Shown here: piece by piece, positions 1 through 64,000 of the stretch | Layout of the letters: every line of letters begins with the position of its first letter | Numbering within the stretch: position 1 is the first letter of the stretch | Source of the DNA: a virus | DNA: 64,000 nt | Reading direction: 5' to 3' (one strand) | Virus record (IMG/VR): IMGVR_UViG_3300026132_000002 | Location: 2,763-66,762 of that record | Position numbers and translations under genes: made by a program | The notes under the pieces: model-generated | What the model saw: only the letters and a program-made list of their open reading frames with translations | Databases searched by the model: none | What the model was told of the DNA's origin: nothing

Positions 1-1
1 C

Positions 2-652
2 CAGACTTCAGATCACGCTTTTATCATTCTCGATTCGTTGGATGCCTTGTCTGACGAGGAAGAGCTTGCCGCCCATCTGAGTGACAATGTGACAATTGCC
101 AAGAAGGCACGGCAAATGTCACGGTTCTTCCGCACCCTTACTCATCGACTCAAAGCCCAGAATGTTACCCTCCTTGTGGTCTCACAGGTACGTGAGAAGG
201 TGGGCGTGTCTTTCGGTGCCAATTGGTCACAATCGGGCGGTAAGGCACTTGAGTTCTATATGAGCCAGCGTGTCTTCTTGCGTCATATGAAGCGATACAA
301 GAAGTCCTCCAACAAGATTGATCGGATCGTGGGAGTGCAGGTAGAAGCCTCCTGTGAGAAGAACAAGGTGGGAGTGCCTTTCCGCAAGTGCAAATTCCCG
401 GTGCTATTTGATTTCGGCATTGATGATATTCAGGCCAATCTGGATTTTGCTTCCAGCATTGATGAGTTTAATGCCCTTACCAAAGAAGCAGGTGTGGACG
501 CTGACACTGCGGTAAAAGTCATGAATCGTTTGACTAGCATGAACGATGAGGATTTCAAGAAAGCCTCCAGTGCTATGGCAACATGGACGTACCGGCGCTG
601 GCAGGAAATTGAGTCCAGCTTCCGTTCTTCCCATAAGAAGTACGGATCATGA
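2..652 (+). CDS. recA: RecA/UvsX-like recombinase (5' truncated by window edge)
   Basis: Frame is open from position 2: FIILDSLDAL (Walker B), ARQMSRFFR, LLVVSQVREKVG, GGKALEFY, KNKVG.PFR are RecA-family motifs. Confidence 0.92.
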   Translation, partial: QTSDHAFIILDSLDALSDEEELAAHLSDNVTIAKKARQMSRFFRTLTHRLKAQNVTLLVVSQVREKVGVSFGANWSQSGGKALEFYMSQRVFLRHMKRYKKSSNKIDRIVGVQVEASCEKNKVGVPFRKCKFPVLFDFGIDDIQANLDFASSIDEFNALTKEAGVDADTAVKVMNRLTSMNDEDFKKASSAMATWTYRRWQEIESSFRSSHKKYGS

Positions 653-1185
653 TTTTTAAGGGCCAGCACATCAACTACGTCATGGGGATTGACCCCGGCT
701 TGTCCGGGGCAATCGCCTTTTTCAAACTTGAGTACAAGAACCGCCAGTACCAGACTATTTGTGAAGCGGTTTATGACATGCCCACTATGCGAGGCAGCAC
801 CTTCAAGAAGTCCGTGCGTGTTACCAAAATCTCGGAATGGATGAACGAGTATGGCTTTATGTATGGCTTCTTGGAAAAGGTAGGCGCAATGCCCAAGCAG
901 GGTGTCACTTCCATGTTTACCTTTGGGCGAGGTGTGGGGATGCTGGAAGCTACCTTGCAGCTAAAGGAGGTGCCGTACAACTATGTCACTCCGCAAAGCT
1001 GGAAGCGTGAATTTGATCTGATTGGCAAGCCCAAGGAAGCGGCACTGGAACGTGCCGCTAATTTGGTAAGAGGCTGCGATGTGGAGCTATCTAAGAAGTC
1101 TCACACAGGTCGCGCTGATGCCATGCTTATCGGGTTGTATGGGGCACAGAAGATCATGGAAGCGGTCGCCAATATCGACAGATGA
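649..1185 (+). CDS. ruvC: RuvC-like Holliday junction resolvase
   Basis: GIDPGLSGAIA, acidic LEKV, FTFGRGVG, VTPQSWK, RADAMLIG; ATGA overlap with recA. Confidence 0.88.
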   Translation: MIFKGQHINYVMGIDPGLSGAIAFFKLEYKNRQYQTICEAVYDMPTMRGSTFKKSVRVTKISEWMNEYGFMYGFLEKVGAMPKQGVTSMFTFGRGVGMLEATLQLKEVPYNYVTPQSWKREFDLIGKPKEAALERAANLVRGCDVELSKKSHTGRADAMLIGLYGAQKIMEAVANIDR

Positions 1186-1200
1186 GGTCAAGGAAGACAT

Positions 1201-2229
1201 ATGCCGCATGGAAACATTCTCCATGTGGGGGACCAGCATCTTACTGATCGGGCAGAAGACGAATATCGTTGGAAGTTGTTCCCGGTCTTGAAGCAACTGA
1301 TCCACTCACAGGATATCGAAGCTATTATTTTTTATGGCGATCTGACCGACATTAAGGATCGCCATACAGGCGCTTTTATCAATCGGGTTCGCAAGAATAT
1401 TGAATGGCTTGCTACAGAAGCCAAGTTGTTCATTCTCAAAGGCAACCATGATTACAAAGATGAGAGCAGCCCCACCTTTAAGTTCTTGGATCGGCTTCCG
1501 GATATTGTATATGCTGATGTGCCGATGGTAGCAGAGATTGCGGGACGCCGTGTGTCTTTGCTGCCTTATTCTTATGATCCCGAGAACGATGAAGCATGGA
1601 CTGCGCGTCTTACGGATCGGGAAGTGGATTTTGTCTCTACTCATATTACTGTCAACCGGGTAAAGGCTTCCAATGGGCAGGAACTGCAAGGGATTCCGGC
1701 AGAGTATTTTGGTGATCTTAAAGTTTACAGTGGAGATATCCATGTGCCCCAGACAATGGGCAACGTCACCTATGTAGGCATGCCTTACCACAAGAACTTC
1801 GGAGATTCTTTTGTCCCTCGTTTCATTCTCACCACTGAGAAAGGGGACAAGAGTCTGGTAACCACCTCTGTCTTTCCTCGGCGTCATGTATTGCAGGTTT
1901 CTTCTATAGAAGAGTTGCAAAAGGTAGAAGAAGTCAAGAAAGGGGATCAAGTGAAGGTGCGCTTTTTCCTCACTCCTGAACAACTGCATGAGTGGGATAC
2001 CCTCCGCCATCAGGTAGAGCAGGTTTGTGAAGAGCATGAATGGGATCGGCATCATACGGAAGTGATCTTGAAACAGGTAGGAGTCACTTCTGAAGAGGCT
2101 CCTGAGATTGACACCCCGGATGATGCACGGGATGTATTGCACCAATTCATGGAGGAACGCTACCCCAAGATGCATCGCCTGTATTTCACGCGAGGTGTGG
2201 AAATCATTGATGCGGTGGAGGGCAAGTAA
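1201..2229 (+). CDS. sbcD: SbcD/Mre11 (gp47-like) metallophosphoesterase nuclease
   Basis: GDQH, GDLTD, GNHD, TH, SGDIH, YVG motifs; coupled to SbcC-like gene. Confidence 0.92.
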   Translation: MPHGNILHVGDQHLTDRAEDEYRWKLFPVLKQLIHSQDIEAIIFYGDLTDIKDRHTGAFINRVRKNIEWLATEAKLFILKGNHDYKDESSPTFKFLDRLPDIVYADVPMVAEIAGRRVSLLPYSYDPENDEAWTARLTDREVDFVSTHITVNRVKASNGQELQGIPAEYFGDLKVYSGDIHVPQTMGNVTYVGMPYHKNFGDSFVPRFILTTEKGDKSLVTTSVFPRRHVLQVSSIEELQKVEEVKKGDQVKVRFFLTPEQLHEWDTLRHQVEQVCEEHEWDRHHTEVILKQVGVTSEEAPEIDTPDDARDVLHQFMEERYPKMHRLYFTRGVEIIDAVEGK

Positions 2230-4118
2230 TGCAGATTTCTCTTGAAGCCATTACCCTCCATAACTTTGGCTCTTTCCAAGGGACTTCTTCTTTTATGATG
2301 CCCGCAGGTGCAGGACTGTGTGGGATTTGGGGAGAAAATCGTCTTGACCCTAAGCTTGGCTCCAATGGAGCAGGCAAGTCTACATTATGGGAGGCACTAC
2401 GCTACCTGCTTTATGGGCGTGATAGCCGGGGACGGCCTGCCACCACCCTCACGAATTGGTGGGTTGATAAGGACCCGATGTGGGTAGAAGCTACTCTTAC
2501 TATAGACGGGGTGAAGCAGGTTCTTCGGCGTAGTAGCGACCGCACCAGTGTCCTGTCATGGAAATTGGGCAATACCAAGGCTGAACAGCTTCTGGATCAG
2601 GAGAGTGTGGAAGCGCGTTTAGGCTGGAGTGGCAACCTTTTTGAGAATGCCGTGTTGCATTCACAGAGGTTTGATCACTTTCTGGATATGAAGCCGGGGG
2701 AGAAACTGGCATTTGTTTCCGAGCTTACCCATTCCAAGAATTGGGATGCCTATGCTAAGCAGGCGTTGGAGAAGAAGAACTCCACTGAAAAGAAGGTGGG
2801 TGAGATAAAGGATAAGCTTAACTATCTGCGTGGGAAAGTAGAGACACTGACGGCAGAGCTTAACAATGCCTACATCGAGAAGGATGATTGGGCCTCTAAT
2901 CTGGAACGAGAAGAAGCCGCTCTTGATGCACGAATTATTGTGCTTGAGAAAAGCTTGCAGGGCTTGTCCATCCCTACAGATTCTTCGGAGACGCGTGAAG
3001 CACTGCTGAGCAAAGTAGACAAGCTCAAGGAAGCGATTGAGGCAGCGACAATTGAGTTTGATTCTCTGCGTGAAGGCATTGCTCAACTGGATAAGCAGAT
3101 GGCCTCCAAGCAAGGTTCCCACGGCTCATTGGAACTGGACAAGAAACGTATTAGAAACCTGCGGGATAAGGACTATGAATGTCCTTTATGCGGTAACAAG
3201 GTAGACCGTGAACATCTGGATGCAGAATGGCGCAGACTTCTTTCCATCCAACGCAAGAACCGTGACGAGTATAACGCCTTGCGTGATGAGTGGGAAGAGA
3301 AATCCTCTGAAGTGCTTGCATTACAAAAGCTCCGGGAAAAGGCGAAGGACAAGTTAAATAGCGTGAGGGCATCCTTGCGCAAATTAGATGAAGAAGAGAG
3401 TGCGCGGGAGCGGGATCGGGATAAACTGCGCGCTACGCTTGAGGGCCTTTCAGAGCAGCGTAAAAGCTTACATGCTAGGAAGACCAGAAACCCGTGGGAA
3501 GATCGCGTAGGGACCCTCACAGAGAACGTCTCGGCTCTTAACAAGGAAGTGCAGGAACTCAAGCAGCAAAGAGACAGCCTAACCTCTGTACAGGCTATCT
3601 ATGAATGGTGGTCTTCCACTTTCAAGGAAGTGAAGCTGTATCTAATTCAGCGTGTCGTGAAGCAGCTTGAGATAAATGTAAACAACGCTCTATCCACCTT
3701 GGGCATGGAAGGCTACCGAATAGAGTTTGCGGTTGAAAGGGAAACCAAGAGTGGGAGTCTGTCACAGAAGTTTCACACACTGGTGCATAGCCCGCATGTA
3801 GATATGCCTGTGCCTTGGGAATCATGGAGTGGAGGCGAAGAACAGCGTCTTAAACTAGCCACCGGCTATGGTATAGTTGACGCTATCACTTCGTTGACGG
3901 GTATTCGTTGGAACATTGAAGTGTGGGATGAGCCGTCTGCCCATTTGTCAGAGACCGGGGTGCAGGATTTGCTGGCGCTTATGGAACACCGCGCCCGTAC
4001 TTCCAAGAAACAGGTTTGGACTATTGATCACAGGAGTTTAGGCGATGCTGCCTTCCTCTCATATGTCGGTATTGTCAAAGATGACAAAGGAGTTTCACAC
4101 ATCCAGTCCGTTGCGTAA
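2229..4118 (+). CDS. sbcC: SbcC/Rad50 (gp46-like) SMC-family ATPase
   Basis: TLHNFGSF, GSNGAGKST Walker A, coiled coils with CPLCG zinc hook, WSGGEEQR signature, VWDEP Walker B; TAATG coupling. Confidence 0.95.
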   Translation: MQISLEAITLHNFGSFQGTSSFMMPAGAGLCGIWGENRLDPKLGSNGAGKSTLWEALRYLLYGRDSRGRPATTLTNWWVDKDPMWVEATLTIDGVKQVLRRSSDRTSVLSWKLGNTKAEQLLDQESVEARLGWSGNLFENAVLHSQRFDHFLDMKPGEKLAFVSELTHSKNWDAYAKQALEKKNSTEKKVGEIKDKLNYLRGKVETLTAELNNAYIEKDDWASNLEREEAALDARIIVLEKSLQGLSIPTDSSETREALLSKVDKLKEAIEAATIEFDSLREGIAQLDKQMASKQGSHGSLELDKKRIRNLRDKDYECPLCGNKVDREHLDAEWRRLLSIQRKNRDEYNALRDEWEEKSSEVLALQKLREKAKDKLNSVRASLRKLDEEESARERDRDKLRATLEGLSEQRKSLHARKTRNPWEDRVGTLTENVSALNKEVQELKQQRDSLTSVQAIYEWWSSTFKEVKLYLIQRVVKQLEINVNNALSTLGMEGYRIEFAVERETKSGSLSQKFHTLVHSPHVDMPVPWESWSGGEEQRLKLATGYGIVDAITSLTGIRWNIEVWDEPSAHLSETGVQDLLALMEHRARTSKKQVWTIDHRSLGDAAFLSYVGIVKDDKGVSHIQSVA

Positions 4119-4575
4119 AATCTTGGAGTTAGTTCCTCAACTTTCTGTAGAGGATGCTCGGAAGGTAATACGCATGATTGAAATGCAGCACCCCAATGTG
4201 CTGCAGACCAAGCATATGGAGGAAGACAGCTTGCTCTTCTACCGAGTGCTGCGGCACATTATGAAAGAGCAGTATGCTCTGACATTGCCGGAGCCTCGCC
4301 TGCTGGAATCACAAGGATACTTTGCTTTATACTTGCAGGGATGGAAGAGCTTATATCTCTTCATGGATCGCTTGCAGTTTAGTGAACAGCGCAAGAAGGT
4401 TCTTTTCTTCCGGCGAGGTATTTCCTTGATGCTGCAACATTTGAAGCAGCGAGGGGTGCCGTTGACAACTTATGTAGTAATCTCGGAAATCTCCAAGATA
4501 CCGGCATTGCTGGATGCAAAATACCCGGGCTACCAGAATTTGGGTAAGGCAGGAGGGGACCTGATTACCCGTTAG
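4081..4575 (+). CDS. Hypothetical protein in replication operon
   Basis: ORF fills the gap between sbcC and helicase; start uncertain (4045 or 4081); no recognisable motif. Confidence 0.6.
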   Translation: MTKEFHTSSPLRKILELVPQLSVEDARKVIRMIEMQHPNVLQTKHMEEDSLLFYRVLRHIMKEQYALTLPEPRLLESQGYFALYLQGWKSLYLFMDRLQFSEQRKKVLFFRRGISLMLQHLKQRGVPLTTYVVISEISKIPALLDAKYPGYQNLGKAGGDLITR

Positions 4576-4595
4576 ACCACGGAAGGTGTATACGA

Positions 4596-6038
4596 GTGAG
4601 TGAGGAAAATCTTTCCGGGCAGTTGATGATTGAAGTCTTCTGCCTGTTGGTGCATTATGACGAATACGCACGGATGGTGCGTTCCTTGGTTCCGGTAGAA
4701 CTGTACGAAGGTCCGCTGGATCGTAAGCTCATAAACTATATTTATGGCTTCATAGACAAGTTTGGTGCAGCTCCGAAGTATCACCTCAGTGATCTTCTGG
4801 AACATGAGTTGCAGGGGGATGACAAGGAGCTATACCAGACAATCATTGAACGCATAGACTCCTATCGTGCCCAGATCAATCCGCAGTATGTGGTAGATCG
4901 GGTGCATAAGTTCATTCGCATGCAATCCATGCGCAAGGGTGTCTATGAAGCTTATGAGGCTTTGGAACGTGGCGATCTGGATGGTGCCGAGACGATCTTC
5001 CAGACTACTACTCGTACCTACCATGCAACCTTTGATATGGGCACCGTTCTGGCCGACACCAAGGAGTTGACTTCCATTTGGGAAGAGCCGGTGCTGGAAT
5101 TTCCTTCTGGTATTACGGGACTGGATCGAGTACATGCGGTTCCCTTTCGAGGGGGTACCCACACGTTCCTTGCCTTGTCCAACCGGGGCAAATCATGGTG
5201 GGCCATTCATATGGGAGTGGAGTCTGCCAAGCATGGGCACAAGGTGCTGCATGTGTCTCTGGAAATGGGCAAGCCCAAGGTGCTTGGGCGTTACTTGCAG
5301 ACCGGCTTTGCTATCCCGCGTGAGCGCATGATGGGGATCAAGGTTCCGGTCATTAAAGACGCCGGGTTTGGATATGAGCTTCAGCGGTTTTCCTATGACC
5401 GCACAATGGATGTGCTCTCCAAGCCTAATGTCATTTTGGAGAAGGTTGCGGCCACGGACTGGATGAAAAATATCCGAGTTGCCAAATTCCCGATGCGCTC
5501 TATTGGAATCAGGGAGTTAGAGGGCTTTCTTGACCTCTTGGAACAGTCTGAGGGGTGGATGCCCGACTTGCTCATTGTGGACTACCCTGATATAATGAAA
5601 TTGCCCGCTCATGATCTTCGTATAGCCACCGGGCACCTGTACGCTGACCTGCGGGGGTTGGGAGAAAAGCGCAATATGGCCCTTCTTCTCCCTAACCAGT
5701 CAAACAGAGACGGCACCCGGCGCACTTGGATCGAAGAGGATAATACCTCAGAGGATTTCTCCAAGATCATGAGTGCGGATATTTCGGTGAGTTACAGTCA
5801 GACAGATGAGGAATATCGAAACGGTATCGCTCGTTTGTACGTGATCAAAAATCGTGACAATACGGCCAAGTCACGGATTGTGATCACACAGAATTACGCG
5901 ATTGGGCAATTCTGTTTGAGCGATGTGGTTTACCGTAACGAACCTTACCGCTCGTTGTCGGAGGAAATCGAGGGCGCACCGGATGAGATTCACGGAACCC
6001 CGATTACTGAAGTGCGAGGGATGGAAGGGGCAAAATGA
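4596..6038 (+). CDS. dnaB: DnaB-like replicative helicase
   Basis: FPSGITGLD, SNRGKS Walker A, VLHVSLEM, LLIVDYPD, NQSNR, LYVIKNR. Confidence 0.92.
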   Translation: MSEENLSGQLMIEVFCLLVHYDEYARMVRSLVPVELYEGPLDRKLINYIYGFIDKFGAAPKYHLSDLLEHELQGDDKELYQTIIERIDSYRAQINPQYVVDRVHKFIRMQSMRKGVYEAYEALERGDLDGAETIFQTTTRTYHATFDMGTVLADTKELTSIWEEPVLEFPSGITGLDRVHAVPFRGGTHTFLALSNRGKSWWAIHMGVESAKHGHKVLHVSLEMGKPKVLGRYLQTGFAIPRERMMGIKVPVIKDAGFGYELQRFSYDRTMDVLSKPNVILEKVAATDWMKNIRVAKFPMRSIGIRELEGFLDLLEQSEGWMPDLLIVDYPDIMKLPAHDLRIATGHLYADLRGLGEKRNMALLLPNQSNRDGTRRTWIEEDNTSEDFSKIMSADISVSYSQTDEEYRNGIARLYVIKNRDNTAKSRIVITQNYAIGQFCLSDVVYRNEPYRSLSEEIEGAPDEIHGTPITEVRGMEGAK

Positions 6039-7792
6039 TATCACCTGAAGCAGTCCAGAAGTTTCTTGAAAAGCCGTCGCGCAATTTCGATCTATACAAG
6101 AAGCTTCCCTATGATGATCTTCTCAATGTCCTTGAGAAGACAGGGCTGACTTTTGACACTCTGAAACCTCGTCTTCATCAGCTTGTGGCAATTTACTTGA
6201 GCCTAAAGCTGAAGCAGTTCTTGTTGTTTCTTCCTACTGGCACCGGCAAGAGCTTTATTATGCTTCAGGTAATGAGGTACCTGAAGATGCATCACAAGGC
6301 CAAGCGAACTCTGATCTTGGTCCCGAATGTGATTGCTGTGCCTAACTGGAAGGCCGAGTTTCACAAGATTGCTCCAGAGTTGGAGGTGGTAGGACTTGAA
6401 GGAAGCTCTGCCAAGAAATGGAAGACTCTGGAAAAGCATGATGCCGATGCGTATATTACTAACTATGCAGGGTTGGTTTCCATGTGCTCGGTAATGGTGC
6501 CTGACCCCAAGAAGAAGCCCAAGCAGCGTTCAGACAATGTGCAAAAAGGGGAAGGTCTGTTGGCCTTCACCCGGCGCACATTGGGAGAGGATGGAGATTG
6601 GCGTGTCATAGCTGATCTGAACAATCTGCGTGTAAATCTGGACTCCAACCGGGAACTGAAAGTCCACAAGTGGCGCACTGGCATGGTATTGCGATTGCCC
6701 CCGAAACCGCGCATGCGCCTTGTGCTTGACCGTGGATTGATCGCACGGATGGGAGAACTGTTTGATTGTGTCATCTACGATGAGTCCACGTCCCTCAAGA
6801 ACCCCAAGAGTCTTACGTTCAAACTGTGTCAGCATTTCAAGGATACAGTGCCTTATCGGTATGGCTTGACCGGAACACCTTTTGGTCGTGATCCTTCCGA
6901 TTTGTGGGCACAGTTCTATGTGATCGACGGTGGAGAGTCCTTGGGGTATACATGGTGGTTCTTTATGAACACCTTCTTCTCTCAGAACAAGGGTTTCTGG
7001 GGAGGGATTGAATGGAAGTTCCAGAAACGCCGCAAGAAGTATCTGCATCAGAAAGTGGGCAATCGCTCCCTGACTTATCAGCTTGAGGAATGTATTGACA
7101 TTCCCGCTAAGACGGTTATCCCCATTCGGGTGCCCATGCCTGAATACCTGAAACCGTATTACAACAAGCTCAAGGATCAGCTTCGGCAGATTGCTATCGA
7201 GTCACAGAAGAATCTTCTTCCCAACAAGAATGTGTTCCTGTCGGCGCGGCAGATGACGAGTGGCTTCCTTACCTTGCGGGAGAAGGGAACCGGGGCTAAA
7301 GAGGTTATGCATTTGCCGGACAACATCAAGTTACAGGCTACGGAAATGCTGTTAGATGAGCTTGACTCAGAGAAGATGGTTATCTTCCATGACTTCAACG
7401 CTTCAGGCGATATGCTTGAGAAGCTGTTAAAGGAGAAGGGAATCGGTTATGCTCGCGTCTATGGTGAAACCAAGAATCGTGAGAAAGAGTTACTGCGGTT
7501 TCAGAAAGACCCTGCTTGCCAAGTCTTTGTCCTGAACTCCTTTGTAGGTCAGACTGCGTTGAATCTACAGATAGCCCCCTACATGCTGTTCTATGAGTCT
7601 CCCACAGGAAGTATTGCCCGGCGTCAATGCGAGGCGCGAGTATACCGTATGGGACAACGGCAGAAGACATTCATCTATGATTTGATCGTGGAAGATACAG
7701 TCGATGAGAAGATTCAGAGTTTCCTTGCGGAAGGCAAAGACCTCTATCACGAAATCATGGTTGGGAATGTGGAAGTGAAGGATGTGATCTAA
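6035..7792 (+). CDS. SNF2-family superfamily 2 helicase with an internal LysM-like insertion
   Basis: PTGTGKS, ITNY, VIYDEST, LTGTP, DLWAQF, ALNLQ, QCEARVYRMGQ. Confidence 0.92.
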   Translation: MISPEAVQKFLEKPSRNFDLYKKLPYDDLLNVLEKTGLTFDTLKPRLHQLVAIYLSLKLKQFLLFLPTGTGKSFIMLQVMRYLKMHHKAKRTLILVPNVIAVPNWKAEFHKIAPELEVVGLEGSSAKKWKTLEKHDADAYITNYAGLVSMCSVMVPDPKKKPKQRSDNVQKGEGLLAFTRRTLGEDGDWRVIADLNNLRVNLDSNRELKVHKWRTGMVLRLPPKPRMRLVLDRGLIARMGELFDCVIYDESTSLKNPKSLTFKLCQHFKDTVPYRYGLTGTPFGRDPSDLWAQFYVIDGGESLGYTWWFFMNTFFSQNKGFWGGIEWKFQKRRKKYLHQKVGNRSLTYQLEECIDIPAKTVIPIRVPMPEYLKPYYNKLKDQLRQIAIESQKNLLPNKNVFLSARQMTSGFLTLREKGTGAKEVMHLPDNIKLQATEMLLDELDSEKMVIFHDFNASGDMLEKLLKEKGIGYARVYGETKNREKELLRFQKDPACQVFVLNSFVGQTALNLQIAPYMLFYESPTGSIARRQCEARVYRMGQRQKTFIYDLIVEDTVDEKIQSFLAEGKDLYHEIMVGNVEVKDVI

Positions 7793-8799
7793 TGTTTCAG
7801 ATCAAGCGATTTCTGGACGACTACTCCATTCCTTTCGTGGAAGAAGGAGCGAACGTCTCCCCCGGCAATATCAATATCAAGTGTCCCTTGTGTGGTGACG
7901 ATCCTAGTGAGCATATGGGGATCAGTTTACAAGGGAAGGGGTGGGGATGTTGGCGTGACCAGTCCCATCGAGGAAAATCCTTTGCTGTGCTGATTGCCAA
8001 TTTACTCCATGTACCTTATAGACGTGCGCAGGAAATTGAGAAGGAGTATTCAGGATGGGGTGCTCTGGGGGGTTTGGCAACACAGGGCAAGCGTTTGATT
8101 CCTGTGGCTTCTACTCATGAAGTGAAAAAGAACCCTCCCGTGAAGGAGCAATCCTTGCCTTCCGAGTTTGTGGACTTGTTGCCTACTCCTTTTACCCGGG
8201 GGTTTCGTATCTATCTGCACAAGCGTGGAGTGGAATACAAGGATGCCCGGAATTATGGGTTGAAAGCAGCCTTGTCTGGCCCGTGGGGACGGCGTGTTAT
8301 TTTTCCGGTATACGAGAATGGCAAGCTCATCACATGGACCGGGCGCACGATCCTTCCCACAGAGCCGGTGCGCTACAAGGCTCAGAGCATTGAGCAGGGA
8401 GCCATCCATGCGATGCCCGAAACCTTGTGGCCCTATGATCTGATTGCGCAAGCGCGCGGGGACAAGCTGTTGGTTTGTGAAGGGCCTCTGGACGCCCTGA
8501 AGATCAATATTGCAGGTAATCGGGCAGGCATCTATGCCGTGGCCCTTTCTACGGCAGCTATATCTAATAGACAAATCCGGTTACTGCACCAACTCTCACG
8601 GAACTTTAACGGGGTCTATTTGTCGCTCGATCAGGACAGTGCGGGACAGAAAGCCGAGCACCACATCAGAAGCTCTCTAAAGCTCTGTATGGACGTAGGT
8701 GTATTCCCGGTACCACAGGGGTACAAAGACGCCGGAGAACTCAATACAGAACGCCTCAGGGCTTGGTTAGGGGTTGGAACTGGACGCAGGGTTCAATAA
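7792..8799 (+). CDS. dnaG: DNA primase (zinc finger + TOPRIM)
   Basis: CPLCGDD..H..GCW zinc-binding region, RVIFP, WTGR, VCEGPLDAL, LDQDSAG, KDAGE. Confidence 0.92.
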   Translation: MFQIKRFLDDYSIPFVEEGANVSPGNINIKCPLCGDDPSEHMGISLQGKGWGCWRDQSHRGKSFAVLIANLLHVPYRRAQEIEKEYSGWGALGGLATQGKRLIPVASTHEVKKNPPVKEQSLPSEFVDLLPTPFTRGFRIYLHKRGVEYKDARNYGLKAALSGPWGRRVIFPVYENGKLITWTGRTILPTEPVRYKAQSIEQGAIHAMPETLWPYDLIAQARGDKLLVCEGPLDALKINIAGNRAGIYAVALSTAAISNRQIRLLHQLSRNFNGVYLSLDQDSAGQKAEHHIRSSLKLCMDVGVFPVPQGYKDAGELNTERLRAWLGVGTGRRVQ

Positions 8800-9049
8800 G
8801 CAGCCATAACTGCTTGATTTGCCCCTCTTGTATGGCAATCGTCTCGTCTGCCTTCTTGAGGACAATCGGTGCAGGTGTCCCCGCCGTTATGCTAGATATA
8901 GGTAACGTCTTGAGCTTTGCAGGCAGCGCACTTTCCTTGATGCATCCCTTGACTACCGGCATGTTTACCTTCTTCGGAGCCTTGGGCAATCCGGCACACC
9001 CGGCTAGTGCCACGACTGTGGTCAGGAGCAGAAAATATTTACACATCAT
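8756..9049 (-). CDS. Outer-membrane spanin (Rz1-like lipoprotein)
   Basis: Lipobox LAGC after a hydrophobic signal; Pro-rich; immediately downstream of the i-spanin. Confidence 0.82.
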   Translation of the reverse strand: MMCKYFLLLTTVVALAGCAGLPKAPKKVNMPVVKGCIKESALPAKLKTLPISSITAGTPAPIVLKKADETIAIQEGQIKQLWLLIEPCVQFQPLTKP

Positions 9050-9477
9050 TGCGGTCCTCCTGACTGAAACTCCTGAGCACGTTTGATCATTTCCTCACGG
9101 AACCAGTCAGTGGCTTTCATGCACCCCACGGGTACTGTAGTGTGCTCGATCTTGGTTATCGTCTTCTGAGTGGACTTGGCAACCTTGTCAGCTTTCTTCT
9201 CAGCTACCTTGAGCTTCTTTTGCTGCTGGTAATACTGGACATTTAACTGTGCAATAGCCTTGTTCTGATCCTTGAGGGTGGCCGCCAGTTGGGTGTTCTG
9301 GGTGAACAGGTCTTTGTTCTTGTTGCGCAGATGAGAATTTTCCGAGCGTAATAACCAGATATAGAAAGCCACCCCCGCAATCGCCAAAATAATCAGGGTG
9401 GCTTTCCAGTGCTTGCGAATTAGACCAAAGAGCCCTCCACCGAATTTACCCAGAAGGCTCCACAGGATGGTCAACAT
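9046..9477 (-). CDS. Inner-membrane spanin (Rz-like)
   Basis: Start MLTILW with GAGG RBS; single TM (ATLIILAIAGVAFYIW) followed by coiled coil and a C-terminal Cys. Confidence 0.82.
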   Translation of the reverse strand: MLTILWSLLGKFGGGLFGLIRKHWKATLIILAIAGVAFYIWLLRSENSHLRNKNKDLFTQNTQLAATLKDQNKAIAQLNVQYYQQQKKLKVAEKKADKVAKSTQKTITKIEHTTVPVGCMKATDWFREEMIKRAQEFQSGGPQ

Positions 9478-9898
9478 CTTTGGTTTCCTCTTTTTGCAAC
9501 TCCAACACTTTCTCCATGAGTTCATGAAGCTTCTTGTTGTAGATTGCGTCCCTGTCGGACTGTTTGATCAAATGCTCTGTCAACTGCAAAAGTGTGGAGA
9601 CCATAGTTCGCGTGGTCTCAGCAATAATGCGGTCACGTTGTGCCTGCCGATTGGCAGCGATTAAAAGAATCGGCCCTGTATATGCTGCCTGAAACGAAAG
9701 CATGAGGTTGAGCAGGATATACGGGTAAGGGTCAAAATGGTAGCTATGAACTATCTGTACTGTATTCCATACAACCCATGAAAACAGAGCAATGCTCTGT
9801 ATGATGATGAATCTCCAACTTCCTACAGTACGAGCAATGAAGTCTGCAATTTTCTGGCCCCACGTTGCTTTGGGCATCATGGGAAAGGCATCTTTCAT
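9446..9898 (-). CDS. DUF1003-like membrane protein (holin candidate)
   Basis: GQKIADFIARTVGSWRFII...FDPYPYILLNLMLSFQAAYTGPILLIAANRQ matches the DUF1003 pattern; lies in the lysis cassette. Confidence 0.8.
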   Translation of the reverse strand: MKDAFPMMPKATWGQKIADFIARTVGSWRFIIIQSIALFSWVVWNTVQIVHSYHFDPYPYILLNLMLSFQAAYTGPILLIAANRQAQRDRIIAETTRTMVSTLLQLTEHLIKQSDRDAIYNKKLHELMEKVLELQKEETKDVDHPVEPSG

Positions 9899-9913
9899 TC
9901 CTGTCTCCGGATA

Positions 9914-10321
9914 TTAGTGAATCAAACCAGTGGCAAAAACGAACACCCCTCCAATGACTGCTGCCAAAATGGTTATTGCGGCGATGAACAGCGTCTTGTA
10001 GACGTTACTGGCTCTTAACAATTTGTCCAGTTTAGTAGCAATAGGTAGCGGGACAGAATTTATGGCATCCTGTTCAATTCGGCGCAGTGATTCACGAATT
10101 TCCGTCCGTTCATCCTTTGCGGAGGACAAGTCGTGAGAAAAAGAAGATTCCACGCGCTTGAACTCGTCTCGAATATGAGACAACATATTGCTGTGGGTGC
10201 GCAGCGTTTCATCATGAGACGATACGAGCTTGCGCATGTCTTTGTATCGCTCATGCAGAAATTCGCACCTCTCATGCAGGAGTTCTATGGTTTCTTCAAC
10301 AGCGGAAGTCTTCTCGTTCAT
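9914..10321 (-). CDS. Coiled-coil protein with C-terminal TM helix (lysis-cassette/holin-associated)
   Basis: Coiled coil then TLFIAAITILAAVIGGVFVFA. Confidence 0.6.
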   Translation of the reverse strand: MNEKTSAVEETIELLHERCEFLHERYKDMRKLVSSHDETLRTHSNMLSHIRDEFKRVESSFSHDLSSAKDERTEIRESLRRIEQDAINSVPLPIATKLDKLLRASNVYKTLFIAAITILAAVIGGVFVFATGLIH

Positions 10322-10327
10322 AAGTCA

Positions 10328-11755
10328 TCAGTTAATTTGAAGGGGGATATGCACCCCTACCTCAATGGTAGTGCTTCCTGTATTCCCCACATTGTCTGTT
10401 ACCGTACAAGTAAGATGCCACTGAGATGTATCACCAGAATTTCCATTACAGGTGAAGGTGATGTTGATCGTATTCCCCGATTGTGAGTTAATCGTATACG
10501 TACCGGGGGCTGAACTGCTTATATGAGAAATAGCCCAAGAATAGCTATACGGTGTAACCCCTCCGGAAGCCGAAGCCGTGTAAGTATTGGTGGTGGAAGT
10601 TGTGTTGTAAGTATTGGAACCCGGTGAAATGGATACCGTGATCAATGCTTTCATGGTCGCCGAAGCTGTAGCCGAGGCACTCTGGGTCGTGGGACTGGTG
10701 CTATCGGTTACATCTACCTTGATCGTGATATCACTAGGTGTACCCCCTTGTCCGGAAAACTTGAAGGTAGCCTGATTACCACTCTGTGATTGCAATGTGG
10801 CCGATCCGGCACCACTTGTCGTAGTGGCACTCCAATTGTAGGTATACGGGGAAGTACCATTAGAGACATTGGCCGTATAGGTAACCGTATCTCCGTCTAT
10901 GAGACCTGAAGAAGTAGACGGAGATACACTCACCGTCATATAAGGTGAGAGTGAAATCGAAGCTGTAGAAGACACTACCTGAGGGTGATTGCTGCTGTCT
11001 GTTACCGTACATGTAAGCTGCAGGCTGGTAGTGCTACTTCCCTGTCCACTGTAGCTTACGGTAGTAGGATTGGAAGTAGTGGAGGACAGTGAGCCTGACC
11101 CCGGGCCACTCACAGTCTTTATAGACCACTTGTAGGTGAACGGGGAAACACCATTAGTGTGATTGGCAGTAAAGCTGTCGGACTGACCATTCTTTCGATT
11201 GGAAACACTGGAAGGGGAAATGGCAATTGCCATACGCGGTGCCAGTGTTACCGTCACATTACTGGATGCACTTTGCTGATGGGTGGAACTGTCCTTTGCC
11301 GTCACCGATACGATAACTGTACCGTTACCGGAAGAGGGCTGGTTGTTGAACTGGACTGTACAGCTATTGCCACTTTGCGAGACAATGGCTCCTGTTGAAC
11401 CATTACTTCCCGTAGCAACCGACCAGTTGAAGGTGTACGGAGATTTGGCGTTAGCTACCGTGGCTGTGAATGTAATCTTCTGCCCATTCGTAACACCCGT
11501 GGGAGCGGTGGGAGAAATGCTGACCGTCATTCCTCCTACGGTTCCATATGCCGCGAAGAAGGTATTAAGATCAGCGCCACTTACTTCGTAGCCAGTGGCT
11601 GAAGCTGCGCTTCCATCGGACAAAGGGGAGTAGCGTTGACTAAGGTCAACTCCCCCTACGTCATAGCCCGTGTCCGGAGCGGGGGTTTCCCAACTCTGTA
11701 ACGGGTTAAAAATGCTATCGAGGTCACTTCCGCCAACCTCATATCCACTAGCCAT
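10328..11755 (-). CDS. Tail fibre-associated adhesin with four Ig/PKD-like repeats
   Basis: Four ~95-aa S/T-rich repeats (V.ISP...TA....G.SPYTY.WS...VTD); three N-terminal GY.V.G.DL repeats. Confidence 0.75.
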   Translation of the reverse strand: MASGYEVGGSDLDSIFNPLQSWETPAPDTGYDVGGVDLSQRYSPLSDGSAASATGYEVSGADLNTFFAAYGTVGGMTVSISPTAPTGVTNGQKITFTATVANAKSPYTFNWSVATGSNGSTGAIVSQSGNSCTVQFNNQPSSGNGTVIVSVTAKDSSTHQQSASSNVTVTLAPRMAIAISPSSVSNRKNGQSDSFTANHTNGVSPFTYKWSIKTVSGPGSGSLSSTTSNPTTVSYSGQGSSTTSLQLTCTVTDSSNHPQVVSSTASISLSPYMTVSVSPSTSSGLIDGDTVTYTANVSNGTSPYTYNWSATTTSGAGSATLQSQSGNQATFKFSGQGGTPSDITIKVDVTDSTSPTTQSASATASATMKALITVSISPGSNTYNTTSTTNTYTASASGGVTPYSYSWAISHISSSAPGTYTINSQSGNTINITFTCNGNSGDTSQWHLTCTVTDNVGNTGSTTIEVGVHIPLQIN

Positions 11756-12783
11756 TAGTCAAACTTCTCTTCCAGTTCTTCTACACGATCAGACAATTCC
11801 TGCACGGCCTTTACCAATACCGCGATCAAGCTGTGATAATTCAAGGAGTAGAGATTGGTGGGGTATGCAGGCTTGTTGACTGCCTTGGCAAGTACCTTTT
11901 CTACTTCCTGTGCCACCAACCCGTATTCATGCTTCTTGGTGATATCGTGATCATATTCGACAGGACGCAGCTTCTTGACTTCCGAAAGTCCGACAGACAA
12001 ATTAGTAATGTTGGACTTGATACGAGAGTCTGAAGTATGGTTCAAGGTCCCCGTAATGGTCACATTGCCATTGATGGTTCCACCCCCGCTGCTGAAGGGA
12101 GTGTAGCCCAGAGCCGTGGTCACATCTGATGATTTTAGTGTCACGGCTCCCGAGCGTGTGTTGAAGGTTGTAACCTGCGGACCGGCCAAGGAACTGTTAG
12201 GAATGTTGAATGCGTTAGAAGATGCTTTTACCTGATGAGTCGTATCTACAGAGCCAATTGTGGTCTGCCCCGGAGCCAGTGTCACCCGGAAAAGCTCAAT
12301 CGTGGTTTGATTGTCCGGCGCTGTAGTAGTCGCCGTCACATTCAACGTATCCAGTTCCGTGTTGTACGCCTTGTAAGGCACGAACGAGGGGTCATAGTCG
12401 GGGTGGCCCGGAGGGGGGCCTACCAACAGGAACGGGTCTTGCTTAACAGTTGTAAGTTGCGCTACACAATAAGCCGTGACGCTATTACCACTGGCCGGGA
12501 CCAGTGAAGAGAAATCCACATTATAGGTAGAGGTGTCACTACCATCTGTGGTTCCATGCGCTTCGGCCAATGTTCCTGTCTGAAACAAGCAAGCAAACGG
12601 GGACGGCAGCGCACAGCTTACCGTCAGATTAGACGGAGTGAACGTAGCATCTGACGGATTGACCGTACCCGGGGTAGCCATACGCGCACCGTATAGTCCG
12701 ATGCCGCTCCACATATGGGTAACGGTATCAGTCCACAGGGTGTTGTCCTGATACTGGTAGCTATAGAAGAGTTGCCTTTTCAC
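11755..12783 (-). CDS. Tail fibre with C-terminal S74 intramolecular chaperone
   Basis: TSDSRIKSNI...LRPVEY...YGLVAQEV...LNY..LIAVLVKAVQEL coiled coil; follows baseplate wedge genes. Confidence 0.88.
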   Translation of the reverse strand: MKRQLFYSYQYQDNTLWTDTVTHMWSGIGLYGARMATPGTVNPSDATFTPSNLTVSCALPSPFACLFQTGTLAEAHGTTDGSDTSTYNVDFSSLVPASGNSVTAYCVAQLTTVKQDPFLLVGPPPGHPDYDPSFVPYKAYNTELDTLNVTATTTAPDNQTTIELFRVTLAPGQTTIGSVDTTHQVKASSNAFNIPNSSLAGPQVTTFNTRSGAVTLKSSDVTTALGYTPFSSGGGTINGNVTITGTLNHTSDSRIKSNITNLSVGLSEVKKLRPVEYDHDITKKHEYGLVAQEVEKVLAKAVNKPAYPTNLYSLNYHSLIAVLVKAVQELSDRVEELEEKFD

Positions 12784-12792
12784 GGTTTATCC

Positions 12793-13425
12793 TCAAACAC
12801 TCGGGAAGTTCTGTAAGCGGAATGACATTTTCACAATGGCACTGGAAGTGTGATCGGGAAGGTAAGATTCTGATTTGGTTCCTGAACCACCCAAATAAGT
12901 GCCGGTTCCGTAATTCATTCCCGTGTATTCCATTGTAGTAAGAAAGGGACCTGACTGAATAACTTGGAACGGCATAAGTGGTATTCCTGCAGGACGAACA
13001 TACGCCAGTGCCGTTGCAATGTTTTTAAGGGTGGTAGAGTCAAGCGGTGAGTTGAACTGAATCTGATAGCTGACCGGGGAAGCATTCTCCGTGACCTTTA
13101 CGGTTGTATCATAAATATCAGAAATGAACTTGGAGATACCTGCGGGAGTGGAACTCCAGCACAGGAGTGTGGATTTGATTCGCTTCAGGTAGCCGGGGTC
13201 ATCTTCTCCGCTTTGACGAGGAAGATTGAACATACTTCCCCACACATCCAGCCATGACCGTACAGCGTTATTGATGTTGGTCTGGTTCTGCATGGAAGCC
13301 AAACCACCCGTATAGGTGCGCAGCGCATGCAGCAACGAATGCATGAGCATGTCGAAGTTGGGTCCGGTCCGCTTGAACGGACTCGGTAAATCCAAAAGCT
13401 GCTGAAGGGCTTCATCTACAGTCAT
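12793..13425 (-). CDS. Baseplate wedge protein (P2 gpI-like)
   Basis: WLDVWGSMFNLPRQSGEDD.GY.KRI and YVRPAG motifs; follows baseplate J. Confidence 0.8.
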   Translation of the reverse strand: MTVDEALQQLLDLPSPFKRTGPNFDMLMHSLLHALRTYTGGLASMQNQTNINNAVRSWLDVWGSMFNLPRQSGEDDPGYLKRIKSTLLCWSSTPAGISKFISDIYDTTVKVTENASPVSYQIQFNSPLDSTTLKNIATALAYVRPAGIPLMPFQVIQSGPFLTTMEYTGMNYGTGTYLGGSGTKSESYLPDHTSSAIVKMSFRLQNFPSV

Positions 13426-14579
13426 TAGGTATTCAACGTCAGAGTGTTGAGAACAATGCGGCTACTGGTAGCCGGGGTGATGGAGGACTGTGTGGCATTG
13501 CCTGAGTCTTCCAACTGAACTGATAGGGAAGTGACCTGCGTGGAAAGAGCATTCGCTACTTGGGTATTGAGTTTGCTGTTTTCCGCAGTATCACCAAAGT
13601 TTAGCAGGGAGAAGTAATACTGCACTGCTGAGGATATCTGTGCATCTACCTGTTGCTTGGTGCTTTCCGGAGCTACAGTAGCGGTCACCGTTACATTTGC
13701 TACAGTAGGAGTCACAGCTACTACGTAATACGGAACTCCCACGGGTCGATAACCACTTTCCGTGAAGTTACTTACATCCCCGTCGAGCTTCGTCTTGACC
13801 GCAGAGATAAGCCCCGAAGTAGCTGTGCCGGTGCCGTTATCAATGATTGCAGAAAACCCCGGCGTCTGTGATCCCACTGCCTGATCAATCCACGGCTCAT
13901 AACATGTAGCATATTTAACAATTTCCGCTCCTGATGTAACCCCAACGCAAGCCGAAGCGACAGCCGCAGGAGAAGATAAATGAAGAGCAGTGATAGTATT
14001 AGCGAAGCGAGAAGCAGTCTGTTGAGCAGTTTCTGCATTTGCTCCCCCGGCAGTCGGGAGGGGATTGCTGACGTAGAGTGAGCTTGAAAGACCAGAAGCA
14101 ATCGAAACGATGCCGGAAGCCGGGATATTGCCTGCAGAACCTGCCTGCACTGCCTGAATATTTGCATAAACACCACTGCTGCCACTGGTGAGGGTTACAT
14201 CGGAAGTCGTTTCAAACTGAATCCCACCAGAAGTCTGAACTACGGTTCCTTGAGGAATGGGTACCGTATTAGGAGAAGCAGGCGCGTTGGGCGGAACTGC
14301 TGTGGAAAACAGGACAGTGCCTTCGGCATAGGTTGCCCCCAGAGGGGTAATGCCAAAGGCGGAATAGCACGCATTGGTGATTGCCTGAAAATTGGAGCTT
14401 TCATTCTCCGTCTGGTTGATATCAATGATGGAGGCAATAGCTTCTGCCAAGGCTCGTATCTGGGAGCCTTCATTGAAATCTGTGAGCACTCCGGACTGTG
14501 CAGCCAAGATTGCTGAAAGCTGCGCAGCAATAGCAGCAGTCGTAGGAGGCGAAGGAGTGGTAATATCGTATGTTGACAT
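13425..14579 (-). CDS. Baseplate J-like protein
   Basis: TDFNEGSQIRALAEA, ATYAEGTVLF, IPQGTVV, AGSAGNIPA, GGANAET. Confidence 0.92.
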   Translation of the reverse strand: MSTYDITTPSPPTTAAIAAQLSAILAAQSGVLTDFNEGSQIRALAEAIASIIDINQTENESSNFQAITNACYSAFGITPLGATYAEGTVLFSTAVPPNAPASPNTVPIPQGTVVQTSGGIQFETTSDVTLTSGSSGVYANIQAVQAGSAGNIPASGIVSIASGLSSSLYVSNPLPTAGGANAETAQQTASRFANTITALHLSSPAAVASACVGVTSGAEIVKYATCYEPWIDQAVGSQTPGFSAIIDNGTGTATSGLISAVKTKLDGDVSNFTESGYRPVGVPYYVVAVTPTVANVTVTATVAPESTKQQVDAQISSAVQYYFSLLNFGDTAENSKLNTQVANALSTQVTSLSVQLEDSGNATQSSITPATSSRIVLNTLTLNT

Positions 14580-14582
14580 GGG

Positions 14583-16007
14583 TTACTCAGGCGTAGGTTG
14601 CAATACCAAGTCCAGATTAGTAGGTGTAGCCCCCGTTCCCACCGGCTGTACCGTGGCTTTGACTGCTGCAAGCCCTAGTTCAGTCGTCGTGGTGTTAATA
14701 TTGAGAACTGACTGTACGCGATTGTCGGAAAGCAATGCCGCTTTTGCGTAGGTGTTCATCATCTTTATTGTCGTAGAGGTCATCGGTTCTCCCAACATGG
14801 ACGCAAGTCGAGAACCGTAACCCGTGCTATAGATGTAGCCGCCTAAAGGGGTGAGCAATCTGCGGATCAATGCTGCATTCAGATTATCGTACCCCACCAT
14901 AATCTGGAAATCCCCATTCCATTGGGGCAAATCCCCAGATACAGGACCGTAATTAAGATCAACCCCAAGGGTGTTGTAGAAGTAATTGGATTGTTGCGTA
15001 GAAGCTTGCGGGGTAGGAAGCACGAGCCTGTCTCCCGGCGTAGCCACCCCACTTCTAGAGGTATCGGCAACATACGGAGGGGAGAGATTGTTCAGGGTAG
15101 CGATCTGGGTCCATTCTGTGTAGTCCCCTGTCGTTCGGGCAGCGAAGTCCATCAATGTCTCTCCCTGATGCAAAATAGCAGTCTTGGGGGAAGGACTGGA
15201 AAGTTGGCGATACTCAATCAGGACTTCCTGACAGTACAGAATCAGTTTTTGCAGGGCATACTTGGTGAGCAATAGCATCTGCAGGGAATCATCTGTTACC
15301 CGGTTCCAGAAAAGACTGGACAGTTGCAAAAGTAGAGGCTGCACCAAGGCAAAGTTCCATAACTGTTGGTCAGTCAGAGCAGCACTGGTAGTGATGTAAG
15401 TGGAGAGAAAATCTACTTGCCGGTTGGTGAGGTCTGTCATATTGGACAGGGTATCCAGCAAACTAGGAGGGTAAGTAATTCCCGAGTTGGTAAGATCGTC
15501 AGCGATGCGGCCCCACCCCAGAGCATTATCCTTGGCTGCATCCACCAGTCCCGAAGCTGTCATTGTGGAAGGGGATGCTTCAGCATTGAAACCCCCCAGA
15601 TATTCATAGAGTTTGGGGTCACTTACAATTGTGTGACCTTTGTATAGATCAGTAGCCGGAGAGACCTCTACCGAGCAATGAGTTGCCAAATCACCAGCGG
15701 CTTTTTGCACGGCATCCAGACGATTGGTAAGATACTCCTGATCAATTGTTCCAAGGGCCAGCGGGTAAGAAGCCAACTGATCCAGATTGTCATAGAGGCG
15801 GTTGATGCCGTAGCAAATGATTTGTGCTTCCGTGTAGAAGAGCAGATTGCGCATGGAAGTCAGCAACGCATACAGATATCCCCACGAAGGAGTCTTGGGG
15901 AAGTTCGTGATCGTGGTTCCCGTATTGGTGAATACATCATTGAGCACCAGACGTAACTGCGACATGGCACTCGTCAGATCGCCTGAGGGGTTGCTATAGA
16001 TGCTCAT
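14583..16007 (-). CDS. Baseplate protein with LysM domain and C-terminal gp25-like domain
   Basis: LHQGETLMDFAAR..GD...W..IATLNNL...GDRLVLP (LysM); GYDNLNAALIRRLLTPLG...YGSRL...LLSDNRVQSV (gp25-like). Confidence 0.82.
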   Translation of the reverse strand: MSIYSNPSGDLTSAMSQLRLVLNDVFTNTGTTITNFPKTPSWGYLYALLTSMRNLLFYTEAQIICYGINRLYDNLDQLASYPLALGTIDQEYLTNRLDAVQKAAGDLATHCSVEVSPATDLYKGHTIVSDPKLYEYLGGFNAEASPSTMTASGLVDAAKDNALGWGRIADDLTNSGITYPPSLLDTLSNMTDLTNRQVDFLSTYITTSAALTDQQLWNFALVQPLLLQLSSLFWNRVTDDSLQMLLLTKYALQKLILYCQEVLIEYRQLSSPSPKTAILHQGETLMDFAARTTGDYTEWTQIATLNNLSPPYVADTSRSGVATPGDRLVLPTPQASTQQSNYFYNTLGVDLNYGPVSGDLPQWNGDFQIMVGYDNLNAALIRRLLTPLGGYIYSTGYGSRLASMLGEPMTSTTIKMMNTYAKAALLSDNRVQSVLNINTTTTELGLAAVKATVQPVGTGATPTNLDLVLQPTPE

Positions 16008-16009
16008 TC

Positions 16010-16633
16010 TTATGGTGCCCAGATTTGGGGAGTAAGTGTAGGAATATTGGAAAGGCCGAAGCTAGGCTGCGAAAGCTCATTCCACAAGGAAGTCTCTTGC
16101 TGCGTGGGCTGTCCCAGATTCTGTACGGCAGCAAGACGCAGTTCAAAGAAGACCCAAAGCGGGCTTCTTTCTGATTGGCGATAATTGATCTGCCCGACTG
16201 GCATGACTTCCCATGCCTCATCTAAGAAGAAATCATAGAACTCCAAGGCCACCGTGGACTGCTTTTGTTCATAGCGAGCATTGGCAACACGCTCACTGTA
16301 GGTAGAGAGCATGATGTTCAGGTCATCCAAGGAATCCAGCCCACTCTTGCGGTAGCCGGTGGTATTGTGGTAGTTCCAACCTGTGGTTCCACGCAAAATA
16401 AAGGTCGGGGGCGTCTCACCATAACGGTCAATGATTCGGTAGACGCCGGTGCTCTGTGATGATTGTACGTGGTACATATTATTCATCACGTCATACTGAC
16501 GATCCATCTGCTGCGGGCTGATGGGAAAGACAAACGGCTGAAGAAGCTGCGCTTTTGTAGCGCCTTCAACGAGCTTCAGGATATAGGTAGCTCGAAGATC
16601 ATTGAATCTGAGTATCTGCCGATAAACTGCCAT
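16010..16633 (-). CDS. Baseplate/tail tube initiator-type protein
   Basis: FVFPISPQQM, ILRGTTGW, LEFYDF, RSPLWVFFELRL; position in the baseplate cluster. Confidence 0.65.
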   Translation of the reverse strand: MAVYRQILRFNDLRATYILKLVEGATKAQLLQPFVFPISPQQMDRQYDVMNNMYHVQSSQSTGVYRIIDRYGETPPTFILRGTTGWNYHNTTGYRKSGLDSLDDLNIMLSTYSERVANARYEQKQSTVALEFYDFFLDEAWEVMPVGQINYRQSERSPLWVFFELRLAAVQNLGQPTQQETSLWNELSQPSFGLSNIPTLTPQIWAP

Positions 16634-16644
16634 GATGAATCCGT

Positions 16645-16962
16645 CTAGAAAAGTTTAATGCCCCACACCCAATGCAGGACACCTATGATGTTAAAAGCCA
16701 TGTAGGCACTATTAGCTACAAGGAGACTCCACATGCGCCGATGAAAAGCAATAGAAGCCCACAAGAAATTGGCCGGAAGGATGAAGAAGTAGGCAATATC
16801 CATATGCTGCAGAGCGACCAACATGCTTCCCGTCAACCCCACAACCGTAGCGCCCCACTTCAGTACCTTCCATAGATAGAGCAACCACTTGGAGCTTTCT
16901 CTTTCAGTAACAACGCGCCGTTCCGGTGGCGCCGGGGAAAGTCCCTTTTCTATCAGCTTCAT
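16645..16962 (-). CDS. Small 3-TM membrane protein (PnuC/nicotinamide riboside transporter half-like)
   Basis: KWGATVVGLTGSMLVA, FILPANFLW, WSLLVANSAYMAFNIIGVLHW. Confidence 0.55.
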   Translation of the reverse strand: MKLIEKGLSPAPPERRVVTERESSKWLLYLWKVLKWGATVVGLTGSMLVALQHMDIAYFFILPANFLWASIAFHRRMWSLLVANSAYMAFNIIGVLHWVWGIKLF

Positions 16963-17399
16963 GTGTATGTGCCGTGGTATTTGTACCCGTCTTTAAGCCA
17001 CGCTTGGACTTCCCATTCCGGAAAGTCAAGCATATGGATTCCATACCCCTTGTGCCGATGATGTTCAGCACACAACACTCTCATGTTATCTGCGCTGTCT
17101 ACGAACTTCTGCAGAGTCTCGTACTTGGCAGCTTCCGGGTGATCCTTCTTCAGCTTCTTAAAATCAATGGCGTTAGCCATGCTCCATTCAATGACGAAGT
17201 GATGAAGCTCCCGGTTATCGTGTACTCCACAGACCCAACATCCGATATTGCGTTCGTCAATAATGGTCTTTCGGGTAGCTCGGTATTCCGAACTTTCTGA
17301 CCGGCGCTCATGCTCCGGGTAGTACAGCGCAAAACGCAAGGTCATCTTTCTCAGATGATAATGAACCTTGTTCTTACTGATTGATTCAAGGTGGTTCAT
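16959..17399 (-). CDS. HNH-type nuclease-like protein
   Basis: CWVCG...ELHH...DNMRVLCAEHH...GIH; ATGA coupling with the upstream gene. Confidence 0.7.
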   Translation of the reverse strand: MNHLESISKNKVHYHLRKMTLRFALYYPEHERRSESSEYRATRKTIIDERNIGCWVCGVHDNRELHHFVIEWSMANAIDFKKLKKDHPEAAKYETLQKFVDSADNMRVLCAEHHRHKGYGIHMLDFPEWEVQAWLKDGYKYHGTYT

Positions 17400-18112
17400 G
17401 CCGGGGTTATTTTTATCAGGCTTCCATATAAGGAAGAGGAAGCGTAAAGAGTAGTGCCATCCCAATGAAGAGCATTGATCCCGATTTTCACACCGGAAAT
17501 CTGCCCGCTAGGATCGGGGATATTCTGGGGATAGCCGGAAGACATGGCGGTTCCTGTACCGCTCATGTAGTATAAAGTGTTGTCATCCGTGACAGCAAAG
17601 ACATTCCCACTATTGTCCGGGGTCATTGCCATAATTTGGCGTGTGCCCGTGGAATAAATAGGGGTCCAGCTTGAGCCACCGTAGATGCTCATCCCATAGC
17701 GATGCCCCGGCTCCAAGGAAACATTGCCTGTCTGTCGGTAGCGGTTTACTTCAGCGTTGTCTTGAAGGATGTATAAATCTCCCGCCGTGTAATAAAGGCC
17801 ATGCGCTGATTGAGACAGGGATATGGTGACGAAATTGACAAAGCCGCTAATGTTATCGGCGTGACCCAGACAATGAATTGAGTTGTTGGTATTGTCCAGA
17901 ACGAAGACTACGCCACTTCCTGCCTGTATATCATCGGCACTTCCAGCAAACGTGTGAGTGTCTTCTATAGCACTATCAAAAATGGAGTACACATATCCGG
18001 AAGCTCCTGAACTAGCAGAAGTGAAAGCCCGATAGGCATCCAGAGGATCAGCTACGATCCTTGAAATGGTCCCTGTCACGCTGACAGTGCTGGAAATACT
18101 CCATGTAGCCAT
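17396..18112 (-). CDS. Putative virion beta-propeller-like protein
   Basis: S/T/G-rich beta-strand repeats; within tail gene cluster. Confidence 0.5.
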   Translation of the reverse strand: MATWSISSTVSVTGTISRIVADPLDAYRAFTSASSGASGYVYSIFDSAIEDTHTFAGSADDIQAGSGVVFVLDNTNNSIHCLGHADNISGFVNFVTISLSQSAHGLYYTAGDLYILQDNAEVNRYRQTGNVSLEPGHRYGMSIYGGSSWTPIYSTGTRQIMAMTPDNSGNVFAVTDDNTLYYMSGTGTAMSSGYPQNIPDPSGQISGVKIGINALHWDGTTLYASSSLYGSLIKITPA

Positions 18113-18113
18113 A

Positions 18114-19217
18114 TTAACTTCCCAACAAAATCGTTACTGTAGAACCACCCGCTACGTAGGCTCGCGTAGTGGATGCAATCACTACATCGGTGGGATTCGT
18201 TACAGCCAAAGTACCGGAAGAAGCCCAAGAACTTCCGCTGTACTGAAACTCTTCCACTGTATTAGCCGAGGGTTCACACACCAGAACAGTCGTTCCTTTG
18301 GAATCTGCCGCTACCTTTCCCGCATTTGTCGCAGAAAGATTAGCGTTATGAGACCAGACGCCTCCTATGTTTTCAAAGACTTCCACATTATTGATGGAAG
18401 GTTCAGAGACAAAAGCGTAGATATTCTGAGCTTCCAGATAGGTAGGGGCAGCGGAAGTTGATAAGGTCTGGGCGCTGGACCACGTACCATCTGCATTCTG
18501 GGAGTATGCCGAAAACTGAGTATTGGCACTGTCGGCAAAGATAAGCTGAGAGTTGATGGAACGCATGCCTGAGGTCGCCATAGACAACGTGTCAGCAATT
18601 TTCCCGGCCATTACTAACCCAGAACTCGTATGAACAATGCTTAGGGCACCTGCTGTAAAGGGGGTAGATACCGCTGTGCCCCATGTCCCACTCACCGTGC
18701 TACTAAAAGTGATAGAATTGAACGTCCCTGTGGTATCAGCTACGTACAGAAGTGATCCATCAGTTGCGAAATTACGCAACCAGCTTGCGGTAAGGCCGGA
18801 TGCGCCACTTAATGTAACGCCGGTGAGAGCGCCACTTTGTGTGGTGTAGAAATTATTTGAGGTGTCCGTGACATACGGCTGAGTTCCTACCGTGCGAAGT
18901 CCTTCCAGAATGACATTGGAAGAAAGCTGATAGGGGGAGCCGGATACCGGAGTTGAGCCACTGATGGAAAGAAGCTCAGCCTTGCTCTTGAGTAGATAAG
19001 CTCCCGTGCCTCCATCTGTGTCTGCAGTCATTGTGATTGCAGAAGGGTCGGTGCCATAGATAGTGTAAGCTTGCAGGGAAGTCGTATCCCCCACGTAGAT
19101 ATCGTTGGGAGAATCCGAGCCTGCACTACAAATTAGATATTGCCCAGAACCATAGGGGACAAGATACGCGCCTCTCACAGGAGAAGTCGTAGTGCGATAG
19201 TAAGATGCAGTTGCCAT
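18114..19217 (-). CDS. Putative virion beta-propeller protein
   Basis: ~40-aa repeats (FVSEPSINNVEVF / LVCEPSANTVEEF / LYVADTTG); S/T-rich. Confidence 0.55.
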   Translation of the reverse strand: MATASYYRTTTSPVRGAYLVPYGSGQYLICSAGSDSPNDIYVGDTTSLQAYTIYGTDPSAITMTADTDGGTGAYLLKSKAELLSISGSTPVSGSPYQLSSNVILEGLRTVGTQPYVTDTSNNFYTTQSGALTGVTLSGASGLTASWLRNFATDGSLLYVADTTGTFNSITFSSTVSGTWGTAVSTPFTAGALSIVHTSSGLVMAGKIADTLSMATSGMRSINSQLIFADSANTQFSAYSQNADGTWSSAQTLSTSAAPTYLEAQNIYAFVSEPSINNVEVFENIGGVWSHNANLSATNAGKVAADSKGTTVLVCEPSANTVEEFQYSGSSWASSGTLAVTNPTDVVIASTTRAYVAGGSTVTILLGS

Positions 19218-19221
19218 ATCA

Positions 19222-19797
19222 TTACGCGATCAGGGGCAGCAAACCGCTGTGGATAAACAGATATGCACAATAAGCCAGAAGGAATACACAGATTGCGCCG
19301 GTCGCTGTCTTTTCAATAAACTCCGTGTCCTTGCGATCCTTGATCCATGCCAGCAGTACGGAGAAAGGATAGAGAGCCGCAAGGGCGTAGAGAAGAAGAC
19401 TGTTGTGGGCTTGCCAAGCCAGCAAGGGAAGCAGGGGCAACGCTCCTCCATATGCCATCTTGGCAAAGTTCAAATGCCATGCTCTGCGATGCTTTCCTCC
19501 TAGACCCCAACTATCGGTAGCCATTGCACCAAAGACGCCAATTCCAGAAAAGAAGCATAGGAGGCTCACAGCATTTTCTAAACGTACCCCAATTACTGCC
19601 AAGGCAAAGCACATTCCAATGAACCCTGCATCGAGCACATGGTGAAATTTTCCCATGAGGCCCGAGGAAATGGGCTCTGTGCGCAGTTTCTTGATTCTGT
19701 ACTCTACAAATCCCGCGCACGCCATGAACGTGCTAACTCCAGCAGCGGTAACAAGAGCGGTTACAGAGGTGAGTTGATGAAGCATATTACCCCACAT
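19222..19797 (-). CDS. Multi-pass membrane protein (DUF998-like)
   Basis: About six hydrophobic segments; EPISS, TD, WHLNFA, IEK pattern; start may be 19785. Confidence 0.55.
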   Translation of the reverse strand: MWGNMLHQLTSVTALVTAAGVSTFMACAGFVEYRIKKLRTEPISSGLMGKFHHVLDAGFIGMCFALAVIGVRLENAVSLLCFFSGIGVFGAMATDSWGLGGKHRRAWHLNFAKMAYGGALPLLPLLAWQAHNSLLLYALAALYPFSVLLAWIKDRKDTEFIEKTATGAICVFLLAYCAYLFIHSGLLPLIA

Positions 19798-20227
19798 AGG
19801 TATAGGTGAAGTTGACAGTTATTTGATTGGACCCTGTGTTTCCTTGGGAGTCCGTCACCACACATTTGAAAGTGCCGGAAGTATTGGAATTTCCTGTGTT
19901 GGAGACAGTAATGGAAGAGCCCGAACCACTAATACTTCCCGCTCCTGATACTTTAGACCATGCATAGGTGTAAGGAGAAAAACCTCCCGAGGGGGTGGCA
20001 GTTATAGTCGTGGAAGCCGTACAGGAAGTTGTACCGTTTAACCCATAGCTACAACTAGCGTTACCCGCAGATAGGGAAACTGAAACAGATGCGCTCCAGA
20101 TAGTCACCCAACTGCTCCCATTCCATCTTCTTATGAATTGCAAGTTTGTCCAAGCTGAACCATCCCATCTGTCAAGATGGGTAGAGGGTGTTACCCAACT
20201 GCTGCCATTCCATCTATCAAAAGCCAT
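19787..20227 (-). CDS. Tail fibre tip/adaptor protein with one Ig-like domain
   Basis: Three RW[ND]GS.W repeats then ATPSGGFSPYTYAWS...CVVTDSQG Ig-like module. Confidence 0.65.
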   Translation of the reverse strand: MAFDRWNGSSWVTPSTHLDRWDGSAWTNLQFIRRWNGSSWVTIWSASVSVSLSAGNASCSYGLNGTTSCTASTTITATPSGGFSPYTYAWSKVSGAGSISGSGSSITVSNTGNSNTSGTFKCVVTDSQGNTGSNQITVNFTYTYVG

Positions 20228-20228
20228 G

Positions 20229-21335
20229 TTAATAAATCCAAAGGTCACCCGTGGCGGTTGCCGTAGGCGTTCCTGACTGGACGAAAATCACCGGGTATCT
20301 TGTGGTGCCTGAGTTGTTATAGAGCTGATTGATCCCGCTGATGTTATGGGCTTGCATTGCAACATTGGAACGGAACTGAGGCACGGCCACGCTGCTGCCT
20401 ATGTATAGGTTACCTCCAGTCTTCCAGAACCAGTTACTTACATTGCCCGCCGGGTCATTGAAAAGAACATCCACAGACCCATACTGAGAAAGGCTACCGT
20501 TAATGGCCATATTTCCGGAGCCGTCGTCTAGGGTATTCTTGTACGACTCCAACGTCGGCGCGCCACCGTTGTAGTTGGACACAAGGAAGTTACTCTGGTT
20601 GGCGCCGTCCCAAAAGGATTGGATGAACTGTGTGGGGATGCTACTGTTCAGCCGCACGTTCACCTGCGGATTTGAGGTGCTAGCACCGGTGGTCTGATAG
20701 ACAGAACCGTGGCCCCCGGTGAATACCGTATTACTTGAGTTACGGAACCCATTAGCAGTTATCAAACCTGAGTCATTGACAGTCAATACCGCAGTAGAAG
20801 TAGACAGGTTGTATATCTGCACCGATTGTCCGGTGGAGATATCCAGATAAGTAGCACTACTGCTTCCGATATTATTGGTAAGGCGTAAGGCGTCCCCTGA
20901 GGCTACATACAGGGTAAGTCTGGGAGTTCCACCTGCATCCTTGATGTACAGTCCTTCCCCACTTGTAGCCGGTCCACCTACACCCGAGTTAGGCAGATAT
21001 AGGCTTCCCCCATAATTCTGGGTGCTCGGCGATCCTCCACTGTTCATCACAATCACAGTAGGGATAGAGAAATTCACCAGAGCATTGTTGTTGGAACTGT
21101 AGAGAACCGTATCCCGGCTAATGGAATCGGTACTGCTGTCATAAGTACCCTGTCCTAGTTCCCATTCATTGGATGTAGCTCCCCCACTGGACTTTCCCGA
21201 TATGGAATAGCCCACCGTATCACCATTGGCATAAACCGATGAAAAGGTACGATTAGCAGTCAAAGCACCTTGCAGAGAGATACTGCCGGTGCCACTGACT
21301 GTACCAGTTTCAGCTACTCGGGGTGTCGTCTTCAT
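20229..21335 (-). CDS. Tail fibre protein
   Basis: N-terminal RVAET.T..GTG.I.L.GA...WELGQGTY...SRDTVLYSSN domain; C-terminal QSGTPTATATGDLWI. Confidence 0.75.
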   Translation of the reverse strand: MKTTPRVAETGTVSGTGSISLQGALTANRTFSSVYANGDTVGYSISGKSSGGATSNEWELGQGTYDSSTDSISRDTVLYSSNNNALVNFSIPTVIVMNSGGSPSTQNYGGSLYLPNSGVGGPATSGEGLYIKDAGGTPRLTLYVASGDALRLTNNIGSSSATYLDISTGQSVQIYNLSTSTAVLTVNDSGLITANGFRNSSNTVFTGGHGSVYQTTGASTSNPQVNVRLNSSIPTQFIQSFWDGANQSNFLVSNYNGGAPTLESYKNTLDDGSGNMAINGSLSQYGSVDVLFNDPAGNVSNWFWKTGGNLYIGSSVAVPQFRSNVAMQAHNISGINQLYNNSGTTRYPVIFVQSGTPTATATGDLWIY

Positions 21336-21648
21336 CTTCTTTGTCAGATTCTAAATCAATCCAGTTTTCGAATACTGCATGTCCGATTCTGGCTACCCGT
21401 GAGGTTTCTATGTCCACGATCAACCGTACAATGCAACGTCTGTCAGTTGCCAATTCCCACTTAGGGATATTAAGAACTTCCAATAATTTGGAAAATGCCG
21501 AGGCATCCGGCACCGCAATCGGTCCTACTTTAGCCGTGTTGTGAGTGTCCTCGTTAGGGAATAGGAAAACAATTTCTGCCCCCAAGGTCCCATCGGCCAG
21601 CATCCCTAAAGAGGTGTCTACAACAATTCCATTCCTTAGATCATACAT
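21310..21648 (-). CDS. Hypothetical protein
   Basis: 112-aa ORF with AAGGA RBS between spike and fibre genes. Confidence 0.6.
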   Translation of the reverse strand: MYDLRNGIVVDTSLGMLADGTLGAEIVFLFPNEDTHNTAKVGPIAVPDASAFSKLLEVLNIPKWELATDRRCIVRLIVDIETSRVARIGHAVFENWIDLESDKEDEDDTPSS

Positions 21649-21658
21649 AGTAGTTTCC

Positions 21659-22495
21659 TTACTTATCTACGGTGACACGCTCTGATTCAATAGTCGTGGA
21701 ATCAATCGGCGTGACGGGCGGAGACGTGGTGCCTCCTACGGAATCAATATGCTCATGCTCAGAGAGCCACTGCACAGTCTTAGAAACCAAGGCCAAGGAA
21801 TCCGTGATATCGTTAAACTGTGTTTGCGCTCCACTAGCACTGTTAATTTTCACGTTGCCGCTGGCATCAATTTCAATGGATGCCCCATTACAGTTGATCG
21901 TGAACGTCTTGCCAGTGGTGATATCCAGCGTGGCATTTCCACTAGGATCAATCGTAGCGGAAGTTCCGCTCGCATGGTGGATGTGCAGGTATTTGGGAGA
22001 AGCCGTCTTGGCAACTCTTTCCGATACCGGGTACTCATTACGCTCAATGGAGCTAGTTCCATCGACCTGATACTCATGGCGGTATACCGTGGGTACAGAA
22101 GTAGTCTCACCAAGCTTGAAGTAGGAACCATCCGGGGACCAATAAGTGAAGTCTCCCTTCTCATCCAGATAACGAAACGCTCCGCACCAGTGAGCGAAAT
22201 AGTTTTCAAAAGGAGAACCGGAATCCGAAGTGATGGCATTGGTGGGGCTGTCATAAATGGAACCTAGCCAGAAACCGTCTCTAGAGTCCTGATTGGGGAA
22301 GATAACCAGTCCCGCTGTTCCAATGCGGGGCATTTCCACCTGATTGACTGCGGCTCCATCCGCCGGGCCTGCAAAGAGCATGCGTACCGGAGGCACCGAT
22401 TGGCCCCCTGCGCCAATAACGTAGAGAAGCCGTTGCTCGGCGTCATAGCCGCGCACCCATGCTTTGGTTATGAACGGTACGTCACCGAGACTCAT
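21659..22495 (-). CDS. Baseplate central spike (gpV/gp5-like)
   Basis: N-terminal OB-fold-like region (MPRIGT.GLVIF..FWLGS), beta-helix repeats (HASGTSATIDPSGN), apex HEH + GGTTSPP. Confidence 0.85.
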   Translation of the reverse strand: MSLGDVPFITKAWVRGYDAEQRLLYVIGAGGQSVPPVRMLFAGPADGAAVNQVEMPRIGTAGLVIFPNQDSRDGFWLGSIYDSPTNAITSDSGSPFENYFAHWCGAFRYLDEKGDFTYWSPDGSYFKLGETTSVPTVYRHEYQVDGTSSIERNEYPVSERVAKTASPKYLHIHHASGTSATIDPSGNATLDITTGKTFTINCNGASIEIDASGNVKINSASGAQTQFNDITDSLALVSKTVQWLSEHEHIDSVGGTTSPPVTPIDSTTIESERVTVDK

Positions 22496-24114
22496 TTTCC
22501 ACCTTGTGCCTGCCTGAACATGGGCAGTGATTCATTAAAGAACTTGAGAAGATTGTCAATCCCAATCGTTCGGAACGAAGTCTGTCTCTCATCTGCCGAG
22601 ACGTAGGAATAGCCACCTTCCTTACGGATGATATTCCCCAGAAGCAGATCGGTCATAAAGGAAGTATCAGAGAAACTGGATTTGGGAAGTCCGCGTGACA
22701 AGACAAAGCTCGTCCGAGACGGGCCGCCAAACGTTATCGTATGAATACATTCTTCAATGTAGAATGTCCACGGATCACCCCCTTTGAACGGTGCATAAGT
22801 AAACTTGTTGCCGGGAAGAATGTCGGGGGCCAAGGGGGTTTCCACGCTGGCATTAAAAAGCTGCGGAGTAGGGCCGTAGTAGGACTGCAACTTGTAAAGG
22901 ACAGCCCATGCCAGTGCTTGAATGGAATCCTGAGTTACTTTGGGGTTCTTGGAGTTGGTTTGCTTGTGATCGTCCGAGAACCATATGGTAGTAAACACCT
23001 CCGGCATTATTCCGTAACGGTTAATGCTGTTAAGGTTGGCTCCAATTCCTTTCACTGCTTCCAGTAAGCTCACCACGGCCTGTGCCCCCTTTCCGGGCAA
23101 CATGGCCTTGAGCATGTAGGGGTCCAGCTTGTACAGATTGCGTACGTTGCCAATGGAGTTGCTAACGGTGGACTGGATGAACCGACTATCTTCTATCTCG
23201 TATTCATTCAAGGCATCCCACAAGTCCATATCCACTGTCACTTGGCTTTCATCTGTACCCGGGATATACAGGGACGGAATGGGCATTTCACGGGCAATGA
23301 AGCCGGTCTTTGCCGTGTTGCCCGCTAATGTAAAGCTTTCCCCTGTTGAAGAAGTGCTCGGGTAATTCTTCGCATCCTTATCCTCATAGGTCATCACGAA
23401 GGTTTCATAGAGGGGGTGGGGAAATATCTGGGAGAACTTCTGCATCCAGTTTCCATCAGAACTAAGGAAGCTGAGTAGCAACGGAATGTATAGATCGCTG
23501 TTTGAGCGGTATCCTCCGAAACGTGATTCCAATATGTCAGGCACCGTGATAAAGCTATTGTTGTTCCAGAACTGGGAGAGTTTCAAGTAGGGGGTAAAAA
23601 CTTGCTCATAGAACTTCTTGCCTGCATCTTGGGGACTAAGGGAGGCCGTGCTCATGGAAGAGACGATATCCTTGTAGGAGGAGATTACATTCAGATCAGC
23701 CAAGCTTCCTAACCACGTCAATGTGTAATAAGAGAAAGTGGAGAGGAAGTAGGTGAAGTCCATTCCTTCAATCAGAATACGTCTTTCTGCCGCACGGGAA
23801 CGCCAGTGCTGGTCTTCCTGAATGGATGTGACCAGACCAATGAATGCCAGATATTTGTGCTCTCCACGTCCCAGATAGATGAGCACCAGTGAGCGCACCG
23901 GAATCAACTTGGGGAGCGTGATATCGGTATCAGTTCCCAACAATGAAGTAGGTGCCAGCATTACCTGAAAGGTGGAAGGACGGCTGATACTGTTCCTTAT
24001 CTGAATTTGACGGAGGGGGAACTTATCAGGCGTCATGGAAATAGGCAGCCCCCCATACGGGTAGACCACCATTTCCGCACTCGGGGTTCCAAGACCGTCG
24101 AAAGAGTATTTCAT
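22492..24114 (-). CDS. Baseplate hub protein (gp27-like)
   Basis: FIGLVTSI...IEGMDF, SINRYG, DILPGNK...FYIEECIHT...T...LSRG; between tape measure and spike. Confidence 0.78.
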   Translation of the reverse strand: MKYSFDGLGTPSAEMVVYPYGGLPISMTPDKFPLRQIQIRNSISRPSTFQVMLAPTSLLGTDTDITLPKLIPVRSLVLIYLGRGEHKYLAFIGLVTSIQEDQHWRSRAAERRILIEGMDFTYFLSTFSYYTLTWLGSLADLNVISSYKDIVSSMSTASLSPQDAGKKFYEQVFTPYLKLSQFWNNNSFITVPDILESRFGGYRSNSDLYIPLLLSFLSSDGNWMQKFSQIFPHPLYETFVMTYEDKDAKNYPSTSSTGESFTLAGNTAKTGFIAREMPIPSLYIPGTDESQVTVDMDLWDALNEYEIEDSRFIQSTVSNSIGNVRNLYKLDPYMLKAMLPGKGAQAVVSLLEAVKGIGANLNSINRYGIMPEVFTTIWFSDDHKQTNSKNPKVTQDSIQALAWAVLYKLQSYYGPTPQLFNASVETPLAPDILPGNKFTYAPFKGGDPWTFYIEECIHTITFGGPSRTSFVLSRGLPKSSFSDTSFMTDLLLGNIIRKEGGYSYVSADERQTSFRTIGIDNLLKFFNESLPMFRQAQGGK

Positions 24115-26222
24115 TAGAAGTTAGGAACGTCTTTCAGGTGATTGAGCAAGGCTTTGCCTAGACTGGTAGTGGGAGGATGGGCCAAGTTCTCCAGCATCTG
24201 TTTCGGGGAATCCCATACTTGGTTATTATGCTTACCCATATTGTGGAACAACCCCCCATTGGACAGACCCTCTGCAATGTTCTGGAAGGTGGTTGCCAAG
24301 TGTTCGGCGCTGGTTGCCACATTTGAAAATGCCTTTACCACGATACCGCTCTGGGAGAGCATCAAGTTCTGGTACTTGGTGTACTGAGTCTGAAGGTTTT
24401 TGGCTCCAGCGGTATAGGTAGGAGTTAAGCTATGCCCTGCCGGACCTGTTTTTCCACCAGAACCGGGATGAGCATAGTTCCACGCCAATGTGGCACCTGC
24501 CGCGCCGTGAAGTCCTAATGCCGGTCCCATGAAGGCAGCAATGTCCCCACTACTCAACCCCATGCGCTTGAGCATGTGGTAAGTAGCCGGTCCCATCATC
24601 CGGTTCGCAAGTCCCATCTGTTGCATGAGGAAGTACATGCTTCCTGCACTGCTGGTATTGCTCAACTGCGTAGCTTCATGCTGAGTGAGGCCATACTTGC
24701 CCAACTTGCCCATGAGGTCTTTGGTGCTCATGCCCGGATGCAGCCCCATGTGCTGAAAGCTACGGGAAAGCGCCATGAACCGGAAAGGATTGGAAATAGC
24801 ATTTTGGGCTGCGCCTGCTAAACTACCTACTGTTCCTGCCGTTGCTCCTACAGTGCGCAATCCAGCGACACCGGAGCTTTGCAACATGGTCCGGATGGAC
24901 GAAACCATGCCCGGTTGTACCGCGCCCCCTCTCGCGGCGAGCGCCTGAATACCTGCTGTCATGGCCTGCATGGTCTGGGCATTCTGAATGCCCTGTTGAA
25001 CTCCCTTGGCAATCGTGGGCAGGTAGTAGCGTTGCATATAATTACGCAACTGACCGCCTTGATATAATCCAAGGGTGCGTCCTTCTCGCGCCATACCGTA
25101 GTAGGAGCTAATATCCAGACCACCCATGAAACGCGATGAGCGGGCCGACAGGAGGGCGCCAATGTCTTTCTGGGCCGCTGTAGCACTATGGAAGGGAAGT
25201 CCCAACTGAGAGCCAATGAGAGCGTTCTGCTGCGCATTTCTAGCCTCGGGGACTCCCGGTGCGAACCGTCCGACACCATAGCCGAAGGAACTGCCAATTC
25301 CAGCGCCTGTATGGCCCGTCACGCGGGCAATACGGCTCAGGTTAAGCTGGTACTGGCGCTGAAGCTCAGCGGCACCCAGATACTTGTGAACACCCCCCAG
25401 AAGGGCATGCTGGCCTTCGTAGTATTCCCCAAAGCCAATCAGTCCTCTACTGAAGAGCGCACCAATACCAGCAGTCAGGCCAAGTGCTCCCAGAGCACCC
25501 GTCCCTAAGAAGTCGCGGGCATTACTCAGCAAGCGATGGGTGTGCGTGGCCCCTCCCGCTGTGTACGGGAAGTGCCTGCGCATAAGCGCAGCAAATCCAT
25601 GTTTATGCCAACGACTCTTGGAAGCGCCTCTGCCCCCTCCTTCTCCTATGTCTTCATCTTCATCCTCATATGCAGAAGGAGCGCGCGGGTGAAGGGGGAG
25701 GGTTAGCTGGTGCTCATTGGCATAGCGCATCCGCTTGACCATATCTTCAAGCGGGCCACTAATGGATTCCAGTTCACGCTTTTCAATGCGTACAGTAGGT
25801 GTACGCCCAAACAGGCTTAACTGTGCTCCATATCCCTGCCGGTAATGCTCAGCACGAGCACGACGGGATTCAAAGGAAGCAGTCTTTAGTTGGTCGGAAA
25901 GACCTTTGGGGATGGAGCTACCGTAGCGCCGATAAACCTTGGCTACGTTTTCAGCTTCACGAACCTGATTCTTGAGACGAACCAGCTCACCAGTGCTAAG
26001 ACGCTGGTAGCTGCTCACAGACTGCTTTAGTTTTTCCGCAGCCTGTGTTGCCTGCGTAATCTTCTGCTCTACATGCCGAAGATTGGAAACCGAAGCAAGG
26101 ATGCCCTTGGGCAATCCCATGCTTTCCAGATTTTTCTGCAGGTCTTGGTTGTTCGGGTCGTTAAGTAGACGCTTGCCTAGATCACGACCGTACTTGTTAT
26201 AAATGTCAGGACGATCCGCCAT
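24114..26222 (-). CDS. Tape measure protein
   Basis: 702 aa, Ala/Gly/Met-rich helical; directly after tail chaperones. Confidence 0.75.
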   Translation of the reverse strand: MADRPDIYNKYGRDLGKRLLNDPNNQDLQKNLESMGLPKGILASVSNLRHVEQKITQATQAAEKLKQSVSSYQRLSTGELVRLKNQVREAENVAKVYRRYGSSIPKGLSDQLKTASFESRRARAEHYRQGYGAQLSLFGRTPTVRIEKRELESISGPLEDMVKRMRYANEHQLTLPLHPRAPSAYEDEDEDIGEGGGRGASKSRWHKHGFAALMRRHFPYTAGGATHTHRLLSNARDFLGTGALGALGLTAGIGALFSRGLIGFGEYYEGQHALLGGVHKYLGAAELQRQYQLNLSRIARVTGHTGAGIGSSFGYGVGRFAPGVPEARNAQQNALIGSQLGLPFHSATAAQKDIGALLSARSSRFMGGLDISSYYGMAREGRTLGLYQGGQLRNYMQRYYLPTIAKGVQQGIQNAQTMQAMTAGIQALAARGGAVQPGMVSSIRTMLQSSGVAGLRTVGATAGTVGSLAGAAQNAISNPFRFMALSRSFQHMGLHPGMSTKDLMGKLGKYGLTQHEATQLSNTSSAGSMYFLMQQMGLANRMMGPATYHMLKRMGLSSGDIAAFMGPALGLHGAAGATLAWNYAHPGSGGKTGPAGHSLTPTYTAGAKNLQTQYTKYQNLMLSQSGIVVKAFSNVATSAEHLATTFQNIAEGLSNGGLFHNMGKHNNQVWDSPKQMLENLAHPPTTSLGKALLNHLKDVPNF

Positions 26223-26490
26223 CTGCTTTATCTCTTAGGAACTTGGGGATAAACAATGAGGTATACTCGCGCAGGTCTTTGCCCGTGAGCACACTCATCC
26301 ACTTGCGAGAGTTCAGAAGAGGTTGAGGCGGGGGTTCACGCAGCTTGACTTCTTCAGGATGCTCCTTGGCATACCTGCGTATAATGTAGTCTAGCTGGAT
26401 ATCATTAAGATCGAGAACTTCTGAAGCGAAGGGGCTGCAGTTAAGTATCCGACTTACTGTCCACTGTTTCTCCAGCCTCGGGTTCTCCAT
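26206..26490 (-). CDS. Tail assembly chaperone, second ORF (probably expressed by frameshift)
   Basis: Overlaps upstream chaperone in the +1 frame; lies between tube and tape measure. Confidence 0.7.
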   Translation of the reverse strand: MENPRLEKQWTVSRILNCSPFASEVLDLNDIQLDYIIRRYAKEHPEEVKLREPPPQPLLNSRKWMSVLTGKDLREYTSLFIPKFLRDKADGGSS

Positions 26491-26860
26491 TTCCGGTGTC
26501 GCCTGTGCGAAATCGGGCTAGTTCGTCACTGAACGCCCTCCACACATCGAATAACGGAGCATCCTCGGGGAAGTTATCAGGGTTTACTTTAGGCTCCCCG
26601 CTCTTGTTTTCCGTAAAACACCATTTCGGTCCTCGCTCTAACAAGACTACAAAAGCGGCAGTAGCCTCATAGAGAATAGCTGTGAGCGGATCAAGACCTT
26701 CCTCACTTCCGATACCATCCGGGTCATCAAGCTTGCGATAGTAACGAGCCGTAGACCCCAAACGCATGTAATCACGTTGGTTCGGAATTTTGAAAATATA
26801 CGTATCACCATCATGGTTGACAGTGATTTGCGTCTGCATAGGATTGGCTGTTTCAGCCAT
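26441..26860 (-). CDS. Tail assembly chaperone
   Basis: AGGAGGG RBS; canonical position after tail tube. Confidence 0.75.
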   Translation of the reverse strand: MAETANPMQTQITVNHDGDTYIFKIPNQRDYMRLGSTARYYRKLDDPDGIGSEEGLDPLTAILYEATAAFVVLLERGPKWCFTENKSGEPKVNPDNFPEDAPLFDVWRAFSDELARFRTGDTGNGEPEAGETVDSKSDT

Positions 26861-26886
26861 ATTTCACCCTCCTTGGTGAGTAGAAA

Positions 26887-27399
26887 TTAAACGCCCAATG
26901 CGCTCAAGGCTGCACCAATGTAAGCGGCCTGCGTCAGAGCGTTATTGCCTGCGCTGAAGATAGATTCGCCCAACGGATTGAGAATATCCAATGCCGAGAA
27001 GGTAGTGGCTTCGGTGATAATCTCGTTCGCTGACACATTGATGTTCTGGGAGTTGGCTACGCAACCTACATACGTCAACAGCGGCTCTCCCGTACGATCC
27101 AGCAAATGGAAGTTGAACTGGTTGTTAGACAACACTTCCAACATAGTGGAAGGCTGTCCCAGAGCATTCAATCCTTCCGGTGTGAGCATGAAATTATCCA
27201 CACTCACAGAGGGTTGATTCCGCAACTGCTGAATTTCCTGCGGGTTGGCACTACCGATGCCATACAAGGTCTGGGTTCCGAAATCAGCTACCGGGTTTAC
27301 AGTCTGTGCAAATCCGATAACCTGCTCGCCCAACATGACCGTGACAGCGTTACCATTAAGCGCCTTGTAGTTAAGCGGGGTGGGTCCAAAGCTCGGCAT
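26887..27399 (-). CDS. Tail tube protein
   Basis: IGFAQTV...FGT..LYGIGS..PQE, LTYVGC, ANEIITE..TF.ALD; follows sheath. Confidence 0.85.
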   Translation of the reverse strand: MPSFGPTPLNYKALNGNAVTVMLGEQVIGFAQTVNPVADFGTQTLYGIGSANPQEIQQLRNQPSVSVDNFMLTPEGLNALGQPSTMLEVLSNNQFNFHLLDRTGEPLLTYVGCVANSQNINVSANEIITEATTFSALDILNPLGESIFSAGNNALTQAAYIGAALSALGV

Positions 27400-27411
27400 C
27401 TGTATTACCTA

Positions 27412-29190
27412 TTAAGCAGAAATGTTGAGGGGGTTGATAACCACGCTCACTTCGATGAAGCGGTACTGTCCAACCAGCTTCACATTCATAGTTGCCACCA
27501 GAGTCTGGTTGGTGCCCGTGTAGTTGAGAACCAAGGACTTGGCGTCCCAAGAATCAAGTATACCGTTACCACTGGCCGGGTTGTAGATAGCGTTGTTCAA
27601 GATTGCCTTGATCTTGTTCTTTGCCTTGGTCAGAGTGATCGTAGAAGCAACCTGTCCAATGTAGGGCTGCAGGCCCTGTGCCAAAAGGTAGGATAAAGCG
27701 TCCCGGCACGACACCTGCTGGTTGAAAACGTTCTCGGGGTTGTTATCGTTCTGCCACGTAGTCAGGTCCGATACAATGGTAGGAACCCGGCTCAACGTGG
27801 GGTAGTAAACGCACATCACACCAGCCTGCTGCAGAGCGTCAATCTGAGCAATCGTCAGATTCGTCTCTACACCAATACCACGCAGCGCCTTGTTGGTGAG
27901 AGGCAGTGCCGGGGCATTGCCTGCCATCGCCCCCGCCACAGCGGCAGCTACATACAATCCACTGTAGGTCTTCTTCAAGCCCGTATTGGAATCGTAATCG
28001 ATGATTCCGGGGTAGCAGAAGGTGCTGTGAATCGTATTTAGAGCACGGGCATTCTGCTCAGCGGTGGAAGTGCTATCACCAATCGCGGTGCCTGTTACGT
28101 ACCGACGCCATGCGTTGTAGGTAGAGGTGGAAGCGGTCTCTACGTGATCTGCACCAAGTGTCTGAATGGAAGCATCCGAGCTATCGATGAAGAGCACAGC
28201 ACCCGGCTCATTCAGAGCTACAGCCAGCGCATCCGTGTAATCCTGTGTGGACGGGTTCACATTCGTTCCACCCGTCAGATTTGCATACGAACTAGTAGCA
28301 GGGTCAAGAGTTCCTGCCGCCGGGGCATTCGCAGCAAGCGTTCCACTTACGGAAGCATTAGCAGCACTGTTGTTGAGCCAGTATACAATGGACTTGGCAC
28401 CAGCACTTACATTCTCAGCCGTGTTTGCCGTCAATGCCTGATTGGTTACAGCCACCAAGTTGGCAGAAGGCTGGTTACCGCTGGAAGGTCCAAGCAAAGA
28501 TGCGCGGAAGGCGCCTGTGCCATTGAGATATTCTACGAGCTTGCCAATCGTGTTGTACTGGCTAGTGGTAAGATCAACAGACACATTCTCACCAGCAGCA
28601 CCTCCGCTGGTGTTGAAAGTAACAGCGTCGGAAAAGGCATTCGCAGAGTTGGAAAGTGTAACGCTATAGGTTACACCCGTAGCCGACCCCGTGTAGGTCA
28701 ACTGGAAGGGAACAGTGATGTTGTCCCCGATATATTCCTGATTGGCGTAGGGGTCAAAGATAGTCAGCTTGGAACCAGCCGTGCTGCCTGATTCCATCTT
28801 CCAGCGGATTGTGTTGCCCGGAGAACCATAGTTGACAGCCGTCATCGTCAGCAGAGCATCGCTATTGCTGTTATAGATAGTTCCAGAAGCCGCTGTGTTG
28901 GGGGACGGGCTGATCAGCGTAATATAGGTAGCACCGTTAAGATCACCACCGGGGTTGGCAATCCAGTCTACAAAACCGGCAGACGGAGACCCACGCATGA
29001 AGGTCTTCAAATCATTGGGATTGCTGAAGGTGTAAGCGGTCTTGGGCACACCGCCGTAAGACTGCGCCACAAAAATAACCGTATTGGTTACTGCGGTGGA
29101 AACCGGAAGGTTGTTGGAAACATCAGCGTGCTCGGCTACACTCGGTACAACCAGCGTAGAGCCTGCAAATGTCTGGTTCACATTGGGCAT
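27412..29190 (-). CDS. Contractile tail sheath protein
   Basis: LTGGT...DYTDAL, AAAVAGAMAG..PALPLTNK, IDALQQAGV, DLTT, C-terminal FIEV; 592 aa. Confidence 0.92.
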   Translation of the reverse strand: MPNVNQTFAGSTLVVPSVAEHADVSNNLPVSTAVTNTVIFVAQSYGGVPKTAYTFSNPNDLKTFMRGSPSAGFVDWIANPGGDLNGATYITLISPSPNTAASGTIYNSNSDALLTMTAVNYGSPGNTIRWKMESGSTAGSKLTIFDPYANQEYIGDNITVPFQLTYTGSATGVTYSVTLSNSANAFSDAVTFNTSGGAAGENVSVDLTTSQYNTIGKLVEYLNGTGAFRASLLGPSSGNQPSANLVAVTNQALTANTAENVSAGAKSIVYWLNNSAANASVSGTLAANAPAAGTLDPATSSYANLTGGTNVNPSTQDYTDALAVALNEPGAVLFIDSSDASIQTLGADHVETASTSTYNAWRRYVTGTAIGDSTSTAEQNARALNTIHSTFCYPGIIDYDSNTGLKKTYSGLYVAAAVAGAMAGNAPALPLTNKALRGIGVETNLTIAQIDALQQAGVMCVYYPTLSRVPTIVSDLTTWQNDNNPENVFNQQVSCRDALSYLLAQGLQPYIGQVASTITLTKAKNKIKAILNNAIYNPASGNGILDSWDAKSLVLNYTGTNQTLVATMNVKLVGQYRFIEVSVVINPLNISA

Positions 29191-29206
29191 TCGTTATAAC
29201 CTCAGA

Positions 29207-29413
29207 TTACTTCGGAATGTGATTCCGCACAGCCTCCAAAATTTTGTCCCACTCTTCTACAGTGTGGTTCTCATCGCGGTGGAAGCGCATGATGACTCTC
29301 GCCAAGGGCTGCTCCACGTCCTGAAGCCCCAAACAATACTGAAGACTGTTCAGGAGCTTCTTAGGCTCAGACTGAGCGCGCTTTACCATCTTTTTGGTAC
29401 TCTTGGCGACCAT
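29207..29413 (-). CDS. Hypothetical small protein
   Basis: 68-aa ORF between neck and sheath genes; start uncertain. Confidence 0.5.
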   Translation of the reverse strand: MVAKSTKKMVKRAQSEPKKLLNSLQYCLGLQDVEQPLARVIMRFHRDENHTVEEWDKILEAVRNHIPK

Positions 29414-29454
29414 GTATGTATTGTCTTTGATCTAGCGGACTAAACCAAAAACCC

Positions 29455-30300
29455 TTATTTGTTGATAATGGTCTGTACCGGAGTAGGTGTTGTATCGATT
29501 TCCTTGATAAGCAGCGTGGAGCCGGAAGCGTTTTCCAATGTCGTACGATACTGGAAAGTTATATCTAGCATTATCTGGGCATAAAAGAAGCCCGGTATCT
29601 CATCCTGCCTATCCCCATCGGTCTGACCTTGCGTATACTGCACGTCAAATTCCATGCTCCCCCCTGTCTTGAGGAAGGTATTGGCAAGGTTGTAGCAGAT
29701 TGCCACAATGGCCTGACGATAGTAAGTACGCTCGGAAGGATTAGCAGCTAGCACGTAGAAGCTGTAACGGCGAAACTGCATCACTTCCACATACACACTC
29801 GGGTCCAATTGCGGAGTAGCTGCGTTACCTATGGCTGTGGAATGTTGCTGCCCCAAGTCCATGTTGACCGTGATAATCGGAAGCTCGGGGAATCCGGTGC
29901 GAGGCAGGGCATGAAGGAACTTGATCTTTCCAAAGCCGTCCGGAGGGGTGAGGGAATTAACGGCCCCTTCCATAAGGCGAATCAAGGTATCCTCATTGGG
30001 GTCTTCAATGATCTTGACTGCCTTGTTGACGCTGATGCCTGAAACCGTGACACTGGATGTAGCAGCACTGTCGGAGAGTCGGTAGGAATAGGTGTAGGCA
30101 GCATCCAGAGGCACCGATTGATTCTCACCTGCATCAATGAACCACGGGGCAGCATCCCCTGAATAAATAGTTTCCCATGTGTTGTTGAGGGTAGAACGGC
30201 GTTCCAACACAATACCGGAAGGCGCAGGTGTGTCGTACCCCATATCGAGAAATACGGCACGTCCTGTCGGGATGGCTTCAGCAGTGAGAGTCAGACTCAT
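29455..30300 (-). CDS. Tail terminator/neck completion protein (putative)
   Basis: ELPIITVNMD...AIGN; position upstream of sheath; GAGG RBS. Confidence 0.6.
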   Translation of the reverse strand: MSLTLTAEAIPTGRAVFLDMGYDTPAPSGIVLERRSTLNNTWETIYSGDAAPWFIDAGENQSVPLDAAYTYSYRLSDSAATSSVTVSGISVNKAVKIIEDPNEDTLIRLMEGAVNSLTPPDGFGKIKFLHALPRTGFPELPIITVNMDLGQQHSTAIGNAATPQLDPSVYVEVMQFRRYSFYVLAANPSERTYYRQAIVAICYNLANTFLKTGGSMEFDVQYTQGQTDGDRQDEIPGFFYAQIMLDITFQYRTTLENASGSTLLIKEIDTTPTPVQTIINK

Positions 30301-30301
30301 A

Positions 30302-30988
30302 TCAACCTCGGAATGTCTTTCCTTGTTCCTGACGCTCCTTCTGACTGAGCATACGCTGCAATCTCTTGGAAAGGAGGTCTGCCGGGTGGTATGCAGGCAT
30401 TGACGGAATTAGCCATCCTCGGCTCTTTTCGGAGATAGTACGAAACTTGCCTTTGTTGTAAGTGGAATTGAACCGCTTCTTCACGGTCCCCAGATTAGGG
30501 GCCTTCATGCGCCAAGAACGGGAAGAAGTCATTTTCACAGTCCCGGGGGCTACAGCCTTATTGTAGAAGGGGGTTTTCATGTCCGGAAGATTGCGCAGAT
30601 AAAGACGCTTGTAAAGCAGCCCATTCTTGCCATGAATCATGGTGCCATTCTTCAGCATTCGATTACGAAGACTGAAACGGCTGCGTCCATTTTCAATCAA
30701 GTCAGCGATATTGTAAGTATCAAAGCGAGAAAGCGGAGGGGCATCCGAGAACATTTCGTAGAAATGATTGCTGCGCTTGATCAATCTAAGGGACGTAGCA
30801 TAACGACCGGGGGGACGGCGCAAATGTCTACCCCCCAATGCATCGCGCCCCAAGGCAAAGCGCACCCACTTCTGGAACGTGTCTACGATAAGAGACTCGG
30901 CCACGCTAGGATCAAGGTCTGTCTGCACATCATAGTAAACCGCCGAACCCTTGGACGGCTCTATACGGATAGTAATCGGCTGTCCCAT
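30302..30988 (-). CDS. Neck/tail completion protein (basic)
   Basis: GRYATSL, LIENG, KFRTISEKSRGWLIP; TAATG coupling. Confidence 0.6.
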   Translation of the reverse strand: MGQPITIRIEPSKGSAVYYDVQTDLDPSVAESLIVDTFQKWVRFALGRDALGGRHLRRPPGRYATSLRLIKRSNHFYEMFSDAPPLSRFDTYNIADLIENGRSRFSLRNRMLKNGTMIHGKNGLLYKRLYLRNLPDMKTPFYNKAVAPGTVKMTSSRSWRMKAPNLGTVKKRFNSTYNKGKFRTISEKSRGWLIPSMPAYHPADLLSKRLQRMLSQKERQEQGKTFRG

Positions 30989-31698
30989 TACGCTGCCTTG
31001 ATCTTGCGCAGCCACAGGTCAAGGCGTTGCAACTGGAACCGGCGTGGCATTGCCAGTGAAGCGTTAAAAGGACGCGCGTGCGGGTAAGCGCCTTCCTTGA
31101 AGGCAATATACGCTTGATTGGCCGTATATTTGACGGTGTACCCGGTGCCTTCCGGGTAGCCACTCACTGCTACGGTATCTCCGCTCACAGTGTAGGTTGC
31201 AAACAGGGCTTTGTGGGCCGTAGGATCGTACACACGCACCGCACTGGTAGCAGGCACTACTGCCCCATAGGAAAAGGGCAACGTCTCTTGTTGGCCCACA
31301 TAGAGCGTCACATTATAGGTAGTCGTGGAGTTTTCCTCGATTACCATGTCATAGGCGCTCAGATTGGTATAAAAGGGGTCTTGATCCCCGCCAACTACCA
31401 GATAGGGTGAGCCGGTGGCGATGCTCCCCTGTTCCAGATTGGTTTCCATGCCAGCTTCTACAGGGTAGCTAAACCCCATCACGGCTCGATACGGACCCTG
31501 TGAAGCTTCGTAGCCATATCCTAAGCCAAAGCAACTCTGGCAAGCGGGGTCAGCCTGTCCATTGTTCCAGCTTGCACAGGGGCAAGCGAACGCCGGGCGC
31601 CACAACAAATCCATCCCCGAGAATTTGAGATTGATATCATGGCGCAACGGGTCCCAGAACATCGAAGCGTCCATCCATTGTGACAGATCGATGTTCAT
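30988..31698 (-). CDS. Head closure/neck protein
   Basis: LLWRPAFACPC...DPACQSCFGLGY Cys motif typical of SPO1/Twort-type neck proteins. Confidence 0.7.
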   Translation of the reverse strand: MNIDLSQWMDASMFWDPLRHDINLKFSGMDLLWRPAFACPCASWNNGQADPACQSCFGLGYGYEASQGPYRAVMGFSYPVEAGMETNLEQGSIATGSPYLVVGGDQDPFYTNLSAYDMVIEENSTTTYNVTLYVGQQETLPFSYGAVVPATSAVRVYDPTAHKALFATYTVSGDTVAVSGYPEGTGYTVKYTANQAYIAFKEGAYPHARPFNASLAMPRRFQLQRLDLWLRKIKAA

Positions 31699-31699
31699 A

Positions 31700-32668
31700 T
31701 TAGAGTCCTTCGATAAAGGGTGAAGTCACCATGTTGACAATGCGTTTCAAGTGATCCCTGTATTCCGCGTCAAACTGGCTGATGAAGCCAGCATACGGAC
31801 CATTGGGATTGAAGCGAGTTTCCTGCCTTACCCCATCGCTCATGGACATAAGGGCAGTAGCACCTTGGTTAATCCCAATCTGCATGGTGGAGAGAACACG
31901 TACAGCGGCTTTGGCTAATACGCAATTACGTACAAATGACCAGCGTCCTGCGTAATCCCACGGTGCCAGTCCTGCGGTATACTGGATATGAATAGCCCCC
32001 GGCACGGAACTGGAAGGTCCCAATACAGCCAACTGCAATGCGAACAGGGGCAACATCATGATGTTCTCGGACGGTACGATGCGGATCAAGCCGTAGTCCT
32101 GATCTTCTACATACCATGAAGAAGGAACGACATAGAACTCTTCCAGCAACGGGTAGATATAGGCCATAGACTTAAGAGCCGTCCAGTCGCTCTCAGCTTC
32201 TCCTATGATAGCTTGACTGTAGTCACGTAGAGGCTTATGCCTAAGCTGCATGTACCCCCACCCATTTTCAATGAAGCGGTCATAGTAGAAATCGTACCCG
32301 GCTTCATGGATATCGTAGTCCTGTCCCATTCTCTGGCCACCGGACATAAGATGACCTGCCGGAATATGGGCGGCTCGCCACGCGTCTAAACGAATTTCAG
32401 GAGGGGCAGCAACCCATGTCGGGGAAAGAAGAAGTCCGGTATCAACTTCGATACTATCTTCCGCCCACCTAATCCAGTTCAGGAGGGTGCTGTCGGGCAC
32501 CGGAAGAACATTACTCCCCGCACCTGTTTGGATAGGCACTCCCACATAATCCTTCAGGTCTTGAACCGTCACACCTGACTTCGTTACAGACCCATTGTAA
32601 AAGCCTGTAACAGTAGGTGTTGTACCCGTGGTGTCCCAAGACCACAGGGCGCTAGGGGTTACATTCAT
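31700..32668 (-). CDS. Head-tail adaptor (neck) protein
   Basis: WIRWAEDSIE, YDF, LRHKP, GLIRIVP, PGAIHIQYTAG, SMSDGV; position after capsid. Confidence 0.75.
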   Translation of the reverse strand: MNVTPSALWSWDTTGTTPTVTGFYNGSVTKSGVTVQDLKDYVGVPIQTGAGSNVLPVPDSTLLNWIRWAEDSIEVDTGLLLSPTWVAAPPEIRLDAWRAAHIPAGHLMSGGQRMGQDYDIHEAGYDFYYDRFIENGWGYMQLRHKPLRDYSQAIIGEAESDWTALKSMAYIYPLLEEFYVVPSSWYVEDQDYGLIRIVPSENIMMLPLFALQLAVLGPSSSVPGAIHIQYTAGLAPWDYAGRWSFVRNCVLAKAAVRVLSTMQIGINQGATALMSMSDGVRQETRFNPNGPYAGFISQFDAEYRDHLKRIVNMVTSPFIEGL

Positions 32669-32690
32669 AGGTTAGACCAGAAAGTGGGGA

Positions 32691-33014
32691 TTAAGACTTC
32701 TTCGTAGAACTCTTTCTGGAACGCTTGCGCGCAGTTTTGGGTTTGGGCTTTTCTTCTTCCAAAACTTCTTCTTTCATAGGAGCTTCGGTCTTGACCTTCA
32801 CTTCTCCTACAGGAGCACCAAACACTTCCGATTCTACTTGCTTACTGCGGGAAAGAGCCTCTACGTCTCCATACGGTTCAACGGCAATATACTGACCTTC
32901 TTTAGGGTTCCAGCGAAACTCAGTACCGTGGAAGCGTACAAAACGACGCCCTTTGTGATAACGCCATACGTTATGCAGAGGGGAGCCTTTGGAGATTCGA
33001 AATTCTACTTGCAC
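32691..33014 (-). CDS. Hypothetical protein with basic C-terminal tail
   Basis: GTG start; K/R/S-rich tail; first gene after terminator. Confidence 0.6.
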   Translation of the reverse strand: MQVEFRISKGSPLHNVWRYHKGRRFVRFHGTEFRWNPKEGQYIAVEPYGDVEALSRSKQVESEVFGAPVGEVKVKTEAPMKEEVLEEEKPKPKTARKRSRKSSTKKS

Positions 33015-33074
33015 GTTATGAGTCTTCCAGAAACAAGTTCTACGTTCAATTCTAGCCCTATCCTAAGCAGTGGT

Positions 33075-33111
33075 AAAAAACACGCCCCGTTGGGAGGGGC
33101 AACGAGGCGTG
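33075..33111 (-). terminator. Rho-independent terminator
   Basis: - strand CACGCCTCGTTG-loop-CAACGGGGCGTG followed by T6. Confidence 0.8.
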
Positions 33112-33154
33112 GCACCCATCTTTTCTTGTTCAGGTGCAGTTTCAGTATAAAGGC

Positions 33155-33430
33155 TTAACGGTTCATGATAAAGATATCGAACGACCGTTCATCCGTACGC
33201 CCTGCTGTAGTAACAATCTTGCATCGAACATGATAGGTGCTACCCAAGGAACCACCGGACAACCAGATAGTGGCTGAAGTCTGATTGTTGGAAGTTCTCT
33301 GGGTAGTAAGCCCTTTGGGCACACTCCAAGTCACCGAACCTGATTTACTGGAAATCGTGTCGGTGCCAAGCCATTTAGACCAATCGATCTTGTAATCTAA
33401 GATTGCGGAGGGGTCTTTCGGGTAAGCCAT
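33155..33430 (-). CDS. Fibre adaptor-type small virion protein
   Basis: KDP..ILDYKIDWSKWL...IWLSGG..G..Y...C.I.T..GRTDERSF pattern common in phage structural modules. Confidence 0.72.
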   Translation of the reverse strand: MAYPKDPSAILDYKIDWSKWLGTDTISSKSGSVTWSVPKGLTTQRTSNNQTSATIWLSGGSLGSTYHVRCKIVTTAGRTDERSFDIFIMNR

Positions 33431-34563
33431 CAGTTAGTAGGAGCTACAACTATGGTTCTATTATCCACTTCTACCTTAACAACCCTAGAAAGAGGGGTCT
33501 GTAGTGCTACCGGAAGGGAATAATAGAAAGTGGCGGACAAGCTTATAGAACGTCCTGTTGAAGTAGAGGCAGATAGCGGAGTTCCGGGTGCAGTATAGGT
33601 AGGAGTTGCTGCTAATTGATAGGAGCGTCCTGTTGAAGTAGAAACTTGAATCGGCTGATTAGCAGGTGCAGTATAGGTAGGAGTTGCTGCTAATTGATAG
33701 GAGCGTCCTGTTGAAGTAGAAACTTGAATCGGCTGATTAGCAGGTGCAGTATAGGTAGGGGTAACAAGTAACCCTAAAATACGCCCCATAGTGGCAGATA
33801 AGTTTAGCGTGGGTGATGTATAGGTAGCAGTGGCTGATACTCCTCGGGTGAAGGCAATTGATCCCGAGGCAATAGGAGTAGTGCTTCCTCCAGTAGCGGT
33901 TCCTGCATTGTAATGGTTTTGTATTTGAGTAGCGGTAAGAATGCTATTCCAGACTGCGACTGCCTGAAATGCACCCGCTGAATAGCTATCTACTGTATTA
34001 GTGGAAAACCATGCAACACGGGCACCAATTGCTGCTTCGTAACCCGTGGTAGGTAGAGTTAAGCTGCCAATTGCTCCGGTCGTATCGAGAACGCCATCGA
34101 TATAAATCTCAGCATTCCCTCCACCGACAACAGTAATTGCTATGAAATGATCACCATCTGTAAGATAATTAGAACTACCAACGGATGTACCAGCTTCTGA
34201 GTTGTGCAAAGCAGGTGCTCCAGCGCCAAAATTGATTTGGAACTTAGGAGAGCCTGAACTTTGATCACCAACCGAAAAAGCGGTACCTGCCTCTCTGGGC
34301 TGATTTAGCCACAATTCAATTGTAAAGCCTGCAGGATCAAACAGAATACCGTCACAGGGTTCGTCGGTGTAACCTGTTGTTCCGTCAAACTGTCCTGCTA
34401 CTGAGTCACTAGTGATAACGGAGGGCGACCCAATAGTCACCCCTCCGTTAATTGTCATACCTGTACCGTTTCCGGCAGCGTCGGGAATAACACCACCAGA
34501 CTGCGATTCCATCATCCATAGGCGCAGGGGATTATCCGCAAGAATGGTGGACTGGTAACTCAT
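33430..34563 (-). CDS. LamG/concanavalin-A-like domain virion protein with repeat stalk
   Basis: ILADNPL..W, FDGT, FTIELW, HFIAIT, IYIDG, VAVWNSILTATQIQNHYNAG; 26-aa repeats. Confidence 0.8.
   Translation of the reverse strand: MSYQSTILADNPLRLWMMESQSGGVIPDAAGNGTGMTINGGVTIGSPSVITSDSVAGQFDGTTGYTDEPCDGILFDPAGFTIELWLNQPREAGTAFSVGDQSSGSPKFQINFGAGAPALHNSEAGTSVGSSNYLTDGDHFIAITVVGGGNAEIYIDGVLDTTGAIGSLTLPTTGYEAAIGARVAWFSTNTVDSYSAGAFQAVAVWNSILTATQIQNHYNAGTATGGSTTPIASGSIAFTRGVSATATYTSPTLNLSATMGRILGLLVTPTYTAPANQPIQVSTSTGRSYQLAATPTYTAPANQPIQVSTSTGRSYQLAATPTYTAPGTPLSASTSTGRSISLSATFYYSLPVALQTPLSRVVKVEVDNRTIVVAPTN
33587..33759. repeat. Exact 78-bp tandem repeat (2.2 copies)
   Basis: Unit starts at 33587, 33665, 33743; encodes TPTYTAPANQPIQVSTSTGRSYQLAA. 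Confidence 0.95.
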
Positions 34564-36284
34564 TATTTCACTACCAGAACTTGCGCCTTACCCCACAGGT
34601 TCTTGCTGGCGTTACTGGCAGAATCCAAGCATGTCACCTTGACAGCATGAGGTCCGGTTGCCAAAGCAGCCGTGTTATAGGTAATGCTGTAAGGAGAGGT
34701 CGTGACAGCCGATTTTACATTAGTGCCATCAATGCTCCACTGGCAAGAAGAAACACCTTCGTTATCCCAAGCATGCGCGCTAAAGGTTTCTACACCTGTC
34801 ATTGTGGCTGCTTGGGCAGGAGCTACCACGGAAGCCTCGGGAGGAGTTACGTCCGGAGGCGGGTGGGCAAACTGCCCCACCGGAATCTTGATCAGGATTT
34901 CCTGACAGTTGCTGGTGGAATCCAGATTGACAGTCATGGCAATGTAATGGCCCGTAAAATCAATGTTGGCCCATGCCAGATTGTCATAAGTTGTTCCACC
35001 ACAACCGCCCGTGGAAATATCATTGGTCATCGTGGGAGCAATGATAAGGCTCTTGTGATTGGAAGGATCAACAGAGGGCTGGAAAGGGGAACAGTAAACT
35101 ACATAGCCCCAATTTCGATATTGGGTAGCGTTATAATCATGCGCAGTAGAATCGCAAGCGTACTGCCAGCTAAGGGGACGCTCGGACAAAGGCTTTGCAT
35201 TTGACCACATCGGATGTTCAGGAGCACCGGGGTCAGAAGCCCAAGGAATAGAGAAGAGCCAAAAGTTGCTATTGGTTCCTAAAGGATCAGATAGATCATA
35301 GACTTTGTTTCCGGACCCCTTAAAGGAGGTTGCATCCGGATCATTGATAATTGCCCAACCATATCCCATAGCAGTATGGCCTTGGGCACCATCAAATGTA
35401 CTCACATTGTAAATCCTACCCTTTTCATCCAAGTCAGCAATCATGGAATCATACGGCAGCGAAGATGCTTGATCGTTGATATACATATAACGACCATCAG
35501 CACTAGGCTGGCACTTATGGATAGGAGGTTCGCTAACAAGAGAATTAGGGAACCAAGACCACACGCCGGTTTGCATGTTGTAAACTACACACCCGTTAGC
35601 AACATAGGGAGTCCCTGTTGTCTCGTCCACACAGGCCACGATAGTGTCATTCATCGTGTAATTGCACTGGTAGATGTAGTTTCCATGCGCCGGATAGCCG
35701 GACCATGAAGTTAAATCCATGACAGTAGTGGTAGTGCCGGTGACTACGTTGTAGCGGATGATCCCATTTGCTGAGGCATTACGCATATAGATGGAATCCG
35801 GATGCATGTAACTCCAGAACCATGTCTCTGTACTCTGGGGGATCGAGCCATTCATGATCAACCCAACACGGCTCATAGTTCCCTTGTCCTTGTCGTATTT
35901 GTACAAGGTGGCACTCATGCCGGTGCCTCCACTGAGGTTCCCCAACATCCCTACATAGATATACATATAGGGTAGTCCGGTGCTGTTGGACATAACCTGC
36001 CAGTAATTGGCCCCAATATGCTCCACACACGGGTTGGAGAAACCCGCAGCGGTGCAATCAGAAGGGAGGGTAATACGCACCCCTTCTGAATTATACGGGG
36101 AGGGAAAAGTGAAATGAGTACGTGTGGAAGGCATGAATGCGGCAATGTCCGTACTGGTGTACGGAGCCATTTCCGGACTCATCGACGCGTCGTTCTTCCA
36201 GAATCCACCGGGAGGGTAAGCAGCCAAGGACAAATGTGCCACAAATAGCGTGGCACACGCAAGCAAAACGCGCCCCAATTTCAT
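34563..36284 (-). CDS. Signal-peptide protein, Cys-rich beta-propeller-like region plus C-terminal bacterial Ig-like domain
   Basis: MKLGRVLLACATLFVAHLSLAA signal; DVTPP.ASVVAP...A.DNEGVS..QWSIDG...SPYS...G.H.V.V..LD.ASN Big domain. Confidence 0.7.
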   Translation of the reverse strand: MKLGRVLLACATLFVAHLSLAAYPPGGFWKNDASMSPEMAPYTSTDIAAFMPSTRTHFTFPSPYNSEGVRITLPSDCTAAGFSNPCVEHIGANYWQVMSNSTGLPYMYIYVGMLGNLSGGTGMSATLYKYDKDKGTMSRVGLIMNGSIPQSTETWFWSYMHPDSIYMRNASANGIIRYNVVTGTTTTVMDLTSWSGYPAHGNYIYQCNYTMNDTIVACVDETTGTPYVANGCVVYNMQTGVWSWFPNSLVSEPPIHKCQPSADGRYMYINDQASSLPYDSMIADLDEKGRIYNVSTFDGAQGHTAMGYGWAIINDPDATSFKGSGNKVYDLSDPLGTNSNFWLFSIPWASDPGAPEHPMWSNAKPLSERPLSWQYACDSTAHDYNATQYRNWGYVVYCSPFQPSVDPSNHKSLIIAPTMTNDISTGGCGGTTYDNLAWANIDFTGHYIAMTVNLDSTSNCQEILIKIPVGQFAHPPPDVTPPEASVVAPAQAATMTGVETFSAHAWDNEGVSSCQWSIDGTNVKSAVTTSPYSITYNTAALATGPHAVKVTCLDSASNASKNLWGKAQVLVVK

Positions 36285-36299
36285 AGCACCCCCGGATGA

Positions 36300-36803
36300 T
36301 TAAGCAGTGGTAGCGGTAACAGAAGCTACAATATCAAGAACCCCACTTGCAGCGACTGTCTGGGCGGTTCCAAAGGCCGCTTCAGAATCCAACAAGCCGG
36401 AAGTACCAGAAGTTGCGCTCACCAAAGCGATACCTCCAATCACTCCTGAAGAAGAGAAAGTGATTGACACAGGATTGTTGGTATTGGACTTAACGCCCCC
36501 CGATGCTGCAGCCCACGTTACGGCAGGACGATTACCGGAGTAGTTGGTGGCTTCTGTCCATCCAGAATGACTTGCCAACGTGTCGGCTGCAGCAAAAGTG
36601 GGAGTGCCACTTACGAGTGCTACATAAGCAGTAAATCCGGTGCCTCCATAAATAGAGTCCAGACCAGCATCCAGAGCAGCACTTGGTACGAGGTTCCCAA
36701 TCTCTTCTCGCCAGAGTTCTGTGCCACCTTCACGGTAAACTGCTTCGTAGTAAACACGCTTGGAGTGGGAGCCGAGGATATTGCTTTCCATAATGCCTCT
36801 CAA
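36300..36803 (-). CDS. Small virion fibre/decoration protein
   Basis: NLVP...YVALV...AADTLASHSGWTE..Y...RPAVTW.AASGG pattern; A/S/T/G-rich. Confidence 0.65.
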   Translation of the reverse strand: MRGIMESNILGSHSKRVYYEAVYREGGTELWREEIGNLVPSAALDAGLDSIYGGTGFTAYVALVSGTPTFAAADTLASHSGWTEATNYSGNRPAVTWAAASGGVKSNTNNPVSITFSSSGVIGGIALVSATSGTSGLLDSEAAFGTAQTVAASGVLDIVASVTATTA

Positions 36804-36807
36804 AAGG

Positions 36808-36981
36808 TTAGGAGTTTTTGAAGATGTGGGATTGAATCAAATTTGCAGTATGAAAAGCTGCAAAAGCTCCCCCCGAAACCGAAGACCACACATCAGCGGA
36901 AATTTTATTTAATAGCAGCCCAATTGTGGAGGCAAGAACTACCGTAATAGTGACCATGAATTTGCGACTAAACAACTTCAT
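36808..36981 (-). CDS. Small 2-TM holin-like protein
   Basis: MKLFSRKF then two hydrophobic segments; AAGGA RBS. Confidence 0.55.
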   Translation of the reverse strand: MKLFSRKFMVTITVVLASTIGLLLNKISADVWSSVSGGAFAAFHTANLIQSHIFKNS

Positions 36982-37059
36982 CAAGATCACTTCCTTGATG
37001 TTCTTCGGTGTGTAGTTCAAATCTTCCATAGCTATCTATGATACGAAGATTGATCCCAT

Positions 37060-37087
37060 AAAAGAAAAGCCCCACCGAAGTGGGGCT
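37060..37087 (-). terminator. Rho-independent terminator after major capsid gene
   Basis: AGCCCCAC-TTCG-GTGGGGCT then TTTCTTTT (cUUCGg tetraloop). Confidence 0.92.
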
Positions 37088-37114
37088 AGAAGAAGGAGCA
37101 GGAGGATTATATTA

Positions 37115-38839
37115 TTAGTTGGTGGAGGTGGGGTCGAAACCAGCCTCGGGCAACACGATGTTGTGGATCAGTCCGTGGAACTTCGGAATCCGAAGCCGGA
37201 GGGCACCGATCATGGCAACGGCCCAAGGAGAGTACAGGTTCTGAGCGAACAGTTCAATCCGGCTCAGCGGGAGCAGCATCCGGTAGTCAATGGCACCGTC
37301 CTGTTCGTCCATGTCGAGCAGGTAGATGGTCTCGGAACCGGGGATGTGCGTGTTGAGGTCCGTGAACGTTACGTTATTGGAACCGTTGGCAGCGACACTA
37401 CCGATGTAGCGGAACTTGCCCGGGGTAGCCGACGTAGCCGTGGTGTCACCAAGACCCGTGCGGAACACACGGAACACGGAGGCGTCAGCGGCACCCGGAG
37501 GTGCAATCGTCAGCGTTACGGAGTCACCTGCAGCAACCGTGGCACTGCTGCTTACGGTCAGCGTGGACTCGTTCATGTTCGCATCGCAAGAAGCGACAGC
37601 GTACACGTAGCTACCTGCGTAGGTAGTGTCGAACGCGGAGCCAGTAGCACCCGTATTAACCGCCGGAGTTACCGTAGCCGGGGGGGTAGGGCTAGTGGCA
37701 GTGGCCTTGGAAACACCATTGTCATTGGTGATGGCGGCTACCGGGATATCACGTGCCGTGATCAGCAAGTCCAGCGGGAACTGAATCTCACCGAAGCGCG
37801 TACGCATACCCTGCAGATCACCATTCACTTCAATAGGCTCACGCATGGAACGCGTAAGCTGGTTCACGATGTTGTTCAGGACACCTGTTACGAGACTCTG
37901 CATTCCTGCCAGAGTGTTAGGCGTCATGAGCGCGTGGGTGGTGTAACCGAAGTTGGCGTAACTCGTCAACTGAGAAGCGCCCTCATAAATGAGGTTATAC
38001 AACGCCTGTTCACGGGACCAAGAATTGGTCGTGCCTACGGAGTTGTAGTAGTCTTCAAAGTCGTAACGATGGTTCGTGTCATTCGGGATGAGCGTGTCCA
38101 GACCGTCAAACTGGTTGGGGTACAGGCTCGCATCACCGTGGTACAGGGTCCAGTTAGCAGTGCTCAGGATTCCGAGCGATGCGTTCATGGTCTCCTGTTC
38201 ACCAATGTTGGTGAAGGAGTTCTGTGCAGCCAATGCAGTGGTGATGGCACGTCCGTCAACCATCAGCTTGAGGATGACGTTCTTCAACTCGTAATCACCG
38301 GCATTGGTGTTGAGCGATCCCGTGCCTACAGAGTTGTAGGACGAGAAGGCAGCACCCGGAGGGGGAGCGCCGGTGTCGAGAACATACGGCCAGTAATCCA
38401 CGATCTGGTTGGCCATAGTCTTGTCGAGAATCTGGTACAGCGTGAACGAAGAAGGCCGGATCGTGCCACGGGCTACCTGTGTGTCAAGCGACACATAGCC
38501 GAGGGTCTGACCACCCGTGATCTGGGTGAAGTCCGTGAGTGTGCCTACGTCCAGTTCAGCCTTGGTAAGCTCACCGCTCTTCTCCACGGGGAAGTTCGGG
38601 AAGAACTTGGTGGAACGTGTAGCTTTGCGAAGCTCACGTGCGCGCCAACGAAGAGGTTCAAGGCTCTTCTCAACGATGGCAGTAGCGGCGTGATTCTCCG
38701 TAGGGTCACGATCCTCACCAAGACTGGATGCAAGGTTCACCATCGCATCAGTGAAACGCTGTTCACCATAAGGCGAGGTCTGCGCTACGACGTGGCGCAC
38801 AGCCTTCTGGAGGTGGAAATGCTGCTTTGTGTCAGCCAT
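37115..38839 (-). CDS. Major capsid protein (SPO1/Twort-like, with inserted beta-sandwich domain)
   Basis: GGQTLGYVSLD, LYHGD...QFDGL, YVYAVAS..ES insert, MLLPLSRIELF; strong codon bias; GAGG RBS; strong terminator downstream. Confidence 0.88.
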   Translation of the reverse strand: MADTKQHFHLQKAVRHVVAQTSPYGEQRFTDAMVNLASSLGEDRDPTENHAATAIVEKSLEPLRWRARELRKATRSTKFFPNFPVEKSGELTKAELDVGTLTDFTQITGGQTLGYVSLDTQVARGTIRPSSFTLYQILDKTMANQIVDYWPYVLDTGAPPPGAAFSSYNSVGTGSLNTNAGDYELKNVILKLMVDGRAITTALAAQNSFTNIGEQETMNASLGILSTANWTLYHGDASLYPNQFDGLDTLIPNDTNHRYDFEDYYNSVGTTNSWSREQALYNLIYEGASQLTSYANFGYTTHALMTPNTLAGMQSLVTGVLNNIVNQLTRSMREPIEVNGDLQGMRTRFGEIQFPLDLLITARDIPVAAITNDNGVSKATATSPTPPATVTPAVNTGATGSAFDTTYAGSYVYAVASCDANMNESTLTVSSSATVAAGDSVTLTIAPPGAADASVFRVFRTGLGDTTATSATPGKFRYIGSVAANGSNNVTFTDLNTHIPGSETIYLLDMDEQDGAIDYRMLLPLSRIELFAQNLYSPWAVAMIGALRLRIPKFHGLIHNIVLPEAGFDPTSTN

Positions 38840-38853
38840 TGTTGTAATACCTC

Positions 38854-39891
38854 TTAGTTAGCAGAGTCGGAGACGAAGAGCTTACGCACTTCAGGCTTCT
38901 GAGCAGCAAGCTCTGCTTCGAAAGTAGACTTGGCAAGGTTGCCCTTTTCAACAGCCCGCCAGCGACTAATAAGACGACGTGCGGCAAAGGCACTGTCTTC
39001 CGTAATCTCACCCTTGGTCAGAGCCACTGTTACGCGCTCGGCGCAAGTAGCAACATCTTCGGGTGTGGTCTTCACGGAAGGCGGCTTAGGATTAGCCGAG
39101 GAAAGGTTCATCACCACTTCCTGAAGCTCGTTCAACCGAGTCTGAGCAGCGGTAAGCTGTGCTGCCAAGGCATCTGCCTTCTGCACGTCCTTCTTGTCCT
39201 CGTCATCGTCCTCGTCTTCATCCTTATCCTTGTCGGAACCCTTGGCTCCGGGCTTATCGGAAAACTTTCCGGACGAATCATGGGAGTCGTTAGCCTTCTC
39301 CAAGTCAGCCTCAGCCTTCTGAACAGCTTCATAACGCTCGATGAGTTCATCGGAAACGTCGCCGTCCAACTGTGCCTTGTGGAACTCCAGCTTAGTGCGG
39401 GCGCGCTCAACGGCCAGTTCAGCCTTTTCAAGGTCGCCTTCTTCAGCAGTGCCTGCTTCGATAGCAGCTTCTACACGGCCTACATTACGAAGGGCCTTTT
39501 CCACTTCCTTGGCGGCGGCCTTTACCGGATCACCTGCCTTCTGGACGTGCGCCTTGACAAGAATGCCAACCGCATTACGAATCTCACCCAAGCTCTCTTC
39601 TACAGCGTCAACCTGAGACTTCATGGCCTCAAAACGCTTGTCAAAGAGCTTCGTGAAGAACTCCGCGTATTCCTTATGAATACCCTGCTGAGGCGCTTCC
39701 TGAGAATACTCTGCGTACATCTTGTCTACATTGCCACCGCGAGCACCCTCATCGGGGCCGGTCTTGATTTCGTCCTCCGGCGGGATATCATGAATGTTAT
39801 CCCAAAGATCACGAATCTTCGGATCAGCCTTGCACAGGGCGTCAAACGCCTCGACAAATGCGCGGAGAGGGGTTTCCGTCTTGGTAGCCAT
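38854..39891 (-). CDS. Capsid scaffolding protein
   Basis: Acidic coiled coil between protease and capsid genes; GAGG RBS before MATKTE. Confidence 0.7.
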   Translation of the reverse strand: MATKTETPLRAFVEAFDALCKADPKIRDLWDNIHDIPPEDEIKTGPDEGARGGNVDKMYAEYSQEAPQQGIHKEYAEFFTKLFDKRFEAMKSQVDAVEESLGEIRNAVGILVKAHVQKAGDPVKAAAKEVEKALRNVGRVEAAIEAGTAEEGDLEKAELAVERARTKLEFHKAQLDGDVSDELIERYEAVQKAEADLEKANDSHDSSGKFSDKPGAKGSDKDKDEDEDDDEDKKDVQKADALAAQLTAAQTRLNELQEVVMNLSSANPKPPSVKTTPEDVATCAERVTVALTKGEITEDSAFAARRLISRWRAVEKGNLAKSTFEAELAAQKPEVRKLFVSDSAN

Positions 39892-39994
39892 TAACCAATA
39901 CCTCTTTTGATAAACAAACTCACAACCCCTAGCAGGGCTGTGAATAGATAAACTCATGCACAATCGTAAGGTATATGTATTACCTCACCAAAAA

Positions 39995-40840
39995 TTACCG
40001 CATGCGGTTACTCTTTTCCCGACGGCGACGAAGTGTATGCATGAGAGCGGCGGAAAGAAGCTCTGCATGACCCCGGGGAACCCCATGACACATTTCATAG
40101 TGATCTTGGAATGTCTGACGGTTCATCTTGTGGCCGTTATCGGTAAACGGACAGTCATGCTTTATGTGTGTCTCGTAGTCTCCAACCATGTCTGACGTAT
40201 TGCGAGGGGCAGACATGGACGGAGAATACATGGGCACGTCTTCTCCAAACGACTTCAACTGGTCGATATAAGCCTTGGCGGTCACTACATATGCCGAACC
40301 CGTAATAGCATCATTCACAGGGCGGCGCGTGAATGCCAAGGAACGCCACGAAATGGACTTGACCAGATAACGAGGAACATCGGGGGTTCCTTCATCCACC
40401 TCGGTAGCGAACCCATAGATGGAAGCGCGCCACTTGATAGGGGGGTCACTGTGAAGAGACGCCCAGAAGGTTTCTGCCATGTCAGCAGATTTCATGGCGC
40501 GCTTGTCTGTAGCGCGAATAATCTCTCCCACTACTTCCGTGCGCCCATTTCCGATATCATTGACTTCCGTAGGGTAGCCCACTACATAGGAAATAGGATC
40601 ACTGATCCCTACACGCTTGGCAACAGCTACTTCTCCCAGATGGTCAATATCAAGATGACCATGCTGCAGGAAGTAATCAGAAGCCTTCAGCAGAGCGTCC
40701 TGAAGAATGCGGTCTCCTTCCTTATCAGTAGTCTCGTTGGAAGCTTCCACGGCTACCAGACGGCGCCCATCTTCTCCTTCCGACTTGTGAAGCTCAATGG
40801 GCATATCAATCATGATTGCCCGTTCGAAGTTGTCAGCCAT
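39995..40840 (-). CDS. Prohead protease
   Basis: EASNETTDKEGDRI, GHLDIDH, VGYP, ASIYG, LAFTRRPVN. Confidence 0.85.
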   Translation of the reverse strand: MADNFERAIMIDMPIELHKSEGEDGRRLVAVEASNETTDKEGDRILQDALLKASDYFLQHGHLDIDHLGEVAVAKRVGISDPISYVVGYPTEVNDIGNGRTEVVGEIIRATDKRAMKSADMAETFWASLHSDPPIKWRASIYGFATEVDEGTPDVPRYLVKSISWRSLAFTRRPVNDAITGSAYVVTAKAYIDQLKSFGEDVPMYSPSMSAPRNTSDMVGDYETHIKHDCPFTDNGHKMNRQTFQDHYEMCHGVPRGHAELLSAALMHTLRRRREKSNRMR

Positions 40841-40842
40841 GC

Positions 40843-41310
40843 TTAACTCCCGTGTGCCGCCTTGTATACGTCGCTGTCTTTTCCAACATGCACCCCATAC
40901 TTCTTGGCTGCACGAAGAATGCGCTCTGCCACAACTTTCTTGGGGTCTCCGAATTTGTGCCCATGACCACCGAAGTAACTCACTGCCGCATGAATATGCT
41001 TCTTATCAATGGGGTAGGAGTAAGGAGTGGTCCCACGATCAGCGTATTCACTGGCCTTGGTAGGGTAGCCTTTGGTGCCCGGAATCTTTTCGTCTTTCTT
41101 TTCCAAAGGAAGGAAAGTAACAGTGATTTCACCCTTCTCAACTTCTACCGGAAAGCGGGCTACAACCTGCTTATATTCGCTCTTTACAACCACTTCCTCT
41201 AAATGAGTGGCCTTATAATTGTCCTTGTACGCAAAGATAGCAACGCTATCAAACCCCGGTGCGGGGGAGACCGCGTAATTTCCTTTGCACACAACTGTAG
41301 GCTTAGTCAT
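40843..41310 (-). CDS. Head-module protein (DUF6582-like C-terminal domain)
   Basis: YSYPIDKKHIHAAVSYF...RILRAAKKYGV. Confidence 0.6.
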   Translation of the reverse strand: MTKPTVVCKGNYAVSPAPGFDSVAIFAYKDNYKATHLEEVVVKSEYKQVVARFPVEVEKGEITVTFLPLEKKDEKIPGTKGYPTKASEYADRGTTPYSYPIDKKHIHAAVSYFGGHGHKFGDPKKVVAERILRAAKKYGVHVGKDSDVYKAAHGS

Positions 41311-44293
41311 TCTCTATCCCATTGTAGTATTCTGTGGGTGAGTCATAGGAAACATTGATCTTTTCCGGATCAACAGTTCCCAAATCTTTATTCAAGAGCG
41401 AATGAAGCACATCCGCTATTTCATCAGAGTGGTCGCCATACATCCACTCAATGGGAAGAAGCGTACCAACTCCACTTGCTTTGATTCTAGCGGCCTGAGT
41501 ACCAAGGTCAAAACATACAGGCCACAAACCTGCAGCATAAGCCTCAGTCAGCGTGTACATATGTGTCTCAGGATAAGTAGACAACAAGAGTGCCAACTTG
41601 CAATTGGTCTTGTGGGCACGCTCAATCACTTCATCCATACTCTTGTAAGTGCCTGTGTCCACAAGCTTCCTGCTGCGAGGAACCTCTTCTCCGGCACTGC
41701 CAATCAGGATGAAGGTCGTAGAAGTCTTGGGAATTACCTCCGACAATAGGCGAGACCCCTTATGCGGTCCTATGGAGCCAATCAAGGCAATGTTCTTGCC
41801 TGTGGGGGCTTTAGGCTTTTCAATGTGGGTCTTATGTTGACGCACATAGATCGGCTTATCGAGCTTCAACACATCAGAAATGGGAGTAGCTGCCGCTCCA
41901 GAAGGTGCCCACAAAGTCCGTGCCCCTTCCAGCAGCTTCTTATAAGTGTTGCGATGATTCTCGATATCCACGAATCCGAACGCCGAACCCCGACCAATAC
42001 ATTTGTTGCATTCCTCCGGAGCAGGCAACCCACAATAGCGCATATCCCGATCCGGATCAGCGTCTCGATGTAAAAGGAATATCTGCGGGCAGATACTAAT
42101 GTAGTCGTGTAGCATCACATCGTAAGGAATGCCTTCCAGAGCTTCCATAAGGAAATTCGGGAAGGTATTGTCGTACCCGTATGTGGTGTGGATTTGCACG
42201 GATTCCACGCCCAAGATAGCAAGCGTTTCCTTGAACCGCTGCAAATCAGAGTACAAGGTCAGATCAAAAGGCCGGATATTATCGTATTTGCTATCCCGGG
42301 AGCACAGCACCGCTTGTCTCGCTCCTTCGTTCCTGAGAATATAAGACTTGTACCCTTCCTTTTCATAGTCCCTAGACACCTCCTTGACGTGGGTTTCCAT
42401 ACCACCCCCAAAGGTATGACTTGTGTAAAGGATCGACTTCCCCCCTTTCAGAAGTTCCAACTCTACCGCTTCCCGCAACCGGCGCATGGGGTCTTGGGTC
42501 AAGATAGAAACTATCATCTGCCGATAACGAGGGTAACGAAGAGCCATGCGCTGTTCAGCTACTTGCTGAAGTTTCTGGGCTTCTTCCCCAAAGGAAACAC
42601 TGCCAGCATGATGGACATACACGGAGCTTGTGAGCACGTGGTGGTAGCCGTGATCCAACGTCCATGAAGCCCAATCGTTTTCTTCCCCGTACCCTCGGTT
42701 GTAGCCATGTTCGTCAAAGAGACCACATTTGGCAAGCACCGAACGCGACAGGTACATACAGAACCCTACCGGAGTAGGGGTATACATGATTTCGTTCGTC
42801 TTGGAAGCGGCTTTGTCAACCTGTTCATGCGTAGCTTGTGTTGCACTACGGAAGGTACAGATTGAAGCATTGCTTCCAAGCGGGGTCACGGAAGCAATCC
42901 GCTTATTAGACTTCGCTACTTTATGCAGCCGGTCAATCCAATCCCCAAACACCTCCGTGTCACTATTCAGGGTAATCACCGGACCCGGAGTCAACTGAAT
43001 AGCATTATTCACCGACTTGGTATACCCAAGGTTCTTGTTATTCTCATGCAGGGAAACCTGCACATACCCTTCATAGGTCGGGCATTCGTTGTCCTTTACG
43101 AACTGGCGCAGCATTTCGTGCATAGCCGGTTCAGGAGACGCGTCATTGACAATAAGCAATTTAGTTTTTGCGACGTTGTGCGGAAGGGACGCGACCACTG
43201 ACTCCAGACAACGCTTGGTTGTCTCCACCCCCTTATAGCAGGGGACAATTACCGTAACGTGGCTTCTTTCCACAGGATCGATACGGTGGGGTTTTGCACC
43301 TAATACCTCCATAATCTCATCCAGATGGTCAGAGATTATGTAGTGATAACGCACATGCGCCTGAAGCTTCTTGCCTTCATTCTTAGCTTCCTTGCGGTGC
43401 ACCATATAGTGGCGAATCTGATTCAGGAAATCCTCTTCATCCTTGGCCTTGAAGACATGAGGAAAGTCCTTGTAAGGGCCGAAATCCGACGCCAGCACCG
43501 GAAACCCACAAGCCCCATATTCCTTGAGTCGAAGATCAGACTTGCAACGATTGAAGGTAGATGCCTCTAGGGGCGCTACCATCAAATCAACATCCAAGTT
43601 TGCCAGATTCTGCCCATACTGGTTGTAAGGAGTGGGCTTTATAAGCTTGACATTCGCTTCCGAAGGAAACTGGAACCCCGGATTATCGAAGATGAAATGC
43701 CACTCAACGGAATCCCCAAGTTCGCGCATGGCCGGGAAAAGGAGACGCAAGTCTCCCTCATGGGCAATACCCCCTGCAAAGCCAATACGGAACTTGCGAT
43801 CCTTGGTAGGCTCTCCCCGATTGATTAAGCACCATGAGTCCGGAAGATAATTGGGGCGCACCTTGATGGGAGTGCCCTTGACATGCGGGCGAAGCTCATC
43901 AGCGAGCGCCTGTGTGGAAACCGAGAAGGTGTCCACAGAAGAAGACAAACGCTTCAAACGCTTCAGGAAATCCTTCGGGGTTACATGGGCATGCGGACTC
44001 CACGAAGGAGTCTTGTGGACTGCATCATCCAGATCATAGACAATATGAGCACCGGCTTTCTTGTACTGCCTCAGCACTTCGATCTGGTGATCGTAATATT
44101 GGCGCTGTACTACTACAATCTCGGGGTTGAGACCTTTGAACCCTTCTTGAGTCAAGAGCTTGTTTGTTACCCGACAATTGGCGTAGCCGTGCTGATGCAA
44201 AGCCTGAGCGACGGAGTGGATGCGGTAAATTCCGCATCCTCCGTTGTCCGCGTTATGAAGAAGAATAAGCGGGGCGTAACTGATCTGTTTCAC
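41303..44293 (-). CDS. Multidomain glycosyltransferase (GT-B + GT2 + GT-B)
   Basis: N: GCGIYR, VYDLDD, IGFAGG..H..DL, APL...FNRCKS.LRL.EYG; middle: VIVPCY, NDASP, LNSDT, GYGEEND; C: GGGMETHV, LHDY..ICP, HKG, PETHMYTLTEA. Confidence 0.92.
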   Translation of the reverse strand: MKQISYAPLILLHNADNGGCGIYRIHSVAQALHQHGYANCRVTNKLLTQEGFKGLNPEIVVVQRQYYDHQIEVLRQYKKAGAHIVYDLDDAVHKTPSWSPHAHVTPKDFLKRLKRLSSSVDTFSVSTQALADELRPHVKGTPIKVRPNYLPDSWCLINRGEPTKDRKFRIGFAGGIAHEGDLRLLFPAMRELGDSVEWHFIFDNPGFQFPSEANVKLIKPTPYNQYGQNLANLDVDLMVAPLEASTFNRCKSDLRLKEYGACGFPVLASDFGPYKDFPHVFKAKDEEDFLNQIRHYMVHRKEAKNEGKKLQAHVRYHYIISDHLDEIMEVLGAKPHRIDPVERSHVTVIVPCYKGVETTKRCLESVVASLPHNVAKTKLLIVNDASPEPAMHEMLRQFVKDNECPTYEGYVQVSLHENNKNLGYTKSVNNAIQLTPGPVITLNSDTEVFGDWIDRLHKVAKSNKRIASVTPLGSNASICTFRSATQATHEQVDKAASKTNEIMYTPTPVGFCMYLSRSVLAKCGLFDEHGYNRGYGEENDWASWTLDHGYHHVLTSSVYVHHAGSVSFGEEAQKLQQVAEQRMALRYPRYRQMIVSILTQDPMRRLREAVELELLKGGKSILYTSHTFGGGMETHVKEVSRDYEKEGYKSYILRNEGARQAVLCSRDSKYDNIRPFDLTLYSDLQRFKETLAILGVESVQIHTTYGYDNTFPNFLMEALEGIPYDVMLHDYISICPQIFLLHRDADPDRDMRYCGLPAPEECNKCIGRGSAFGFVDIENHRNTYKKLLEGARTLWAPSGAAATPISDVLKLDKPIYVRQHKTHIEKPKAPTGKNIALIGSIGPHKGSRLLSEVIPKTSTTFILIGSAGEEVPRSRKLVDTGTYKSMDEVIERAHKTNCKLALLLSTYPETHMYTLTEAYAAGLWPVCFDLGTQAARIKASGVGTLLPIEWMYGDHSDEIADVLHSLLNKDLGTVDPEKINVSYDSPTEYYNGIEND

Positions 44294-44316
44294 GTGAATC
44301 CCTCCGTGGATTCTAA

Positions 44317-46020
44317 TTACTGGACTTTCCCTTTTTCACGGGCGCTATCCCTGCGCGTTCCACTTGTATGACCATGATGCTCACTAGCTACAGGGTCCTG
44401 AGTAGAGTTAAAAGGGGCACCTTCCACTTTTTCCTGTTCCACACTCGTCTTGAGCAACGTGGAAACAATCGTGGCATAAAGGGAAGTAAGACCCGGGTCA
44501 ACCGGAGCCATTCCAAACAAGCGAGCTACCTGCTTCTCTTCCTCAGTAGCTCCTTTGGGCAGTGATTCTTCCCATGTCGGGAAATCCGCAGCAGAACGCC
44601 GGTCATCCACCGTCATGGCAAGACGACGAGCGTCATACTCACGGGCATCCTCCCGAGGGGATTTGCCAGAGAAGACAAATTGCAATGAAGGATAACGAGT
44701 GGAGAGAATGTAGTTGTTGATCACCGTTTCCAAGTGCTGCAGAAGCACCAGAAGACCGGGGTCATCCTGATCAATCCACTCGGGCGGCTGATCAGGCTTC
44801 TCATCCCCACGGGATGTTCCCGAAATATGATAGCCGAACCTATGAACCGGGAACTGGTAAGTAAGGCACAAAGCACCTACCAGCATATTGATCCACTCGC
44901 GGAAGAAAGCATCCTGTCCCTTGATGCGGGAAAGGTCTACAAACTCAATAGAGCCATCTGCAGGAGCACGCATGACGGGCATGATCCAACTCTTGGAAAC
45001 ACCCTTTTTCATGTTCGTCCACAAACGCTGCATTACATTCAGCACTTTCTGGGTAAAGCCACCCTTTAGTACCAGAATGCCGGGAGGGATGGTATTCTTC
45101 TTGAAGATATCAAGATTCATTTCCATCGCATCCGAGTAGCCCAGAACCAACTTCTCAGCTATCTCGATTTCCGAAAGGCCATAGCCGTAGACATCCGGGT
45201 CTAAGCGCGGATTGCGGGTGTACCATACCAACTGGTAACGAGTAAAGGTTTCCTCTACACGCTGATTGTCCCCATAAGCAACAGCGAAAATTCGCTTATT
45301 GCCTTTATAACCAGTGTCCGGGTCGGTAAGACGTATGCAACCTGCATCCAGCGGCGCAAATGTCTTTACCTTACCTTCGGTATCCGTATCCGTCCAGATA
45401 GCAATACCATCATAAGTGAGTGTGTTACGCACCAAGGCCGCGAGCATGGTGTCGAAATTCTTCAGATTGTGGTATTCACGCTCACGAATGTTGCCTTCTT
45501 CAATCGTGCCCCGAAGAATGAATTGCTCAGCTTCACGAATAAGCCTTTTGTCTTCGTTCGTGGGAGTCTTGTTAGCATCCTTCAACTCAATGCGCCAACC
45601 CGGCTTCCAGATATGCGTGGAAATACGGGAATACCGAAGCACGTCCGCCACGCGCATACCAATGATAAGCTGCGGGGCAATATGCTTCTTGACCAGTTGC
45701 TTGAGCCGACTCGGAGAGAACCCGGGCCATTCCAGAACACCATCCTGCAATGTAGGACGTACAGTTCCGGCCTGTTTTACCCCTCCTGTAAGTTCCGGCA
45801 CTTCCGGAAGTGACTTCGCCATTTCCACAGTCATGGCTGTGACATACTTCTCAAGCGTGATCGTGTCCAAAGACTTGTTGAGAATGGCCGTCTCAATATT
45901 AGTGGGAAGGCCAATACCCCCCATCTGATTGCCATGCTCGTCACGCCCGCTCTCGTCATAGCCGAAGAACGAGGAAAATACATCTTCTCCCGTGAAATCA
46001 GTAGTGTCTCGATTACTCAT
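44317..46020 (-). CDS. Portal protein
   Basis: RNTLTYD, PLDAGCIR, RNPR...YGYGLSEIE, F.KN.IPPGIL, PGL..LL; directly after terminase. Confidence 0.9.
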   Translation of the reverse strand: MSNRDTTDFTGEDVFSSFFGYDESGRDEHGNQMGGIGLPTNIETAILNKSLDTITLEKYVTAMTVEMAKSLPEVPELTGGVKQAGTVRPTLQDGVLEWPGFSPSRLKQLVKKHIAPQLIIGMRVADVLRYSRISTHIWKPGWRIELKDANKTPTNEDKRLIREAEQFILRGTIEEGNIREREYHNLKNFDTMLAALVRNTLTYDGIAIWTDTDTEGKVKTFAPLDAGCIRLTDPDTGYKGNKRIFAVAYGDNQRVEETFTRYQLVWYTRNPRLDPDVYGYGLSEIEIAEKLVLGYSDAMEMNLDIFKKNTIPPGILVLKGGFTQKVLNVMQRLWTNMKKGVSKSWIMPVMRAPADGSIEFVDLSRIKGQDAFFREWINMLVGALCLTYQFPVHRFGYHISGTSRGDEKPDQPPEWIDQDDPGLLVLLQHLETVINNYILSTRYPSLQFVFSGKSPREDAREYDARRLAMTVDDRRSAADFPTWEESLPKGATEEEKQVARLFGMAPVDPGLTSLYATIVSTLLKTSVEQEKVEGAPFNSTQDPVASEHHGHTSGTRRDSAREKGKVQ

Positions 46021-47110
46021 TCTCTTCCAGTCCCATGTAAAGTAGGGCCATTTCGTCGTCCTCTTCCGAGTCAAAGAACTCACAGGAATTGAGGGCGAAT
46101 GTAGTCATCTTGTGCATCTGACAGTATTTGCGTTCCTTGCTGAAGTAACGACAATACTCACAGCACTCACCGTAGGGGTTGGTGCTCTCCATCTTTTCCA
46201 AGGCTCCAATAGCCGCTTGAGGGGTAGAAGGAGCCTCAAATGCCGGAGTTGCTTCAATGTTATCGGGAAGGGCACCTGTATTCGCAATTCGCAAGATAGC
46301 CCAATTGACCAGATGCACGAAGGCGTCTACTTGGTCATCACGTCCACCTGTCAATCCACTGAAATTCTTCAGTTCCTGAATCATATTAGATATAGTAGGG
46401 TCCAATTCCATTTCATCGGTCCCTACTCCACGCGCAGGAAACATCACGCGCCCCTGTCGCATCCATCCCTGTGCGGACCCGGCTGACGTACCAATCAAAG
46501 CCCGTGCGCGCTTGCCAAGTTTGCTTTCAGGCACTCCCTCTACCGGCAATCCCTCCTTCTTCAGATTCTGCAGAATAGGCTCTCCACTGGCCTTCTTCTC
46601 GATAAGAATGTAGTTGGGATGCCACAAAGCAGCCTGTGCCTTGGCATATTCTTCCAGATCACCAAAGTCAAGCCGCATTACGAAGGCATCCAGAATAAGA
46701 ATGTCATAATGAAGATCAACCTTCTCTTCACTGAAATGACTACGCTCACAGGGGGCTAATAAAGCTGTAATGCAAGCTGAGGGGTCACGACGATCATCTG
46801 CACTGAAAGCCGTATCCCAACTCTGCACAATGATTTCCCCGCGTGTGGAAAGGAATTTGTGGCACGCAGAATACCCCAAGGCTCGATGAACAGGCTCTTG
46901 GTAGAAGTGGAAATCCTCTTCCAAGAAGATATCCCCCTGCAAACGACCGGGGTCACACTGATAGGTAGCTTCGGCAACTGCAGGCTGGTTGCGTTTCGCT
47001 GATAGATACTCTGATCGCTTACCCTCCTGCGTAGGCCAATAGAAAGCCCCCATCCGATATTCGGAGCATCCCCGGTCTATGCCGTAGTAGAGTTTGCGAA
47101 TACGAGCCAT
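46013..47110 (-). CDS. terL: Terminase large subunit, C-terminal nuclease half
   Basis: FYWP, YQCDP, VQSWDTA, DPSA, LIEKKASG, K.ARA, RDDQVDAF. Confidence 0.9.
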   Translation of the reverse strand: MARIRKLYYGIDRGCSEYRMGAFYWPTQEGKRSEYLSAKRNQPAVAEATYQCDPGRLQGDIFLEEDFHFYQEPVHRALGYSACHKFLSTRGEIIVQSWDTAFSADDRRDPSACITALLAPCERSHFSEEKVDLHYDILILDAFVMRLDFGDLEEYAKAQAALWHPNYILIEKKASGEPILQNLKKEGLPVEGVPESKLGKRARALIGTSAGSAQGWMRQGRVMFPARGVGTDEMELDPTISNMIQELKNFSGLTGGRDDQVDAFVHLVNWAILRIANTGALPDNIEATPAFEAPSTPQAAIGALEKMESTNPYGECCEYCRYFSKERKYCQMHKMTTFALNSCEFFDSEEDDEMALLYMGLEENE

Positions 47111-47724
47111 TAGAGCACGGAATCCATTGTCTGGTACACCAGCATAGCCAAATCATGGGGAGCCACTAACTTGGGGGTGTGGAGTTCATTTACTTCTTCA
47201 TTGACTGTGACAACATTAGCAATGGAAATATTCCCCATAGAAGCATGTGAGCAAATATTGTAAAAATCCATTGCCTGATTCATCCACAGTTTGTAGCCCT
47301 GTTCTATAGGCAGCCCGTGTTCACTATGTAAACGCAGTGAAGTGGTAGAAGGCTTAGCATAGACATAGACAAGATTGACCTGAGTCAGACCCAAAAGCAT
47401 TGCTGCAGTTACCCAAACAGGTAGGGTACGCGCCATGAGGGGGTCACAAATTCCCAGAGGCTCTGACTTGTTCAGGAGAGATAAGGTCTTCAGAGCTTTT
47501 TCTACAAACTCCTTCATCCACGGAGAAGCAGTAGACAAGGAAGCAAAGGATGACCACGACATACCAAGCTTATTGTAGATGTTGCGGTTTAGCTGCTGCA
47601 CCGGGACTGTCACATCCTTGGAAAGGGAAGGAAATGACACCCCACCCTCAATCATGGTTCCCCGGTATTTATCCAGCTTGGCTCCTGCAATCCCTGTCAG
47701 GATAAAAAGCTGTGTGTTAATCAT
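47110..47724 (-). CDS. Degenerate sulfotransferase-fold protein between the terminase halves
   Basis: QQLNRNIYNKLGMSW, GICDPLMARTLPVW (cf. KDPR..RLLP.W), YVYAKP..TSL, GYKLW; the RSGTS PAPS loop is replaced by IAGAK. Confidence 0.6.
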   Translation of the reverse strand: MINTQLFILTGIAGAKLDKYRGTMIEGGVSFPSLSKDVTVPVQQLNRNIYNKLGMSWSSFASLSTASPWMKEFVEKALKTLSLLNKSEPLGICDPLMARTLPVWVTAAMLLGLTQVNLVYVYAKPSTTSLRLHSEHGLPIEQGYKLWMNQAMDFYNICSHASMGNISIANVVTVNEEVNELHTPKLVAPHDLAMLVYQTMDSVL

Positions 47725-48637
47725 CTTCGTCCTCCGTAGTAAAGAGTTTTGAAATATCTACATCATCGGAATCCCCCAATTCAGAGAAGACACATTCCAG
47801 ATTGTCCGGAACTTGTACATCCCACCACAGGTATTTATCCGAGTCCTTGCGCTCATTGGGAAGGGTGAGCACTACCCAATCATCTTCACTGGTCTTCAAG
47901 TGGCCATACAGATCATCCAAATCCCATCGACGCCCTACCACGATGAGACGCGCACCTGCCGGGTCCTGACGACCAATCAAGTCCGAGTAATATTTGCGGA
48001 TCACCGCGTCACGCATATGCTTGGTGGAAGAGTTCTCCCACGTATGCAAGTCGTCCATGATCAAGGTAGAGCCATGCTTACCCGGCAACGTTCGTGAAGT
48101 CAGACCTGCAGCATAATAAGAGGCGTCCGGAAGACCCTTCGGGCGTCCCGTGACATAAACCCCCCGTGAAGAAGACCATCCTGCTTCCTTGTCCGGTTTG
48201 CGTGTGGGGAAGAACAGGTTGTACACGTCTGAGTCAATAAGCTCCATCGTGCCGTGAACAAAGTCTTCAGCCAGTTTTTCGGCTCCTGAAATGCACAACA
48301 CACGCTCTTTGGGGTTGTGCCCCAACAGCCACGCCGGGTAAGTAACAGAGATTAGCTGACTCTTACCACAGCCCGGGCCTACATTGATCATCAAATGCTT
48401 AATGCGAGTATCGACCAAACCCAAAATAATGGCGTACAAATGCGGGGGAAGTTCCCACTCCGGGTAGTTGGCCCGGTAAAAGGAAGCCAACCCCAGAGCG
48501 GTGCGCCCCCTGATCTGGGTTAGGAGCCTTTCTTCTTTTTCTCGTTGGTGCGCAGCGATGACATGCTCATGAAAACGGTGCTTTTCCGTTTCATCCATAG
48601 GCGCATCTGCTTCACCAAATAACCGCTTTTTCTGCAT
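47717..48637 (-). CDS. terL: Terminase large subunit, N-terminal ATPase half
   Basis: LMINVGPGCGKS Walker A, YPAW.LG.NP, LIMDDLH Walker B, VVGRRW..DDLYG. Confidence 0.92.
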   Translation of the reverse strand: MQKKRLFGEADAPMDETEKHRFHEHVIAAHQREKEERLLTQIRGRTALGLASFYRANYPEWELPPHLYAIILGLVDTRIKHLMINVGPGCGKSQLISVTYPAWLLGHNPKERVLCISGAEKLAEDFVHGTMELIDSDVYNLFFPTRKPDKEAGWSSSRGVYVTGRPKGLPDASYYAAGLTSRTLPGKHGSTLIMDDLHTWENSSTKHMRDAVIRKYYSDLIGRQDPAGARLIVVGRRWDLDDLYGHLKTSEDDWVVLTLPNERKDSDKYLWWDVQVPDNLECVFSELGDSDDVDISKLFTTEDEDD

Positions 48638-48661
48638 CCTTACTGATTGGGTGTTCTACTG

Positions 48662-48674
48662 TGGTAGAATACCA
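48662..48674. promoter_or_regulatory. Palindromic divergent extended -10 element
   Basis: TGGTAGAATACCA reads TGgTAGAAT on + and TGgTATTCT on -, in the 64-bp gap between divergent terL and lysozyme. Confidence 0.5.
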
Positions 48675-48701
48675 TGTAACCTGTACAAAAATGGTATATA
48701 A

Positions 48702-49118
48702 ATGGTCACTAACAAGATGCTTGCTTTTCTGGAAAAGCACGAAGGATTCCGCGCCCATATGTACAAGGACACACAGGGGATATGGACGATTGGCTATGGG
48801 CACAATCTGAACGAACCTATCAGTCGTGCCGCCGGTGCTGAGATACTGCGAGACGACGCTTTAGATACCGCTCAAGAGCTACAAAAAGTCGAGTGGTACA
48901 CTAAGCTGAACGAAGCACGCCAGCTTGCGATTTTTGACATGGGGTACAACATGGGTGTGGAAGAATTACTAAAGTTCCACGACATGATTGCCGCCATCAA
49001 AGCGCAAGACTGGAAGAAAGCTCACGATGAGGCGCTTGATTCGCTATGGGCAAAACAAGTTGGATATCGAGCCGAGGAAGACGCGGAGTTACTGTTGAAG
49101 GGGGAACTCCCTACGTAG
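48702..49118 (+). CDS. GH24 (T4-type) lysozyme / endolysin
   Basis: HEGFR..MYKDTQG.WTIGYGHNL catalytic E-D-T, DM.YNMG, A..E.LDS.WAKQV..RA. Confidence 0.93.
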   Translation: MVTNKMLAFLEKHEGFRAHMYKDTQGIWTIGYGHNLNEPISRAAGAEILRDDALDTAQELQKVEWYTKLNEARQLAIFDMGYNMGVEELLKFHDMIAAIKAQDWKKAHDEALDSLWAKQVGYRAEEDAELLLKGELPT

Positions 49119-49498
49119 TACAGGGGTTGTGCCCTGCCTGCTCTGTTCTTACTGCCGATTATACCTATAAGATGATTGGGGAATTGAAAAAACCCCCGAA
49201 GCTTCGGACTATGGGTGATCGGAAATGCAAAGTCAAGCAAGTCATTTCTACCCCGATTGCCGGGGTAGTCTGGAAGCTTTCAGAGTGCTGTTACTTGACC
49301 GGAGGCTTCCAAGTGCTTACCGTGAAAGGGTGGAAGAATATCAATGCCTGTGCGGGCTTACAAGCCCCTCAGGTGGGATTAAAAACCCTAGTTACTCTAG
49401 CGCCGGAACTTATCAAATTCCGAGGGATCATACTGGACTACCGGCTCAAGAAGGAAAGCCCGGTGGTGGTGGGCCAGTTACTTATTCGTCATGAATAA
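49046..49498 (+). CDS. Free-standing degenerate Hint (intein-like) domain protein; start uncertain
   Basis: GLCPACSVLTADYTYKMIGELK (block A), LTGGFQVLTVKGW (block B), GIILDYRL...VVVGQLLIRHE (blocks F/G). Confidence 0.6.
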   Translation: MGKTSWISSRGRRGVTVEGGTPYVVQGLCPACSVLTADYTYKMIGELKKPPKLRTMGDRKCKVKQVISTPIAGVVWKLSECCYLTGGFQVLTVKGWKNINACAGLQAPQVGLKTLVTLAPELIKFRGIILDYRLKKESPVVVGQLLIRHE

Positions 49499-49554
49499 GT
49501 AGGAAAGCGGTTACCACAAAAATTGACCCCTGTCAATAAAGCTCGTCAAATAAT

Positions 49555-49583
49555 TTGACTTCTATATGCCTAATCCTTATACT
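49555..49583 (+). promoter_or_regulatory. Sigma70-type promoter
   Basis: TTGACT-17 bp-TATACT upstream of the XRE gene. Confidence 0.85.
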
Positions 49584-49623
49584 AGGCCCTGTACTTGAAC
49601 GAGTTCTACCGCAGGAGGTATTT

Positions 49624-49905
49624 ATGAGAAGGACTTTTCACAGGTACTGGACGCCCGAGGAATTGGCGGCATGGCAGGAAATGCTGGACTTCAGCGATGA
49701 CAAAGCTGCCAAGGCTATCGGGCTCACCAGCGTGACGTACTATCGCCGTCTGTTGACCGGGAAGGCCCCGATCAACAAGCGCCTCGCTCAGAGTGCGCTG
49801 TATGTGGCAACCGTTCACGACCTGTACTCAGAAGTGCTTGGGAATATTCCTGAGCGACTCATTCCACCGAAAGCACCGCGTGTTCGCATGCGCGAAGCGG
49901 CCTGA
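49624..49905 (+). CDS. XRE-family helix-turn-helix regulator
   Basis: AGGAGG RBS; TPEELAAWQEMLDFSDDKAAKAIGLTSVTYYRRLLTGKAPI. Confidence 0.8.
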   Translation: MRRTFHRYWTPEELAAWQEMLDFSDDKAAKAIGLTSVTYYRRLLTGKAPINKRLAQSALYVATVHDLYSEVLGNIPERLIPPKAPRVRMREAA

Positions 49906-49908
49906 CCC

Positions 49909-49936
49909 AAAAGGGGGTACTTCGGTACCCCCTTTT
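49909..49936. terminator. Bidirectional Rho-independent terminator
   Basis: AAAAGGGGGTAC-TTCG-GTACCCCCTTTT between convergent genes. Confidence 0.92.
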
Positions 49937-50226
49937 TAATGGATCACCGGCTTTCTTTGATTGTAAAAAACAGAAGGAGCGAATGCCGCAAGGATATGTG
50001 AGAGGAACCGTTCTGCAGAAAAAGGAGATTCGGTTAGAAGGTCACGATATTTGTACCATGAGAATTTAGCCGCGACTTCCTTCCCTAAAAGCGCGGTCAT
50101 TTCCAAAGCAGCAATATAAAGCTCTTCTTGATCAGCTCGATCCAATTCCTCCGGGTAGTACAGGACACTTCCGAATATGTCCCGTACCAAATCTACTTGG
50201 AGAGAATGGATGCCCTCAGTATGCAT
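49936..50226 (-). CDS. Hypothetical protein
   Basis: 96-aa ORF ending at the terminator; AAGG RBS. Confidence 0.6.
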   Translation of the reverse strand: MHTEGIHSLQVDLVRDIFGSVLYYPEELDRADQEELYIAALEMTALLGKEVAAKFSWYKYRDLLTESPFSAERFLSHILAAFAPSVFYNQRKPVIH

Positions 50227-50410
50227 TGAACAACCTTTTTATAAGAGGGGCAATAATGCATGCAGACTCGTATATTGCGATTGCAATAGCAAAGATGAGA
50301 CCTGCAGAAAAGAGAAGGGCCAAGAAGCTACATAGGAGCCTTCCTCCCCAATCAACAATATTAGTCGGTCGCTTCATCCAGCAGAGACTGAATGGCATCA
50401 ATCGTTTCAT
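50216..50410 (-). CDS. Small membrane protein
   Basis: One long hydrophobic segment; start uncertain. Confidence 0.45.
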   Translation of the reverse strand: MKRLMPFSLCWMKRPTNIVDWGGRLLCSFLALLFSAGLIFAIAIAIYESACIIAPLIKRLFNAY

Positions 50411-50513
50411 AGCTCAATGAAATCTCTGCTGACATGGAACTTTCAAGAGCTTCTACACGCTCTCTAAGCGCGCTGAGCATATCCGTAATCTCAGACCGGG
50501 TATCCTCGTCCAT
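50361..50513 (-). CDS. Small acidic coiled-coil protein (50 aa, absent from ORF track)
   Basis: AGGAG RBS then MDEDTRSEITDMLSALRERVEALESS...EATD-stop. Confidence 0.6.
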   Translation of the reverse strand: MDEDTRSEITDMLSALRERVEALESSMSAEISLSYETIDAIQSLLDEATD

Positions 50514-50578
50514 CACTTTCTCCTAATCGTCAATACGAGTATAGAGGTAACTCATAGATACACAAACAAAGAGGACGA

Positions 50579-50878
50579 TCAATCGTCCTCTTCTTTACGG
50601 TTAGCTCCCCAATACTGCAGAAGTTCAATACCGTGGCGCAGATGGTTCAAATGCCCTACTCGGTTTTCTGCATCGATAAGACGAGCCAGCAACATCACAT
50701 CCAAGTCTTCCAAGAGTTTGATCGTAACGCGCAAAGCTTCTTCGGTAGCCGGACCATCATTGGAAACAATGACTTCCAAACGCTCGGTAATGCGCCCAAT
50801 CTCCCCATCCGATTCCTTGGAAAGAGTTGTAGCGAGGGAACTAAGAAGATTCTTGAACTTGGCTTCTTCTTTCAGCAC
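50579..50878 (-). CDS. Hypothetical helical protein
   Basis: GGAGG RBS, GTG start overlapping the kinase stop. Confidence 0.6.
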   Translation of the reverse strand: MLKEEAKFKNLLSSLATTLSKESDGEIGRITERLEVIVSNDGPATEEALRVTIKLLEDLDVMLLARLIDAENRVGHLNHLRHGIELLQYWGANRKEEDD

Positions 50879-51495
50879 GGGATTTTTCCTCCGGGTAATG
50901 AATTAGCAGCGGTAAGGGCAGCAATCTGGGTTTTGAACTCTTCCAGAGTGCCATCATTTCTAATGGTGTCAGTGATAACCGAATCAGGAACGCCATTTTC
51001 ACTGGCATGTGCCGGTACAGGGGAAGTCTCCGGGCGCTCAATCTTAATGACCCGACCTCCCATAGTCAAAATCGCCGCAGCCTCATTAGGAAACCGCAGA
51101 TCACTGATTACCACTTTCTGGTGGCCTGCAATTCGGGCCAGTAATATATTGACCCAGATATCTTCATTGATGATATTTCGTCCCCACTCAGTACCCAATG
51201 TCTGCAAGATAATACGAGCCGAGATAACGCGTGACTGTGAAAAGGGAAACATCAAGGGAGGGTTGTAATCAGGAATCGGGTCTTCCTTGTGATCATTGGA
51301 CAGATAATAATCTGCATCCACATTCCCATATTCCAGCATAACCCGTGCCATTGCATACAGCGGTTCTGCGAAGAAGAAATGCTTATACCCCAATTCCTTC
51401 AAAACGTGCGCAGCGGTGTCTTTCCCACTGTGAGCTTTTCCGGTGAAAGCAATAATATCGGGGCTACCAAAATCCAGTGACAACTGCTCTTCCAT
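50872..51495 (-). CDS. Deoxynucleoside monophosphate kinase
   Basis: FTGKAHSGKDT, FAEPL, R.ILQTLGTEWGR, VVISDLRFPNEA, HASE. Confidence 0.92.
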   Translation of the reverse strand: MEEQLSLDFGSPDIIAFTGKAHSGKDTAAHVLKELGYKHFFFAEPLYAMARVMLEYGNVDADYYLSNDHKEDPIPDYNPPLMFPFSQSRVISARIILQTLGTEWGRNIINEDIWVNILLARIAGHQKVVISDLRFPNEAAAILTMGGRVIKIERPETSPVPAHASENGVPDSVITDTIRNDGTLEEFKTQIAALTAANSLPGGKIPC

Positions 51496-51504
51496 GAGCG
51501 TCTC

Positions 51505-52164
51505 CTACTGTGTGGTGTTTAACCGGGCAATCATCCCTGATCGCACTGAATGAATTATATCATGCGTGTAGGTTTGGTCTTGGGGGACTGCCTCTTTAGC
51601 TCCCTCATAACCAAGGTTGTACGCCGTGATCATTTCACGCCACGTAAGACCTCGCTTCTGAAGCAAGAGACAGTACCCCAATGCCACACGAATATTGAAC
51701 TTGGGATTGGTCAAAAGAGAGGTGAGCACAATTTCCCGCAGGGTGTTCTGGTAGTCAGGGAACATCTTCGGGAAAGCATGAATCACATACATCGCGGTCT
51801 TGAGCTTGATCTGCATAATCCCGTAAGTGCGCTGCCCAAACGGGGCCTGCTGATTGCCAATCGGGCCAAACTTGCCTGCGCGAGTCTCCTTCCACATGAT
51901 CCCCATGAGCGCCTGAGAGAGGCTGTAAGGCTTTCCAATCTTCTTGGCTAGCATGAGGTAGTTATACTGAGAACTCGTCAGATTTAGCTTCTGAGGGCGT
52001 GTTAGGGCCTTCGGCACCGTTTGCATGGAAGGCGCCTCCACGGTTATCACTACCGGGACTGCCTTAACGCTATGAGTAGTGCTGGCATCAGGAATGCTTA
52101 ACCAAGTCATCGCACAAGCAATGACTATAAACGCCCCCAAGACAATCCAATGTTTCATGATCAA
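51505..52164 (-). CDS. Lytic transglycosylase (SLT) with N-terminal membrane anchor
   Basis: IMWKET (catalytic E), YGIMQIK, NPKFNI, AYNLG; N-terminal TM. Confidence 0.85.
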   Translation of the reverse strand: MIMKHWIVLGAFIVIACAMTWLSIPDASTTHSVKAVPVVITVEAPSMQTVPKALTRPQKLNLTSSQYNYLMLAKKIGKPYSLSQALMGIMWKETRAGKFGPIGNQQAPFGQRTYGIMQIKLKTAMYVIHAFPKMFPDYQNTLREIVLTSLLTNPKFNIRVALGYCLLLQKRGLTWREMITAYNLGYEGAKEAVPQDQTYTHDIIHSVRSGMIARLNTTQ

Positions 52165-52415
52165 CAGGGCTTGCCATAACGGGGCATCGGGAACTCAGCC
52201 ACCGGGTGCTGCGCATCATACTTGCGAGCCTTCTCCAAGCACTCTTCGATTTGACTTTTAGCGTTGTAGGCCACTTCCACGAAATCCCACAGACACTCCC
52301 TTCCCTTTTCACTCGGTTCAGTAAGCCTCTGCGCTTCGTCCTTATTTTTTATCTCTTCCAAAGCTTGCCAAGCTTTCAAGAACAATTCTATTTCCGGATA
52401 CATATGATCTTCCAT
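52161..52415 (-). CDS. Hypothetical protein
   Basis: AGGAGG RBS; 84 aa. Confidence 0.65.
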   Translation of the reverse strand: MEDHMYPEIELFLKAWQALEEIKNKDEAQRLTEPSEKGRECLWDFVEVAYNAKSQIEECLEKARKYDAQHPVAEFPMPRYGKPC

Positions 52416-52483
52416 AATGAATACCTCCTGTGAAGGATCAATATAGCATATTAACAGAAAAAGATGCTACCAATTAAATGTAA

Positions 52484-53179
52484 TTAGCGTGTAGAAACAA
52501 GCCACTGCTCTACACCTGCCATACGGCGCTCACGACGAGAACCAACAGGAGGGCGCGCTTTGATAGTGAAATTCTTCTGATCCGTCACCTGTGTCCAGTG
52601 ACCATCCTTGAAGACACCAATGTAGCCACCGCGCAGCAACTCAAAAGGCTTGTGAATGTGCTTCTGGAAGTCATAGGTAGTGCTCTTGTCCATTCCGAAC
52701 CACGCCGGGGTCACAAAGTCGCTCACTTTAGTTCCATCTATGTCGTAAGCGTAGGAATCATCTTCACAGGCATCACACACTTCCACCGCATACATATGAT
52801 GATTCGGGCCTTCCACCACCCGGTTGATCTGCGGGTCAGCCAGCAACTCCAAGATTTCATGAGAAAAGGTCACATTCCAGTTCATCCCGTAACGCTGATC
52901 ACTTCCTGCGAAAACCTTTCCTACCGGCATGTGCTCCTTGGTCATGTCGTGGTATCCCAGAGCACCCGCATGATCAGTATTGTCCAGAATCACCACCCAC
53001 GGCAGCTTGTGATTGAGCTTGTGCGGACCGTCCACGATTTCCAATGTAGGATTGCCTACATGCCAGAAACGAGAAAAGTCCCTACGAATCTGCTTCTGAA
53101 CAGCAGTCACGGCCTTGACCACTTCACTATCCATCAAGCGTTCATACTCATTGATAATCTGTAGCTTCTCAAAATGCAT
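52484..53179 (-). CDS. Putative zinc metallopeptidase-like protein
   Basis: ALGYH, SHEILELLADP, EVCDACE, VSDFVTP.WF. Confidence 0.65.
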   Translation of the reverse strand: MHFEKLQIINEYERLMDSEVVKAVTAVQKQIRRDFSRFWHVGNPTLEIVDGPHKLNHKLPWVVILDNTDHAGALGYHDMTKEHMPVGKVFAGSDQRYGMNWNVTFSHEILELLADPQINRVVEGPNHHMYAVEVCDACEDDSYAYDIDGTKVSDFVTPAWFGMDKSTTYDFQKHIHKPFELLRGGYIGVFKDGHWTQVTDQKNFTIKARPPVGSRRERRMAGVEQWLVSTR

Positions 53180-53189
53180 AGATACCTCT

Positions 53190-53429
53190 TCAAGTATTAA
53201 AAATAGTGCCCGGAGGTGCCCACTTGATATAGTTCCTCACCGCCATCAGCGCAAAGAAAACACAGATGAAGGCCAAGCTCCACTTGTGTTCAATGACAGC
53301 ATACGTGACCCAGATAGCTTCACCAATGAAACTCACGATAAAAGCCCATCGATGCTGATTCCCAACATTCCATTGAGCCACCAGAATGACAGCATTGGCA
53401 AACCAGCTAAGCCCATCAAGCCAATTCAT
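53190..53429 (-). CDS. Small 3-TM membrane protein (PnuC half-like)
   Basis: RWAFIVSFIGEAIWVTYA...WSL...RNYIKW. Confidence 0.6.
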   Translation of the reverse strand: MNWLDGLSWFANAVILVAQWNVGNQHRWAFIVSFIGEAIWVTYAVIEHKWSLAFICVFFALMAVRNYIKWAPPGTIFNT

Positions 53430-53688
53430 CGGTTTTCTCCACTACCGTAATCTTTCCATCAGGAGGAAGGCGCATGACCAGAACTCGTTCCCACCCCCAA
53501 CTTTTGATCACACGCTGAATAAAGTCCAAATCCTGTGCTCGAAAGTTACCCTTCAAACAAATGAACATGTCATCATGAATATCTAGGGTCTGGATTAGAT
53601 TTAATCCCTCAATCACCAAGGGAAATCCACTTTCCTCTTCTTCAACTTGTTGCGGTTTCTTTCGAAGCCACCACTGCATCGGCATCAA
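53416..53688 (-). CDS. Hypothetical protein
   Basis: ORF coupled to both neighbours. Confidence 0.55.
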   Translation of the reverse strand: MMPMQWWLRKKPQQVEEEESGFPLVIEGLNLIQTLDIHDDMFICLKGNFRAQDLDFIQRVIKSWGWERVLVMRLPPDGKITVVEKTDELA

Positions 53689-54181
53689 AAAAGTCCTCCA
53701 ATTGGGTTGATTTCTTCAGGTACAGCGGGTGACGAGGATTTCCACGCTTGGTGCGCCCGAAGCAACGAATGGATTTTTCCATTTGGGGGTTTTGCAAAAT
53801 CTCCAACACTTCCTTATCACGCCCCTTCAAGTCCCCTTTATCTCCCCACATGATTACCGTGGTCTCACAACCAATATTAGCGGCATGAATCCAGCCATTA
53901 TTCTCCGGTCCCACGGGGTCCGGACGGTGAAGCAGCAAAGAAGGGTCTGTAGAGCGCATAGCAAAGAGATTGACCATCATCAGGCCCCCATATCCCCATT
54001 CCTTGGCAAAGCTCATACAGCGGCGCACAGTCGGATCATCTGCATAGGCGTTCGCCGTGGAGGGATTTAGCCCCACGAACAAGACCAGATCACCCTCCCG
54101 ATTCCATCGGCGTAGCAACATATACCGATATAGACCGTCAGGAGAAATAGAAGCATCCCGAATCAAGGACGGATCACGCAT
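53642..54181 (-). CDS. DUF1643 family protein
   Basis: YRY.L.R.W, FVGLNPSTA...DDPTVRRC, NLFA.RSTDP, G.PRHPLY. Confidence 0.9.
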   Translation of the reverse strand: MRDPSLIRDASISPDGLYRYMLLRRWNREGDLVLFVGLNPSTANAYADDPTVRRCMSFAKEWGYGGLMMVNLFAMRSTDPSLLLHRPDPVGPENNGWIHAANIGCETTVIMWGDKGDLKGRDKEVLEILQNPQMEKSIRCFGRTKRGNPRHPLYLKKSTQLEDFFDADAVVASKETATS

Positions 54182-54366
54182 TAGTCTTCCCTTCCAAACT
54201 CAGCGTCTTTCTTGTGGGTATGCAATCCCACGACAAAACCAGCCATTTCCTTGTGAATCAGGGAAATAACATGTTCCAATTCAGCCGCCAACTCGACATT
54301 ACCCATTGTTCGACAGGACTTTGCCATCGTCTTCAGGATTGTAATGCTTTCCAACTCTTCCAGCAT
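54181..54366 (-). CDS. Hypothetical protein
   Basis: Coupled small ORF with AAGGA RBS. Confidence 0.55.
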   Translation of the reverse strand: MLEELESITILKTMAKSCRTMGNVELAAELEHVISLIHKEMAGFVVGLHTHKKDAEFGRED

Positions 54367-54367
54367 G

Positions 54368-54628
54368 TCATGAGTCCTTTAACCAATTGATGTTGACGCC
54401 TCCCCGCATTCCGAACACCAGAACCCACTCCGGAGAAGTATACGGTTTGTCCTCATAATCACTCTTTCGAAGAAGAGTTGCAGTCGGACCCCCGTACGTG
54501 GGAGGCTTTTGCTTGGCCCCAACATCCCGAGCTATCTCAAGAAACTTGGCCTGTGCCTCAGAAAGGCTTTCACAGGGCACATTCAATTTCTTGTACCCCG
54601 GAATGCTGATGGTCATGACTACTTTCAT
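54368..54628 (-). CDS. Hypothetical protein
   Basis: AAGGA RBS; 86 aa. Confidence 0.6.
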   Translation of the reverse strand: MKVVMTISIPGYKKLNVPCESLSEAQAKFLEIARDVGAKQKPPTYGGPTATLLRKSDYEDKPYTSPEWVLVFGMRGGVNINWLKDS

Positions 54629-54650
54629 CTAATTGTCCTTCTACACAAAA

Positions 54651-55289
54651 TTACGCTTGACAACCTGCAAACGCACGACCCGTGTATGAAGCTATCGTGT
54701 CGTACAAACTCTGCAGACTACGCGCCTGATGAATGGCATCATCAGTAGGATGATGAGGGATACCGGAAAACGGCACACGCGGAAGGAGACGCCGCTGCGC
54801 CTCTTGGCATACATCATAGTAAAACTGCTTCAAGACCCCTTCCACCGACCGCTGATCACATTTGTGGTTATAAGGCCAAGGAATCGATAGCCCATAATAA
54901 CGCGCATGAGCTTCCAGAATCGTGATATCGAAATCTGTCCCTCGCGCCCAGACCATAAGAGAATCGCCCTCTTCGGCAAGAAAGCTGGCACACCAAGAGA
55001 AGAATTGCTGCATTGCTTCCTTGGGTTTTAGGGTTTCACTTTCCGAAGGAAACGCCATATCCTGTGCTTCCTTGCTTTGCTCACTCCACCACTGCACGGT
55101 ATTCTGATCAGTGATGAAAGGCTCATCGTCGGTATACCCGGAAATAGCCACATAAAAGGAATGATCTTCCAGATAGGAAACAGGCTGCGGTCGGTAAGGA
55201 TTAAAACGGCATGCTCCAATGGAAAGCATGCGAGGCATCGGGGGCAGCCCCAACGTCTCTATATCTACCATGATGTGTACAAGTTCCAT
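54651..55289 (-). CDS. DEDDh 3'-5' exonuclease (Rv2179c-like)
   Basis: MVDIETLG, T..WW..QS, WARGTDFDI.IL, HHPTDDA.HQA. Confidence 0.9.
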   Translation of the reverse strand: MELVHIMVDIETLGLPPMPRMLSIGACRFNPYRPQPVSYLEDHSFYVAISGYTDDEPFITDQNTVQWWSEQSKEAQDMAFPSESETLKPKEAMQQFFSWCASFLAEEGDSLMVWARGTDFDITILEAHARYYGLSIPWPYNHKCDQRSVEGVLKQFYYDVCQEAQRRLLPRVPFSGIPHHPTDDAIHQARSLQSLYDTIASYTGRAFAGCQA

Positions 55290-55298
55290 TTGTATCTC

Positions 55299-55919
55299 CT
55301 AGAAACTGTAAGCATGCACCTTCTGCGGTTTGAACACTTGGTGATGAATCTGCTTGAAATCATCCTTTCCAAAGACTGCCCCTTTCATCTGGCGCAGACT
55401 TTCCATTGCGTCATAGCAATACTCCCAATCCAGTACAAAAGAAGGGAAATGAAGAAAGGTCATGGGAATAGAAAATCTGGAAAGGGTACAAATCAGGGAA
55501 TGCTCATACTCCAAGAGGACACGCTGCTGTTCATCCGGGTCATCCGTGCCAACGAGACCGCCGGGAATTGCCGAAGCTGCCAAGTCAGGATAAATCCTGC
55601 GGTGCCTGTGATGATGGTGAATCCGAGAGCCAGCCGCTTGTGTGATATCACGAACACAAATCAAGGCCAAGGACAAGTTCACCCCTCCGGAAGTGAGAAG
55701 TTCATGCCCGTATTCGCAGAAAGCCGGGTCTTTGACGATGAGCGGACTGCTTTCATCGAGCTTGCGAAGATCATGCTCCAACCCTGCTTGGCAGGTAGGA
55801 AGCCACGCTTGCTCAATATGGCCTGCAAAGCCGGTATCATACTGAAGCTCGGTCAGGAAATGCACCAGCGCCGAAGTACCTGCACGTCCCGTCCCTGAGA
55901 TAAGGATGTGCTCTTTCAT
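55299..55919 (-). CDS. Sulfotransferase-family protein
   Basis: ILISGTGRAGTS (5'-PAPS-binding loop), IVKDP, CVRD...AAGS (3'-phosphate binding). Confidence 0.75.
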   Translation of the reverse strand: MKEHILISGTGRAGTSALVHFLTELQYDTGFAGHIEQAWLPTCQAGLEHDLRKLDESSPLIVKDPAFCEYGHELLTSGGVNLSLALICVRDITQAAGSRIHHHHRHRRIYPDLAASAIPGGLVGTDDPDEQQRVLLEYEHSLICTLSRFSIPMTFLHFPSFVLDWEYCYDAMESLRQMKGAVFGKDDFKQIHHQVFKPQKVHAYSF

Positions 55920-55920
55920 A

Positions 55921-56100
55921 TCAGGAAAGCGTGTTCTTCAGTGTGTTCTTGTAGCCGTATTCCCACCCATCGGAAGCAATTGCAAGGAACAGGGTGAACC
56001 CCACGACCAGAATCACTAGGGGGAAGATCGTAAAAGCTGCCCCAATCAGGGACAGCAATCGGTAGAGGAATCTCCACGGTTGGGAGATTTTATCCATATC
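55921..56100 (-). CDS. Small membrane protein
   Basis: Hydrophobic segment LLSLIGAAFTIFPLVILVVGFTLFLAIA; start uncertain. Confidence 0.45.
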   Translation of the reverse strand, partial: DMDKISQPWRFLYRLLSLIGAAFTIFPLVILVVGFTLFLAIASDGWEYGYKNTLKNTLS

Positions 56101-56108
56101 AAAGTCCA

Positions 56109-56750
56109 TCAGTCCAACTCCATGAGTGCCTGCCACGCAACAGGGGCAACCTCTGCACAGTACGTGGCAATCTGCTCGGCATAAGCTCCCGTTTCCTTCT
56201 GGGCGTGGGAGTCAAGACGCTGCTTGCAAATACGGGCGTAGGCGTACAACGAGCCGGTTTCCACAAATTCCGTGTACATGGCTTGGGGGAGCAGCATCCG
56301 CGCCTGTTCCCGGCACACCCCCTGTTCCAAGAAGGCTTGATATAGCTGAACGCTCGCCCGGTAGAACTCTTCCACCTCCCTTGTAATGTACCTTTGGTAG
56401 TCCACCGGCTCATCACTGGACCCCTGCTTGACATTTTCCGCCTGTTTACGCCACACCTCCGGCACGAAGAACTCAGGGGTGTGATCAACATAGCGCCGTG
56501 ATTCCTCATTGCGAAGCAACCCCACGGTGCTTTTGTACCATTGCCGGGCTATGAAGATCGGCATCCTGATCCGGAACTGGAGCATCACATGCCCAAAGGG
56601 AGTCCAGTGATGATGGCGAGCCAGAAAACGGATAAGTTTCGCATCGGCATCACTGAATACCTTGGATTCCTTAGCCATAGAGACCCGCGCCGCGTTTACC
56701 ACCATCAGGTCGTTCCCCATAGAATTGATCAGTTGCACATCCTCTTTCAT
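56109..56750 (-). CDS. thyX: Flavin-dependent thymidylate synthase
   Basis: VVNAARVS, HWTPFGH, PIFIARQW, NEESRRY, EQARMLLPQ, R...HAQ.E. Confidence 0.95.
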   Translation of the reverse strand: MKEDVQLINSMGNDLMVVNAARVSMAKESKVFSDADAKLIRFLARHHHWTPFGHVMLQFRIRMPIFIARQWYKSTVGLLRNEESRRYVDHTPEFFVPEVWRKQAENVKQGSSDEPVDYQRYITREVEEFYRASVQLYQAFLEQGVCREQARMLLPQAMYTEFVETGSLYAYARICKQRLDSHAQKETGAYAEQIATYCAEVAPVAWQALMELD

Positions 56751-56753
56751 GTA

Positions 56754-56957
56754 TCACTCCTGCAGCATTCGCCGAGCACGGCTCAAGGTATTACGGATAT
56801 TGCGTACATTGGAATCACGGGTGCCATCCAGTACGAGTCGGGCGGTGCGGTCTTCTTTGGAAATCTCATAGATATAATGCTTGCCATGACGCAAAAACCG
56901 CATGTCTATTCCTTCCTTCGCTAACACCTTCTGGATTGGCCGGTGTGGTTTGAACAT
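56754..56957 (-). CDS. HicA-like small RNA-binding/toxin-fold protein
   Basis: TAATG-coupled start MFKPHR; RHGKHY, basic C-terminal helix. Confidence 0.5.
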   Translation of the reverse strand: MFKPHRPIQKVLAKEGIDMRFLRHGKHYIYEISKEDRTARLVLDGTRDSNVRNIRNTLSRARRMLQE

Positions 56958-57196
56958 TACTTCGATCCTCCATTCGGGAACTTGTGTAGTGAATCTTTCC
57001 ATTTGCGACACGGAAAGCCGGTAAAATAACGCAATAGCGGCCCGTGCTGCGAGACCCATCCCTCTCCTTTCTTGGCGGCATGGGGTTTATCAGCGAAAAA
57101 GGATACCGCACCGTCCGGTTCCGTAGCAACCCATTGGGTGCCTTCCGGTACAGCGAGTTTTACCGTGTAGGAGGGAAGTTTCTTGGGCATTGGCAC
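56957..57196 (-). CDS. Hypothetical phage protein
   Basis: VPEGTQWVATEPDG...W...W.DSL pattern. Confidence 0.65.
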   Translation of the reverse strand: MPMPKKLPSYTVKLAVPEGTQWVATEPDGAVSFFADKPHAAKKGEGWVSQHGPLLRYFTGFPCRKWKDSLHKFPNGGSK

Positions 57197-57240
57197 TCCT
57201 TTGGACCCAGAGGGCGCGTAGCGCCCTCACCCTTTCCCGG

Positions 57241-57525
57241 CTACCGTGCGCGAAGCGCCCGCTTGACGAGCTTCTTGCGCCGCTTGAACGAATCCACGTC
57301 CAGCCGGTAGGAATTGGTAATCGGACGCAACCCATAGGGGTCCTTCTCGGTCACCAGCGACGGCACCGACACCAGATGGATGCCTGCCGGGGGATGCTCC
57401 TCATCGGTGATCTGCCATGCATGATAATTAGTCGCGCCGATACGCGCCGCCCGTCCTGCTTCCTTGGCTTTCCTGCCTCTCACACTGCGCCTCCTTGCGC
57501 GATAGTGACACTGGCAGTATAGCAT
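57241..57525 (-). CDS. Basic hypothetical protein
   Basis: 94-aa Arg/Lys-rich ORF in gene direction. Confidence 0.5.
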   Translation of the reverse strand: MLYCQCHYRARRRSVRGRKAKEAGRAARIGATNYHAWQITDEEHPPAGIHLVSVPSLVTEKDPYGLRPITNSYRLDVDSFKRRKKLVKRALRAR

Positions 57526-57784
57526 GTTTTGTCAGGGACGCGGGCTAGGTCTAGAAGCGCCAATCCAGTTGCAGGCCGACCTTGAGAAAGCCCAGATGCA
57601 GCCCGGTGAAAAGCCCATTGCGGGGAATGTGGGAAATACGCAGGCCAAGGGAAAAATCATGCCAGTCCCACACGGTCCACGGGGTAAGGGAAGGATTAGT
57701 TTTCATCTTCTTCCTTCAGGCCAAGAGGATTGAGAAGGTGGGACAGCAGGAACAGCACGACACCTCCAAGGATGAGCCATTTCT

Positions 57785-58063
57785 TCATGAGGAATTGCCA
57801 CCGCACTCGGCGCATTCGCCGGACTCATACACGCTCGGCCTGCCACACTCGCAGGTCAGGCTGCGCATATCGGCACCGCGCGGGCGTGCCATCAAGGCCC
57901 GGGCTGTCTCTCTAGCTGCGGGGAGAGCCGCGCACCATGTGCGCCACATCATTCGCAGGGTGGGATCGATATACTCCCCGGCCCATAGCCCGTCTGCATA
58001 GCGGGTGAAGTTGCGGTAGCCCTGCTGGTAAGCGTGAGCTTCAAAACGGTTAACTTCAGTCAT
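57785..58063 (-). CDS. Hypothetical protein with C-terminal zinc finger
   Basis: CECG...CAECGG; ATGA coupling. Confidence 0.6.
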   Translation of the reverse strand: MTEVNRFEAHAYQQGYRNFTRYADGLWAGEYIDPTLRMMWRTWCAALPAARETARALMARPRGADMRSLTCECGRPSVYESGECAECGGNSS

Positions 58064-58230
58064 GGTTCTTTCCCCTGAGCAGCGTTGTTCTGCTGCGCAC
58101 TTCGTGTCTTGCGATACGGCCCGACTTCAACCTTGATCGGCTTACCGGGGGTCATATCGCGCAGGAAGCCAGACAGGCGCTCGATCATGCGCTCGCGGTT
58201 TTCTTTTGGGATGATGAAGATTTGGGTCAT
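58060..58230 (-). pseudogene. Truncated NinB/Orf-like fragment
   Basis: KPIKVEVGPYRKTRSAQQN resembles the NinB N-terminus, then stops after 8 residues. Confidence 0.55.
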
Positions 58231-58231
58231 C

Positions 58232-58468
58232 TTAGTTGTGTTCCATCTGTCCCTTGGCATTCAACTGAACGCCAGCGCGTCTAGCCGAATATTTGTGTAC
58301 GCTGGGGAAAAATGTTACGGTTCCAACTTCAGAAACGTAAAATAAATTACCCCCCGAAACCCGCTCTCCGCCTGAATGACATATGTACGCTTCAAATAGA
58401 AATTCACCGTCCGTATCAAACCGCACAAAAAACCCTTCTTCGCAATCCTTTTCTTTCCATACTTTCAT
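58232..58468 (-). CDS. Hypothetical protein
   Basis: AAGGAG RBS. Confidence 0.6.
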   Translation of the reverse strand: MKVWKEKDCEEGFFVRFDTDGEFLFEAYICHSGGERVSGGNLFYVSEVGTVTFFPSVHKYSARRAGVQLNAKGQMEHN

Positions 58469-58504
58469 GTCTATATCTCCTTTATGGCCGGACTCGAAAT
58501 TTCC

Positions 58505-58636
58505 TCAGATTGATCGAGATTTTATCAGTAATCGCCATTTTCCGGCCTTTCGCTCGAAATTTCCCCAGAATGTTCCACCTGCCCGGATCAGGGACAAGCC
58601 GATGATGCCAATACCAACCCAGAAGCTTGCGTTCAT
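58505..58636 (-). CDS. Small membrane peptide (43 aa, absent from ORF track)
   Basis: MNASFWVGIGIIGLSLIR; ATGA overlap and GAGGGG RBS. Confidence 0.5.
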   Translation of the reverse strand: MNASFWVGIGIIGLSLIRAGGTFWGNFERKAGKWRLLIKSRSI

Positions 58637-59217
58637 GTGCCCCTCACTGAATCGTTGTAGGTGGGAACTATTGTGTCCCCGCGCACCACGACCTTGAGAA
58701 TCCGGTGGGGCGGGTAATGCTCCATGCAGCCGGGGACCTTGTGGCGATAGCCGGTGCGGATGATCGCGGCGGCGTGTTCGGTCCCCTTCGCGCCTGAAAT
58801 AACGTTGTAGCTATACACGCGCCCATCATCCAGATACACCGCCACGCTGGCCGCAGGTTCGGGGTCGGCGTTCTCCGGGAGCATCGCGTCACGGGCCACA
58901 TCCGCCGTCACCGGCTCAAAACGAACGGCCCCGTTGCCAAGGACGCGTGTTTCAACAGTGTGAAACAGCCGCTGCGGGGAATCTGCGGGCGCTTTATCCT
59001 CACAATTGGCGAAGCGCAGCTTCTCAAACCATTGCTCGATCTGCGGATTGTGCTTACCCACTGACGCTACACCGAGGTAACTCTCTTCGCCCCACCATCC
59101 CGAGAAGGAAAGCTCACCGGGCTTGTATTCAATGACCAGCAGGTGCCTTTTGTCCAGATAAAATTCCAGTCCCACACCGGAATCCCCGTCGCATGCAACC
59201 ACTTTCAGCTTTCTCAT
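58633..59217 (-). CDS. Two-domain hypothetical protein
   Basis: GGAG RBS before MRKLK; C-terminal VYLDDGRVY...EHA..II.TGYRH...EHYPPHRILKV domain. Confidence 0.6.
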   Translation of the reverse strand: MRKLKVVACDGDSGVGLEFYLDKRHLLVIEYKPGELSFSGWWGEESYLGVASVGKHNPQIEQWFEKLRFANCEDKAPADSPQRLFHTVETRVLGNGAVRFEPVTADVARDAMLPENADPEPAASVAVYLDDGRVYSYNVISGAKGTEHAAAIIRTGYRHKVPGCMEHYPPHRILKVVVRGDTIVPTYNDSVRGT

Positions 59218-59373
59218 CAGCTTATCTCCAAAAGGTACCGCCCAGCTTCCTCCATACCCACACCGCCGGAAGAAGTACGCCATACACCAACAGGAGCTTG
59301 GCCCCATCAATAATTTTCTGCAACATGCTCTTAAAGTCTCCTAAATGGGGTTTAGACGCTCTTAAGGTATGAT

Positions 59374-59652
59374 TTATAAATCAGTACCCCTCACATCCCC
59401 CGTTTCACAGCCCGGGTGTGGAATCTGGTGCATATGCACCCACCCGTTCGGCACATAATGGCCGTGACCATCCTTGGTCACGATTTGATGGCCCCTCGGG
59501 GTCACGGCCAGCCACTCCGGCTCATCGATGTAGACCTTGACTTTACGCCCCCGGCTGATAAAAACATACACCCGGCGCTTTTCAGTGGAAATGTCCCGCC
59601 AGTCATGATCGGTTCGGGGATGGCGCGGCATGGGGTCCTCATTAGCAGTCAT
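59374..59652 (-). CDS. Hypothetical phage protein
   Basis: DISTE..RVY.F...I.EP..L.V...GH....DG..HYVP.GW. Confidence 0.65.
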   Translation of the reverse strand: MTANEDPMPRHPRTDHDWRDISTEKRRVYVFISRGRKVKVYIDEPEWLAVTPRGHQIVTKDGHGHYVPNGWVHMHQIPHPGCETGDVRGTDL

Positions 59653-59663
59653 GGTTACCGGGC

Positions 59664-59672
59664 ATTATAGCA
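59664..59672 (-). promoter_or_regulatory. Extended -10 promoter
   Basis: TGcTATAAT on - strand just downstream of a terminator. Confidence 0.7.
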
Positions 59673-59747
59673 TGGGGCTACTAAATATAATCAAAAACAC
59701 TTTTTTCAGTGGTCGTTTGTGGAGCGGACCAAGACAGGGACCCACAT

Positions 59748-59809
59748 AAAAAAATGCGCGTCGGCCCCACCCCCTACCCCCTACGGGATAAAGAATGGAA
59801 CCGACGCGC
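59748..59809 (-). terminator. Long-stem Rho-independent terminator
   Basis: GCGCGTCGG...CCGACGCGC followed by A and T7. Confidence 0.7.
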
Positions 59810-59819
59810 TACCGGAGAA

Positions 59820-60629
59820 TTAGTACTTGGCTGGTGCCTGCTTGGTGCGAGTACGTTTATTCTTCCGCTTGTCCCGCTTGCGACTGGTGCGCGTGGATTG
59901 CATGCGTTCGGTTTTCACCTTGGCCGCTTTCGTGCCGCCCTGTTCCCATCGCACATTGCCGTTTGCATCCTTGCGGAATCCAGAATCGCTAAATGATGTC
60001 ATGGACCAATCGCCGGACCACACTGCCGCTTCGTGCTCATCGACGGTTACAGGGGACGTGTAAAGCGCCTCGGGCATATGCGAATACCAGCATCCGCCAT
60101 GCCTATATCCGGACTGGTCCGTGTCCACCTTGAAGGATCGCTCAGGGTCACGATGAATGAACACCAGCCGCGAGTACCCCACCATGCGACGCAGGGCCAT
60201 GCGGAATCGCTTATCCGTGAGCGGGTCCGCTAGATCGCTTTGCTTGTACGCGGCGGACATATACCCGACCCACTCCGCAAACCGCGCGGTATCGGATTTG
60301 TCTGTACCCGCTAGTGCCGCGAACGTGCCCATGACGCCGTTATGCATCACTAGCCAATCCTGATTGATCCGAAATGGATGTACGTTAGCGAGGTCCAGAC
60401 TGCCATGCGTCGCAATGCGCATATGCAAGTAGCGCGGGGTATCGGCAGGCAGTGAACAGGCAAAGTCCAGTAGCTTAAATTGCTTCTTGTCACTGAACGC
60501 CCGCGCGGTAACCCGCTTTCCTTTGTCCCAATAGACAAGACCCACTCCGTCGGAATTATAAAACTGCTCTTCGTACACAATGCCCGCGTCAAACTCAACG
60601 CCTGTAGGTGCTTCTATGATGATGCACAT
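59820..60629 (-). CDS. Class II (Ntn) glutamine amidotransferase
   Basis: N-terminal Met-Cys, N.DG.G, HMRIATHG, NVHPF, MHNG, SDT. Confidence 0.92.
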   Translation of the reverse strand: MCIIIEAPTGVEFDAGIVYEEQFYNSDGVGLVYWDKGKRVTARAFSDKKQFKLLDFACSLPADTPRYLHMRIATHGSLDLANVHPFRINQDWLVMHNGVMGTFAALAGTDKSDTARFAEWVGYMSAAYKQSDLADPLTDKRFRMALRRMVGYSRLVFIHRDPERSFKVDTDQSGYRHGGCWYSHMPEALYTSPVTVDEHEAAVWSGDWSMTSFSDSGFRKDANGNVRWEQGGTKAAKVKTERMQSTRTSRKRDKRKNKRTRTKQAPAKY

Positions 60630-60644
60630 AATGGAATCCTCCGA

Positions 60645-61490
60645 TTAGATAAAGAGAGTGCGGGCGGCGGCATCGGAAATAACACCGTACCGTTTTGCGT
60701 AACGCTTGCCCGTATCGAATATGTGGAGACCTTCCGCTACCTGATCCGCAATAGATTGTGTAGACAGTCGGAAGGTCTTAGCGCGTTCGATCATGCCGAG
60801 CACAAACACAAACTGCCGCATGAGCAAAACCGCATTATCGAAAGAGCGCGGGAACCTCAATTCGACGGTGCCTTGATGATGCAGTCGGATGGCTGCGTAT
60901 TTTTCCGTAGGCTGGCATAAAGAACCCTCGGGCTGCCTTTGGGTTTTCCAGTTAGACCAGTACTTGCCAAAATGCACCGCCGTCTGTGGGTAGCGTATCG
61001 CTCCAAATGAACAATACGTGCCGTCATCCTGCCGCATAACGCGAGTACGGGTAAAAGCACGCATGGTCCAGCACAAACGTATCAGTCGCGCGAGGTGCAG
61101 CGGTGACGTGATCAGGTCGGATATGTGCATATGGAGCCCGTAATCCTCACCCGGCTCGTCTGCGTAACGCTCAATCCAGTCAAAGAAAGCACCAAACAGC
61201 TCGGGGTGGTCATACATTGACAATGGCGACGTGATGACCTCGATGCCGTTGTCTCCCAAACTCCCGTCCAGCTCGACCGTGAAACACTGGGGCAGGCCGC
61301 GCGAAAGAGAAATGCATTCCAGATCGTCGCCCATCGATCCGACCAATTCCCTGCTTTCGTCGTCGTAGTCGTACACCAGATACTCGTACGGTGCATTAAT
61401 TTCGGCCTCGATACCAATCAGGCCGCGCGATCCTAGCGCACGCGACTTGCAAGCCTCGCCGTTGTGGTAGTCATAAATTGCAATGCTCAT
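60645..61490 (-). CDS. Amidoligase (COOH-NH2 ligase family)
   Basis: GIEAE, DGSL, GIEVITSPL, GLHMHIS, KYAAI, TVELRF; adjacent to amidotransferase. Confidence 0.88.
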   Translation of the reverse strand: MSIAIYDYHNGEACKSRALGSRGLIGIEAEINAPYEYLVYDYDDESRELVGSMGDDLECISLSRGLPQCFTVELDGSLGDNGIEVITSPLSMYDHPELFGAFFDWIERYADEPGEDYGLHMHISDLITSPLHLARLIRLCWTMRAFTRTRVMRQDDGTYCSFGAIRYPQTAVHFGKYWSNWKTQRQPEGSLCQPTEKYAAIRLHHQGTVELRFPRSFDNAVLLMRQFVFVLGMIERAKTFRLSTQSIADQVAEGLHIFDTGKRYAKRYGVISDAAARTLFI

Positions 61491-61532
61491 AGCTCTAAAC
61501 CCTCCGGGTTAGATAAAAAGAAAAGGCGGGGA

Positions 61533-61952
61533 TTATTCCCCGCCCAGACATCCGCTGTGCTTGTAAAACTCGGCGATGTCCCCGTGCGAAAAACCGCATA
61601 GTTCGATCAGATCAAACTGGACTTTTTCAGCTAGCAGATCAAGCGCCTGTTTGACGGTCTCAAACTCGTCAAAGGAACGCTCTGTCTTGTATTGAACCCG
61701 GGTATTGTGAATAGCTAAAGCGAACGCTCCAAGCACTACGTAAGGATCAGGCAGGGATGACAATTCCGATTCCAGCCGGTGGGAAATTGTGTTCAGCACT
61801 ACATGCAAAGCCGTAGTGCATGCACTAGGATTCCCGCCGGTCTCCGCGCGAAAAACCTCATACGCGTATTCGATTGCTTCCCGCACATTGGTACGTGTAG
61901 CAAACAAATCCACGTACAGGGACCGCACAAATTGTATTAACTGTTTCATCAT
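61533..61952 (-). CDS. Hypothetical protein
   Basis: GGAGGG RBS; DLFAT...EA..YA...TALHVVLNT. Confidence 0.7.
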   Translation of the reverse strand: MMKQLIQFVRSLYVDLFATRTNVREAIEYAYEVFRAETGGNPSACTTALHVVLNTISHRLESELSSLPDPYVVLGAFALAIHNTRVQYKTERSFDEFETVKQALDLLAEKVQFDLIELCGFSHGDIAEFYKHSGCLGGE

Positions 61953-62227
61953 TCACCCTCCGATTTCGGTTCCAGCACAACAACGGGAAACTCGCCGCAT
62001 GTACGGTGATAATCCCATTCCACCCGGGCGCCGCATTCTGCAATGAACGCCTCAAGATCAAAAGAGCGGCCCTGCCCAAAATGCAACTCCGTCATCCAAA
62101 AGCTGCCAAGGCGGGCCAGCAGGTCGCGTGCGCCAGCACGCTCTTGTTCGGTTCCGTAATCCCGAATGTGCTCAATCTCCAAGCGCAGAAACCGTGCTTG
62201 GTGCATCGCGTCGGATTTGGTCATCAT
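61949..62227 (-). CDS. Hypothetical protein
   Basis: GGAGGG RBS; SFDLEAFIAECG. Confidence 0.7.
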   Translation of the reverse strand: MMTKSDAMHQARFLRLEIEHIRDYGTEQERAGARDLLARLGSFWMTELHFGQGRSFDLEAFIAECGARVEWDYHRTCGEFPVVVLEPKSEGE

Positions 62228-62376
62228 ATTAGTACCCTCCGGTAAAAATAGTCAGCTAACTAGATCAATCGCACCTGCTACACGTAGTGCGGGGTTTCGG
62301 CCCCGACCTATTCACTAGGCATAGCGTCCAAATTGATAAAGATCAGGCTAGTTATATCTAACTAGCTAGTGGGTAC

Positions 62377-62574
62377 ATCCTCCCACAAAGCGCACACCGT
62401 GTCAATACGCGCCCGTGCGCGAGTAACATAAAAAATTGCCCTTTGTCAATACGTGATAACGAAAAGGAATAATGGGATTTGACAGGTAGAAAAAATTGTG
62501 CTAGATGGGGTGTACTGGTCGAGTAGCACACCAGATCAGCGAGGGTTGACACGGATTTTTATTTGTGTTAGAGG
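62377..62574. promoter_or_regulatory. Cluster of four TTGACA promoter-like elements, two leftward and two rightward
   Basis: TTGACA on - at 62400-62405 and 62444-62449, on + at 62479-62484 and 62546-62551. Confidence 0.6.
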
Positions 62575-62652
62575 GGCGCCGGGTTGCTCTCATCGTGCGA
62601 ATCACGGCCCTATGCGCCCGAGTGCCGGAAACGAAAAATACCTACACGGGAT

Positions 62653-62694
62653 AAAAAAATCCCCTACGGAAGAAAATCCCTCCCATAGGGGAAT
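62653..62694 (-). terminator. Rho-independent terminator
   Basis: - strand TCCCCTATGGGA-loop-TTCCGTAGGGGA followed by a T-tract. Confidence 0.7.
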
Positions 62695-62901
62695 ATCTCT
62701 CCTAATCCCTGCTACGCCTGTATTTAGCTACCCCACTACGGGCCTGTCTGGGAAAACCTTGCTACGCTCTTGTGAAGGCCCTTAATCGCTACATTCTGCC
62801 CTCTGTCTTCCTAATGCTGTAGGGCTTTTCCTCTTCCCTAGAAAATGAAGGAAATAAAAACGTACAAGGCCGCTCATAATTACCTGTACGCGCAAGGTCG
62901 C

Positions 62902-62990
62902 AACCATGACCATCACCATCACCATGGTGACAAGGGCAGTTGACGCGCAGTGCCCGCCATCGCCATCACCATGACCATCACCATCATGGC
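62902..62990. repeat. Two tracts of imperfect ACCATC hexamer repeats
   Basis: ACCATGACCATCACCATCACCATG and GCCATCGCCATCACCATGACCATCACCATCATG. Confidence 0.85.
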
Positions 62991-63012
62991 TTATATAAAC
63001 TTGGGGACAGGA

Positions 63013-63381
63013 TCATTTCTTCAAAGTCTCACGGATGCCCGCCTGTTCCATGATCCGGTCCATCGTGGTCAAGGACATATCCGCGCTCCAGTAATCGGAG
63101 AAGACTTCCCGGGCATCGGTCTCTACCGCACTGGCAAGCATCGCCACGGTAAACGTGTACGGGGTGCCACCGCTGGTATTGGTAAAATCCACTTCCAAGT
63201 AATCCAGTTCCCCGAGCATGTAAAGCACGAAAGCAAAAGGGGTGGACCTCTTGGGGATGGCATGAATCTCCCCTTCTTCATCGCGTACATGGATAGGCTC
63301 ATACCCAAGCCGACCCGCTCGCTCGATCAAGGCCATGAGATAGAAAGGCACAAGGGCCAAAGACTTGTCGTATTTCTCCAT
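63013..63381 (-). CDS. Hypothetical acidic protein
   Basis: AGGAGG RBS; 122 aa. Confidence 0.7.
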   Translation of the reverse strand: MEKYDKSLALVPFYLMALIERAGRLGYEPIHVRDEEGEIHAIPKRSTPFAFVLYMLGELDYLEVDFTNTSGGTPYTFTVAMLASAVETDAREVFSDYWSADMSLTTMDRIMEQAGIRETLKK

Positions 63382-63393
63382 TAGATAAACCTC

Positions 63394-63690
63394 CTAGGGA
63401 ATCATATCCATGATGGCATCAACCGCCTGCCTCTTGGAAAGACGATCCAATACCTCGGTAATGGCGGCGCGGGTCTCATCCCGTGCCCGTCCCCTTAATT
63501 CGTCATCGAACTCCACCGTTACCGGGAAGTCGGTGATCTTGCCGAAGCATTCCTTCAGGGCGGTGCGTTGGGCTTCCCGATCCTCCGTGTCATCGAAGAT
63601 GAAGGGGCCAAGTATCTCAAAGGAAGCCCCGCAAATCCCGACCGAAGGATCACCCTCGGTCCATGCAATGGCGCTCTTGGCACTAATCAT
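63394..63690 (-). CDS. Hypothetical protein
   Basis: AGGAGG RBS before MISAK; GDPSVGI motif. Confidence 0.7.
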   Translation of the reverse strand: MISAKSAIAWTEGDPSVGICGASFEILGPFIFDDTEDREAQRTALKECFGKITDFPVTVEFDDELRGRARDETRAAITEVLDRLSKRQAVDAIMDMIP

Positions 63691-64000
63691 GCTTTTCCTC
63701 CTTTGGCTTAATTGAATGAAGCAATGAATGAAGCTGTTCACTCATCCTATAGTGGCTCCCGTACAGGGCCTTACTTAGCAACTCCCGAGCCTCGCGGCAA
63801 AAGACCGGGCCGAACCCGTCCGCATCATGCGCCATGATATCCACCGCATTGTCGTACAGGTCGGCGAGCTTGAGCATCTTGGCCTCACGCGGGGCATACT
63901 GCCAGCGTGACACCTCGATCTGCTTACGCAAGCGCCGGTTACCGTCCAAAGGATCGGTGCGGTCCGTCATCCACCACACCAGCGAGGCCACCTCCCGACC
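63683..64000 (-). CDS. HD-domain hydrolase, RelA/SpoT (Mesh1/small alarmone hydrolase)-like, 5' truncated
   Basis: VASLV..MTD...GNR..RK...AK.LKLADLYDN. Confidence 0.78.
   Translation of the reverse strand, partial: GREVASLVWWMTDRTDPLDGNRRLRKQIEVSRWQYAPREAKMLKLADLYDNAVDIMAHDADGFGPVFCREARELLSKALYGSHYRMSEQLHSLLHSIKPKEEKHD

Follow-up and report, generated by a model that had tools for sequence, protein, structure and literature searches.

The large-terminase gene (terL) of this uncultured soil phage is carried as two separate genes, one for the ATPase half of the protein and one for the nuclease half, with an unrelated gene between them. In the 64,000-nucleotide stretch of DNA analysed here (the window), and in comparison with related loci, the evidence supports a real gene fission giving two TerL chains, with neither an intron nor an intein as its cause. 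We propose that terL has very probably been cut in its interdomain linker, that the products TerL-N and TerL-C act together non-covalently and that the middle gene is a passenger.

The three open reading frames (ORFs) lie edge to edge on the minus strand: terL-N (47717–48637; ATPase half, 306 aa), the middle ORF or cargo gene (47110–47724; 204 aa) and terL-C (46013–47110; RNase H-like nuclease half, 365 aa). A gene-caller model of terL-N begins at Met14 and gives 293 aa (P0001). The stop of terL-N overlaps the start of the cargo gene by 8 nt in ATGATTAA (47717–47724, minus strand), the stop of the cargo gene overlaps the start of terL-C by 1 nt in TAATG (47108–47112, minus strand), and there are zero non-coding bases between the three. 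The cargo gene has a GGAGGA ribosome-binding site 7 nt 5′ of its ATG (47730–47735, minus strand), a string that in the terL-N frame codes part of an acidic tail; inspection of the strings upstream of terL-C revealed no Shine–Dalgarno-like site. The sequence-only reading had described these ORFs, their coupling by overlaps and the lack of separate non-coding room, all of which we recovered along with the peptide strings that it quoted: VVLTLP 47 residues before the stop of the ATPase half, FYWP and YQCDP in the nuclease half, the ATPase-half tail DSDDVD...TEDEDD and the nuclease-half head MARIRK. The two halves share a single reading frame (48637 − 47110 = 1527 = 3 × 509), which that reading did not point out. 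Between them stand 12 in-frame stops of mixed types, the TAA of the ATPase half included, and no route for readthrough was detected; the middle ORF occupies another frame. All three ORFs have in-frame, genome-typical codon usage. terL-N is the first ORF of its strand in the head-assembly cluster, and directly 3′ of terL-C in the same operon, as in most relatives, comes the portal protein gene (44317–46083, minus strand; phrog_15361, E 1.3e-21; phrog_12, E 5.6e-19), part of an intact head module that also includes the protease and the major head protein.

Profile matches identify the two flanking genes as the parts of one enzyme. On the terminase large subunit profile phrog_38, terL-N aligns to positions 256–477 (E 1.7e-37) and terL-C to positions 483–707 (E 6.2e-25), and the halves therefore abut in one TerL profile. 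The nuclease half exceeds the cut-off of Pfam Terminase_6C (28.4 against 22.6 bits), whereas the ATPase half stays below those of Pfam Terminase_6N (16.7 against 22 bits) and NCBIfam termin_lrg_T7 (60.5 against 150 bits, E 1.3e-16), and a TIGR01630 match is likewise below its curated cut-off; by these scores, with the ATPase part missing curated thresholds, the terminase clade of the window is divergent. In the ATPase half, GPGxGKS, which we take to be the Walker A-like motif, and DD, presumably of Walker B, are invariant across 14 aligned sequences. The acidic residues of WDTA and DDQVDA in the nuclease half (D99, D259 and D262) are invariant across nine sequences, as are its four C-terminal cysteines (CxxC...C...C). 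A TerL ATPase with Walker motifs and an RNase H-like nuclease with its acidic residues are thus both present, on separate ORFs and not in one polypeptide, and the PHROG and Pfam matches agree with the earlier proposal of a large terminase split into an ATPase gene and a nuclease gene. A profile built from the clade finds T7 gp19 structures (PDB 4bij, 8dgc), at E 1.5e-8 for 4bij and 3.2e-8 for the second; the nuclease half has no sequence match in the PDB. No second terL was found in the 66.8-kb record searched, the completeness of which is 44%.

The same division recurs among relatives. Protein-database relatives, at 32–58% identity, fall into ATPase-only (n = 14; 236–298 aa, except for a single 621-aa protein that carries an intein-like insert), nuclease-only (n = 12; 338–396 aa) and fused forms (n = 11; 609–681 aa). 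Thirty non-duplicate loci together with the window comprise ten fused, nine split-adjacent and nine split with cargo of 0.4–5.9 kb, one with probable cargo and two that are not assignable; four extra loci from genome bins are fused (two), adjacent (one) and not assignable (one). An unsplit terL, which the sequence-only reading had suggested seeking in relatives, accordingly exists in 10 of these 30 loci plus the window, and every break falls in the same linker, between ECVF(T/S)(D/E) and (K/R)x(K/R)xxYGxDP, as that reading had placed the break in the window. Stop and start codons overlap in six of the eight adjacent splits examined, and the halves are in different frames in most split relatives. 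The cargo varies from subclade to subclade, with opposite-strand gap genes at four cargo loci and at L030. Throughout a supported subclade the cargo consists of orthologous GT9 and methyltransferase genes (41–60% identity), which marks the split as an old and heritable condition. Split relatives keep the catalytic motifs, with dN far below dS: dN/dS was 0.10–0.25 in all nine half-gene comparisons between split loci (dS saturated, 1.66–2.67), values that pertain to other split lineages, the window itself lying on a long branch of unresolved placement (1.34 changes per column) with no close relative.

The ends created by the break look like the linker of an uncut protein. After its last conserved motif TerL-N extends for 20 residues, and TerL-C has 8 residues before its conserved YG; together they approximate the linker length of fused relatives, in which an acidic or proline-rich linker precedes a basic (K/R)x(K/R)xxYG segment. 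By this comparison, the tail and head in the window correspond to the ancestral linker. The acidic tail and basic head to which the sequence-only reading had drawn attention are present, but as an adaptation specific to the split they were rejected, since fused relatives have a like linker and segment. The terminal E-D-E-D-D of TerL-N is, at the DNA level, a reading of the ribosome-binding site, spacer and start codon of the middle ORF.

The middle ORF matches no homing-endonuclease, Pfam, NCBIfam or PHROG family, in keeping with the earlier remark that it does not resemble a homing endonuclease. A phmmer search of 1.84 billion proteins returned 13 non-self matches (E 2.7e-6 to 8.4e-4), none above 37% identity; of ten such remote matches scanned, eight contain Sulfotransfer_3 or Sulfotransfer_1 at E ≤ 0.01 and two reach the curated cut-off. 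Its Atlas model (pTM 0.74) superposes on sulfotransferase clusters with a TM score, by query, of 0.76–0.81 over 179–193 of 204 residues, and the nearest look-alikes are short clusters, mostly viral, several of them annotated as sulfotransferases. The cofactor-binding motifs, which we take to be the 5′-PSB and 3′-PB loops, are altered from GMHRSGTS to GIAGAKLD and from KDPR to CDPL, and a stretch of some 14 residues conserved in the family is absent. The middle ORF is thus, as modelled, a protein of sulfotransferase fold with divergent cofactor motifs. Its GC content is 0.462 (z −2.05) and its in-frame codon log-odds 0.153, against a genome mean of 0.155.

Whether this protein belongs to the terminase bears directly on how the locus is read. 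An obligatory third subunit or adaptor bridging TerL-N and TerL-C would be favoured by how tightly translation of the three ORFs is coupled, which would promote co-production, by codon usage fully ameliorated to that of the phage and by degenerate enzyme motifs that would suit a structural role, yet we consider it very unlikely: a tblastn screen (E ≤ 1e-5) of 38 related loci yielded no homologue of the middle ORF, phmmer found no close relative, the gap is empty in nine split relatives and filled in others by unrelated genes, including enzymes and some on the opposite strand, and the structural look-alikes are those short, mostly viral clusters. The middle ORF reads as a passenger gene rather than as a conserved terminase partner, and the stoichiometric partnership suggested by the sequence-only reading finds no support on these counts. 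Its two-chain terminase is supported, with the separate halves, the lack of an intron or intein, the ATPase-only and nuclease-only relatives and the low dN relative to dS all in agreement. A terL in decay or otherwise defective, as a pseudogene within a satellite or degraded element, or else an artefact of assembly, might be suspected in a 44%-complete fragment from an uncultured virus in which the middle ORF lacks the cofactor motifs of its family. Such an origin is most improbable given full-length halves with invariant catalytic residues, a break that many lineages keep under purifying selection, an intact head module nearby and the genome-typical, in-frame codon usage of all three ORFs. 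Misassembly, which the sequence-only reading had named as grounds for abandoning its proposal, finds no echo in a Logan contig from a second assembler that is colinear over 45000–49500 (4.5 kb) with 0 differences and no joints; this contig is independent only as an assembly, because its run may be the source sample. The region was found in no RNA run.

Routes by which the halves might be rejoined fare no better. Interruptions of terL in the literature are mostly of the intron type, two reports describing RNA-read-supported group I introns that split terL in the Jug phage (PMC12880540) and a Twort terminase annotated as three coding sequences (PMC13729910). The shared frame of the two halves would also suit splicing, in which the middle ORF would sit in a self-splicing intron of group I or II, or in some other spliced RNA, and its removal would restore one terL mRNA. 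We regard this as extremely unlikely. Gathering-score Rfam scans of the whole window and eight related loci gave 0 matches, and an E-value scan of 45500–49200 at E ≤ 10 gave only five chance-level snoRNA, sRNA and lncRNA matches, so the check for group I/II introns advocated by the sequence-only reading turned up none. The overlapping ORFs leave no non-coding core, and RNA folding at the junctions is no stronger than in shuffled sequences (z −0.02 and −1.22, with no excess structure). Nine relatives are split with an empty gap and with stop and start overlapping or close, others have opposite-strand genes in the gap and most split relatives have their halves in different frames. Rejoining after translation, by split-intein trans-splicing or as a ‘fractured gene’, is more improbable still, to the point of being negligible, although metagenomic fractured genes in which split inteins flank a free-standing endonuclease gene are described in PMC2677866 and inteins do occur elsewhere in the clade (L004 carries a Hint domain in its nuclease part, and P0031 and L034 to L036 have a LAGLIDADG insert at Walker A). 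Hint and intein models matched neither terL half at E ≤ 0.1; nor is the middle ORF an endonuclease, HNH, GIY-YIG and LAGLIDADG being absent from it and from the gap ORFs of relatives except as inteins inside genes; and because the 20-residue tail and 8-residue head already approximate the fused linker, there is no room for intein halves. Rejoining at the DNA level would draw on a 14-nt, imperfect direct repeat at the two junctions, with an upstream copy, AAACTC[TT]TACTACGG, in the terL-N tail (47734–47749, minus strand; K-L-F-T-T) and a downstream copy, AAACTCTACTACGG, in the terL-C head (47082–47095, minus strand; K-L-Y-Y-G). AAA-CTC, encoding K-L, is in frame in both copies, and recombination there, programmed or in a subpopulation, would be in frame and would yield a linker like that of fused relatives. 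This deletion is scarcely credible: the repeat is of borderline significance (its score was reached by 6 of 2,000 shuffles and by 11 and 14 of 913 real control windows, or 1.2–1.5%), no comparable repeat exists in any of eight cargo-bearing relatives and the single DNA run shows the region free of joints, though rare variants drop out of contigs. An insertion scar is the simpler explanation of the repeat.

TerL homologues in two pieces have a counterpart in herpesviruses, in which the terminase gene UL15 consists of two exons around other genes and host mRNA splicing produces one protein; the window shares the unrelated gene between the pieces and has no evident splicing route. The closest solved and curated family for the ATPase half is T7 gp19-type TerL (4bij, 8dgc, termin_lrg_T7), which has the same order of ATPase then nuclease domain in one chain, whereas split members of the window's clade have two; the clade also carries a C-terminal Cys4 motif. 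Intron- and intein-bearing terL genes of Jug, Twort-like and crAss-like phages also consist of coding pieces with intervening ORFs (PMC12880540, PMC13729910), and relatives of the window have terL inteins too; in those phages RNA or protein splicing reunites the pieces, whereas the window has no detectable ribozyme or Hint domain, and the breaks of its clade are always interdomain, with gaps that either contain nothing or carry ordinary genes, in some cases antisense. Nearer in kind is the split ribonucleotide reductase of Aeromonas phage Aeh1, a case of ‘genes in pieces’ in which an essential phage enzyme is made from two separately translated genes with an insert between them (nrdA-a/mobE/nrdA-b): according to PMC3045599, the inserted gene cuts the enzyme gene and function is regained by non-covalent assembly, with no splicing of RNA or protein. 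Insertion-derived tails at the Aeh1 break may have a parallel in the junction repeat of the window. The Aeh1 insert, however, is a mobile homing endonuclease and its new tails are essential for activity, whereas the window concerns another enzyme family, carries a sulfotransferase-fold insert, has a tail and head matching the ancestral linker and has no relatives with an endonuclease-like gap ORF. When T4 gp17 was cut at the same ATPase–nuclease hinge, both activities were kept and translocation was completely lost, according to a review (PMC3012670), and a working two-chain TerL is therefore no given; that split was engineered, whereas the present type arose in nature, is widespread and evolves under purifying selection.

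A two-chain terminase is thus well supported, and we infer that the chains associate. Fission of terL within the flexible linker that joins the ATPase domain to the nuclease domain would give two separate polypeptides, and TerL-N and TerL-C would have to cooperate without a covalent link for DNA packaging. The overlaps ATGATTAA and TAATG would link the three ORFs into a translational chain, and, since terL-C lacks its own ribosome-binding site, TerL-C probably arises by termination–reinitiation, which would hold the two halves near equimolar; coupling may in this way set the TerL-N:TerL-C ratio. The new gene boundary in the head-assembly cluster would be a site at which passenger genes can land, and that of the window would hold one, the 204-aa sulfotransferase-fold gene with a strong ribosome-binding site of its own, which is probably not part of the terminase. 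Judged by the loci compared, the split is a polymorphism that spans the clade, and a cut common to so many relatives suggests that this enzyme may work as two chains.

Tailed phages and herpesviruses fill their capsids with DNA by means of a motor, the large terminase (TerL), and leading packaging models assign a central role in force generation to the hinge that connects its ATPase domain to its nuclease domain. In this 66,762-base record of an uncultured virus (estimated completeness 44%), the enzyme is encoded as two separate chains on the minus strand, with the ATPase half (TerL-N; 306 aa) at 47717–48637, the nuclease half (TerL-C; 365 aa) at 46013–47110 and a 204-aa ORF, here the middle ORF, between them at 47110–47724 (minus strand). 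The three ORFs abut with zero non-coding bases between them, coupled through ATGATTAA and TAATG overlaps. The terminase-large-subunit profile phrog_38 matches TerL-N at positions 256–477 (E = 1.7e-37) and TerL-C at profile positions 483–707 (E = 6.2e-25); as the first and third ORFs match one profile, they are two halves of one TerL, cut between its domains. The ORFs, their overlaps and the phrog_38 matches agree, bearing out the sequence-only reading of a large terminase split into two genes around a coupled, unrelated ORF. Pfam Terminase_6C is above its cut-off on TerL-C; Terminase_6N is below cut-off on TerL-N, as is NCBIfam termin_lrg_T7 (E = 1.3e-16). The clade profile matched the T7 gp19 structure 4bij (E = 1.5e-8), and a profile of the nuclease-half alignment found no match among PDB sequences.

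The head module around terL is otherwise ordinary, comprising a portal, a glycosyltransferase, a prohead protease and a major head protein. The portal gene (44317–46083, minus strand) follows terL-C, and the 996-aa multi-domain glycosyltransferase (41303–44293, minus strand; GT2 plus GT1/GT4-type domains), lying between portal and prohead protease, is a second passenger-like insertion within the module. The upstream neighbour of terL-N encodes a lysozyme-like endolysin and is transcribed divergently (48638–49118; phrog_7, E = 8.3e-21). No small-terminase gene directly precedes terL-N, and a dNMP kinase gene lies at 50872–51495. No tRNA genes were found in the whole 64,000-nt window, and promoter and terminator counts did not exceed those of shuffled sequence.

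A clustered protein database yielded 14 ATPase-only, 12 nuclease-only and 11 fused relatives at 32–58% identity to the halves of the window. Nuclease-only relatives measure 338–396 aa, fused ones 609–681 aa and 13 of the ATPase-only proteins 236–298 aa; the remaining one, at 621 aa, lacks a nuclease domain and is interrupted at the Walker A site by about 347 additional residues. All ATPase-only proteins have an ECVF(T/S)(D/E) motif shortly before their C-terminal end. An alignment-based scan of viral contigs gave 11 loci, of which eight were used (L010–L012 were dropped at only 21–25% identity), and a metagenome contig scan added 30, eight being duplicates or near-duplicates; when the ATPase half or the middle ORF served as a single query sequence, the viral contigs gave no match.

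Among these 30 related loci and the window, terL is fused in 10, split with adjacent halves in nine and split with 0.4–5.9 kb between the halves in nine, including the window; one further locus probably carries cargo, its nuclease half being absent within 1483 bp downstream, and two that end at a contig edge were left unclassified. Within these counts, L013/L014/L016, L022/L034 and L004/L019 are each close variants of one lineage. Comparison with relatives, proposed as a search for an unsplit terL, thus recovered 10 such genes. Four genome-bin loci add two fused genes, one adjacent split and one unclassified case. In every split locus the break falls in the linker, between ECVF(T/S)(D/E) and (K/R)x(K/R)xxYGxDP, and stop and start codons overlap in six of the eight adjacent splits examined. 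Cultured phages yielded no relative above 31% identity, and three cultured-phage matches that covered two annotated features each turned out to be fused TerL of the ordinary kind. The genome-bin loci (L049–L052) weakly indicate hosts, given that binning can misplace phage contigs: three of four were binned with Pseudomonadota (an Alphaproteobacteria, an Acidiphilium and an unclassified Pseudomonadota MAG) and the fourth with a Woesearchaeota MAG. Inteins also occur in terL of this clade: the nuclease part of L004 contains a Hint domain (ORF 1578–4400, residues 515–811). In several ATPase halves the Walker A site is the exact position of an insert of about 1.2 kb, with a LAGLIDADG domain in the database protein P0031, and the ATPase match is interrupted at query residue 93 in L034, L035, L036 and L042.

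Could the two chains nevertheless be rejoined? In published cases of split terL, the pieces are joined again through group I introns or inteins (PMC12880540, PMC13729910). TerL-N and TerL-C lie in the same reading frame, separated by 12 stops of mixed type, which excludes readthrough or an alternative genetic code. The proposed absence of an intron core held up: no bases between the ORFs are non-coding, and Rfam returned no intron family in the terL region at E ≤ 10 (only five chance-level snoRNA, sRNA and lncRNA matches), no family at gathering score in the whole window and no intron family in eight related loci. Predicted RNA folding at the junctions was no better than in shuffled sequence (z = −0.02 and −1.22). 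No Hint or intein match at E ≤ 0.1 was obtained for either half, and the break is flanked by a tail of 20 residues and a head of eight, roughly the linker length of fused relatives. Misassembly is countered by a single Logan contig that spans 45000–49500 with no differences and no joints. A look-up of sequencing runs containing the region gave one DNA run and no RNA run; the contig comes from that DNA run, which may be the source sample, and is thus independent only as an assembly. The record (44% complete) holds no second terL.

In split relatives, both halves appear to be maintained by selection. The catalytic motifs are intact, with ATPase signature residues invariant across 14 sequences and nuclease signature residues across nine, and dN/dS was 0.10–0.25 in all nine half-gene comparisons between split loci, ratios that are rough because dS is saturated (1.66–2.67). 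A subclade of four loci (L002, L005, L008 and L031; support 97/97) shares GT9 orthologs in all four and methyltransferase orthologs in L002, L005 and L031, at 41–60% identity, so split and cargo have been passed down through a divergence comparable with that of TerL. Every nuclease domain checked, in 24 of 24 related loci and the window (46013–46170), ends in a C-terminal CxxC...C...C motif of four cysteines, which may form a zinc-binding arm; such an arm is not known from well-studied TerL proteins. The presence of the motif in fused and split forms alike speaks against a role as compensation for the split.

The number of origins was assessed on a maximum-likelihood tree of the concatenated halves (30 rows, 594 columns; the fragment L035 and the duplicate L018 dropped). 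This tree implies four changes between fused and split states (bootstrap range 3–5; a single change in 0 of 200 bootstrap trees), of which strongly supported branches alone force just one, and an AU test did not reject a single split origin (delta lnL 20.3, p = 0.072). Together these place the number of fissions or re-fusions between one and about five. Cargo state changed at least three times, counting supported branches only. With six fused outgroup TerLs added, all 28 members of the clade cluster as a single group (SH-aLRT 100), and the branch of the window lies near an unresolved clade base.

The middle protein had been proposed as a possible stoichiometric partner of the terminase, a role that its distribution does not support, as no homolog of it occurs in the related loci. 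Exhaustive phmmer searching gave 13 non-self matches (E = 2.7e-6 to 8.4e-4) that align ORF residues of about 40–157 with part of larger proteins, N-terminal in 12 of 13. Eight of ten matches scanned hit sulfotransferase families at E ≤ 0.01, two reaching the curated cut-off. The ESM Atlas model (pTM 0.74) resembles sulfotransferase clusters (TM 0.76–0.81), and the nearest clusters by language-model features are proteins of 172–231 aa, mostly viral, several annotated as sulfotransferases. A profile of the family alignment was swamped by the coiled-coil tails of relatives when searched against the PDB, reaching an aryl sulfotransferase at just E = 0.024; cultured phages gave one chance-level match only and PADLOC none. 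Because conserved family loops are replaced (GMHRSGTS by GIAGAKLD, KDPR by CDPL) and one conserved segment is missing, enzymatic activity of the predicted protein is doubtful. At 0.462 (z = −2.05) its GC content is the lowest among 36 genes compared, and its in-frame codon log-odds (0.153 against a genome mean of 0.155) are positive where the other two frames are negative; it reads as a real gene, of probably foreign origin and long residence. GGAGGA stands 7 nt before its ATG, with no such site for TerL-C.

Across the clade, the gaps hold five unrelated cargo sets or, in adjacent splits, nothing. Apart from the 204-aa ORF of the window, they comprise a 108-aa ORF without a family (L003); GT9 heptosyltransferase-like proteins, in some loci with methyltransferases and GT34, SLOG, CxxCxxCC and DUF4214 proteins (L002, L005, L008, L031); a SAM methyltransferase with a class II ribonucleotide reductase (L022, L034, L036); and a Dam-type methyltransferase with an IS605-family TnpB (L030). 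Some or all gap genes lie on the opposite strand in L002, L005, L008, L031 and L030. No gap ORF of the window or its relatives matched a homing-endonuclease family, in keeping with the initial impression that the middle ORF is not one. The reductase lies between the terL halves at 9444–12428 of L022 and 9225–12209 of L034, in both with a LAGLIDADG intein that is lacking in L036. The 994-aa reductase ORF of L022 and L034, considered as a candidate match to the 996-aa glycosyltransferase of the window, does not match it, and the gap ORFs of about 220 aa in L022, L034, L036 and L030, considered as middle ORF homologs, are instead methyltransferases. In L030 (803–2285), an ATPase-only terL-N is directly followed by the D12 Dam-type DNA methyltransferase together with the oppositely oriented IS605-family OrfB/TnpB; a transposon-type element may have delivered cargo to this fission site.

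The sequence-only reading had also drawn attention to an acidic tail on TerL-N and a basic head on TerL-C. Both are present; in fused relatives, too, a basic (K/R)x(K/R)xxYG segment comes after a linker that is acidic or rich in proline, so for the most part tail and head correspond to either side of the ancestral linker. The terminal E-D-E-D-D of the tail is what the ribosome-binding site, spacer and start codon of the cargo encode when read in the TerL-N frame. An imperfect 14-nt direct repeat at both middle ORF junctions (47082–47095 and 47734–47749), with AAA-CTC in frame in both, looks like an insertion scar with target duplication, of borderline significance (its score was reached by 6 of 2000 shuffles and by 11/913 and 14/913 real control windows). 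It is not a general feature, being absent from all eight cargo-bearing relatives tested.

We consider gene fission with a passenger a likely account of this locus, and a two-chain TerL well supported by comparison with relatives. Coupled translation would yield TerL-N and TerL-C in similar amounts, and the two would associate on the portal, with no covalent bond between them, to package DNA. The passenger would have an unrelated role or be a decaying enzyme; a glycan-related role is conceivable because of the neighbouring glycosyltransferase and the glycan-modifying cargo of relatives, which, with the sulfotransferase-fold ORF, hint at a connection of glycan modification with the virion or host surface. 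A distant parallel to the split gene is herpesvirus UL15, which has two exons. The closest mechanistic analogue is nrdA of phage Aeh1, reported to be interrupted by mobE, with its two chains coming together again; unlike the middle ORF, that insert is a homing endonuclease (PMC3045599). In T4 gp17, according to a review, a cut at the linker keeps both enzymatic activities and abolishes translocation completely (PMC3012670), which makes a natural, conserved split notable. We lean towards a stable two-chain motor over recruitment of the nuclease in trans. It seems rather unlikely that the covalent motor–nuclease link is dispensable, with the ATPase chain alone forming a translocating ring, the nuclease chain recruited in trans only for initiation and termination cuts, and the fission site serving as an inherited slot for the expression of passenger enzymes, most of them carbohydrate-modifying or carrying out methyl- or sulfo-transfer. 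Were this so, packaging models in which force has to pass through the linker would not hold for the clade.

A literature search that covered few subscription journals found no description of intron-less TerL fission at the linker. Two PHROGs families annotated as 'terminase large subunit' are only half as long as a full TerL, phrog_4758 with a profile length of 243 and phrog_5573 with one of 250, so such genes exist in sequenced phages, apparently undiscussed so far as we found. Unless both halves are identified and joined end to end, such phages will be mis-scored by gene callers and in TerL-based phylogenies or completeness estimates. Gene fission followed by non-covalent reassembly is of a known kind; new here is an enzyme whose break point bears directly on its mechanism. 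A natural, widespread split at the hinge that is under purifying selection provides an existing test case for the need for covalent linkage, and the clade offers matched fused and split relatives for comparison. Gene fission can also open a new insertion site inside an essential operon, a site that then gathers passenger genes.
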